This document shows positions 1 through 32,000 of a stretch of DNA of 32,000 nt, piece by piece. A program made the position numbers and the translations under genes. Origin of the DNA: Desulfobulbus propionicus DSM 2032 (GTDB lineage: Bacteria > Desulfobacterota > Desulfobulbia > Desulfobulbales > Desulfobulbaceae); contig NC_014972.1 in NCBI RefSeq assembly GCF_000186885.1, positions 210,001-242,000 of the forward strand, read 5' to 3'. Numbering within the stretch: the first letter of the stretch is position 1; every line of letters starts with the position of its first letter. Below the pieces are notes generated by a model. That model was not told the origin of the DNA and made no database searches. It worked only from the letters and a program-made list of their open reading frames with translations.

Positions 1-369
1 GGCAGCAGCTCAATCCTTAGAGAGCGGTTGCTTCTTGTTAAAGATGAACTTGGCAAGGTCGAAAAAGAACGTGCTGATTTGCAGCGACAACTCGCCGAGG
101 CGATGGAAAAACTTCGCTATCTTCGCGAAGAAGTGAAGAAAAAAAGTGTTCCCGAGAACTTTACCGAATATCGCGGGGCACTGTTCAAACGAGACGTGTC
201 GGGTCGGCACGCCCCACTTGCCCATTGCCCCGAGTGTAAGCGGCCACTTGTGAACACAGACCCGTGCGTGTTTCCGTATAATTGCACCACACCTGGATGC
301 CGATACGAGGTAACCATCAAGGAAGATCTTGAGCTTATTGCGCAAAGGCTTGATCATATAGCCTCCTGA
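1..369 (+). CDS. Hypothetical coiled-coil / zinc-ribbon-like protein, probably 5'-truncated by the window edge
   Basis: The frame is open from nt 1; the ORF track starts it at a TTG at 28. The N-terminal part is heptad-like (LGKVEKERADLQRQLAEAMEKLRYLREEV). The C-terminal part has CPECKRPL...CTTPGC cysteine pairs. Confidence 0.55.
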   Translation, partial: GSSSILRERLLLVKDELGKVEKERADLQRQLAEAMEKLRYLREEVKKKSVPENFTEYRGALFKRDVSGRHAPLAHCPECKRPLVNTDPCVFPYNCTTPGCRYEVTIKEDLELIAQRLDHIAS

Positions 370-556
370 GAAACTGGTTCTGTTGTCCGCACGGTCATCG
401 CGAGTGGTTTTTGCATGGTTTTTCTCCGTTGATTCTCCCATGTGCCCGCAGTAGCATGTGAAGCACCACCAACAACACGCCAACCAACAGGCACACAGGA
501 GAAAAGCATGGGGGAAGGAAGAACTCGATTTGTTGCACAAAATCGTCGACATGTAC

Positions 557-1039
557 TCACGGCTTCATCCAATCGGGAACAAAGCCGCCCGCGATATGGC
601 CCTGCAGCCGGTCAAGAGCGAGTTGCGCTATCTTCGGCAGCGGGTCGCCCTCGACCGCTCCGATATGTTTCAGTACATCGACGAGTTGGAGAGCAGTTTC
701 AGCGGAGCACTCGCCACCAGGCCAACCCTCGGCCACAGCCCGCAGCAACACCAATTGCGGGCAAACAACGCCGTCCGGGTGCTGGAACGCAATCTCGGCA
801 AATTCGATTATTCGGGATAAACGTTGGTAGTAGGGCGTAGTTCGGTAATCCACCACTTTCCCATGTTGGTCTGGGAAGAATCGGACCACGTTTTTTCTCT
901 GGTAATCGATGATGCTTTTCAACCGCCAACTTGCCCAGGCCAGGGAATCGGCTACACTGCACCGGCAGGGGTGAAATTCTTTGAGGTAGCCTTTACAGGA
1001 AAATGTTGATAACCCGGCTCGATCCATCATTTGTTCCAT
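557..1039 (-). CDS. Hypothetical protein (160 aa)
   Basis: This is the longest ORF in the interval and it fills the gap up to the brnT promoter region (divergent arrangement). An antisense 120-aa ORF (458-820 +) competes with it, and I cannot resolve the two without codon statistics. Confidence 0.45.
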   Translation of the reverse strand: MEQMMDRAGLSTFSCKGYLKEFHPCRCSVADSLAWASWRLKSIIDYQRKNVVRFFPDQHGKVVDYRTTPYYQRLSRIIEFAEIAFQHPDGVVCPQLVLLRAVAEGWPGGECSAETALQLVDVLKHIGAVEGDPLPKIAQLALDRLQGHIAGGFVPDWMKP

Positions 1040-1104
1040 CCCCTCTTGCTTGCGTGTTTCATTGGCTCCAGCCGATCCAGCAGGTGGATCACACGTTCTT
1101 TTTC

Positions 1105-1133
1105 TTGATAAAGCTAATAAACGTTACTACATT
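1105..1133 (+). promoter_or_regulatory. Candidate sigma70-type promoter for brnTA, possibly giving a leaderless mRNA
   Basis: TTGATA (1105-1110), a 17-nt spacer, then TACATT (1128-1133). The brnT ATG at 1140 has no visible Shine-Dalgarno (SD) sequence. Confidence 0.3.
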
Positions 1134-1139
1134 AAATGC

Positions 1140-1412
1140 ATGGACATTGAATTCGACCAGGACAAACGCGACATCACCTTGCGTGAGCGCGGACTCGATT
1201 TTGCCGATGCCGCCGAGGTGTTTGCCGGCGTCTCTGTCACCATCCCGGACATCCGGCGCGATTATGGCGAACAGCGCAACGCGACCGTTGGCATGCTTGG
1301 TGAGCGGGTTGTGGTCCTGGTCTGGACACCACGCGGTGATAAACGCCGCATTATCTCCATGAGGTATGCCAATGAGCGCGAAAGGAAAAAATTCGCCGGA
1401 CGCCTGGGTTGA
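1140..1412 (+). CDS. brnT: BrnT-family (DUF497) ribonuclease toxin
   Basis: MDIEFDQDKRDITLRERGLDFADAAEVF...RIISMRYANERERKKF matches the BrnT pattern as I recall it (N-terminal xFEWDxxK, C-terminal RIIS.R.A). It is about 90 aa and overlaps the downstream antitoxin. The internal ATG at 1140 is preferred over the track start at 1050. Confidence 0.85.
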   Translation: MDIEFDQDKRDITLRERGLDFADAAEVFAGVSVTIPDIRRDYGEQRNATVGMLGERVVVLVWTPRGDKRRIISMRYANERERKKFAGRLG

Positions 1413-1674
1413 TCCCGACGACGCCCCTGAACTGACCGAGGAAGATTTCGCACGCGGCCAGTGGATGATTGGCGAACGGGTTGTTTCCAAGGACGAAGCC
1501 CGCCATGAGATCAAGAAATTGTCGCGGGGTCGCCCGCCTGGCAGTGGTAGCAAGCGGTCGACCACCGTCCGTTTCGACACCGACGTGCTCGACGCCTTCA
1601 AGGCCACCGGGCGCGGCTGGCAAACGCGCATGAACGATGCCCTACGCGACTGGCTCAAGGAGCATCGGCCCTGA
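1366..1674 (+). CDS. brnA: BrnA-family (DUF4415 / RHH-like) antitoxin
   Basis: The C-terminus RGRPPGSGSKRSTTVRFDTDVLDAFKATGRGWQTRMNDALRDWL is the BrnA/DUF4415 signature. It overlaps the brnT 3' end. The ATG at 1372 has better SD spacing (GAGG at 1361-1364) than the one at 1366. Confidence 0.85.
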   Translation: MPMSAKGKNSPDAWVDPDDAPELTEEDFARGQWMIGERVVSKDEARHEIKKLSRGRPPGSGSKRSTTVRFDTDVLDAFKATGRGWQTRMNDALRDWLKEHRP

Positions 1675-1889
1675 TTCATGGCTGGACTGATTCCCAACGA
1701 GGTGGTCGGAGCCGTCATCGAGGGCGGGAAAACCCCTAAAGCCACGCGCGAAAAATTAGCGCGAGCCATGGGTATCACCGAACCGATGCTGCATTGATTG
1801 ATACCCCCATGGTCCTGAGAACCATCCCTTTTGATGTTGTCGACCACCTGAATTCGGGTTTTTTGTTGGGTTTTACCGTTCATCTGCTT

Positions 1890-2155
1890 TCGTCCTGCTC
1901 GTCCTGGTTCGTCTTTTTTCGTCCTGTTTGATTTTTCTTAATGATTCTTATAGGATGATGTATTTAGTATGACGTAGGATGAAATATGTGACGTGCGCGC
2001 ATGGAAAAAATTGCCAACCATGGTTCATGAAAAATTTCCGTGTGCGCGCCCGCGACTCTCATCCTGTCGTCCTGTTTTCGGTTTTTTTGTTTTCATCTCA
2101 ATAGATTGCGTCATCAGGACGAGCCAAGATGAACTAGGATGAGGCAGGATGAGGC
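1890..2155. repeat. Iteron cluster, a putative replication origin next to the primase gene
   Basis: About 11 copies of AGGAYGA and its complement TCRTCCT lie here. TCGTCCTG occurs at 1890-1897, 1899-1906 and 1919-1926, with variant TCGTCTT at 1909-1915. TCATCCTG is at 2059-2066 and TCGTCCTG at 2067-2074. AGGATGA starts at 1952, 1976, 2136 and 2146, and AGGACGA at 2116. The clusters flank a perfect palindrome AACCATGGTT (2016-2025) bracketed by GTGCGCGC repeats. Confidence 0.5.
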
Positions 2156-3750
2156 GGTTGGTCATCGCGCAACATCTCCCTGGAAAGCTCTGGATGGTAC
2201 AAAACTCCGCGTACATAAATCTTGCCGCCTCGTTTTTCTAGGGTATAGCCCCGCTCGCGCATGGCCTTGGCCAGCGTCCGGTTGGCCGGCGCCTTTTTCG
2301 GATCGCCTTGGTTGAGGCCCCACCACCAGAGAAAGCATTGATAGAGGCCCTGAAAGCCGATTTCCCGGTCCGGATCGTCGGGTGAGGGCAGCAGGCTGTC
2401 GTTGAGGAACTCGGTCAGATAGTCTTCGGCATTTGCCAGCTCTGCAGCCGAGTCCAGAATCTCCTGGGGTGGATCCAGGCCGCGTTGCTGCCACTCCAGG
2501 CAGCCCTCGACCAGCCATTTGAGGATGCCCTCCCGGTTCTGCATCAACCGGTCCTTGAGGTGCTTGTCCTTCTTGCGGAATCGGTCCGCCATGGGCGGGA
2601 ATTTTTTGGCCTCCGCCTCCGGATCGTCGACATAGGCCCAGGGAAAATCGATCTTGAGCAGCCGTTGCACCAGGCTGAACTCGGATCCCATGCCCACCGG
2701 CATGTGGTTGGTGTGGAGGCAGAGGGTGTGGGTGGGATCGAAAACAAACATTTTGCCGAAGTTTGGGCGGCACTCGACCTTGTCGTCACCGGTCAGCCCT
2801 TTGACCTGGCCGGCGTCGATCCGCTGGCCGCGTTTGGATTCACCGGCCACCACCAGCCGCTTGCCGTGCAGGGCATATTTGTGCTCGCTGGCCGCGTTGG
2901 GTGAGGGATCAAACCGCTGTTCCGTAATCATCGACGGACTGATCACGTGGTAATACGGCCCGAGAACTGAGCCGATACAGGAAAACAGCACCCCCTTGCC
3001 GTTACGGCCGCCGCCGATGAACACCGCAATGTATTGCTCGTAGCTGTGACCGGTGAGGGCGTAGCCGAAAAATCGTTTGAGAAAGTTGGCCACCGCTTCC
3101 GATCCGCAGACCTCCACCACGAATTTGTGCCAGTCGGTGTAGTCGGCGTCTTTGAGGTAGTTCACGTCGATGGCCTTGGTCATCAGGTCCGCCGGATCGC
3201 CATCCAGGAGCACGCCTGCGGTGAGATCAATTACCCCGTTGCCGCAGGGAAGCCGCATCGGTTGCCGGTCCAGCTCCAGCTCGCGGCAGGCCATGCTCTT
3301 TTCCACCACCGGTGCCCAGACTAGCGCCTTCTTGGCACCGTTCTCGGTGCGTAGCCGGTCGACCCGCTTCCGGTACCGCTTTGCCAGGTCAAGCACCTTG
3401 TCGGCCTGTTCCTTGTTGCCCTTTTCTTCCAGCTTTTCGGCCTCGGCGAACAGATCCAGGGCCCGTTGCTCATACTGGAGGGCCACCGCCTCGACCGCCT
3501 TGAATGAGTCCTTGAAATCATCAGGCTCCCAGACGATCCCTGTCCAGCGCAACCAGGCCCCGTCTTTCGGAGTGGTGTTGAACAAAAACCGTCCCTTGTG
3601 CAAGGTGGCGTACAGCACCCCGTCGCCGCGTTCGTTGGCATCCAGGCAACTCCGGACGAAGTCATCCTCCAGGTCCATCAACCGGTCGTCTTCCTGCTCC
3701 AGCTCCCGGGCGCGATCGATCACCTTGCCCGCCATGCTTTCCCCTGCCAT
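2134..3750 (-). CDS. Phage/plasmid primase, P4 family (D5-like NTPase C-terminal domain)
   Basis: The 538-aa ORF has the Walker A context VFIGGGRNGKGVLFSCIGSVLGPYY and ...GKRLVVAGESKRG..., typical of the P4-family primase C-terminal domain. GGAGG lies upstream of the ATG. Confidence 0.9.
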   Translation of the reverse strand: MAGESMAGKVIDRARELEQEDDRLMDLEDDFVRSCLDANERGDGVLYATLHKGRFLFNTTPKDGAWLRWTGIVWEPDDFKDSFKAVEAVALQYEQRALDLFAEAEKLEEKGNKEQADKVLDLAKRYRKRVDRLRTENGAKKALVWAPVVEKSMACRELELDRQPMRLPCGNGVIDLTAGVLLDGDPADLMTKAIDVNYLKDADYTDWHKFVVEVCGSEAVANFLKRFFGYALTGHSYEQYIAVFIGGGRNGKGVLFSCIGSVLGPYYHVISPSMITEQRFDPSPNAASEHKYALHGKRLVVAGESKRGQRIDAGQVKGLTGDDKVECRPNFGKMFVFDPTHTLCLHTNHMPVGMGSEFSLVQRLLKIDFPWAYVDDPEAEAKKFPPMADRFRKKDKHLKDRLMQNREGILKWLVEGCLEWQQRGLDPPQEILDSAAELANAEDYLTEFLNDSLLPSPDDPDREIGFQGLYQCFLWWWGLNQGDPKKAPANRTLAKAMRERGYTLEKRGGKIYVRGVLYHPELSREMLRDDQPPHPASS

Positions 3751-4014
3751 GGGCTATGCCTCCGCCAAAATATTGACAGGTTTGCAGGGGTAACTCTCCG
3801 ATAACGCGCAATTTGTTGAGAAAGTCATTTGCCCACCTTGTTGCAGAATTTTTTGCATTTTTGCATCGGACCATTTTTTTTTAAATGCACCCACACGCCG
3901 GGGCGCGAAACACCCGCAAGTGGGGCTCCTGGGGGAGGACCCGTGAACGGTCAAGATCACAGGCCTCCCCCTGCTTGACAACCTGACGGGGGGTGAGGGG
4001 TTCCTTCCTCCCGG

Positions 4015-4893
4015 TCATGACTTGAGAAACGTATCGAGCGTGGCCTTGAACATCGGCTCGAAGTGTTGATTGAACGTGCGATGGGCCACGCCATAGAAGT
4101 CGAGCAGTGGCTTGACCCGGCGCCCGGTACGGCCAGTGAGTAGCACAGGGCGCAAGCCTCTGGCGCGAATGACGGATTGAATTTGAGAGCCCTCCCAAAA
4201 GACGGAACTCTGTCCAAACCATTTGACGAACCTGCCGGTGCGTGGATCACGGACCGCTTGCTTCCTGCTTCCTCTTTGGTACGACTTGGAACGGTCAAGG
4301 AAGGTGCGCTTGGTCTTGGCGCCGAACCCAGCCCCAGTCTGAAATCGTTGGTACACGCCCAAGGGCAGGTTGCCGCGCTGTCGACGATCAATAACCACAT
4401 AGTCCCGTTCCTTGGTGTTGCGGCGACGGGAACGGTCGGTGATGTTGGCTGAATATCCGGCACTGGTTTCCGCTTTGCCAAGCACGGAGAGGATCTGGCG
4501 GATCTGCCCGGGGGAAACGTTGCCGTATTGGTTGAGCTTGGCACCCAGTGCCGGTACCAACTCGCCCTCACCAATGGCTCGTTCAAAGCCCTTCAGTTTG
4601 CGCTGCCCTCCATCCACCTGGGGTACGAGGTAGTGTGCTCCCATTCGACCAGGTTCCTTGAACCAGACAGTGGCCTTGAGATCGCTCTTCGTGGCTGGAG
4701 TAAGTTGGAGGGAATTGAGGGTGTAGCGGGTGGGATTATCAAAGACGGATTTCATTTCCGCGACTTCCGCTTCCTTGACGAGTTTGCCAGCCTTGTTCAG
4801 GGCAATGGCGCAGGCCCGGTGAGCCTTGCCTGGAAACGCGGCCAATGCTGCGGCCACTTCTTTTGATCCGGAAACAGCAACGGTCAATTCCAT
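4015..4893 (-). CDS. Phage-related protein, tentatively tail-completion (lambda gpZ / HK97 gp10-like)
   Basis: The N-terminus ...AAALAAFPGKAHRACAIALNKAGKLVKEAEVAEMKSVF... and the basic central stretch (RSRRRNTKERDYVV) recall gpZ-type proteins. The start is moved to the ATG at 4893, which follows a strong GAGGAGG. The functional call is weak. Confidence 0.6.
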   Translation of the reverse strand: MELTVAVSGSKEVAAALAAFPGKAHRACAIALNKAGKLVKEAEVAEMKSVFDNPTRYTLNSLQLTPATKSDLKATVWFKEPGRMGAHYLVPQVDGGQRKLKGFERAIGEGELVPALGAKLNQYGNVSPGQIRQILSVLGKAETSAGYSANITDRSRRRNTKERDYVVIDRRQRGNLPLGVYQRFQTGAGFGAKTKRTFLDRSKSYQRGSRKQAVRDPRTGRFVKWFGQSSVFWEGSQIQSVIRARGLRPVLLTGRTGRRVKPLLDFYGVAHRTFNQHFEPMFKATLDTFLKS

Positions 4894-4904
4894 TTCAATC
4901 CTCC

Positions 4905-5150
4905 TCATCCACGGCCGGCGCTCTTGAGCCGCGCCTTGGCTTCATTGATGTACTTCCGGTCGCCGGTCTTTCGGGTCATCTCCATGGCCTTGGCCATGTC
5001 CGTGGCCAGGGCATCGACCGAGACGGGCGCTATGGCATTCTCCCGCGTCCATCCGGCAATCATCTTCTTGACTTCGGCCATCTCCCGCTGGAACGTGTCG
5101 AGCTTGACCAGTAGTTCCTTGGCCGTGTGTTCGGTTAACGGTTCACCCAT
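4905..5150 (-). CDS. Hypothetical phage protein (81 aa)
   Basis: Internal ATG at 5150 (MGEPLTEHTAKELLVKLDTFQREMAEVKK...). It overlaps the stop of the upstream gene by 8 nt, and its own stop lies just before the next gene's SD. The longer track ORF (to 5351) conflicts with 5143-5610. Confidence 0.55.
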   Translation of the reverse strand: MGEPLTEHTAKELLVKLDTFQREMAEVKKMIAGWTRENAIAPVSVDALATDMAKAMEMTRKTGDRKYINEAKARLKSAGRG

Positions 5151-5610
5151 TTTTCCGATCCCTCGCATATCGGGCCACCGTGCGTTCGACTTCTTCAATG
5201 GCCTCTTTCTTGAGGTTGTTGATGGTTTCCAGGTCCGCCCCTGCCTCGATGGCTTGCTGGAGCCTGGCCACCGCCGAGTAATCCGCCAGGATTTCCTCGT
5301 GGATGGTGGGCAATGGATCCCTGATGCCCTCCACCTGCGCCGCAGGATCAATGGCCGTGGCCAGATAATCGATCCCGGCGCGGGCTACATAGCCGGAGCC
5401 TGCGGCGTCCAATCGCTCGAACAGGGTGTGCAGTAATTCCAGGGGGCTCTTGCAGCGGCATTCGGTGTGGGCAGGGTCCTGCGCCCAGTTGTGGGCCGAG
5501 CGTACCTCTCGGTTGAAAATACGTGCCACAATGTTGGCCCCCAAAATCTTCCTGGCGGCATGGAACACTTGCCACGGTTGCATTTTTCCCTCGGCATATG
5601 ACATGGACAT
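5143..5610 (-). CDS. Hypothetical phage protein (155 aa)
   Basis: A clean ORF with protein-like composition, first in a co-directional string of minus-strand genes. No family recognised. Confidence 0.6.
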   Translation of the reverse strand: MSMSYAEGKMQPWQVFHAARKILGANIVARIFNREVRSAHNWAQDPAHTECRCKSPLELLHTLFERLDAAGSGYVARAGIDYLATAIDPAAQVEGIRDPLPTIHEEILADYSAVARLQQAIEAGADLETINNLKKEAIEEVERTVARYARDRKNG

Positions 5611-5769
5611 TGCCGTTTCTCCTGATATTCTGAAGATATGGAACCCTATTTCGTTTGCATCAGGTGCCCGTCCCCTGTACTATCCTGGCAATGCCGCCAA
5701 GCATCATGCCCAAGGACCGTCCAGGGGGCGGGGCTTTTTTCATTTGATACTCAAGGGTTTAAATTTCCC

Positions 5770-6207
5770 ATGAAGCCTGACCTCGAAAGCGCCATCATTG
5801 CAGCCACAGCCGCGCTGCTCGGTGTAGTGATCTCGCAAATTTTTTCATTTCTGCACAAAGCCTCCGAAAGGAGGCACGAACAACGCATCTTGCTTCGGCA
5901 AAAGTTCGAGGAGATGACATTTCATTTTCTAAAGTCGCTTCATTGGCCGATTGAACTGGAAAAGTGTACCACGCTCTTAGAAGCGCAAGACGTCGCTGTG
6001 TCGCAAGACGCTCAAGCCGCAATCGTACTTTGTCAGCTTTATTTCCCCGAGATTGTAGAAGTTTTAGAACGTTATATACTCGTGCAGCAGGCGTACTATG
6101 ACGCCGTGGTCGAAAGTTTCGGGGAGGCAGGTTTGACGAGCGATCGCGTTGCTTTTTCAGCTTCATCGGAGTCCCTCAATGCCGAGATGTTTGCGGCAAA
6201 AAACTAA
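5770..6207 (+). CDS. Hypothetical protein with an N-terminal transmembrane (TM) anchor
   Basis: Start at the ATG at 5770 (MKPDLESAIIAATAALLGVVISQIFSFL...), then a helical soluble part. No family recognised. Confidence 0.55.
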   Translation: MKPDLESAIIAATAALLGVVISQIFSFLHKASERRHEQRILLRQKFEEMTFHFLKSLHWPIELEKCTTLLEAQDVAVSQDAQAAIVLCQLYFPEIVEVLERYILVQQAYYDAVVESFGEAGLTSDRVAFSASSESLNAEMFAAKN

Positions 6208-6308
6208 GTAATGAAATGCATCAAAAAATCTGCTGCACGATATGCTGATGCACGATGAGTTCATGCTTGCTCCTTGGTGGCTGTTAAAAATTCAACAAAC
6301 AAACCGAA

Positions 6309-6554
6309 ATGACTTATCAAGATATTTTCGTACAGATTCTCTCTGAGGTTTCCGGTGAATCACCTGCTCGTATCCTCGAGTTCGTCAAAACGGTAAAAGC
6401 TGCAAAACCAGGTGGTAACTGGGACAAAAAGCTCTCCGACAAAGACTCGGAGGAACTCATCTCCAAACTCAGGAAAGACGCTCCCGCTATCGTCAGGTGG
6501 TTGGAAGAAGGACGACAACGCGTTGCATCTCACGAATCAAAGACCGTGCATTGA
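6309..6554 (+). CDS. Hypothetical small protein (81 aa)
   Basis: ORF with plausible acidic/helical composition. No family recognised. Confidence 0.5.
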   Translation: MTYQDIFVQILSEVSGESPARILEFVKTVKAAKPGGNWDKKLSDKDSEELISKLRKDAPAIVRWLEEGRQRVASHESKTVH

Positions 6555-6715
6555 CTGTGAAAACCACTCACACAACAGGAACTTATCTTCCAAGGTGAAT
6601 CCAACTTCATCGAGAAACAGGGAAAACGGGTGGTTGAGCCATTTCTTCAATTTTTGTTCGTTCATGCGGCATCCTTGGGGGCTGCTTCGGGGAAAACTTC
6701 ACAAAACTGTGATTT

Positions 6716-7087
6716 ATGAAAACATCGCAGATCGTTCCAGATACTATTGAGACTGCATTCGCCGACGATCCTGAATTGATCGCCTTGATCGCTTCGTCAC
6801 AGGATGAATCCGTTGAAGTTCTCTTCAAGACGGTGCAGGCACCGGCCATTGCCGCATCCATCCTTTTGTCGAGCCAAGATGCTGTCAGAAGAATGGACCC
6901 TAAAACGATCTTTGGCGACCTGGATTGGAACCTCGACACTTCCATGCGGATTTTGCCCGAAGCCGTGGACATCACACTTGCCGCCGATGGCGAGGTGTTA
7001 TGCATCAACGTCGGATCTGGAACGTTGTTCTTTCGCCTTGGCAACAAAGCTCAACGAGCCATCAATAAGCCACTTGAGCAACACTGA
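6716..7087 (+). CDS. Hypothetical protein (123 aa)
   Basis: ORF with protein-like sequence. A competing antisense ORF (6607-7047) looks less protein-like, being Ser/Pro/Arg-rich. Confidence 0.5.
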   Translation: MKTSQIVPDTIETAFADDPELIALIASSQDESVEVLFKTVQAPAIAASILLSSQDAVRRMDPKTIFGDLDWNLDTSMRILPEAVDITLAADGEVLCINVGSGTLFFRLGNKAQRAINKPLEQH

Positions 7088-7164
7088 CCGTTCTTCTTCA
7101 GATATCCAGGGGGGCGGTTTTGGCGATGCGTTTGGTGAAAAGACCTCTCGACGGTTGAGGAGTT

Positions 7165-7374
7165 TCATGCCGCCTCCTTGGTGGTTGCTTCGGGGAAGAC
7201 TTCGTTGATTGGCTTGCCGATGGCGTCGGCGATAGCTTTCCGGATGCGGAGCGATTTCGTTTGCCCATGGATGCATCGTGATACTGCGGCGTGTGTCACG
7301 CCCAGTGTTGACGCTATATCGATAACCTTGATGCCGCTGTCCGCCATGTGCTGGCGTAATATGTAACCTTTCAT
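7165..7374 (-). CDS. Ner/Cro-like helix-turn-helix (HTH) DNA-binding protein
   Basis: In this 69-aa protein, ...VIDIASTLGVTHAAVSRCIHGQTKSLRIRKAIADAIGKPINEVFP resembles Ner/Nlp-family regulators. It is divergent from a CI-like repressor gene. Confidence 0.8.
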   Translation of the reverse strand: MKGYILRQHMADSGIKVIDIASTLGVTHAAVSRCIHGQTKSLRIRKAIADAIGKPINEVFPEATTKEAA

Positions 7375-7437
7375 GACTGTTACATGTAGCTTGTTTTATT
7401 GTTACATGTCAATCAAAAAAAGATAAAATGTAACATG
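7361..7437. promoter_or_regulatory. Divergent immunity-switch promoter/operator region
   Basis: There are four copies of ATGTAAC and its complement GTTACAT. ATGTAAC is at 7361-7367 and 7428-7434. GTTACAT is at 7380-7386 and 7402-7408, each within TGTTACATGT. The region sits between two divergent HTH genes. Confidence 0.5.
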
Positions 7438-7920
7438 AACAAACAGGAAGCTTCGTCGAAAATTGTTGCTGAAAGAATGAAAAAGGCTGCAGGTGTAAGG
7501 ACTTATGCTGAATTGGGCGAAATTTTCGATGGTATTACATCTCAAGCTATTAGTAGCGCCATTAGAAGGGGAAAGATCCCAGATCACTGGTTCTTGGTAA
7601 TGGCAGAAAAATTTGGAGTAACGAAGGAAGAGCTGTGTCAACCGCCCCAGAACGTCACGATGAACTTAGAGCAATCTTGGGGCGACGCGAATTCGGACAT
7701 GGAGCGGGAGAGGTTCCAGCAGGACCTTGACGGACTCTTCGCCGTGGTCAAGCGATGGCAGGAAGAAGAACACGGTGCGGACCCACTCACATCGATGCAG
7801 TTCATTCAACTCTTTCACGAACGCATCCCGGAGCTGGGCGAGTGGATAAAAAAACAAAAAGGCACCATTGCTGAAAATGGTCCCCAGGAAAACTTGTCGG
7901 CGGCAGGGGGGGAATCCTGA
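7435..7920 (+). CDS. Phage CI-type repressor (CI HTH domain) protein
   Basis: From the ATG at 7435: ...VAERMKKAAGVRTYAELGEIFDGITSQAISSAIRRGKIPDHWFLVMAEKFGVTKEEL matches the bacteriophage CI-repressor HTH pattern (..RR..IP..W...). Confidence 0.8.
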   Translation: MNKQEASSKIVAERMKKAAGVRTYAELGEIFDGITSQAISSAIRRGKIPDHWFLVMAEKFGVTKEELCQPPQNVTMNLEQSWGDANSDMERERFQQDLDGLFAVVKRWQEEEHGADPLTSMQFIQLFHERIPELGEWIKKQKGTIAENGPQENLSAAGGES

Positions 7921-7950
7921 ATAGGCAACATTACCCAACAAGGCTCAACA

Positions 7951-8613
7951 ATGACCCCAAGAATAATAGCAGTAGCGCTCGCAACCTACGCTGCATTCGC
8001 ACTCAACCCTTCAAGCGCATTCCCTCACCCAGGTGGCCTTGATAGTAGTGGTTGCCACCACAACAGGAAAACAGGTGATTACCATTGCCACAGACCCGGG
8101 AGCACCAGCAGTGGCGGTTATTCAGAGCAATCTCCAGACAACTATTATACGCCAAGTGAACGGAAGAAAAGCGGTGGGTATACCGCCAAATCATATACGG
8201 GTAATAATGAAGCCCAGGTGGTTGGCATCACGGATGGAGATACCATCAAGGTTCTCATCGAGGGACAGCAGGTCAAAATCAGGCTCTACGGAATAGATGC
8301 CCCAGAAAGCGGCCAAGCTTATGGTCGCAAGTCGCAAACCGCTCTGAAACAAATATCGGCAGGGCGAAAAATATCCATCAAGGCCATTGACCACGACCGC
8401 TACGGTCGTGTTGTGGCCTTGGTGTATGCCGACGGGATAAATGTTAACGAAATTATGGCATCTTCAGGTTATGCCTGGGTTTATCCTCAATATTGCAAAA
8501 AGTCATTTTGTCGAGAATGGAAAGAAAAAGAACGCATGGCCCGAACAAATAGAAACGGGTTATGGCAAGACGGTGATCCTACACCGCCATGGGAATGGAG
8601 AAGAAAGAGGTGA
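7951..8613 (+). CDS. Secreted thermonuclease (staphylococcal nuclease/SNase family)
   Basis: It has an N-terminal signal-like peptide (MTPRIIAVALATYAAFALNPSSA) and a His/Cys-rich segment (GCHHNRKTGDYHCH). The SNase core reads VVGITDGDTIKVL...IRLYGIDAPESGQAYG...DRYGRVVALVYADGINVNEIM..GYAWVY. Confidence 0.9.
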   Translation: MTPRIIAVALATYAAFALNPSSAFPHPGGLDSSGCHHNRKTGDYHCHRPGSTSSGGYSEQSPDNYYTPSERKKSGGYTAKSYTGNNEAQVVGITDGDTIKVLIEGQQVKIRLYGIDAPESGQAYGRKSQTALKQISAGRKISIKAIDHDRYGRVVALVYADGINVNEIMASSGYAWVYPQYCKKSFCREWKEKERMARTNRNGLWQDGDPTPPWEWRRKR

Positions 8614-9350
8614 GTGAATTTAGCGAACAAAATTCATCGTGCCCGAAATGTGGAGCTCCCAGGAAGAGTGGCCCGGAATGCCCTGCATGCGGAGTGATTT
8701 ATGCAAAGGCCGAACAGGATGCCTTTGCCAAACGAAAAAAAATGGATGAAGCCAGGAGAAAGGCGGATGCCATTATTAGAAACATGCAGAGTGAAAAGCA
8801 GTCCGGAGCAAACCTCATCGATTGCCCAACATGTGGTCGTTCTGTATCAAAGAATGCTCCCACTTGTCCCAATTGCGGGGAGATCATTAACAAAGCTGCT
8901 GTTGTTGCTGCTCAGCCGATAAATAAGGCCCCGCTCGTTGGATATATCGGTTCGGCTATCATGGCTGCGGGAGTATTTTGCCCCCTGGTTAGTATACCTA
9001 TTGCCGGATCTATTAATTATTTCAAAAACGGGGAGGGCGACGGCACCTTTCTGCTATTTCTTGCCGCCATTTCTGCGGCCGCTATTTTTTGGAATCGATT
9101 CAAGATCCTCGTTGTCACCGGAGGGGCTTCTATTGCCATCCTTGCTTTTGACTTGTGGAATTTTTTTCACAAAATGTCTCTGTCCAAGGCGGACATGCAA
9201 AGGGAGATGGCCGGAAATCCCTTTGGTGGGCTGGCCGAGGCGGCCATGCAATCCATCCAGTTGCAATGGGGGTGGGGTGTCATGTTCACAGGGGCGGTGA
9301 TGTTGATTGTTGCGTGGTTTCTGGCTCAAAGGGAATATAAGTACAAATAG
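8589..9350 (+). CDS. Membrane protein with two N-terminal zinc-ribbon motifs
   Basis: CPKCG...CPACG and CPTCG...CPNCG motifs are followed by several hydrophobic segments (IGSAIMAAGVFCPLV, FLLFLAAISAAAIFW, ILVVTGGASIAILAF, VMFTGAVMLIVAWFL). It overlaps the nuclease gene's 3' end by 25 nt. Confidence 0.7.
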   Translation: MGMEKKEVSEFSEQNSSCPKCGAPRKSGPECPACGVIYAKAEQDAFAKRKKMDEARRKADAIIRNMQSEKQSGANLIDCPTCGRSVSKNAPTCPNCGEIINKAAVVAAQPINKAPLVGYIGSAIMAAGVFCPLVSIPIAGSINYFKNGEGDGTFLLFLAAISAAAIFWNRFKILVVTGGASIAILAFDLWNFFHKMSLSKADMQREMAGNPFGGLAEAAMQSIQLQWGWGVMFTGAVMLIVAWFLAQREYKYK

Positions 9351-9412
9351 GTACGCGGGAGTGGGAGAACAGGGTGCTATATAGCCAACCACTGCTAATG
9401 GTAATCGTTTAT

Positions 9413-9490
9413 TTTGATGGGATATTCCGAGGCATGATACCTAATTTTCAACAATAACAATCTGGCGGACAAGCCGCAGATGTTCACGTT
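9413..9490 (+). repeat. Copy 1 of a roughly 75-bp direct repeat containing an imperfect hairpin
   Basis: ...CATGATACCTAATTTTCAACAATAACAATCTGGCGGACAAGCCGCAGATGTTCACGTT aligns with 10426-10500. The hairpin core is 9461-9480. Confidence 0.7.
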
Positions 9491-9696
9491 GGACCTTAAA
9501 TTTTCTTTCAAAAGATGTGGTACATTCACTATCCCCGTTTAGTTTGTGCGTATCGAAATATTATCCATAAATCAAATGATTATGGTTGCTGAGTTGGTAG
9601 TTGTAATGTCTGGCCTGTGGATGAAGTGATGAGAATTGCTTAAGTAGTCTCTTGCTAACGATTGACAATAGTATCGGAGCTCGTTACGGTGTATGC

Positions 9697-9978
9697 ATGA
9701 TAGAAAGTTTTGCATGTGGTGAAACTGAAAAAATTTGGAACAACGTGTTCTCCAAAAAGCTTCCAGGGGATATTCAGACCGTCGCTCGGCGGAAGCTGAT
9801 TATGCTCAACGCGGCAGCAACTTTAGACGATCTAAGAATACCGCCCAGGAATATGCTAGAAAAACTTTCTGGGGACAGGGATGGGCAGTACTCAATCAGG
9901 ATTAACCAGCAATGGCGAGTATGCTTCTGTTTTGAGCACGGAGTAGCAACTCAGGTAATGATTGTCGATTATCACTAA
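9697..9978 (+). CDS. higB: HigB-type toxin (RelE/ParE superfamily, plasmid-killer family)
   Basis: MIESFACGETEKIW...AATLDDLRIPPRNMLEKLSGDRDGQYSIRINQQWRVCFCFEHG.A..V.IVDYH is the HigB signature. The internal ATG at 9697 is used. Confidence 0.9.
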   Translation: MIESFACGETEKIWNNVFSKKLPGDIQTVARRKLIMLNAAATLDDLRIPPRNMLEKLSGDRDGQYSIRINQQWRVCFCFEHGVATQVMIVDYH

Positions 9979-9990
9979 GAGGTCAAGGGT

Positions 9991-10326
9991 ATGGTAAATT
10001 TAATACCGCTAGAGCATCCGGGCGTGATACTCTTCGAAGAATTCATTGAACCGTTAGGGCTAACGGCTTACAAAGTAGCAAAGGACATTGATATTCCCCA
10101 AACCGCGCTTGGCGAAATCATTAAAGGTAAAAGAGGAATATCCGCACAAGTAGGCCTGAAGTTGTCTAAATACTTCGGAATGTCTGAAGAGTTTTTTGTC
10201 AAAATTCAGATGCGATATGACATCGACAGGACGAAAGTTGCTCAACATGAGTCTTTAGGGAAAATCATTCCCTTCCGCCCAAAGCCTAAAGAGCCTCCAG
10301 CGATTGAGAATCTTAAGGAGGCTTAA
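9991..10326 (+). CDS. higA: HigA antitoxin (XRE-family HTH)
   Basis: HPGVILFEEFIEPLGLTAYKVAKDIDIPQTALGEIIKGKRGISAQVGLKLSKYFGMSEEFF is typical of HigA. The gene lies 12 nt downstream of higB. Confidence 0.9.
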   Translation: MVNLIPLEHPGVILFEEFIEPLGLTAYKVAKDIDIPQTALGEIIKGKRGISAQVGLKLSKYFGMSEEFFVKIQMRYDIDRTKVAQHESLGKIIPFRPKPKEPPAIENLKEA

Positions 10327-10352
10327 TTGTCTTTCCATAACGAAAAATCATA

Positions 10353-10390
10353 AACTCCAACATGTCAGTGCGGCATATTGGAGTTTTTTT
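10353..10390 (+). terminator. Rho-independent terminator after higA
   Basis: AACTCCAA (10353-10360) pairs with TTGGAGTT (10378-10385), followed by a T5 run. Confidence 0.65.
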
Positions 10391-10425
10391 AATCCTTTTC
10401 AAATATTTTTTAGCAAATTATGTGC

Positions 10426-10500
10426 TTTGAAGGATTCGGGGGGACATGATACTAAATTCCAACAATAACATCCTACGGACAAGCTGTAGATGTTCGCGTT
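10426..10500 (+). repeat. Copy 2 of the roughly 75-bp direct repeat with hairpin
   Basis: ...CATGATACTAAATTCCAACAATAACATCCTACGGACAAGCTGTAGATGTTCGCGTT. The hairpin core is 10471-10490, with one fully compensatory pair change relative to copy 1. Confidence 0.7.
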
Positions 10501-10949
10501 TTCAGGTCATATATCTCCAGTCAGTCATGACTTATTGGAAAAGTATTAACCATCGGGAATTGAATCTTTCCCGCTATTTTATACCGAAACAGCCTTTTTG
10601 TAGACTTAATGGAAGGATATCCGATTTCTGGTTATCACCCCAAATTGCATGATATCCAGTTAGCTAATACCATAAAACGCCGATTTCCTGACACCCTGGT
10701 TTGAAATAGTGAGTGATAGCCAGAAACCATATAATAACTTGTTAAACGTAAATAAAATGATTGAACCATCCATGCAAGAATGTGTATATAAAGATATTCC
10801 TTTAGGAGGAAGGCGGGTGCCCTTAGGATCCAGTGTAATATCTGGAGAGATGGACGGCAGGAAGATAAAGCTTATTGCTGCCGAATGTAGCGACTTACTT
10901 TTACGTGGTTGTACCCGTGAAGCCCAGCGCAATGCGTTGGGCTTTTTTT
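10501..10949 (+). ncRNA. Candidate structured non-coding RNA or leader upstream of the RT (5' end undefined)
   Basis: No ORF here has an ATG plus SD. Hairpins are at 10615-10621/10651-10657, 10792-10798/10837-10843 and 10855-10860/10878-10883, plus a terminal 10-bp stem with a T-run at 10921-10949. This matches the position of the ncRNA in retron/DRT-type RT systems. Confidence 0.4.
10921..10949 (+). terminator. Intrinsic terminator-like hairpin 13 nt upstream of the RT start codon
   Basis: AGCCCAGCGC (10921-10930), loop AAT, GCGTTGGGCT (10934-10943). That gives 10 bp with one G.U pair, followed by six more T (10944-10949). Confidence 0.65.
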
Positions 10950-10961
10950 ATTGATGGGGGA

Positions 10962-12458
10962 ATGAGCTTGGAAAAAGATCTTATTAAAACAATTGGTGAA
11001 GAGGCGAAAAAGCTGTCTCAGAGGCATCACGCTTATCACAATACACTAGAGCTGGAGCATATAAGAAAAAGTAATAGGGTTTCTAACCCTGGAGACAAAG
11101 AGTTAAAAATACCAGCGTATTGGTCATCGGAAAAGAAGTTCAACCCGTTTTACGTCCATAAAAATCGTCGTCAAATCGCTCATTCAATTGCAAAAAAAAT
11201 ACAAAATGGGACCTATGAACCAAACCCTCCGCAAAAAATGGAAATTCCAAAAGCATCGGGTGGTTCAAGGACCGTAACTATTTACCAAATACCAGATGCT
11301 GCTGTATCCACATTAATTTATCAGCAACTTCTCTCAAAAAACAAACATCGTTTCAGTTCTTTTTCGTATGCTTATCGAAATGACAGAAATGTACATTTTG
11401 CAATTCAAGATATCGCAATTGAACTGAAAGAGCTATCTAGAGTTTTTGTCGCTGAATTTGATTTTTCGAAATTCTTTGATTCAATTAATCACTCTTATCT
11501 CTATCGTCAATTCAATGAAAATGGTTTTTTCATCAGCGAAAGAGAGGATAGCGTGATCAAGTCATTTCTCAAAAGCAAAAATGTTGGCATACCACAAGGC
11601 ACATCAATTTCTCTTTTTTTAGCGAATATTGTTTGTTGGAAATTAGACAAGGGGCTTGAACAGGTAGGATTGAAGTTTGCGCGATATGCTGATGATACTG
11701 TTATTTGGTCGCATGATTACCAAAAAATAAGCATGGCATATGATATCATAAGTAATTTCTCAAAAGAAGCTGGAGTCGAGATTAATGCCAAAAAATCAGA
11801 TGGGATTAGCTTGCTATGCAGGAAAGATATGCCTTCTGAGCTTGCACAACGTAAGGAAGAAATTGACTTTCTTGGTTACTCTATTTCAGTAGATAACGTT
11901 TCAATTAAAAAATCTTCAGTAAATAAAATAAAACGACAAATAAGTTATACATTATACAAGCATCTAATAAAACCGTTGCGCGGAAACAAGCTAGTTGCCA
12001 TCAAAATACCAGCAAACAACAAAGACACACATTTGTTGAGCGCAATATTAGAAATAAGAAGATACCTTTATGGCAACCTAAATGACCAAATGATAGCAAA
12101 TTATTTGAATGGAAAAAGTAATAGAATTTTTTTCAAAGGAATAATGAGTTTTTATCCGCTCATAAACAATGAACAACAACTCAAAGAGCTTGATGGGTGG
12201 TTAGTGACAGCAATTTTCAAAGCCATACGTATAAGGTCGAAACTACTAAAGAAATGGAATTTTAACAGAGACAATAGTTTTCCCTTTAATATACCTCATA
12301 AAGATCTCACGACAGCGTTTAAACAACAAAAAGTAAAAGGGAAAAAATTACTCCAAATTCCAAGTTTCTTCACAATATACAAAGCTCTCAAGAAAGGGGT
12401 TACTGACAAAGGTATAGCAGGGGTAATGAATCCAACATCAAATGGCTATAATTATTAA
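10962..12458 (+). CDS. Reverse transcriptase, defence-associated type (unclassified UG/Abi- or retron-like)
   Basis: RT motifs are present: EIPKASGGSRTVTIYQIPDAAV, SYAYRNDR, FDFSKFFDSINH, GIPQGTSISLFLANI, and RYADDTVIW (YADD at 11685-11696). A C-terminal extension of about 170 aa has no recognisable domain. The start is set at the ATG at 10962 (MSLEKD...) rather than the track start at 10875, which lies inside the hairpins. Confidence 0.9.
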   Translation: MSLEKDLIKTIGEEAKKLSQRHHAYHNTLELEHIRKSNRVSNPGDKELKIPAYWSSEKKFNPFYVHKNRRQIAHSIAKKIQNGTYEPNPPQKMEIPKASGGSRTVTIYQIPDAAVSTLIYQQLLSKNKHRFSSFSYAYRNDRNVHFAIQDIAIELKELSRVFVAEFDFSKFFDSINHSYLYRQFNENGFFISEREDSVIKSFLKSKNVGIPQGTSISLFLANIVCWKLDKGLEQVGLKFARYADDTVIWSHDYQKISMAYDIISNFSKEAGVEINAKKSDGISLLCRKDMPSELAQRKEEIDFLGYSISVDNVSIKKSSVNKIKRQISYTLYKHLIKPLRGNKLVAIKIPANNKDTHLLSAILEIRRYLYGNLNDQMIANYLNGKSNRIFFKGIMSFYPLINNEQQLKELDGWLVTAIFKAIRIRSKLLKKWNFNRDNSFPFNIPHKDLTTAFKQQKVKGKKLLQIPSFFTIYKALKKGVTDKGIAGVMNPTSNGYNY

Positions 12459-12565
12459 TAATAATTGTCTAGCAAATGCATTAACGCAGACGGGGATAAC
12501 GCTGGCGGCGCTAGGGCGGTCAAGTTCATTGGCCCGCTGGTTGTGCTAGCCGTTGGCTTAGCAAA

Positions 12566-13393
12566 ATGAAAGAAAATAGAATACTTCGCGACGTCGAGAA
12601 ATACGTCAAATCGTATTTGAATACACATGTCACTTCTCCCTGCGTACAGATGCTTCGCAACGACCCTCACTGTCACCTTCGGGTCGTGAGCATTCTTTCC
12701 CGTGTTCGCTACCTGTCTGAGCAAATCCTTCGCTACGGTTGTGAGGTAGACAAGGCCCATCTCAGTAGTCTATCGCGAGATGAGCTCGAACGACGGGTTC
12801 AAGTGTTGACAGACTTTATTGAAAGTGAAAATACCGAAACAAATCACGAAGCCAACGGTTATCTAATGACAGGCAGTTCCCAGAAGCATCTCATCGCGTA
12901 TGTTTCGCGCGAGTTCAACTGGGTCATTGTCTCGATCATGTCGGCTTCCTATATCAGTGCGCTTGTCCTCACGAGATCAGTGTTCGAACTTTTGGTCGGC
13001 GTGGCTACGCGAATGGAAGGTGGAATGAAGGATCGTGTGGACAAAATCACATTTCTTGAAGCAAGTGAACGTAAGCAGATTCTGAAGCTCTGGAATCGAC
13101 TTTGCGGATGGGGGCACCCATACGGTCGCTGGGTCAAAGAAATATGCCCCATATATATTCAACATGAGCCATTTTTTCATAGCCGCCTTTGTGGCCTCTG
13201 TCTGGATGAGTTATGCAACGTGCTAGATCTCTATGCTGTCACGGCACTATCCAAATACGAGATTCCCATTGACCCCCAGTGCTTGCCAATGCAAGACCCA
13301 ACAGGGATACTGGCTGGTCTTGGCATGCTCTCAAGACGACTGGAAAATGGAAACACTAAAAAGGCCAACAAGCCGGATGCAGACGACGGCTGA
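12566..13393 (+). CDS. Hypothetical protein (275 aa) with a possible HEPN-like Rx5H motif
   Basis: A clean ORF co-directional with the RT. The helical-looking core ...YISALVLTRSVFELLVGVATR...KQILKLWNRLCGWGHPYGRW contains R178-x5-H184 (nt 13097-13117). No family is recognised with certainty. Confidence 0.7.
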   Translation: MKENRILRDVEKYVKSYLNTHVTSPCVQMLRNDPHCHLRVVSILSRVRYLSEQILRYGCEVDKAHLSSLSRDELERRVQVLTDFIESENTETNHEANGYLMTGSSQKHLIAYVSREFNWVIVSIMSASYISALVLTRSVFELLVGVATRMEGGMKDRVDKITFLEASERKQILKLWNRLCGWGHPYGRWVKEICPIYIQHEPFFHSRLCGLCLDELCNVLDLYAVTALSKYEIPIDPQCLPMQDPTGILAGLGMLSRRLENGNTKKANKPDADDG

Positions 13394-13434
13394 TAGCCGC
13401 GCCTGATCCGCAACGTTTAGACCCCACAGCACCC

Positions 13435-15120
13435 ATGTCCGACGATCAAACTGACGAACAACACGCCTACGAGGCGCTACTCCAGCGTCGACTGCAGATC
13501 CTAAAGAAGCAGTTCGATGCCGGGAAGGTCCATATCGCCGAGGGGCTCCAGGTGATCGGGAGCCTCAAGCGCGTCAGGTACGCCGCTGACGGCACGGTCG
13601 ATCTATCAACAGTGGACGGCCTAGTGCGCTCGATGGCGCTTGCTGTCGAGGCGATGCACGACAGAGAGGAGATGAAGGACTCTGCGTCTCTCGCGCAGAT
13701 TCAGACCGAGTACTTCGACTTTTTGGAGAAGAACTTCGGTCACTTCTTCAAGGTCATGGTCGAACGCGGTCTCACCCCGCACAACGCAGGACGAGCACTT
13801 TCCAGGACTTCATCCACCGTCGCAGAGTTGACCCGAAACCTCCCTGAGTTCTTGGCTGCAATCGAGGGCTACTGGAGTGCCGCAGGCCCAATAGCGATTG
13901 CGCATGTGGAGGACATGCACGACGCACTTAAGGGCGTATTCGGAGGCGACTTGTTTCCATCGCCTGAGGAGAATATCGCTTCAAAGTGCTCGCTCTACAC
14001 AGACACACTCGTGCTGCCTGATCCATTCTTGCGCACGAAGCACATGTTCGAGCGACTCGGAGATGAGAGGAAAGCGTACTACCTCATCAAGCACGCTCTG
14101 AATCTGTTGCAGTACCGTAATCTTGCGTGTGCCGACGTGAGCCCGCCCATCGTCGTAGTGCTACCCGATGTCTCTGCTCTGGAAACGGAAGAGAAGGAGT
14201 TCTTCTATCGGCTCGGGCAGGATGACGCCCTCATTCACGGCGCTCGCGTCTTCGGGAGGCGATTCGAGACCTTTGACGAGCTCTTGGAGTTCTGTCAGCA
14301 ACTAGACACCATCGAGCGAGCTGTGGCAGCAGTTTCCGAGCCTGAGCGAGTTCTGTTTGATACGGAGTGGGAAGGCTCACTCCCGGAGCAGTTGAAACGG
14401 GCCACAAAGATGGAGGCGTACTCCGCCGTCGTTGGTACCACCAATCCTGGCGTCATCCTGGCGTCGCAGGCCCTGGGGCGCATGAGCACTAGCAATGAAC
14501 TCCTGATCAAGGCTCGTCGCCTTCGTGGCACTCCGATTATCGATGCTCCAACGTCATGGCAGTACTTCGTGTGGAAACTTGAGTACGACTCTTTTCAATC
14601 CGGTGAAGCAGAAGGGCTGCGTGACCTTCACACGGTGCGTGGATTGCAGACTCTTGCTGCGAACGAGATGCGATGGCTGGGCAGAGTGCCCCCGGAAGCC
14701 CTAATCGAGGTGCGCAAGGCTGGTGCGCTGGGGGAAGTTCGCGCAATCCTCGGAAAGGGAGTGGAGGAACTGGCCACGGTCAATCCCTCGAATTTCCACA
14801 GAACAAGCGACCTCGTCTTCGACAACATTCATGCAGCCTTTGCAAAGCATCAGGAGAACATGGATGCACTGGCGGCGAAGAAGTGGAAGTTCGCGGGGAG
14901 CGACATCGGATCGTGGATAGTAGTTGGGTCTTTGGCGGCAACGGCTGCCGCGACCGGCACACCAGCTTGGGGACTCGCCGCTCTGGCAGCCGATCAGTTG
15001 CTGAAAGCGCCCAAATTACGTGAGATACCGAAATCGATCAAGGCGCTGGCAAAGGAAAGTCAACAACTGAAGCGATCGCCGGTTGGCCTGCTCTTCAAGT
15101 ACAGCAAGAGAGGGGGCTAA
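13435..15120 (+). CDS. Hypothetical protein (561 aa) with a C-terminal hydrophobic hairpin
   Basis: A long clean ORF starting 41 nt after the previous gene. I can see no NTPase motif. The C-terminal GSDIGSWIVVGSLAATAAATGTPAWGLAALAADQLL (nt 14896-15003) could form two short membrane helices. Confidence 0.75.
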   Translation: MSDDQTDEQHAYEALLQRRLQILKKQFDAGKVHIAEGLQVIGSLKRVRYAADGTVDLSTVDGLVRSMALAVEAMHDREEMKDSASLAQIQTEYFDFLEKNFGHFFKVMVERGLTPHNAGRALSRTSSTVAELTRNLPEFLAAIEGYWSAAGPIAIAHVEDMHDALKGVFGGDLFPSPEENIASKCSLYTDTLVLPDPFLRTKHMFERLGDERKAYYLIKHALNLLQYRNLACADVSPPIVVVLPDVSALETEEKEFFYRLGQDDALIHGARVFGRRFETFDELLEFCQQLDTIERAVAAVSEPERVLFDTEWEGSLPEQLKRATKMEAYSAVVGTTNPGVILASQALGRMSTSNELLIKARRLRGTPIIDAPTSWQYFVWKLEYDSFQSGEAEGLRDLHTVRGLQTLAANEMRWLGRVPPEALIEVRKAGALGEVRAILGKGVEELATVNPSNFHRTSDLVFDNIHAAFAKHQENMDALAAKKWKFAGSDIGSWIVVGSLAATAAATGTPAWGLAALAADQLLKAPKLREIPKSIKALAKESQQLKRSPVGLLFKYSKRGG

Positions 15121-15240
15121 CCCCTCGCTCGAGCCGACCCGCTACGGCGTGCAGCTCAACTCGAACGTTAGGAGTCACGATATCTCCTGTAAATAGTGAC
15201 TTCAACAATCCCTATCCTTTCTCTTGATTATTGGATTAAA

Positions 15241-16275
15241 ATGAGTGTTCGCCCCCATCCCACCAAATCAAAAAGTGAACCTGGGAAATGGTGGGTCATT
15301 GATATCGGTCGGGGCAACCAGCGGGAGCGCATCACCTTTAACGGTTCGTACGAAGAGGCCTGGAGGTATGAGCGATCCATACGGCAGCAACCCGACCACT
15401 TGGTTGAGGGATCCGCTCCCAAAATAAAGGATGTGGTGACCTTATTCCTTGAATGGTACCGGACGGAGAATTCCATTAACACGGTCAATGATATGCGGTT
15501 TTGTCTCGATAATCATATCATTCCTTGGTTCGGTAATTTCCAGCCGAAACAGTTGACCATCGCTCTGTTCAATAAATTCAAGGCGGATTTGCTTGAACGA
15601 GGTTTGGCACCTGTCACAATCAACAAGAATATGAGTTACCTTTCCAGCCTGTTGAAATGGGCTTCGGAGCACGGATACTGCCAGCCGTTGGCATTCACCA
15701 TTCCCAGGTTTTCAAAAAAGAAAACAACAGCCGAACCGGTTCAGCCGTTGACCCGGCGGCAACTGGATGCGCTGTATGAATGCCTGGATCCAGAGTATCG
15801 GCTGCTTTTTCTGTTGATGGCGGACCATGGTCTCCGGAAGGAAGAGGCCCTGAATCTGCAGGTTGAAGATATCGACGAAGCGCGAAAGACGATCCGGGTT
15901 TATGGGAAGGGGAGTAAGTACAGAATCGTTCCTTTTCTGTCCGTCAGGTTTGAAGAGGAACTGAACAAAGTCCTTTCGGAACGGCTTGAAGGCTTCCTGG
16001 TCGTCAATCCGGCAACCGGAAAACCGTATTATTCAATTAGGAAGGTGTTAACCCGGGCAGCGAAAAAGGCGGGATTAAGCCGGCAGGTGTACCACCACCT
16101 GCTGCGCCATACTTTTGGATCCCTGGCGGCCGAGGCCGGGATGAACCCTTACGCGTTGCAACGGATCATGGGACACAGCAATATAGAGACAACGAACAAG
16201 ATCTACACCCATGTCGGCCTCGATTTCGTCGGTGAAGAGGCCCGTAAAATTCGTGAGCAAGGGGTAGGGCAGTGA
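15241..16275 (+). CDS. int: Tyrosine recombinase / phage integrase
   Basis: The C-terminal catalytic region reads ...LRKEEALNL..., HHLLRHTFGSLAAEAGMNPYALQRIMGHSNIETTNKIYTHV (R...HxxR...H...Y). The ATG at 15241 is preferred. It is adjacent to the tRNA-fragment att site. Confidence 0.9.
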   Translation: MSVRPHPTKSKSEPGKWWVIDIGRGNQRERITFNGSYEEAWRYERSIRQQPDHLVEGSAPKIKDVVTLFLEWYRTENSINTVNDMRFCLDNHIIPWFGNFQPKQLTIALFNKFKADLLERGLAPVTINKNMSYLSSLLKWASEHGYCQPLAFTIPRFSKKKTTAEPVQPLTRRQLDALYECLDPEYRLLFLLMADHGLRKEEALNLQVEDIDEARKTIRVYGKGSKYRIVPFLSVRFEEELNKVLSERLEGFLVVNPATGKPYYSIRKVLTRAAKKAGLSRQVYHHLLRHTFGSLAAEAGMNPYALQRIMGHSNIETTNKIYTHVGLDFVGEEARKIREQGVGQ

Positions 16276-16338
16276 CACGGCGTATCCGTGTCGCATTGTA
16301 ACATTTTGAAATTAAAAACGATTAAAACGAATTTCTAA

Positions 16339-16383
16339 TTCCTAATCCTGGTGCCGCAGGTTCGAATCCTGCCTGGAGCACCA
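16339..16383 (+). tRNA. Partial tRNA: 3' portion of a tRNA-Arg(CCU)-like gene from anticodon loop to CCA, the att core of the island
   Basis: Anticodon loop TTCCTAA (16339-16345), stem strand TCCTG, T-arm GCAGG-TTCGAAT-CCTGC (16356-16372), acceptor strand CTGGAGC, then A and CCA. Upstream there is no complementary 5' acceptor strand (GCTCCAG), no D-arm and no 5' anticodon-stem strand. Confidence 0.7.
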
Positions 16384-16389
16384 ATAAAC

Positions 16390-16436
16390 AAAGGCCAAAA
16401 GCTCAAGAATACAGAGCTTTTGGCCTTTTCTTTTTC
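16390..16436 (+). terminator. Rho-independent terminator downstream of the tRNA fragment
   Basis: AAAGGCCAAAAGCTC (16390-16404) pairs with GAGCTTTTGGCCTTT (16414-16428), followed by a T-rich tail. Confidence 0.8.
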
Positions 16437-16591
16437 GTTGATTTTTACCTATGGTTGGCATAGCTTTGCCCTAACGATTTTGCCACCGGTTGCTCCTTCG
16501 TAAGACTTGCCGACAATGATTTTGAACGGCAAAAGAGTTCTGACGCGTTCTTACAGCTCTGCGAGGCAATCTTTCCACCTCAATTGTGCGT

Positions 16592-16683
16592 ATTCCGGAG
16601 TAAGCCGGCCACTGATTCCGTTTCAAGTCGGCCGGGTATTCCGGTTGAAAGCGGCCACTGATTCCGGTCGACAGGCCACCTCA
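16592..16683. repeat. Four tandem 23-bp units (also readable as two 46-bp units)
   Basis: Units start with ATTCCG(G) at 16592, 16615, 16638 and 16661. GGCCACTGATTCCG is repeated exactly at 16607-16620 and 16653-16666, and GTATTCCGG at 16590-16598 and 16636-16644. Confidence 0.7.
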
Positions 16684-16709
16684 TTGAGGGGGTAGTGGCC
16701 CACTGTCGT

Positions 16710-16736
16710 GCGAGTTCGAGTCTCGCCTTCGCACCA
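16710..16736 (+). other. Orphan tRNA-like T-arm plus acceptor 3' end (tRNA remnant or unusual RNA)
   Basis: GCGAG-TTCGAGT-CTCGC, then CTTCGCACCA. I could not build a matching 5' acceptor, D-arm or anticodon arm upstream. The segment is followed by a strong terminator. Confidence 0.35.
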
Positions 16737-16770
16737 TCCTAACATCCGAGTAAGTCCAAGGATGTCTTGA

Positions 16771-16800
16771 AAGCCCAGTAAACACTGGGCTTTTTCTTTT
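16771..16800 (+). terminator. Rho-independent terminator
   Basis: AGCCCAGT (16772-16779), loop AAAC, ACTGGGCT (16784-16791), then TTTTTCTTTT. Confidence 0.8.
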
Positions 16801-17022
16801 TCCGTTGTCCGAGACTGTCCGCCTTGCTACGCTAAAATCTAAAGCCTTGGGGATACTTTTGGGAATATACCCCCGTGCCCCAATCTAGCGTATCCGCAAA
16901 AAACGGAGCCAGCCTTCATACCTGAGCCGATTGTCCCGTTATCTGCTCTTGCTAACCGTCGATCATGGCTTGATGGGCCTACATGCCGGATTATTTTCAA
17001 GGAGGAGTTTTTTTGTTGACTC

Positions 17023-17044
17023 GTTATATTTTTAAAAATATAAC
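17023..17044. promoter_or_regulatory. Perfect 22-bp AT-rich palindrome upstream of the cytochrome operon (possible ModE-type box)
   Basis: GTTATATTTTT/AAAAATATAAC is preceded by a C, giving CGTTAT. It shares the CGTTAT...ATAAC arms with the palindrome upstream of modE. Confidence 0.4.
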
Positions 17045-17187
17045 AAATGCCATTGCATCCCAATCAACCGACTCGAGGGGGATCCGCTCGTGACTTCTCG
17101 CTTATCCGTGCAGGATTTGCGTTAACGCGACTACGTTGAAGGCGGTTCCGCTTGCGGCTCCAAGCCATGACATTCAGGAGATTAACC

Positions 17188-17586
17188 ATGAGATTTAATG
17201 CGGTGCACGGGGCCATTCTTGCTCTCTGCTGGACATGCATTGCTGCCTTGCCGGTATGTGCCACGGGTGGACAAGGACCAGAACACGTGGTCATCCAATC
17301 GACGATTGACAAGGAAAAGGTGGCAAAGCCAGCCTACCTACCGCACCACAACCACCAATGGCTGGAATGCGATGGCTGCCATCACAGCAAAGGACCGGGC
17401 GGTAAAATGGAGGACTATGTGGCTGGGCAAAAAATTAAACAATGTGAAACCTGCCACAATAGCAAGGCAGTCATGCCAGAACCAATAGCGACGCTTAAAC
17501 GGGCCAGCCACAGGCTCTGCATGGAATGCCACCTCCAGCAGGACAAAGATCTCGCCAGGTGTGGTGTCTGTCATACCAACAAATAA
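17188..17586 (+). CDS. Tetraheme cytochrome c3-family protein
   Basis: It has a signal-like N-terminus and four CxxCH motifs (CDGCH, CETCH, CMECH, CGVCH) in about 130 aa. AGGAG lies 8 nt upstream of the ATG at 17188. Confidence 0.85.
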   Translation: MRFNAVHGAILALCWTCIAALPVCATGGQGPEHVVIQSTIDKEKVAKPAYLPHHNHQWLECDGCHHSKGPGGKMEDYVAGQKIKQCETCHNSKAVMPEPIATLKRASHRLCMECHLQQDKDLARCGVCHTNK

Positions 17587-17627
17587 CCGCTTCTCGTGAT
17601 GAGAAAATTGTGCGAATAGGAGCCACC

Positions 17628-18422
17628 ATGGATTCTGAAAACGAAAAGAGACTGAAAGGAGTTTCCCGACGGCAATGGCTGCTTGGGACCGGGGCGTTGG
17701 CAACAACCGCTGCCCTGGCGCATCTGGGTGGGGTGTTGCAACCGGCCCGTGCCATGGGCGGCAACACCGAAAAATGGCCGTGGCCCTATGAAAAGCTCGA
17801 TCCGATGGCCACCGCTGAACTTGCGTATAAAGAATGGTACCGAGTGTATTGCGGTTGCGCGGTTATCAGTAGCGTCTTCACCCAGCTACGAGAAAAGGTC
17901 GGCGAACCCTACGTTTCCTTTCCCATCGATGCCTTTGTCTTTCTTGAGGGTGGCGTGGCCAGTTGGGGCACGATCTGCGGCTCAAATGCTGGCGCGAACA
18001 TCGTCGCCAACCTGATCATCGGCCCGCGAATTGCCGGTGCTGATGAGGGGCACCTGATCGGAACGGATATCATGCAGTGGTATTGCGAGACAGCTCTTCC
18101 TGTTTTTAAACCGAAAGAGCCTGCCTTCAAGGGCAACATTCCGCAGACCATCAGCGAATCGCCACTCTGTCATGTCTCGGTCGGTAAGTGGATGGCGGTT
18201 GCCGACAAAACGGTCGGCAGCCCAGAGCGCAAAGACCGTTGTGCGCGGGTGACGGCCAGCGTGGCCTATCACCTGGTGGAGCTGCTCAACGACTGGAAGG
18301 ACGGCAAATACGAGGAAGAGGGGGACTGGGCCCCGATCTCCGATCACGGCATCAATGCCCAACCCAATTGCATGGAGTGCCACGGCGGCGGCGTACCCGA
18401 GGCCCCAAGGAAGAAAGGCTGA
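17628..18422 (+). CDS. Tat-exported redox protein (C_GCAxxG_C_C / split-Soret-cytochrome-like) with a C-terminal CxxCH
   Basis: A twin-arginine signal (SRRQWLLGTGALATTAA) is present, along with cysteine motifs YCGCAVIS, WGTICGSNAGA and LCHVSVGKW, and a C-terminal CMECHGGG. The start is set at the ATG at 17628. Confidence 0.7.
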   Translation: MDSENEKRLKGVSRRQWLLGTGALATTAALAHLGGVLQPARAMGGNTEKWPWPYEKLDPMATAELAYKEWYRVYCGCAVISSVFTQLREKVGEPYVSFPIDAFVFLEGGVASWGTICGSNAGANIVANLIIGPRIAGADEGHLIGTDIMQWYCETALPVFKPKEPAFKGNIPQTISESPLCHVSVGKWMAVADKTVGSPERKDRCARVTASVAYHLVELLNDWKDGKYEEEGDWAPISDHGINAQPNCMECHGGGVPEAPRKKG

Positions 18423-18633
18423 CAACCTGTTTACCGCGCCCCCTTTCCCCCCAGGCCGCGTACTTCGCGGAGAACGGAGGGGCAGGAAGGGCGCGAACGT
18501 GCACCCTCCTGATGCAGTCTTCGGCGATGTGATTCCGGCAAAAGGCTGGCGCGGAGAACCGGGACTCTATTGCCACCATCATGACCACCCTTGAGCCGGC
18601 GGGATCTCCAGCCATGGAGACAAGGCCCGACGG

Positions 18634-19689
18634 CTACAGCAACTTGCGGAAGGCAGATGCCTTGATCACCGCCACCACCTCTTTTCCTGTTTCCAACGCC
18701 AACTCGCGCATCGATTCCGGAACGATCTGCACGGTCATGGTCTGGGAGCCGCACTGCAGTTCCACTCGCACCCGGTTGCCGACGGTGAACAGCTTGCGCA
18801 CGGTACAGGGGAGCAGGTTGCGGGCACTGGTGGCTTCGGGATGGCGTTTGAAGAGCAGAATCTCCCGGGCATCGAGTTCAAAGACATTCTCCTCGTTTTC
18901 GCCTTGTTCGGTGAGCACCAGGCGCACATCTCCCCACTGATAGGCCCAGAGATCGCCCTGCGGCTGCGGTCGGCCCAACCGCAGCAGGTTGACATAGCCC
19001 TGGCGGGAGGCCGCCCAGGCGGACTGCGCCAGTTCCTCGGTGGCCATCTGCCGCTTGACCTCTCCCTGTTCCACCACCAGCACCTGCTCGGTCATCAGCC
19101 GCATCTCCAACAGGGAATGGCTGATGAACAGCAGGGGAATGTCGAAGCGGGAAAACACCGAGTTGAGGTAGGGCATGATCTGAAACTTCAGTTCCTCATC
19201 CAGGCCGGTGAGTGGTTCATCCATGAGAATCAAGCGGGGGCAGGAGAGGATGGTGCGGCCCAGGGCCACCCGTTGGCGTTCGCCGCCGGAGAGCAGATTG
19301 ACGCCCCGGTCCAGCAGGTGCGCCAGATGGAGGACCTCGATGATCGCCTCCGGCTCAACATGCCGCTCGGCCTCCGGCGTGCGCCGCCAGCCGTAGAGCA
19401 GGTTGCGGCGCACGCTCATGTGCGGAAAGAGATGGGCATGCTGAAAGACGACACCGATGCGGCGCTGTTCCGGTGGCAGGTTGATGCCGCGAGCACTGTC
19501 AAACAGCACTGTTTCATCCAGGTGGATGGAACCGCTGTCCGGCTTGAGCAGTCCGGCCAGCAGGTGCATTAGCGTAGATTTACCACTGCCCGAGGGTCCA
19601 AACAGGCCGATACGTTGACCGGAGAGGCTGAATTCGGCGGTGAATTGAAAGGTGCCCTGTTGCTTGCGGAGGGAAACGTCCAGGTGCAT
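18634..19689 (-). CDS. modC: Molybdate ABC transporter ATP-binding protein
   Basis: Walker [11 protein letters not shown], signature LSGGERQRVALGR, Walker B LILMDEPL, and a C-terminal TOBE-like domain. It lies downstream of modAB. The start at the ATG at 19689 abuts the modB stop. Confidence 0.9.
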   Translation of the reverse strand: MHLDVSLRKQQGTFQFTAEFSLSGQRIGLFGPSGSGKSTLMHLLAGLLKPDSGSIHLDETVLFDSARGINLPPEQRRIGVVFQHAHLFPHMSVRRNLLYGWRRTPEAERHVEPEAIIEVLHLAHLLDRGVNLLSGGERQRVALGRTILSCPRLILMDEPLTGLDEELKFQIMPYLNSVFSRFDIPLLFISHSLLEMRLMTEQVLVVEQGEVKRQMATEELAQSAWAASRQGYVNLLRLGRPQPQGDLWAYQWGDVRLVLTEQGENEENVFELDAREILLFKRHPEATSARNLLPCTVRKLFTVGNRVRVELQCGSQTMTVQIVPESMRELALETGKEVVAVIKASAFRKLL

Positions 19690-19690
19690 G

Positions 19691-20368
19691 CTATTTTTTG
19701 TCCAGCGATTTACTGGCCGCGCCACTGGCCAACAAGACGATAAAGGAAAGGATGATCGACACCATGCAGAGCGACAGCGCCATGCGGTCACCCCCCGGGG
19801 TGCTGGTGTATTCGTAGATGGCCAGCGGTATGGTCTGGGTGACCCCGGGAATGTTGCCGGCCAGGATGATGGTGGCCCCGAACTCGCCCAGGCTGCGGGC
19901 GAACATCAGGGTCATGCCGGCAAAGACCGCCCGTCCGGAAAGCGGCAGGGTCACGGTGAAAAAGGCGTCCCAGCCGCTGGCGCCCAGGGTGCGGGCTGCC
20001 CGGTGATAGGCGGGATCAACCAATTCCATGCCCAGGCGGATCGAGCGGACCAAGAGGGGGAAACCGACCACGGCCGAGGCAATAATAGCCCCGGTAAGGG
20101 TGAAGATAATCTGGATGTTGTACTCCATGAGCCATGAGCCGATCCAGCCCCGGCGGCCAAAGAGCACCAACAATAGGTAGCCGATCACCACCGGGGGCAG
20201 CACCAGCGGCAGGTTGACGATACCCTCGATGATGGCCTTGCCCGGAATGCGGGTGTGGACGAGCAGATAGGCGACACCGATGCCCAGCGGCGTGGAGAGC
20301 AAGGTGGCCGTGCAGGCCACCTTGAAGGAAAGCAGGATCGCGTCGAGATCCGAGGGTTGCAGAAACAT
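19691..20368 (-). CDS. modB: Molybdate ABC transporter permease
   Basis: The 225-aa protein has multiple TM segments. The motif FARSLGEFGATIILAGNIPG is typical of the ModB/CysTW family. Confidence 0.9.
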   Translation of the reverse strand: MFLQPSDLDAILLSFKVACTATLLSTPLGIGVAYLLVHTRIPGKAIIEGIVNLPLVLPPVVIGYLLLVLFGRRGWIGSWLMEYNIQIIFTLTGAIIASAVVGFPLLVRSIRLGMELVDPAYHRAARTLGASGWDAFFTVTLPLSGRAVFAGMTLMFARSLGEFGATIILAGNIPGVTQTIPLAIYEYTSTPGGDRMALSLCMVSIILSFIVLLASGAASKSLDKK

Positions 20369-20396
20369 GCGATGTAGCCCGACAGCACAAGCCCGA

Positions 20397-21155
20397 TTAT
20401 TTCGGGGCGCTGAAGCCGTAGTGCAAAAAGACCTTCAGTCCCTCCGGACCGATGAGGAAGGTGTAGAAGGCCTTGGCCTCGGCCTTCTTGGCACCATCCG
20501 CGGTCAGGGCAATCGGGTAGGTCACCCTTTCATAGAGATCCTGGGGAACCTCGAACAGGATCACCGCCTTTTCGGCCATCAGGGCATCGGTCTTGTAGAC
20601 AAAGGCGCCATCGGTTTCGCCCCGGTCGGCATAGGTCAGCGATTGACGCACGTCCTTGGCCATGACCAGCTTCTGTGCCTCTTCCAGTTGTTTGTAGATG
20701 GCGGCCTTTTCCATGGCCTGAGCCGCATACTCGCCGGCGGGCACGCTTTTCGGGCTGCCGATGGCGATCTGCTTCAAGGTGACGATATCCGCCAACGTGG
20801 TCACGGCTGGATTCTTCATGCCGACAAAGACCAGGGTGTTGGCGGCCAAAATTTTCTCGCTGGCCGGATCGATCTTTTTTTCGTCGCGGAGATAGGTCAT
20901 CCACTTCTGGTTGGCCGAGATGAAGATATCCGCCGGCGCGCCCTCGACGATCTGTTTGGCCAGGGTGCCGGAGGGCCCATAATTAGGCACGATCTGGGCG
21001 TGCTTGCCCGAGGCGCCGAATTGGGCGGCCAGTTCCTTCATGGCGTCGGTCATGGAGGCCGGAACCGAGATGCGGATCTCCTCGGCAGCCTGGAGGAGGG
21101 AGGCGCTCAACAGGCAGGTAAAGATGGTGGCGACGATGGCTTGTAGTGATTTCAT
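20397..21155 (-). CDS. modA: Molybdate-binding periplasmic protein
   Basis: It has a signal peptide and a size and sequence typical of ModA (...ADIFISANQKWM..., ..GSPKSVPAGEYA..). It sits upstream of modBC. Confidence 0.9.
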   Translation of the reverse strand: MKSLQAIVATIFTCLLSASLLQAAEEIRISVPASMTDAMKELAAQFGASGKHAQIVPNYGPSGTLAKQIVEGAPADIFISANQKWMTYLRDEKKIDPASEKILAANTLVFVGMKNPAVTTLADIVTLKQIAIGSPKSVPAGEYAAQAMEKAAIYKQLEEAQKLVMAKDVRQSLTYADRGETDGAFVYKTDALMAEKAVILFEVPQDLYERVTYPIALTADGAKKAEAKAFYTFLIGPEGLKVFLHYGFSAPK

Positions 21156-21229
21156 TGTGTTCTCCTCAGCAAAGGTACAAATGCCCGAACGATCTCGGGT
21201 GGTTTCGTTCTTTTTGCAGCCTCGGTGCG

Positions 21230-22039
21230 TTAGGCAACAGCCAGCAACACATCCGAGGCCTTGATCACCGCCGCGACCGGCATCCCCTCTTTCAGACCCA
21301 AGCGTTTGACGCTCTCCGAGGTCAGGATCGAGGTGACCGTGTTGCCGCCGGCGAGATCGATGATCACCTCGTCGTTGACCACGCCGGGCACGATGCGATT
21401 CACCGTGCCTTCCAGGATATTGCGGGCGGAGATCTTGTTGCGGTCGACCTCCAACGCCAGCATCACAGAGGGTGCCTTGACGATGGCCAGCACTTCGGAA
21501 CCGATTTCGAGTCCCAATCGCTGTACCGAGTTATCCGTAATCACCGAGACAATGGTATCCTGCTCCTTGAGGGCCACGGTGACCACGCTGTTCACTGCCC
21601 CTTTTTCGATCTTGGCGACGTTGCCCAGCCAGACATTGCGGGCACTGATCTTCATTTCTATTCTCCTGAGTGTTTTCAAGGTGTTGAATGCCTCGTCCGG
21701 CGAGAAATAAAAAAAATTAAGAAAGCTGGTGAATTCCCGCTGCAGGGTTCGCGCCCGTTGCAGAAAGGCGTGGCCGGCTTCGGTCAGCACCGTCCCGCCC
21801 CCGCCACTGCCGCCCACCTGGCGCCTGAGCAGTGGTTCCGAGCTGAGGTTGTTGAGATTTTCAATCTTCTCCCAGGCGGCCTTGTAGCTTATACCCACGG
21901 TTTTGGCCGCCTGGTTGATCGAGCCGCAGCGGTCGATTTCCTCCAGCAGGGGCACCGTTGGGTTTTTTTTGTTCGATGAACCGAGGATATGCTGGAGAAA
22001 AAGCGAATCTGATGCCGGTGAAACTGGCTGTGTTGTCAT
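21230..22039 (-). CDS. modE: Molybdenum-dependent transcriptional regulator ModE (HTH plus two TOBE/Mop domains)
   Basis: The N-terminal HTH reads GSINQAAKTVGISYKAAWEKIENLN. Two ISARN...G.V repeats (Mop/TOBE) follow. Confidence 0.85.
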   Translation of the reverse strand: MTTQPVSPASDSLFLQHILGSSNKKNPTVPLLEEIDRCGSINQAAKTVGISYKAAWEKIENLNNLSSEPLLRRQVGGSGGGGTVLTEAGHAFLQRARTLQREFTSFLNFFYFSPDEAFNTLKTLRRIEMKISARNVWLGNVAKIEKGAVNSVVTVALKEQDTIVSVITDNSVQRLGLEIGSEVLAIVKAPSVMLALEVDRNKISARNILEGTVNRIVPGVVNDEVIIDLAGGNTVTSILTSESVKRLGLKEGMPVAAVIKASDVLLAVA

Positions 22040-22051
22040 ACGAGTGCACCT

Positions 22052-22079
22052 TTTTCGTTATTCGATATGGAATAACGAA
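22052..22079. promoter_or_regulatory. 28-bp inverted repeat just upstream of modE, a probable ModE operator
   Basis: TTTCGTTATTC (22052-22062), spacer GATATG, GAATAACGAAA (22069-22079). The 11-bp arms are perfect. An extra half-site AATAACGAAAT lies at 22118-22128. Confidence 0.5.
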
Positions 22080-22311
22080 ATACGCTATTCCACCCTGTTT
22101 GTAAAGTATCGATCATGCAATAACGAAATCTTTGCTCGTGACCGGCGCGATGCAACACCGATTTCTCGGAAAAAAGACGATGCCGATTTTTTCAGATATG
22201 ACCGGTGTGGATGGCGATCACGTGCAAGGATATGCCCGGCCGTCCCGACGCGGCAGGCACCACCTCGGGCTCACCCTGTGTGAGCCGCCCATCGCTGCGC
22301 CGGTCACGGCT

Positions 22312-23358
22312 TCATTGTGCCAGGCGGGAGACAATCAGCAGGCGTAGATCCTCGGTCGGGGTGAAGTTGGTCTTTTCCACCACAAAGGTGGTCGGACCGG
22401 TTTTGCGGATGCCGTCCATGCACAGGGACAGGATGTTGTCCGGTGACCCTTTGTCGATGGTCAGGCGAAAGGTGCCGATGGGTCCATGCCAGGTATTGGC
22501 CGTGGTCAGCACATAGTCCAGGAAGAGGGCCGTGCCGGTGCCGGCCAGCTCGCCGGCCGAGGCATGGTGCAGCCGCTTGACCAGGCCTTTGCGGGTGGTG
22601 TCGTCGATGCAGTAGGTCTGGATCAGTTCCCGTTGGTAGGGGTCGAGATCCCGTTCCTGCTTGGGCCAGCTAAAAATGCCCCCCGGCGGGGCGGGCGCGT
22701 AGCGATGGTCAATGGTTATCTCCCGGCCGGCGGGAAAGACCTGAGGCCAGTGATAGCGAACGATGATGGACCAGGCGGGGCGGGGCGGCTCACCGTCAAA
22801 AAAATCGGCCAACTTCCCGGCGCGCAACCGATCCTTGGACGGCTGCGGCAGACGTGCGATCATGGCCGCCACCTCGGTGACATTGAGCGACAGCGGTATG
22901 CCCAGTTCCTTGAGCACGGCGGTGACATCCTCGCCGGGCGTATCGTAGCCGGCCGAAAGCGGGCGCTGTGCCTCGAAATGCGGTTCCCGGACAGCGATGC
23001 GGTCGCTTTGGACAGGGATTCGTTGTCCGTTGACCGAGGCAATGAAATCGACCACATTCTCCCGGGCCAGCTGCTGCTCGGAGAGGGCGAAGCCGGAGTC
23101 GGTCAGGGCGGCCAAGGAGATCGGCGGCAGGGGGAAAATAACCTCCCCCTGAACGTCCATGGCCCCCTCGTTGCGGAACACGGATCGCACGCGCACCTGG
23201 CCGGGGCTAAGAAAGAGATCCTCGGCAAGCATGCGGACGCTCGCGTTCTTGTGGAAATGCAGGCCAGTGGCGCTCAAGCCACCGAAGCCGTCGTTGGCGC
23301 GGCAGATGGCTGGTGCGAGCAGCAGGCAGCAGAGCAGGAGTCGGATCAGGTGTTTCAT
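22312..23358 (-). CDS. Secreted hypothetical protein (DUF4424-like)
   Basis: It has a signal peptide (MKHLIRLLLCCLLLAPAICRA). The N-terminal pattern NDGFGGLSATGLHF.KN..V.M..EDL.LS...V.V...F.N......EVIFPLP recalls DUF4424, from memory only. Confidence 0.65.
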   Translation of the reverse strand: MKHLIRLLLCCLLLAPAICRANDGFGGLSATGLHFHKNASVRMLAEDLFLSPGQVRVRSVFRNEGAMDVQGEVIFPLPPISLAALTDSGFALSEQQLARENVVDFIASVNGQRIPVQSDRIAVREPHFEAQRPLSAGYDTPGEDVTAVLKELGIPLSLNVTEVAAMIARLPQPSKDRLRAGKLADFFDGEPPRPAWSIIVRYHWPQVFPAGREITIDHRYAPAPPGGIFSWPKQERDLDPYQRELIQTYCIDDTTRKGLVKRLHHASAGELAGTGTALFLDYVLTTANTWHGPIGTFRLTIDKGSPDNILSLCMDGIRKTGPTTFVVEKTNFTPTEDLRLLIVSRLAQ

Positions 23359-23369
23359 GAGCGACCTCG

Positions 23370-25487
23370 TCAGGGGGAAGGGGGGGGCAGGACCCGCATC
23401 CGCGCGTCCAAGGCAAGGAGGGCGCCGGTGGGGAGAATGCGGACCGGGTTGACATCCAGTTCAGCGATCCGCGGGCAATCAACGAGCAAGCGGGCGACAT
23501 TGCCGACCGCCTGGATGAACGGCTCGGGATCGATGGGTGGTTGCCCGCGCATCCCGGCCAGAATCCGTCCGGCCTTGAGCCGTTCCAGCTTGGCCCGGAT
23601 TTCCGCCGTCGAGGTGGGGCACAAGACCCGCTCCACATCCTGGAAAAGCTCGACGAGAATGCCGCCGGACCCGAACAGGACCACGGGACCAAAGGAAGGA
23701 TCGCGCAGGCCGCCGATAAAAAAATCAAGCCCCGCCGGAGCCATGGCCATGACCCGCACCCCCGCGAGTTCCGCCCCGGGGCAATGGCGGGCCAGATTGT
23801 CCTTGATGCGTGTGAATCCCCGCCGCGCCTCCTCGGGGGAACCGATCCCGACCAGGACGCCGCCGACCTCGGTTTTGTGGATCGCGGCCGGGGACACCAC
23901 CTTGAGCACCACCGGACAGCCGATCCGCTCCGCCAAGGCCTCCGCCTCCTCGGCGGTCCGGGCGACCAACGCGGGCGGACTGGGCACGTCGTACAGGCCA
24001 AGCAGCTCCAGTCCCTCCTCGCCGACAAGACCGGCCCGTGCATTCAGCCACACACGGGCTTCCTCGGCGCGAGGCCAGGGGGGCGGGGTGTCGCTCTGCA
24101 AGGGCCCCGCCGCCTTGTGGACATGAAAATCCATCTGGCGGCGCAGGGCGCGAATGGCCTCCTCCGGGCCGTCGAACACCGGCAACGGCGCCCGAGCCTT
24201 GAGCGCGGCGATGACCGGTGCGTCGCCGTAGAGCACCAGGGCCAAGGGCTTGTCGGCAGAGCGCATGGCGCCGGCCAGTTCCAGGCTGATGTCGGTGGTG
24301 AACATGGCGGTGAACACATCGCTGCCGCCGGCAGGCATCCGTGGCCACTGACTGGCATAGATCGCCCCATCCACCTCGGAGCTGGCGAGCACATGGCTGA
24401 ACATCATGGGGTACTTGTCGATTTGGTAAAGGTCGCCCATGTCCAGCGGATTGCCGAGGCGGATGATGCCGGCGTTGGCGATCCCGGCCAGCTCGGTGTA
24501 AAAGGCCTGTCCCGGATCGGCAAAGGCAAAGCCCGCCTGCTCGCAGTCATCGGCCATGGCCACGCCCAGACCGCCGGCCGGGCTCATGACCATGATCCGC
24601 TTGCCGCGCATCGGCGGCAGATCAAAGGCCTTGGCCGTGGTGATGAAGTCGTGCAGGTGATGGATGCGGATGATCCCCGCCCGGGCGCAGGCGGTGTCGA
24701 TGATCGCCTCGTCGTGGGCAAGCGAGGCGGTGTGGCTCATGGCCGCCCGGCTGCCGGCCTCGGTCGTGTTGGCCTTGTAGAGGATCACCGGTTTGTCGAT
24801 CCGTGCGGCCAGCTCCACCAGGCGGCAGCCGTTGCCGATCTGCTCCAGGTAAAGACCGATGACCCGGGTGGACGGGTCTGTGGCGAGGTATTCGAGCACA
24901 TCACATTCATCGAGGTCGAGCTTGTTGCCGATGCTGGCGAACTTGGCCAAGCCCACTTGCTCGCTTTCCAGGAGATTCCAGAGGAACAGCCCCAGGCCGC
25001 CGCTTTGGGTGATGAGCGAGAAAGTGCCGTGTCTGACCGGGAAGGAGGGCACAAAGGGGAGACAGAGACCACTTGCGGTATCGGCCAGGGTCAGGCCATT
25101 GGGACCGACAAAGCGGATGCCGTGACGGCGGGCGGCGTCCCGCAGTTGGGCAGCCAGGGCCATGCCGCCTTCGCTTGATTCGTTGAAACCGCCGGACTGT
25201 ACCGCCAGCCGCGTGATTCCGGCCCGCCCGCAGTCCTCGACCGCGGCCGGCACATAGCGGGCCGGGATGAGCACGACCGCCAGTTCGGGCGCCACCGGCA
25301 GCTCAGCGGCGCTGCGGACAACGCGGATGCCGCCGACATCGGTCTCGTCGGTGGCTGGATTGACGCCGAAGATGCGGCCGCGATACCCCCAGCGGAGACA
25401 GTTGTCGACAATGATGCGCGGGGTGTTGCCGGGCTTGGAGGAGAGTCCGTAGACCGCAAGGGAGGCGGGGGCAAAAAAGTGATCCAT
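23370..25487 (-). CDS. ADP-forming acetyl/acyl-CoA synthetase (CoA-binding, CoA-ligase and ATP-grasp domains)
   Basis: The 705-aa protein has an N-terminal PASLAVYGLS..PGN (CoA-binding) segment. The central succinyl-CoA-ligase-like region and the C-terminal ATP-grasp region (...GCPVVLKVVSPAAIHKTEVGGV...) match that family's architecture. Confidence 0.8.
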   Translation of the reverse strand: MDHFFAPASLAVYGLSSKPGNTPRIIVDNCLRWGYRGRIFGVNPATDETDVGGIRVVRSAAELPVAPELAVVLIPARYVPAAVEDCGRAGITRLAVQSGGFNESSEGGMALAAQLRDAARRHGIRFVGPNGLTLADTASGLCLPFVPSFPVRHGTFSLITQSGGLGLFLWNLLESEQVGLAKFASIGNKLDLDECDVLEYLATDPSTRVIGLYLEQIGNGCRLVELAARIDKPVILYKANTTEAGSRAAMSHTASLAHDEAIIDTACARAGIIRIHHLHDFITTAKAFDLPPMRGKRIMVMSPAGGLGVAMADDCEQAGFAFADPGQAFYTELAGIANAGIIRLGNPLDMGDLYQIDKYPMMFSHVLASSEVDGAIYASQWPRMPAGGSDVFTAMFTTDISLELAGAMRSADKPLALVLYGDAPVIAALKARAPLPVFDGPEEAIRALRRQMDFHVHKAAGPLQSDTPPPWPRAEEARVWLNARAGLVGEEGLELLGLYDVPSPPALVARTAEEAEALAERIGCPVVLKVVSPAAIHKTEVGGVLVGIGSPEEARRGFTRIKDNLARHCPGAELAGVRVMAMAPAGLDFFIGGLRDPSFGPVVLFGSGGILVELFQDVERVLCPTSTAEIRAKLERLKAGRILAGMRGQPPIDPEPFIQAVGNVARLLVDCPRIAELDVNPVRILPTGALLALDARMRVLPPPSP

Positions 25488-25605
25488 GGGCGGTTACCTG
25501 GCGGGATGCAGGAAAAGGCCTGCTGGGTTAACGGTTCGGTCTGTCGAGCGGGATTCTCTTCACGTACGTTTTTCTTTTCCTTGTGGCGCGGCAGGACGGC
25601 ACTTT

Positions 25606-26464
25606 TCAGGCTGACTGTTCCCGGCGCCGGCTGGCCAGCAGCAGGCTGAGCATGAACCAGCCGCAGGCGATGAGGATGATGGTGGCGCCGGTGGCGGTGC
25701 GCGCCCAATCCTGGGCGGAGATGAGCAGGCCGCTGACCGCCGAGGTGAGGCTGATCAGCAGGGCCCACCAGAACATCGCGCCGGCCGAGCGGGCCACATT
25801 GCGCGCCGCGGCCGCCGGGACAATCAGCAGGGCGGTGACCAGCAGGACGCCGACCGCCTGCACCGAAAACATGACCACCAGGGCGAGCAGCCCGGCGAAG
25901 CAGTATTGGTGGATAGCCACCCGGATGCGGTGCGCCTGGGCCAGGGTCGGGTTGAGGCCGATATAGAGCAGATGGTTGTAGCTGAGGGCGAGAAAGAGCA
26001 TCAGCACCACGAACAGGAGGACCAGCCAGAGGATCTGGGCGTCGCTGATGGTGAGGATGTCGCCGTAAAGGAAACGTTGCAGGTCGCGGGCGAGGGAACG
26101 GTCGCGGCTGACAATGGCCAGACCGAAGGCCACCATGGCCGAAAAGAAGACCCCGATCACCGTGTCGCTCGACAGGCTGGAGTGGCGCTGGAGGATCATG
26201 ATGCCCAAGCCGACCAGCAGGCCGAAGGCGGGCATGGTCCAGCCGGGGTCGGCCGAGAACAGCAGGCCCAGGGCCACGCCGGCAAAGGCGGAATGGCTGA
26301 TGGCGTCGGAAAAAAAGGCCATGCGGAAGTTGACCACCAGGATGCCCATGACCGCAGCCATGGGGGCGAGCAGCAGCAGTCCGAGCAGGGCCTGTTGCAT
26401 GAACCGGGCGTGGAGACAGTCAAAGGGCAGCAGCTGCGGCAACAGCGCGTACAACGGCGACAAA

Positions 26465-26472
<8 letters not shown>
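25606..26472 (-). CDS. znuB: Metal (zinc) ABC transporter permease, ABC-3 family
   Basis: The 288-aa polytopic protein has FFSDAISHSAFAGVALG, typical of ZnuB/MntB-type permeases. It overlaps the upstream ATPase gene by 8 nt. Confidence 0.85.
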
Positions 26473-27271
<799 letters not shown>

Positions 27272-27272
27272 G

Positions 27273-28256
27273 CTAGTGGCTGCCAAGGGTTTGTTCCAGG
27301 GTGTTGAGGTTGGCGCGCATGACCTGTTCGTAGTAGTCCAGCGGGGCCTGTTCGGGTCCGGTGGCCGCCGGATCGAGGCGGGCGGTGGCAATAGCCGCCT
27401 CCTTGGCGATGGTTCTGCCGACAGCTTCTGGATACTGTGGTTCGGTGAAAATCGCACCTGCTTTTTTCGCCTTGATCGTCTGCACGAGACGAAGGATCTC
27501 CGAGGCGGACGGATCCTGACCAGCATGGGCCTGGACCACCGCCACCACTTCCAGCCCCATGTCGCGGGCCAGGTAGTCGAAGACCCCGTGCTGGGTGACG
27601 ATGCGGTTGGTGTGCAACCGCTTGCCCAGCTCGGCCAGTTCGTCGGCCAGCCGGGTCAGCCGTTGGCCGTAGGTCTGGGCGTTGGCGGTATAGGCCGCGG
27701 CACCGGCGGGATGGACCTGGGCCAAGGCATTGGCGATGTTGGCGGTCAGCAGGGCGGCCATGCGCGGGCTGGCAAAAAGGTGGGGATTGGCATCGTGATG
27801 ACCGTCATGCCCGTCGTTGTGGACTCCATGAGGCTGCCCATGGGTTTTGCTGGCGTGCCCGTGGCCCTCTTTTTCCTCGGTGTAGGGGAGAATCTGGGCA
27901 ATCCCGCGCGAGCTGTCGATCAGGGTGAGATGGGGATTGGCCTTGCGCACCGGCGCACCGAGAAATTCCTCCAGGCCCAGCCCGTTGATGACGAGCACCT
28001 CGGCCCTGGCCAGTTTGGTCATGTCCTGGGGCGTGAGGGCGTAGTCGTGGGGACAGCCCATCTGGGCGGGGATCATCAGCTCGACCTCGACTCCGTCAAT
28101 CCCTTGGGTGATGTTGCGGACGATCTGGTACATGGGAAAGGTGCTGGCGAGGATGCGCGGCGGCCTGTCGGCGGCATGGGCCTTCGATTGGGATAGGCAC
28201 AGGGCGGCAGGGCAGACGAACAGCAGGAGCAACAGGCGCAGGGTGGCGGTGAGCAT
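27273..28256 (-). CDS. znuA: Periplasmic zinc-binding protein with a His-rich loop
   Basis: It has a signal peptide and a ZnuA/TroA-type fold pattern. The His-rich insert EGHGHASKTHGQPHGVHNDGHDGHHDANPH is typical of ZnuA. Confidence 0.85.
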   Translation of the reverse strand: MLTATLRLLLLLFVCPAALCLSQSKAHAADRPPRILASTFPMYQIVRNITQGIDGVEVELMIPAQMGCPHDYALTPQDMTKLARAEVLVINGLGLEEFLGAPVRKANPHLTLIDSSRGIAQILPYTEEKEGHGHASKTHGQPHGVHNDGHDGHHDANPHLFASPRMAALLTANIANALAQVHPAGAAAYTANAQTYGQRLTRLADELAELGKRLHTNRIVTQHGVFDYLARDMGLEVVAVVQAHAGQDPSASEILRLVQTIKAKKAGAIFTEPQYPEAVGRTIAKEAAIATARLDPAATGPEQAPLDYYEQVMRANLNTLEQTLGSH

Positions 28257-28287
28257 GGATTTATCCTCCTGAAGACGAGCGGGGAGT

Positions 28288-28309
28288 TAATGCAAATTGA
28301 TTTGCATTA
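28288..28309. promoter_or_regulatory. Zur/Fur-type operator palindrome in the znuA-zur divergent region
   Basis: TAATGCAAAT-TG-ATTTGCATTA, with perfect 10-bp arms. Confidence 0.6.
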
Positions 28310-28340
28310 TACAGAGGGGTGGCGGACCGTCAACCGATAA

Positions 28341-28356
28341 TGCAAAATCTTTTGCA
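28341..28356. promoter_or_regulatory. Second related palindrome (TGCAAAA-TC-TTTTGCA)
   Basis: It shares the ATGCAAA/TTTGCA arms with the box at 28288-28309. It lies upstream of the preferred zur start. Confidence 0.45.
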
Positions 28357-28399
28357 ACAACGACGGGCCGCGTCTATAGTGGGAGCAGGAGTGACGAGC

Positions 28400-28780
28400 A
28401 TGCAGCGAAAGACCACACAGCGAACAGCCATCGAGCAGGTTTTCCTGAGCGAGGACCGCCCTCTGGGGATCGACGAAATCCTCCGTCTCGGCCGCGCCCG
28501 GGTGGAATCGCTCAACCAGGCCACGGTCTATCGCAACCTCAAACTGCTGCTCGACCGGGGCTGGCTGACCCAGATCAACCATCCGGCCATGGGCACGCTC
28601 TATGAACGCAGCGGCAAGGCCCATCATCATCATTTTCACTGCCACGGCTGCAACCGGGTCTTCGAGCTGCCCGGCTGCACCCTCAACCAGCAGCTGGCCG
28701 CGCCCGAGGGCTTCGTGGTCGAGGATCACGAGGTCTTTCTGTTCGGCATCTGTCCCTCCTGCGCCGCCGAGGCCCAATAA
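28400..28780 (+). CDS. zur: Fur-family zinc uptake regulator
   Basis: [11 protein letters not shown]...[16 protein letters not shown] (winged helix), [16 protein letters not shown] and CPSC metal sites are present. It is divergent from znuACB. The start is moved to the ATG at 28400, which follows GGGAGCAGGAG. A GTG at 28391 and the track start at 28319 are alternatives. Confidence 0.85.
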
Positions 28781-28911
28781 CCGGCTCCGGCCGTTTGTCC
28801 CCGCCGTGCGGGCTGTGCACCGCGCGGCCGCGGTTTTCCTTGTTGTTCCTTCCCATCGTGCGCATAGTGTCGGCAGAAATGTTTCGCGGTCTTGCCGAAT
28901 GAGGAAAGAAT

Positions 28912-29562
28912 ATGGAGTGGATGCGTGGTGTTCTTGTGGTGATGGTGTTGACGGCTTGCGGGGCCGGAAACGCCTGGGCGGAACGGGTGATCCTGTTCCT
29001 TGGCGATTCGCTGACCGCTGGTCTCGGGGTGGAGGCGGAGCAGGCCTATCCCCGGCTGCTCGGCGAGATGCTGGCCAGGGACGGCATCTCGGACGTGCGC
29101 ATCGTCAACGGCGGGATCAGCGGATCCACCTCGGCCGGCGCCCTGGCGCGGCTGCGCTGGTACCAGCAGATCACCCCTTCGATCCTCTTCCTCGCCCTGG
29201 GGGCCAATGACGGCTTGCGCGGCCTGACCATGGAGGAGATGGCGCGCAACCTGAACGCGGTGATCGAGGCCGCCAAGGCGCGGGGAATGCGCGTCATCCT
29301 CGCCGGCATGGAGCTGCCGCCCAATTACGGCCAGGAATACACCGCCGCCTTTCGCCACGTGTACCACGACTTGGCCGCCCGGCATGGCCTGCCCCTGATC
29401 CCTTTTCTCCTGGAGGGGGTCGGCGGGGTTCCGGCCCTCAACCAGGCCGACGGCATTCATCCCAACGCCGAAGGGCATCAGCGGATCGCCCGCCATGTCT
29501 ACCCCACGCTCAAGGCCTGCGTGAAAACGGCAGGGGAACGCCCCGAGGCGGGCAAACCATGA
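28912..29562 (+). CDS. tesA: SGNH/GDSL hydrolase, TesA-like arylesterase / acyl-CoA thioesterase I
   Basis: It has a signal peptide, ILFLGDSLTAGLG (block I), LGANDGLRG, and DGIHPNAEGH (catalytic D..H). It is syntenic with the ybbA/ybbP-like ABC genes. Confidence 0.85.
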   Translation: MEWMRGVLVVMVLTACGAGNAWAERVILFLGDSLTAGLGVEAEQAYPRLLGEMLARDGISDVRIVNGGISGSTSAGALARLRWYQQITPSILFLALGANDGLRGLTMEEMARNLNAVIEAAKARGMRVILAGMELPPNYGQEYTAAFRHVYHDLAARHGLPLIPFLLEGVGGVPALNQADGIHPNAEGHQRIARHVYPTLKACVKTAGERPEAGKP

Positions 29563-30242
29563 CCGCGCCGGGCAACGGGCCGCTGATCATTGCCAGCGGC
29601 CTGGAGAAAACCTATCCCTTGCCCGAGTCGGGCCGGTTGTGCGTGCTCGACGGAGCCGGTTTCACCCTCCAGGGCGGAACGACCCTGGCGGTCACCGGCC
29701 AGTCGGGCAGCGGCAAATCGACCCTGATCGCGCTCCTGGCCGGACTGGATCGCCCCGATCACGGACAGATCACCATCAACGGCACCGAGTTGACCGGCTT
29801 GGACGAGGCCGGGCTGACCCGCTTCCGCGCCGCCCATATCGGCATTGTCTTTCAGCAGTTCCACTTGTTGCCCCATTTGACCGCCGAGGAAAATGTCCGC
29901 CTGCCGCTGGAACTGCTGCACCGGCCCTGCGAGGCGGAGGCGATCGACGCCCTGCTCGAACGGGTCGGGCTGGCGGCGCGGCGCGGCCATCTGCCGTCGC
30001 AGCTCAGCGGCGGCGAATGCCAGCGGGTGGCCATTGCCCGGGCCCTGGCGGTCAAGCCGCTGCTGCTCCTGGCCGATGAGCCCACCGGCAATCTCGACGT
30101 GGCCACCGGCCGCGAGGTGAGCGATCTCCTGTTTCACCTGGTGGAGCAGGAACGGATGACCATGGTGGTGGTCACCCACAATCAGGAACTGGCCGACCGC
30201 TGCCATCGCCGGCTGCGGCTGACCGAGGGAGTCCTGCGATGA
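29559..30242 (+). CDS. ABC transporter ATP-binding protein (YbbA/LolD-like)
   Basis: [25 protein letters not shown] and [12 protein letters not shown] are present. There is an ATGA overlap with the tesA-like gene. Confidence 0.9.
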
Positions 30243-32000
30243 AGGTGCTGCTGCGGCTCGTGTGGCGCGGCCTCGTCCGCCATCCGCGCTTTTCCCTGTT
30301 GTTCCTGGTCAACCTGGCCCTCGGCCTGACCGGTTTTCTCCTGGTCAGCTCGTTCAGCGCCACCCTGTCCCGCTATGTCGACGGCCACCTGCGCGAAATC
30401 TTGACCGCCGATGTGGTGATCCAGGGCAGTCGCCCCCTGACCGAACAGGAAAGGGAGCGGGTTCGCCGCGTCGCCGGGCCGGACAGCCGTTTTTCCCGGC
30501 AAATCGCCTTCTACACCATGGTCAAGGGAGGCGGCACCTCCAAGCTGGCCCAGATCGTGGCCATTGATGCGGCCTATCCGCTCTACGGCGCTTTCCAAGA
30601 CGCGGGGCAGCCGGTCGATCCGCACCTGCTGGCCGCCCTGCAGGAGCAGCCCCGCCTGCTGATGAGCCGCGAGACCGCCCGGTCCTACGGCCTGCGGCCG
30701 GACGACCCGCTGACCATCGGCCAGCTCGTTTCCACGGCGAGGACCTTTTTTGATCGCGATCCGGGCGGCGGCTTCACCGGCCTGACCCTGGCCCCCAAGA
30801 TCTATCTTGGCCTGCCGCAGGTGGAGAGCTCCAACCTGATCCGGTTTGGCAGCCGGGTCACCCACACATGCTTCATCCGGCTGCCGGAAACGGCCGACAA
30901 CGCCGAAGTGGCGACCCGACTGGGCGCGGCCCTGGCCGGGCCCGAGGGCAAGTCGGATCTGCGTGTGTCTTCCACCGTGGATGTCAACCGCCGCCTGGGC
31001 CGGGCGGTGGGCTACTTCAGTTCGTTCCTCGGTTTGGCCTCCATGGCCTCCCTCGGCTTGGCCGGCCTGGCGGGCGGTTATCTGTTCCGGGAGCATCTGC
31101 GCGGCAGGAGGCGGGAAATCGCCATTCTCCTCAGTCTCGGCGCCGGCCGCCGCCAATGCCTGCTTCTGCCCATGGGAGAGCTGGCCCTGCTTGGCCTGGG
31201 CGCGGCCTGCCTGGCGACGATGCTGAGCCAGGCGCTGCTGCCGCTGTTTAGCCGGCTGTTCGTTGGTCTCATTCCCGTCGACCTCCACCTCGGGGTTGAT
31301 CCGGCTTCCGTGCTCATGACCCTGGTGATCGGAACGGCCGGCAGCCTGCTGTTCTGCCTGCCGGTTTACCGGCGCATCCTGGCTGTCCGGCCGTTGTCGC
31401 TGTTGCGCGATCAATTCGACAACGGTTCGCCTTCCTGGCAGGAGCGCATCCTGCAGTCGGCCACCCTGGTCCCAGCCGTTGGTCTGCTGTTTTTTCTGGC
31501 CGTGCGTCTCAGCCACACGCCTGCGCAGGGCATCGGATTCGCCGTCGGACTGGCGGCGGTGATCGGACTGCTCGCCCTGATCGGTAGGATGCTCGCCGCC
31601 GGCTGCCGCCGCTGGTCGCGAACCGATCGCCTCACCTGGCGGATCGTCTGGCGCAACCTTTACCGCAACCGCCTCGCCGCCAGCGCGGTCTTTGCCGCCC
31701 TGGCCACGGCCCTGTTGCTGGTGAACCTCATTCCCCAGGTGGAAAAGGGGCTGATCGCCGAGATCGGCCAGCCGGAGGGGATGGAGCGGCCCGACCTGTT
31801 CCTCATTGATATTCAGGAAGAACAGCGGCAGCCGCTGGAGGCATTGTTGCACACGGAACAGGTGGTTCTGTCTCCACTGGCCCCCATGGTTCAGGGACGG
31901 ATCGCCAGCATCAACGGCATCCCTTTCGCCCGCTGGCGCGACCAGCACGGCGCTGGCGACGAGCGGGGGTTGCGGCGCACCGAGTTCAATTTTTCCAGCA
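30239..32000 (+). CDS. FtsX-family ABC transporter permease (YbbP-like), 3'-truncated by the window end
   Basis: The ATG at 30239 overlaps the upstream stop (ATGA). Hand translation gives [48 protein letters not shown]...VAIDAAYPLYG. No plus-strand ORF in this frame appears in the track, consistent with no stop before the window ends. Confidence 0.8.
   Translation, partial: MKVLLRLVWRGLVRHPRFSLLFLVNLALGLTGFLLVSSFSATLSRYVDGHLREILTADVVIQGSRPLTEQERERVRRVAGPDSRFSRQIAFYTMVKGGGTSKLAQIVAIDAAYPLYGAFQDAGQPVDPHLLAALQEQPRLLMSRETARSYGLRPDDPLTIGQLVSTARTFFDRDPGGGFTGLTLAPKIYLGLPQVESSNLIRFGSRVTHTCFIRLPETADNAEVATRLGAALAGPEGKSDLRVSSTVDVNRRLGRAVGYFSSFLGLASMASLGLAGLAGGYLFREHLRGRRREIAILLSLGAGRRQCLLLPMGELALLGLGAACLATMLSQALLPLFSRLFVGLIPVDLHLGVDPASVLMTLVIGTAGSLLFCLPVYRRILAVRPLSLLRDQFDNGSPSWQERILQSATLVPAVGLLFFLAVRLSHTPAQGIGFAVGLAAVIGLLALIGRMLAAGCRRWSRTDRLTWRIVWRNLYRNRLAASAVFAALATALLLVNLIPQVEKGLIAEIGQPEGMERPDLFLIDIQEEQRQPLEALLHTEQVVLSPLAPMVQGRIASINGIPFARWRDQHGAGDERGLRRTEFNFSS

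Follow-up and report, generated by a model that had tools for sequence, protein, structure and literature searches.

A DRT9 (UG28) reverse transcriptase and its template RNA among independent cargo genes of Desulfobulbus propionicus

DRT9 is a bacterial reverse transcriptase (RT) system with a two-component architecture, and its mechanism has been worked out (Nature 2025, PMC12483538; see also EMBO J 2025, PMC12489045). The characterised system needs only the RT together with a non-coding RNA (ncRNA), both in vivo and in vitro (PMC12483538). In SenDRT9 of Salmonella enterica, a universally conserved U-tract of the ncRNA templates poly-dA, and the C-terminal tyrosines Y496 and Y498 of the RT are the protein primers (PMC12483538). 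The phage factors involved in the E. coli model are a 3′-end-binding protein and raised dATP via the phage ribonucleotide reductase. DRT2 (UG2) and DRT10 (UG17), both class 2 UG/Abi systems, likewise combine an upstream structured ncRNA with an RT and carry the template beside a scaffold stem. DRT10 shares protein priming with DRT9 but produces tandem repeats and depends on a SLATT effector, whereas the DRT2 product is a concatenated gene-encoding cDNA.

A 32,000 nt stretch of the Desulfobulbus propionicus genome (hereafter, the window) contains an RT gene which a first-pass annotation took for the core of an undescribed DRT/retron-like type, with two downstream genes as effectors. We find that positions 10742–12552 very probably constitute a canonical, self-contained, two-component DRT9 (UG28) anti-phage system, with the anti-phage role assigned by homology. 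This interpretation follows from the family membership of the RT, from the covariation and template of the ncRNA, and from the independence of both from their neighbours. Features of the locus are listed in Table 1.

Table 1. Predicted features of the DRT9 locus and the adjoining cargo genes (window coordinates).
Feature	Position	Strand	Basis or remark
DRT9 module as inserted block, 1,811 bp, GC 36.5%	10742–12552	+	Comparison with contig L028
Putative sigma-70 promoter of ncRNA/RT transcript	10761–10790	+	TTGAAC (10761–10766), spacer of ~18 nt, TATATA (10785–10790)
DRT9 ncRNA, about 154 nt	10797–10950	+	Leave-one-out covariance model, covariation, minimum free energy
ncRNA SL1	10797–10811	+	
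ncRNA long-range stem	10813–10820 paired with 10911–10918	+	
ncRNA inner hairpins	10829–10846, 10855–10883	+	
ncRNA template loop	10884–10910	+	
Conserved template motif ACUUACUUUUAC	10893–10904	+	U4 at 10899–10902, predicted poly-dA template
ncRNA terminator hairpin, then U-tract	10919–10945	+	Strong intrinsic terminator
DRT9 (UG28) RT, 498 aa	10962–12458	+	PADLOC Drt9 profile, PDB alignment
ORF275 (Despr_0234), 275 aa, independent cargo gene	12566–13393	+	Outside DRT9 system
ORF561, 561 aa, independent, widely mobile cargo gene	13435–15120	+	Outside DRT9 system
Tyrosine recombinase (Xer/phage-integrase type), bounds cargo region	15196–16275	+	Pfam Phage_integrase, E = 1.6e-27

The RT gene encodes 498 aa and matches Pfam RVT_1, with the YADD motif at 11685–11696 as first annotated. 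Against PADLOC, the Drt9 profile matched at E = 3.5e-216 over profile positions 2–487 of 488, whilst all other RT models gave 1.2e-37 or weaker (RT_UG17, 3.4e-30; Drt2, 7.6e-26). A phmmer search of the PDB recovered the DRT9 RT structures (9ioa, 9iob, 9nlv, 9nlx, 9vku and 9vma; E = 1.2e-192), aligning residues 1–498 with 1–498, and identity to the cryo-EM-solved DRT9 RT (9nlx/9ioa) was 57% across this length. The catalytic YADD (Y242-A-D-D245, residues 242–245) is invariant in the pairwise alignment with the solved enzyme. Also invariant are the two tyrosines of the C-terminus (...SNGYNY), Y496 (codon 12447–12449) and Y498 (12453–12455), which align with SenRT Y496 and Y498. The full-length UG28/DRT9 match takes in both regions peculiar to the family, the N-terminal extension and the C-terminal domain. 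What had been read as an unrecognisable C-terminal extension of ~170 aa is the normal DRT9 thumb and tail, each of its residues aligning with one of the solved enzyme. By sequence, the protein thus sits squarely in the DRT9/UG28 clade over its whole length. A longer, TTG-initiated ORF (10875–12458, 527 aa) was rejected as the start of the RT, both for its overlap with the ncRNA and because SenRT residue 1 has its counterpart in the ATG at 10962.

Group II intron and retron models also gave matches of a generic, RT-domain kind, as expected were this a retron, Abi-type or group II intron RT. However, these lie 170–190 orders of magnitude below the Drt9 match and are confined to the palm and fingers; retron RT models scored 5e-22 or weaker, and the group II intron RT/maturase model TIGR04416 reached 156.5 bits (cut-off 300). 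Moreover, a maturase or endonuclease domain is absent, Rfam searching of the window found neither a group II intron nor a retron msr, no co-occurrence of the RT with the two genes behind it was seen in other DRT9 loci, and it is the DRT9 ncRNA model that the RNA ahead of the RT matches. Membership of any of these other RT classes can be virtually discounted.

The ncRNA was identified with a leave-one-out covariance model (R1) built solely from 20 other DRT9 loci. A single match was found in the window (10786–10954), which was full length and scored 89.8 bits (E = 2.3e-19). Compensatory changes were present in 19 of 23 pairs, and RNAalifold returned them for 11 of its 14 ncRNA pairs. Paired cells made up 88.7% of the total, compared with 43–52% in slid controls, a value reached by none of 500 shuffles. 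The minimum free energy was −58.6 kcal/mol (z = −3.78). The motif ACUUACUUUUAC, also given as ACTTACTTTTAC, occurs (with up to 3 mismatches) in all 21 related loci for which upstream sequence exists, 60–157 nt 5′ of the RT start; in our alignment (A2) its columns show little or no variation. With this match and that of the RT to DRT9, the supposed new type resolves into a described one. Across the whole window no Rfam family reached its gathering score, and permissive searching yielded only chance-level, terminator-driven matches.

The ncRNA accounts for only part of the structured leader of ~450 nt that had been annotated ahead of the RT. The remainder, 10327–10741, consists of repeated intergenic elements which also lie beside unrelated genes in the window and on other contigs, and which are absent from other DRT9 loci. 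Small ORFs (54–90 aa) in 10304–10954 yielded no coding evidence and overlap either these repeats or the ncRNA. The promoter in Table 1 is a tentative assignment from sequence; the site was not listed by a consensus promoter scan, and a −10-like box lies 7–9 nt 5′ of the first stem-loop in most other DRT9 loci. The strong terminator noted in the leader is indeed present, and the ncRNA 3′ end is 11 nt from the RT ATG. With the terminator directly 5′ of the RT start, expression of the RT is predicted to need read-through, an arrangement conserved in the family.

The resemblance to SenDRT9 (9NLX, 9NLV, 9IOA; PMC12483538 and PMC12489045) extends over both components. The RT is 498 aa here and the solved chain 499 residues, with the YADD, Y496/Y498 and the N-terminal extension all kept and no accessory gene required. 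In both systems the ncRNA lies immediately upstream and comprises SL1, a long-range stem and, at its end, a hairpin with a U-tract, and the U4 template occupies the loop just ahead (5′) of the long-range stem's 3′ strand. A homopolymeric U-tract as template is the DRT9 pattern and sets the locus apart from DRT2 and DRT10. The ncRNA is somewhat shorter than that of SenDRT9, with the U4 at ~103–106 from the inferred 5′ end compared with U123–126. The host also differs, being an anaerobic, sulfate-reducing member of the Desulfobacterota and not an enterobacterium.

By analogy with SenDRT9, the RT would bind its own ncRNA and assemble into an oligomer that the RNA stabilises (hexameric in SenDRT9), and the hydroxyl of a C-terminal tyrosine (Y496/Y498) would serve as primer. 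The UUUU would be copied repeatedly, with slippage and realignment, into kilobase-long poly-dA that stays covalently joined to the RT. In uninfected cells a host 3′–5′ exonuclease would remove this product; upon infection, phage factors would allow it to build up, leading to growth arrest or abortive infection. Protein-primed poly-dA synthesis, the hexameric complex and abortive infection are carried over to this locus from SenDRT9 and PsaDRT9, and counterparts of the factors known from E. coli (ExoI/SbcB, T5 gp58, NrdAB) may be absent in Desulfobulbus.

The two ORFs downstream of the RT, of 275 and 561 aa, are real, conserved and co-directional genes. It had been proposed that they act as effectors of the RT and ncRNA in a three-gene DRT/retron-like system. 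Their orientation and tight spacing (107 nt and 41 nt intergenic) favour such an arrangement, as does the fact that neither protein belongs to a known family. Both have, moreover, something of a defence flavour, given the Avs1c-like segment of ORF561 and the weak DUF4145/HEPN-like matches of ORF275. However, when 22 other DRT9 loci were compared, tblastn found no homologue of either protein within 6 kb on either side, and clustering of the neighbours within 3.5 kb gave no family common to more than 2 of the 22. Conversely, 12 loci with ORF275 or ORF561 homologues contained neither an RT nor the DRT9 ncRNA. The two families differ in size by more than 20-fold (39 vs >860 homologues), GC content steps from 34% through 48% to 57% over the three genes (0.344, 0.482 and 0.571 for RT, ORF275 and ORF561, respectively), and near-identical ORF275 and ORF561 blocks occur elsewhere beside other neighbours. 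Characterised DRT9, furthermore, requires only RT and ncRNA. The three-gene model is accordingly highly improbable. Since co-occurrence is lacking in either direction and the three genes differ in composition, ORF275 and ORF561 are, judged from their sequences and distribution, unrelated cargo merely adjoining DRT9 and not effectors of the RT.

The same data bear on a second possibility, namely that a DRT9 core has recruited ORF561 locally to act at the membrane, much as the SLATT effector does in DRT10 and the SLATT proteins now and then linked to DRT9 may do. ORF561 ends in a hydrophobic, helical C-terminus, and a SLATT protein is reported to be ‘occasionally’ linked to DRT9. Against this, neither SLATT nor any other Pfam match (E ≤ 0.01) was found in ORF561 or ORF275, no neighbour recurs in the 22 loci, ORF275 sits between ORF561 and the RT, and the C-terminal part of the ORF561 model is of low confidence. 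ORF561 homologues are singletons without an RT in prophage, ICE-like, plasmid and chromosomal contexts. Recruitment of this kind is very unlikely, and we retain the two-component DRT9 interpretation.

ORF275, an exact match (100% identity) to D. propionicus Despr_0234, and ORF561 returned nothing above cut-offs in sequence searches of Pfam, PADLOC, NCBIfam and the PDB, nor did Foldseek searches of either model against the PDB and BFVD give a match with E ≤ 0.001. The AlphaFold2 model of ORF275 is all-alpha (pLDDT 89). Its best Foldseek hints were to HEPN-type proteins (1wol and the AbiA C-terminal domain; probability 0.6 or lower), and weak DUF4145 matches were found in 19 of the 39 family members, so that ORF275 may be described, weakly, as DUF4145/HEPN-like. 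Its homologues occur without an RT and without ORF561, and relatives elsewhere adjoin TIR, caspase, Mrr and AbiU2 genes.

The ORF561 family is far larger, with more than 860 homologues and 765 clusters at 50% identity, and is both very widely distributed and strongly conserved. Those contexts that were examined include an ICE-like region, a prophage, a site beside mfd/NosR and plasmids, and contained neither an RT nor ORF275. Avs1c matches were found in 45 of 46 family members; for ORF561 itself NF041811 gave E = 4.9e-8, which is under its curated cut-off, and the N-terminal segment (~residues 18–68) appears Avs1c-like. Two hydrophobic helices lie towards the C-terminus (about residues 490–525). 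The overall pLDDT is 70, and the best Foldseek hints were to cyclodipeptide synthases (probability 0.6 or lower). N-terminally extended relatives (about 740–840 aa) carry no Pfam domain.

Comparison with other contigs shows how these genes are arranged as blocks. The DRT9 block starts with TTAAAC after a G and ends with ...GCTAGCCG before TTGGCT. On contig L028, the same upstream element (...ATAATAACTTA) is joined directly to TTGGCTTAGCAAAATG, the start of an ORF275 homologue, with no DRT9 between the two; the arrangement resembles an ‘empty site’ into which DRT9 has not been inserted. The adjoining block, 12553–13417, is 89% identical to the same contig. The next, 13412–15199, shares 98% nucleotide identity with contig L034, where the upstream genes differ, and the homology extends 25 nt past the putative crossover.

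All of these genes belong to a cargo region lying between a D5_N/DUF5906 primase-helicase and the tyrosine recombinase. Its genes (SNase, Zn-ribbon protein, HigBA, DRT9, ORF275 and ORF561) form a series; they are compact and co-directional and differ in composition. The recombinase, the only one, is downstream of the cargo genes and co-directional with them. Within this variable region, which the integrase bounds, ORF275, ORF561, the HigBA genes and the remaining small genes have built up as separate cargo modules. The first-pass view holds in so far as the RT is a defence RT that stands alone, beside its ncRNA, and lies in variable cargo next to an integrase. Such a layout resembles the defence hotspots beside satellite and prophage integrases and integron cassette arrays (bioRxiv 10.1101/2024.07.02.601719), with blocks exchangeable between contigs.

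An integron array has an IntI-type integrase with an adjacent attI, and each of its cassettes ends in an attC hairpin (R''-L''...L'-R') with crossover at G|TT. In the present region G|TT marks several of the junctions (G|TTAAAC, G|TTGGCT and GTT(T)AGAC). A hairpin resembling attC, GGCTAAC...GTTAGGA, is present at 15113–15174 (z = −2.55), and the TTAGAC at the start of the ORF561 block is complementary to GTCTAAC/GGCTAAC at its own 3′ end. However, the recombinase is not IntI, scoring 76.9 bits with TIGR02249 (cut-off 265) and 43.9 with NF011946 (cut-off 435). No attC-type folding was found in two of the three inter-cassette spacers (12456–12565 and 13385–13440), and a crude attC scan detected neither an oriented attC-like array nor a + strand excess. 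An integron was thus not adopted as the explanation of the gene mosaic. A broader proposal is that the region is a shuffling array of autonomous defence cassettes exchanged at G|TT without a canonical integron integrase, ORF561 and/or ORF275 being undescribed single-gene anti-phage systems; this we consider rather unlikely, if conceivable.

From raw sequence, the locus had the appearance of a new multi-gene RT defence system, yet it is a standard DRT9 that can be annotated with existing HMMs (PADLOC Drt9). The RT falls in a characterised class and its presumed partners did not co-occur with it in any of the other loci compared; the misleading cue was gene adjacency inside a cargo region. The locus extends the DRT9 architecture to an anaerobic Desulfobacterota host, with conservation of both priming tyrosines, of the U4 template and of the way the ncRNA folds, and it provides a 22-locus ncRNA alignment and a covariance model for a family missing from Rfam 15. 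The sole residual novelty lies in the ORF561-like and ORF275-like genes, conserved orphan families that move independently, as blocks, among neighbourhoods rich in defence genes.

The reverse transcriptase (RT) locus is a canonical two-component DRT9 system adjoining unrelated cargo genes. The 498-aa ORF that the first-pass annotation had read as an RT is indeed one, carrying a full RVT_1 domain and the YADD motif at 11685-11696. Its assignment to an undescribed system did not survive profile classification against PADLOC-DB, in which the RT matched the Drt9 model (E=3.5e-216, profile positions 2-487 of 488), the runner-up RT models being generic RT (1e-37), UG17 (3e-30) and Drt3a (2e-28). Among PDB sequences, residues 1-498 aligned with residues 1-498 of the cryo-EM DRT9 RT (9ioa, 9iob, 9nlv, 9nlx, 9vku, 9vma; E=1.2e-192, 57% identity). 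Owing to this end-to-end alignment, the C-terminal extension of about 170 aa, previously regarded as unrecognisable, is identified as the thumb and C-terminal tail usual for DRT9. Its last residues are ...SNGYNY, and Y496 and Y498 align with the priming tyrosines of SenDRT9, the characterised Salmonella enterica system, where two C-terminal tyrosines have been shown to prime DNA synthesis (PMC12483538). A longer TTG-initiated frame from 10875, which overlaps the RNA gene, was rejected as an artefact because ATG 10962 aligns with Met1 of the SenDRT9 RT. The DRT9 (UG28) family, for which PMC12483538 provides a tree of 201 systems, is already known and mechanistically characterised, and this locus adds one member.

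Features of the DRT9 locus and the neighbouring genes (window positions)
Feature	Position	Strand	Remarks
D5_N + DUF5906 primase-helicase	2134-3750	-	domain matches
SNase-like nuclease	7951-8613	+	220 aa, secreted-looking
Zinc-ribbon membrane protein	8589-9350	+	253 aa, C-terminal membrane helices
HigB	9652-9978	+	HigB-like toxin, PF05015
HigA-like antitoxin	9991-10326	+	HTH_3
ncRNA SL1	10797-10811	+	
ncRNA long-range stem	10813-10820 with 10911-10918	+	
ncRNA inner hairpins (two)	10829-10846, 10855-10883	+	
ncRNA single-stranded loop	10884-10910	+	holds UUUU tract 10899-10902
ncRNA terminator hairpin	10919-10945	+	
RT	10962-12458	+	498 aa
ORF275	12566-13393	+	275 aa
ORF561	13435-15120	+	561 aa
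Tyrosine recombinase	15196-16275		follows ORF561

For comparison, 22 loci encoding relatives of the RT (42-76% identity) were taken from one-genome-per-species contigs of Pseudomonas, Ewingella, Morganella, Enterobacter, Methylobacter, Competibacter, Desulfobacteraceae, Sulfurimonas, Roseivirga and others. In 21/21 loci with upstream sequence, the motif ACTTACTTTTAC (up to 3 mismatches) precedes the RT start by 60-157 nt; the window copy (10893-10904) precedes the ATG by 69 nt. From an alignment of the ~160 nt upstream (A2), RNAalifold derived a consensus with a 5′ stem-loop plus a long-range stem, and 11 of the 14 pairs have compensatory double changes. Once the terminal hairpin was added, 19/23 pairs showed changes on both sides, and 88.7% of cells could pair, compared with 43-52% when partners were slid by 1-3 columns; none of 500 shuffles reached the observed values. 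A covariance model (R1), built from an alignment (A7) of 20 other loci only and leaving out the window sequence, returned a single full-length match in the window (10786-10954, plus strand, 89.8 bits, E=2.3e-19), and the window RNA alone folds at -58.6 kcal/mol (z=-3.78). No Rfam family was found in the whole window. Published DRT9 ncRNAs possess conserved stem-loops, a universally conserved U-tract beside a scaffold stem and, at the 3′ end, a stem-loop containing another U-rich stretch (PMC12483538), a description matched by the anatomy of the window RNA, whose ends are predicted at about 10797 and about 10950. The strong terminator noted earlier before the RT corresponds to a GC-rich hairpin of 12 bp and the U-tract after it (10919-10949). 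The proposed structured leader of 450 nt holds for the DRT9 ncRNA, while the rest (10327-10741) lies outside the RNA and is made up of repeat elements. A promoter-like TTGAAC-N18-TATATA ends ~7 nt before SL1, and -10-like boxes occur at equal distance from SL1 in other DRT9 loci; we infer a putative ncRNA promoter here. At the level of sequence, the RT's family membership and residues, the RNA fold and the template are evident at the locus itself.

The 275-aa and 561-aa ORFs downstream (ORF275 and ORF561) are real conserved genes. Five independent lines of evidence stand against their proposed role as partners of the RT. Neither was matched by tblastn in the 22 DRT9 loci (6 kb either side), and when all ORFs (≥80 aa) lying up to 3.5 kb from the RT were clustered all-vs-all, no family was common to more than two loci. 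DRT9 has no conserved neighbour, in agreement with the published architecture of an RT and an upstream ncRNA, joined only occasionally by a SLATT protein; in vitro, RT and ncRNA suffice (PMC12483538). Conversely, no RT or ORF275 homologue was found in the ORF561 contexts examined, no RT or ORF561 near ORF275 homologues, and no match to the DRT9 ncRNA model in 12 loci with homologues of either ORF (137 kb in total). GC content rises in steps from the RT (0.344) through ORF275 (0.482) to ORF561 (0.571). Moreover, the ORF275 block (12553-13417) is 89% identical to the metagenomic contig L028, in which the upstream element, reading ...ATAATAACTTA, runs straight into TTGGCTTAGCAAAATG, which marks the ORF275 start; the window instead has 1,811 bp of DRT9 (10742-12552) between ...ATAATAACTTG and TTGGCTTAGCAAAATG. 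With no DRT9 between its upstream element and TTGGCTTAGCAAAATG, L028 has the appearance of an unoccupied DRT9 insertion site. The ORF561 block (13412-15199) is 98% identical to a second metagenomic contig, L034, where Mrr, HNH and small ORFs lie upstream in place of ORF275. At the nucleotide level, the block structure is modular. In L034 (4252-5936) gene calling splits the ORF561 gene, at 98% nucleotide identity, into two overlapping ORFs (131 + 430 aa = 561), suggesting a frameshift or sequencing error.

ORF275 matches Despr_0234 of Desulfobulbus propionicus DSM 2032 at 100% identity and belongs to a rare family of only 39 homologues, found in Planctomycetes, an archaeal MAG and Desulfobacterota-like contigs. 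Several of these have TIR/TIR-PFK, ThsB-TIR, caspase and Mrr genes (L028) or HEPN_AbiU2 (contigs L029 and L030) as neighbours. Its AF2 model is confident and all-helical (pLDDT 89), with no significant structural neighbour in a Foldseek search. HEPN proteins are among its weak top structural matches, and 19/39 family members have sub-threshold matches to DUF4145, which Pfam places with HEPN-like domains. Invariant motifs of the family are SASYIS...R..FEL and W.HPY..W..E.CP. The ORF561 family is large and tightly conserved (>860 matches, 765 clusters at 50% identity), keeping a length of about 560 aa, and some relatives have an extra N-terminal region of ~200-300 aa without a known domain. Members occur in an ICE-like region of Pseudomonas, immediately ahead of the terminase in a Stenotrophomonas prophage, next to mfd/nosR, on an integrase/IS110 island and on a few plasmids. 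The AF2 model is moderate (residues 1-390 confident, C-terminus poor) and gave no significant structural match with Foldseek; two hydrophobic helices lie in the C-terminus. Residues 18-68 are similar to Avs1c, which in AVAST type 1 is the small third protein, under the cut-off (NF041811, E=4.9e-8), and the PADLOC Avs1c model is matched by 45/46 family members (best 2e-6). Both ORFs could plausibly be stand-alone defence or addiction genes.

Two repeated elements precede the DRT9 block, neither of which was found in other DRT9 loci. One, of ~80 nt (10440-10524), has a further copy upstream of higB (9433-9491) and recurs in L028 (6927-7010, 3028-3060) between unrelated genes and ahead of an Mrr gene. 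Within it are a TTGAAG...GATACT stretch resembling a promoter and a hairpin that is imperfect, though perfect in L028 (GTGAACATTCTGCGG/CCGCAGAATGTTCAC). The other, of ~125 nt, has 19-bp terminal inverted repeats (GATATCCGGTTTCTGGTTATC ... GATATCCGGAAACCGGATAAT) and may represent either a MITE-like element or a site of recombination. Its copies (window ~10616-10741, L028 688-816, L034 3347-3475) are 77-85% identical and lie upstream of three different genes: DRT9, an ORF275 homologue and a 90-aa ORF.

The junction pattern of the mosaic is reminiscent of integron cassettes; defence cassettes are known from integrons (bioRxiv 10.1101/2024.07.02.601719). G|TT is the position of several block junctions (GTTAAAC at 10741, GTTGGCT at 12552, GTTTAGAC at 13415-13417), and the ORF275 and ORF561 blocks each open with six bases complementary to an RYYYAAC-like heptamer near their own 3′ end (GGCCAAC at 13362-13368 and GGCTAAC at 15113-15119, respectively). 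The ORF561 block starts TTAGAC and ends in its GGCTAAC (GTCTAAC in contig L024), from which a ~60-nt hairpin extends to GTTAGGA (15113-15174, z=-2.55 on the bottom strand). Four observations, however, speak against an integron: the recombinase is not IntI, only one of three spacers folds, a crude attC scan gave no oriented array, and the L034 homology runs 25 nt beyond the putative crossover.

GC content is lower from 1 to ~17 kb (0.34-0.60) than in the flanking core at 18-32 kb (0.64). D5_N + DUF5906 primase-helicases are typical of integrative satellites and small mobile elements, and the presence of one, together with the recombinase, in the low-GC stretch suggests that the whole stretch is one integrative element; neither att repeats for it nor a tRNA gene were identified in the window. 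The genes from the SNase-like nuclease to ORF561 (7951-15120), RT included, form a co-directional plus-strand run. The SNase-family gene overlaps the zinc-ribbon gene start by 25 nt, and the two (7951-9350) may be a further two-gene cargo module. The HigB/HigA pair lies directly upstream of the DRT9 region with its own terminator-like hairpin (~10353-10390). A 24-40-nt direct repeat, TTCATGC..CTCCTTGG.GGCTGCTTCGGGGAA, occurs at 6260-6283, 6661-6700 and 7164-7203; its minus-strand reading, RBS + ATG, points to small paralogous genes on that strand. About 300 nt downstream of the recombinase gene, GTATTCCGG..AAGCCGGCCACTGATTCCG is present in three tandem copies (16590-16666, 23-nt spacing), which are possibly repeats of a recombinase arm or att site.

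Enzymology, regulation and phenotype at this locus are inferred by homology with SenDRT9 and PsaDRT9. The RT-ncRNA complex would oligomerise, and a C-terminal tyrosine would prime synthesis; repeated copying of the U4 tract would then yield long poly-dA, which would remain attached to the enzyme. Poly-dA would be held low by a host exonuclease until phage factors allow its accumulation, leading to abortive infection. For E. coli, these factors are T5 gp58, binding 3′ ends, and phage NrdAB, raising dATP supply (PMC12483538); the mechanism is also drawn from PMC12489045. The residual value of the locus lies in its two orphan families and the G|TT junction pattern.

Follow-up and report, generated by a model that had tools for sequence, protein, structure and literature searches.

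DRT9 and related reverse transcriptase systems

The anti-phage system DRT9 (UG28) consists of a reverse transcriptase (RT) together with an RNA that is non-coding (ncRNA) and encoded immediately upstream of it (PMC12483538; PMC12489045). The RNA co-purifies with the RT, has been resolved by cryo-EM and templates the product (PMC12483538; PMC12489045). It contains six stem-loops and an irregular loop with a universally conserved run of four uridines (U4), numbered U123-126 in Salmonella and U124-127 in the E. coli construct of 188 nt (PMC12483538; PMC12489045). Deletion of one U or alteration of the U4 abolishes defence, and replacement of U4 by A4 changes the product from poly-dA to poly-dT (PMC12483538; PMC12489045). 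SL3 is the only stem for which scrambling has a mild effect, and the purified RNA lacks SL6, for which the authors suggested a role in transcription termination (PMC12483538). In the E. coli RNA, C94 and G114 form an inter-protomer base pair (PMC12489045). On the protein side, Y25, in an N-terminal helix, stacks on the ncRNA near the template, the YADD box serves catalysis and the C-terminal tyrosines serve protein priming (PMC12483538; PMC12489045). Other published features of the system are protein-primed poly-dA synthesis, assembly of RT and ncRNA into a tetramer or hexamer, and abortive infection. In work by Song and colleagues (Science, 2025), phage NrdAB reportedly raises dATP and activates DRT9, and the product is said to be a possible sequestrant of phage SSB. 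Host ExoI is reportedly blocked by phage gp58 (Tang et al.).

Three other systems invite comparison. DRT2 (UG2) has a sister RT (PMC12489045) and an upstream structured ncRNA that acts as scaffold and template, with the template beside the closing helix (PMC12483538); it differs in that the enzyme is a monomer that copies a template of ~120 nt by rolling circle and so builds a gene. Retron msr-msd RNAs likewise adjoin an RT, serve as template and scaffold and function in phage defence, but retrons prime from the 2'-OH of a branching G, whereas the DRT9 literature describes protein priming. DRT10 (UG17) shares with DRT9 a protein-primed mode in which a short template is reused by realignment (bioRxiv 10.1101/2025.10.16.682844), and an analogy to DRT10 and to telomerase-type repeat addition is drawn in the discussion of PMC12483538. 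Unlike DRT9, DRT10 makes tandem heteropolymeric repeats and has a SLATT effector.

The DNA considered here, referred to as the window, is a stretch of 32,000 nucleotides from Desulfobulbus propionicus DSM 2032, with positions counted from its first letter. The reading preferred below, held with a probability of roughly 0.9, is that positions 10796-10949 encode the ncRNA of a two-part DRT9 (UG28) anti-phage system working by the full scheme set out under the proposed mode of action.

The reverse transcriptase and its gene

The gene at 10962-12458 (+ strand) encodes a protein of 498 aa that is, on its sequence, a full-length DRT9/UG28 enzyme. The PADLOC Drt9 model matches it with an E-value of 3.5e-216 and 716.7 bits, residues 4-496 aligning with profile positions 2-487 of 488. 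The best non-Drt9 RT score is 128 bits, from a generic RT model; RT_UG17 gives 103 bits, Drt2 gives 89 bits in two fragments and the retron RT models give at most 76, which places the protein outside the retron clade and likewise sets it apart from DRT10. RVT_1 is the only Pfam match, and both the RT-only architecture and the length agree with the ~499 aa expected of DRT9. The protein is 57% identical, over its full length, to the DRT9 RT of solved structure, a single sequence represented by six PDB entries (9ioa, 9iob, 9nlv, 9nlx, 9vku and 9vma), with which it shares its length, Y25, YADD and the C-terminal YxY. Among 41 aligned homologues no substitution is seen in the YADD box (242-245) or at Y496, and Y25 and Y498 are nearly invariant; the C-terminus of the window protein reads ...NGYNY.

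At E <= 1e-30 a homology search with the RT yielded 1763 proteins; identity is 58-100% among the best 120, whose sources include Pseudomonas, Aeromonas, Vibrio, Enterobacter, Methylophilus, Electrothrix and Flavobacteriales. No close homologue was found by tblastn in a phage collection at E <= 1e-80.

The start codon was placed by comparison. An in-frame TTG lies upstream of the ATG, at 10875, and all homologues start at the MxLE position that corresponds to 10962. Gene callers over-extend the RT reading frame through the ncRNA in the window (10875-10961), in the E. coli reference locus L002 (2243-2341) and in P0001; over-long calls include one of 517 aa, made for a protein with the same sequence as the window RT, and the 532-aa E. 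coli RefSeq protein WP_211092143.1, where 498 or 499 aa would be right.

A homologous RNA upstream of DRT9 enzymes

The comparison drew on DNA of about 27 DRT9 loci, taken from genomes, metagenomes, viral contigs and plasmids. Within the 260 nt upstream of each RT start, common blocks recur in all DRT9 loci and in the same order: a 5' hairpin, A(A/G)CGG, ACUUACUUUUAC, CCGUG, a GC-rich hairpin, a T-run and the start codon. A covariance model, R1, was built from a MAFFT alignment and RNAalifold structure of five sequences, the window and the four relatives nearest to it (RT identity 76% for L001, 75% for L097/P0020, 75% for L101/P0015 and 76% for L100/P0013). R1 has a sole significant match in the 32-kb window, at 10794-10948 with 168.7 bits, on the same strand as the RT gene and directly ahead of it. 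Each of the 21 DRT9 loci whose upstream DNA was long enough gave a full-length match directly ahead of the RT (E <= 0.001, the E-values being rough owing to a shortened calibration). With filters off four further DRT9 loci were matched, and the same setting gave matches upstream of the DRT9 RT on a Bacillus cereus plasmid (L110, NZ_CP137769.1, 1332-1481, E 8e-10) and a Hymenobacter plasmid (L111, NZ_CP053906.1, 1286-1445, E 6e-8), both of which keep the same ncRNA plan, UUUU and terminal hairpin included. Six loci with other RT types gave no match at E <= 1.

The model also detects the characterised RNA. The reference locus L002 is that of E. coli XJ5.2, whose RT begins MKLEQQIQRV, like the PDB sequence; the RT there starts with the ATG at 2342 and the UUUU occupies 2277-2280, so that nucleotide 1 of the RNA falls at 2154/2155. 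The R1 match there, 2153-2329 (E 6e-8), lies within 2 nt of the 5' end determined by RIP-seq, and model position 3 corresponds to nucleotide 1 of the published RNA, so that by homology the window ncRNA begins at about A10796. A megablast comparison of the locus with E. coli genomes gave no match, and a distant BLAST search led to the reference DRT9 locus, which then served as the anchor of the comparison.

Structure is conserved along with position. Positions 10794-10949/50 fold more stably than any of 200 shuffles (z -3.4 to -3.9). In an alignment of 21 loci, which was fitted to R1 and in which pairing is therefore somewhat inflated, 90.9% of cells pair, against 37-49% when the partners are slid by 1-3 columns; both partners have changed in 42 of the 50 pairs, and not one of 500 shuffles attains any of these measures. 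Independent RNAalifold runs on MAFFT alignments returned the same architecture for the window clade and for the reference clade. The covariation among homologous loci and the fold stability proposed as checks in the first-pass annotation were thus both found.

The RNA of the interval is therefore a DRT9 ncRNA, a further example of the system described in 2025 and no new kind of RNA. The first-pass annotation had envisaged a discrete template or scaffold RNA ending at a terminator, which agrees well with the homology to the published ncRNA. It had left the type as non-retron, either DRT2- or DRT9-like or new; the DRT9 assignment was correct, and the DRT2 (89 bits) and novel options fall away. 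As to the covariance searches that it proposed, the published ncRNA locus was found with R1, while Rfam had no match at the gathering score over the whole window, and an E-value scan of 9500-13000 gave only a chance miRNA match (E 0.64). Rfam 15 apparently holds no DRT9 ncRNA model.

The main value of the locus accordingly lies in annotation: with no Rfam model, and with gene callers routinely running through the RNA and so extending the RT reading frames, DRT9 loci carry wrong annotations that omit the RNA partner. In addition, the locus contributes a divergent DRT9, with 57% identity to the studied enzyme, in a low-GC island of an apparently high-GC host. It leaves the understanding of the DRT9 mechanism unchanged.

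Extent of the structured region

Initially all of 10501-10961 had been taken for a structured leader. This holds for the last ~155 nt and fails for 10501-10793, which folds no better than its shuffles (z -0.76) and is without counterpart in relatives except for the identical contig. When 10330-10800 was compared with the collected loci and with plasmids, the identical contig and an internal repeat were the only matches. Perfect 7-nt inverted repeats number three in 10501-10961, against 1.93 +/- 1.78 in dinucleotide shuffles, 163 of 500 of which reach three. Two of the stems first proposed dissolve on comparison: at 10615-10621/10651-10657 the complement exists, at chance level and outside the conserved RNA, and at 10792-10798/10837-10843 only 45% of cells pair in relatives, the same as in shuffled and slid controls. 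The latter candidate also competes with two conserved hairpins. From the fold z-scores, the repeat counts, the stem tests and the lack of similarity upstream it was concluded that the structured RNA is confined to the last ~155 nt of the interval.

These results bear directly on the possibility that the whole of 10501-10961 is one long structured 5' leader with its promoter upstream of 10501. Such a leader would accommodate the unusually long gap of 636 nt between higA (which ends at 10326) and the RT, as against ~290-390 nt in relatives, and it would include the 7-bp stem at 10615-10657. However, the poor folding of 10501-10793 and its lack of a counterpart, together with a conserved -35 box at 10761-10766 and an R1 match that begins only at 10794, make a long leader very improbable.

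The DRT9 reading places the promoter just upstream of the ncRNA. A putative sigma-70-type promoter on the + strand (10761-10790) comprises TTGAAC (10761-10766), an 18-nt spacer and TATATA (10785-10790). As a match it is weak (4/6 and 4/6, with the 18-nt spacer) and a simple promoter scan does not call it; 16 of 20 DRT9 loci have a TTG-containing, -35-like box at this distance, 26-30 nt ahead of the conserved 5' end. We infer that TTGAAC...TATATA is probably the ncRNA promoter, with a start near A10796.

Architecture of the ncRNA

The ncRNA, of about 154 nt (10796-10949, + strand), was delimited by the covariance model, folding and covariation. It opens with SL1 (UUCCUU / UAG / GAGGAA, 10797-10802/10806-10811), a hairpin found by RNAalifold in which 92.7% of cells pair and five of six pairs have changed on both sides. 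A long-range helix follows, with 5' strand GCGGGU (10813-10818) and 3' strand ACCCGU (10913-10918), which encloses the internal hairpins and the template loop and is probably the published SL2. Its strands pair in 99.2% of cells, and between loci C-G is exchanged for U-A, and A-U, G-C and U-A replace one another. Within it lies a variable hairpin (AUCCAGU / UCUGGAG, 10828-10834/10841-10847), all seven pairs of which have changed on both sides, and then an SL5-like hairpin (10855-10863/10875-10883) with arms CGGCAGGAA and UUGCUGCCG and loop GAUAAAGCUUA. The latter includes the stem first noted at 10855-10860/10878-10883, which proves genuine, grows to 9 bp and is conserved, covarying on both sides in nine of nine pairs; the near-palindromic ATAAAGCTTAT remarked upon earlier lies in its loop.

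The template loop ACUUACUUUUAC occupies 10893-10904, and its columns are invariant or nearly so in 22 loci. Its U4, at 10899-10902, aligns with U123-126/U124-127 of the characterised RNAs and lies, as in DRT9 generally, in a loop beside the closing helix; by this analogy it is the predicted template for poly-dA. A helix predicted around the template (10890-10898/10905-10912) is nearly invariant, and thus uninformative for covariation, and cryo-EM shows an irregular loop there.

The resemblance to the RNAs of Salmonella enterica and E. coli DRT9 (SenDRT9, EcDRT9; PDB 9ioa, 9nlv, 9vku) extends over the whole molecule. Both they and the window RNA lie just upstream of the RT on the same strand. 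A 5' hairpin and a long-range helix that closes the core are common to them, as are an SL5-type hairpin whose loop is YAAAGC-like, the U4-containing ACUUACUUUUAC loop and a CCGUG strand; at the 3' end, SL6 and a U-tract stand 12 nt ahead of the RT start. They differ in length, 155 nt in the window against ~177 nt in the reference, by one hairpin and in host. The stem-loops of the window RNA are SL1, the long-range helix, one variable hairpin, the SL5-like hairpin and SL6, whereas members of the reference clade (L002, L083, L007 and L008; 174-181 nt) have two hairpins, SL3 and SL4, between the long-range helix and SL5. As in the window, the majority of the other loci (145-163 nt) have one hairpin at this place, and L013 has more. 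The one-hairpin form is the commoner in this sample, in which 4 of 21 loci have two hairpins and one has more. Variability of the SL3/SL4 region fits the mild effect published for SL3 scrambling (PMC12483538).

Judged from the aligned sequences, Pseudomonadota, Bacillota and Bacteroidota all retain the U4 template loop, the long-range helix and the spacing between terminator and start codon. The distinction between these constant features and the variable SL3/SL4 region helps to define a minimal DRT9 RNA for engineering.

Two observations concern the SL5-like loop. U10866 aligns with C94 of the E. coli RNA, and the base aligned with G114 is A10889. The positions of the inter-protomer pair are C/G in 13 loci and U/A in five of six window-clade loci; L101 has C/A and L003 has U/U. 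The U/A combination may represent a single compensatory switch that keeps the RNA-RNA contact between complexes. The loop (10865-10875) also contains a 6-nt palindrome, AAGCUU, which could permit loop-loop dimerisation. A kissing-loop role was considered and set aside, for the palindrome occurs only in the four closest loci (the window, L097, L100 and L101) and is probably incidental.

The terminator and expression of the RT

SL6 (10919-10949, + strand) is an intrinsic terminator with a 12-bp stem (10919-10930/10934-10945), an AAU loop and U7. The terminator seen ahead of the RT in the first pass was real: its 10-bp core, 10921-10930/10934-10943, extends to 12 bp with one G-U pair (-19.4 kcal/mol), and T7 (10943-10949) follows. 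SL6 and its U-rich tract thus occupy the 3'-proximal position they have in DRT9 RNAs. Across 21 loci 96% of its cells are paired and 11 of 12 pairs have changed on both sides, the sequence itself being unconserved, and such retention of structure without sequence is the pattern expected of a terminator. The structure is kept in 20 of the 21 loci. A 12-nt spacer (10950-10961) with a Shine-Dalgarno-like GGGGG (10956-10960) separates the terminator from the start codon, a gap that is 12-19 nt in 17 of 18 DRT9 loci.

In L011 (2368-2512) the SL6 hairpin is missing, a U-run and then the start codon coming straight after the long-range helix, and in L014 (732-895) the T-run stops 2 nt short of the ATG. 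SL6 is common, then, but not universal in DRT9 loci.

The short gap has consequences for expression of the RT. Twelve nucleotides are too few for a separate promoter, a simple scan found no promoter-like site within the ncRNA on the + strand, and the gaps elsewhere are 12-19 nt; the RT is thus probably expressed by read-through of the terminator, as the first-pass annotation had proposed.

A strong terminator 12 nt ahead of a start codon is also the classic layout of an attenuator, which raises the question of whether the element is solely a cis-acting attenuator or riboswitch-like leader that governs RT transcription, rather than a trans-acting RNA partner. Against this, the homologous RNA co-purifies with its RT, is seen by cryo-EM and templates the product (PMC12483538; PMC12489045). 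Moreover, the arms of SL6 vary freely, while their possible alternative partners are invariant or covary in other helices, so that no conserved anti-terminator is apparent, and Rfam offers no match. A purely cis-acting role is very improbable.

Under the DRT9 reading itself, SL6 might be more than a device for forming the 3' end, namely a conserved control valve, although this seems unlikely. On such a view RT mRNA would apparently arise only by read-through of SL6, with the complete ncRNA as its 5' UTR and the Shine-Dalgarno sequence 7-12 nt past the terminator. The 12-19 nt spacing in 17 of 18 loci and three phyla fits a constraint of this kind, and no published test of SL6 as an RT control valve was found in the cited DRT9 literature. 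Were the valve real, binding of the RT to its own leader, or termination altered by infection, could feed back on RT synthesis and so set the ratio of RT to ncRNA.

Other reverse transcriptase RNAs and small reading frames

The order of ncRNA and then RT is common to DRT9, DRT2 and retrons, and DRT2 is the sister family, so that a DRT2-type RNA (a rolling-circle template for a de novo gene) or a retron msr-msd has to be weighed. The comparison runs against both. The Drt9 score of the RT (717 bits) far exceeds those of the Drt2 and retron models, and in place of a UG2 RT with a ~280-nt ncRNA and a ~120-nt template loop the locus has a 155-nt RNA with a 4-nt U template. As the first-pass annotation had found, there is no a1/a2 pair, no inverted repeat longer than 7 nt bracketing the RNA. 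A retron is further distinguished in that DRT9 requires no effector gene. Both assignments are barely tenable.

The notion that the interval encodes a small protein (an 81-aa ORF at 10709-10954 on the + strand or a 90-aa ORF at 10660-10932 on the - strand) has negligible probability. One + and one - frame do run without a stop through the RNA in the window and in the three relatives nearest to it, and ORFs of 52-80 aa are called at this place in relatives, but in L001, L004, L003, L012 and L002 stops or shifts interrupt the frames, the RNAs differ in length by amounts not divisible by three, and the base changes are compensatory ones inside stems. No conserved small protein across the interval is supported.

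Proposed mode of action

If 10796-10949 is the DRT9 ncRNA, transcription would begin near A10796, from the TTGAAC...TATATA promoter about 30 nt upstream. SL6 would stop most transcripts and yield a discrete RNA of ~154 nt, from which SL6 might later be removed; the mature ncRNA may accordingly lack SL6 and have its 3' end near 10918. The minority of transcripts that read through would serve as RT mRNA.

The subsequent steps are modelled on the E. coli and Salmonella system. The RT would bind the RNA, with SL1, the long-range helix and the internal hairpins forming the scaffold of a higher-order RT-RNA complex. Upon phage infection, the U4 in the template loop would be copied repeatedly by slippage, and the resulting long poly-dA, primed from the C-terminal tyrosines Y496/Y498, would bring about defence through abortive infection.

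Genomic context

The DRT9 unit lies in a stretch of low GC content, 36-45% at 9-13 kb against 55-68% in the flanks, and looks horizontally acquired. Immediately upstream is a toxin-antitoxin pair, a HigB/RelE-like toxin at 9652-9978 (PHROG 3066, E 1e-29) and a HigA antitoxin at 9991-10326 (TIGR02607, 79 bits, above cut-off), with its own terminator at 10352-10386; SNase-like and zinc-ribbon genes are found farther upstream. Downstream, an ORF of 275 aa directly follows the RT (12566-13393) and is succeeded by one of 561 aa (13435-15120), neither matching a Pfam, PHROG or PADLOC family. Beyond these are a tyrosine recombinase gene (15196-16275) and, in the flank, a split-Soret cytochrome c-like ORF (17526-18422), a resemblance that hints at a host akin to Desulfovibrio.

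The gene order of the window recurs on two metagenome contigs. Elsewhere the neighbours of DRT9 loci differ (SIR2/HerA, 5'-nucleotidase, Rep), which fits DRT9 as a self-contained two-part system. The 275-aa and 561-aa ORFs accompany the RT on both of the identical metagenome contigs and are absent from other DRT9 loci. GC content over 13-15 kb is 54-58%, as against 36% for the RT, and the N-terminus of the 561-aa ORF is weakly Avs1c-like (33 bits, cut-off 70).

The higB-like/higA pair is flanked on either side by a direct repeat of ~60-80 nt (9414-9491 and 10427-10501; 83% identity over 58 nt, E 1e-8), the second copy of which ends exactly where the interval 10501-10961 begins. The core of the repeat forms a long bulged hairpin (AACA-TCTG-CGG / ACAA / CCG-CAGA-TGTT), and where the arms of one copy depart from those of the other the changes compensate each other. 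Two unrelated viral contigs contain parts of it, 25-51 nt long and 88-100% identical, at 4475-4509 (-) in L107 and 11853-11903 (+) in L108, where they sit between unrelated ORFs (NERD nuclease, DUF6988, metallophosphatase). These two genuine extra copies share no gene neighbour or related integrase. Candidate roles for the repeat are those of a recombination site, an operator or a small RNA.

Further repeats occur toward the edges of the region. A 40-nt direct repeat with 87.5% identity (6661-6700/7164-7203) lies near the left edge of the low-GC region, and two palindromic stretches (16390-16428 and 17023-17044) lie downstream of the recombinase gene; these elements may be island boundaries or terminators.
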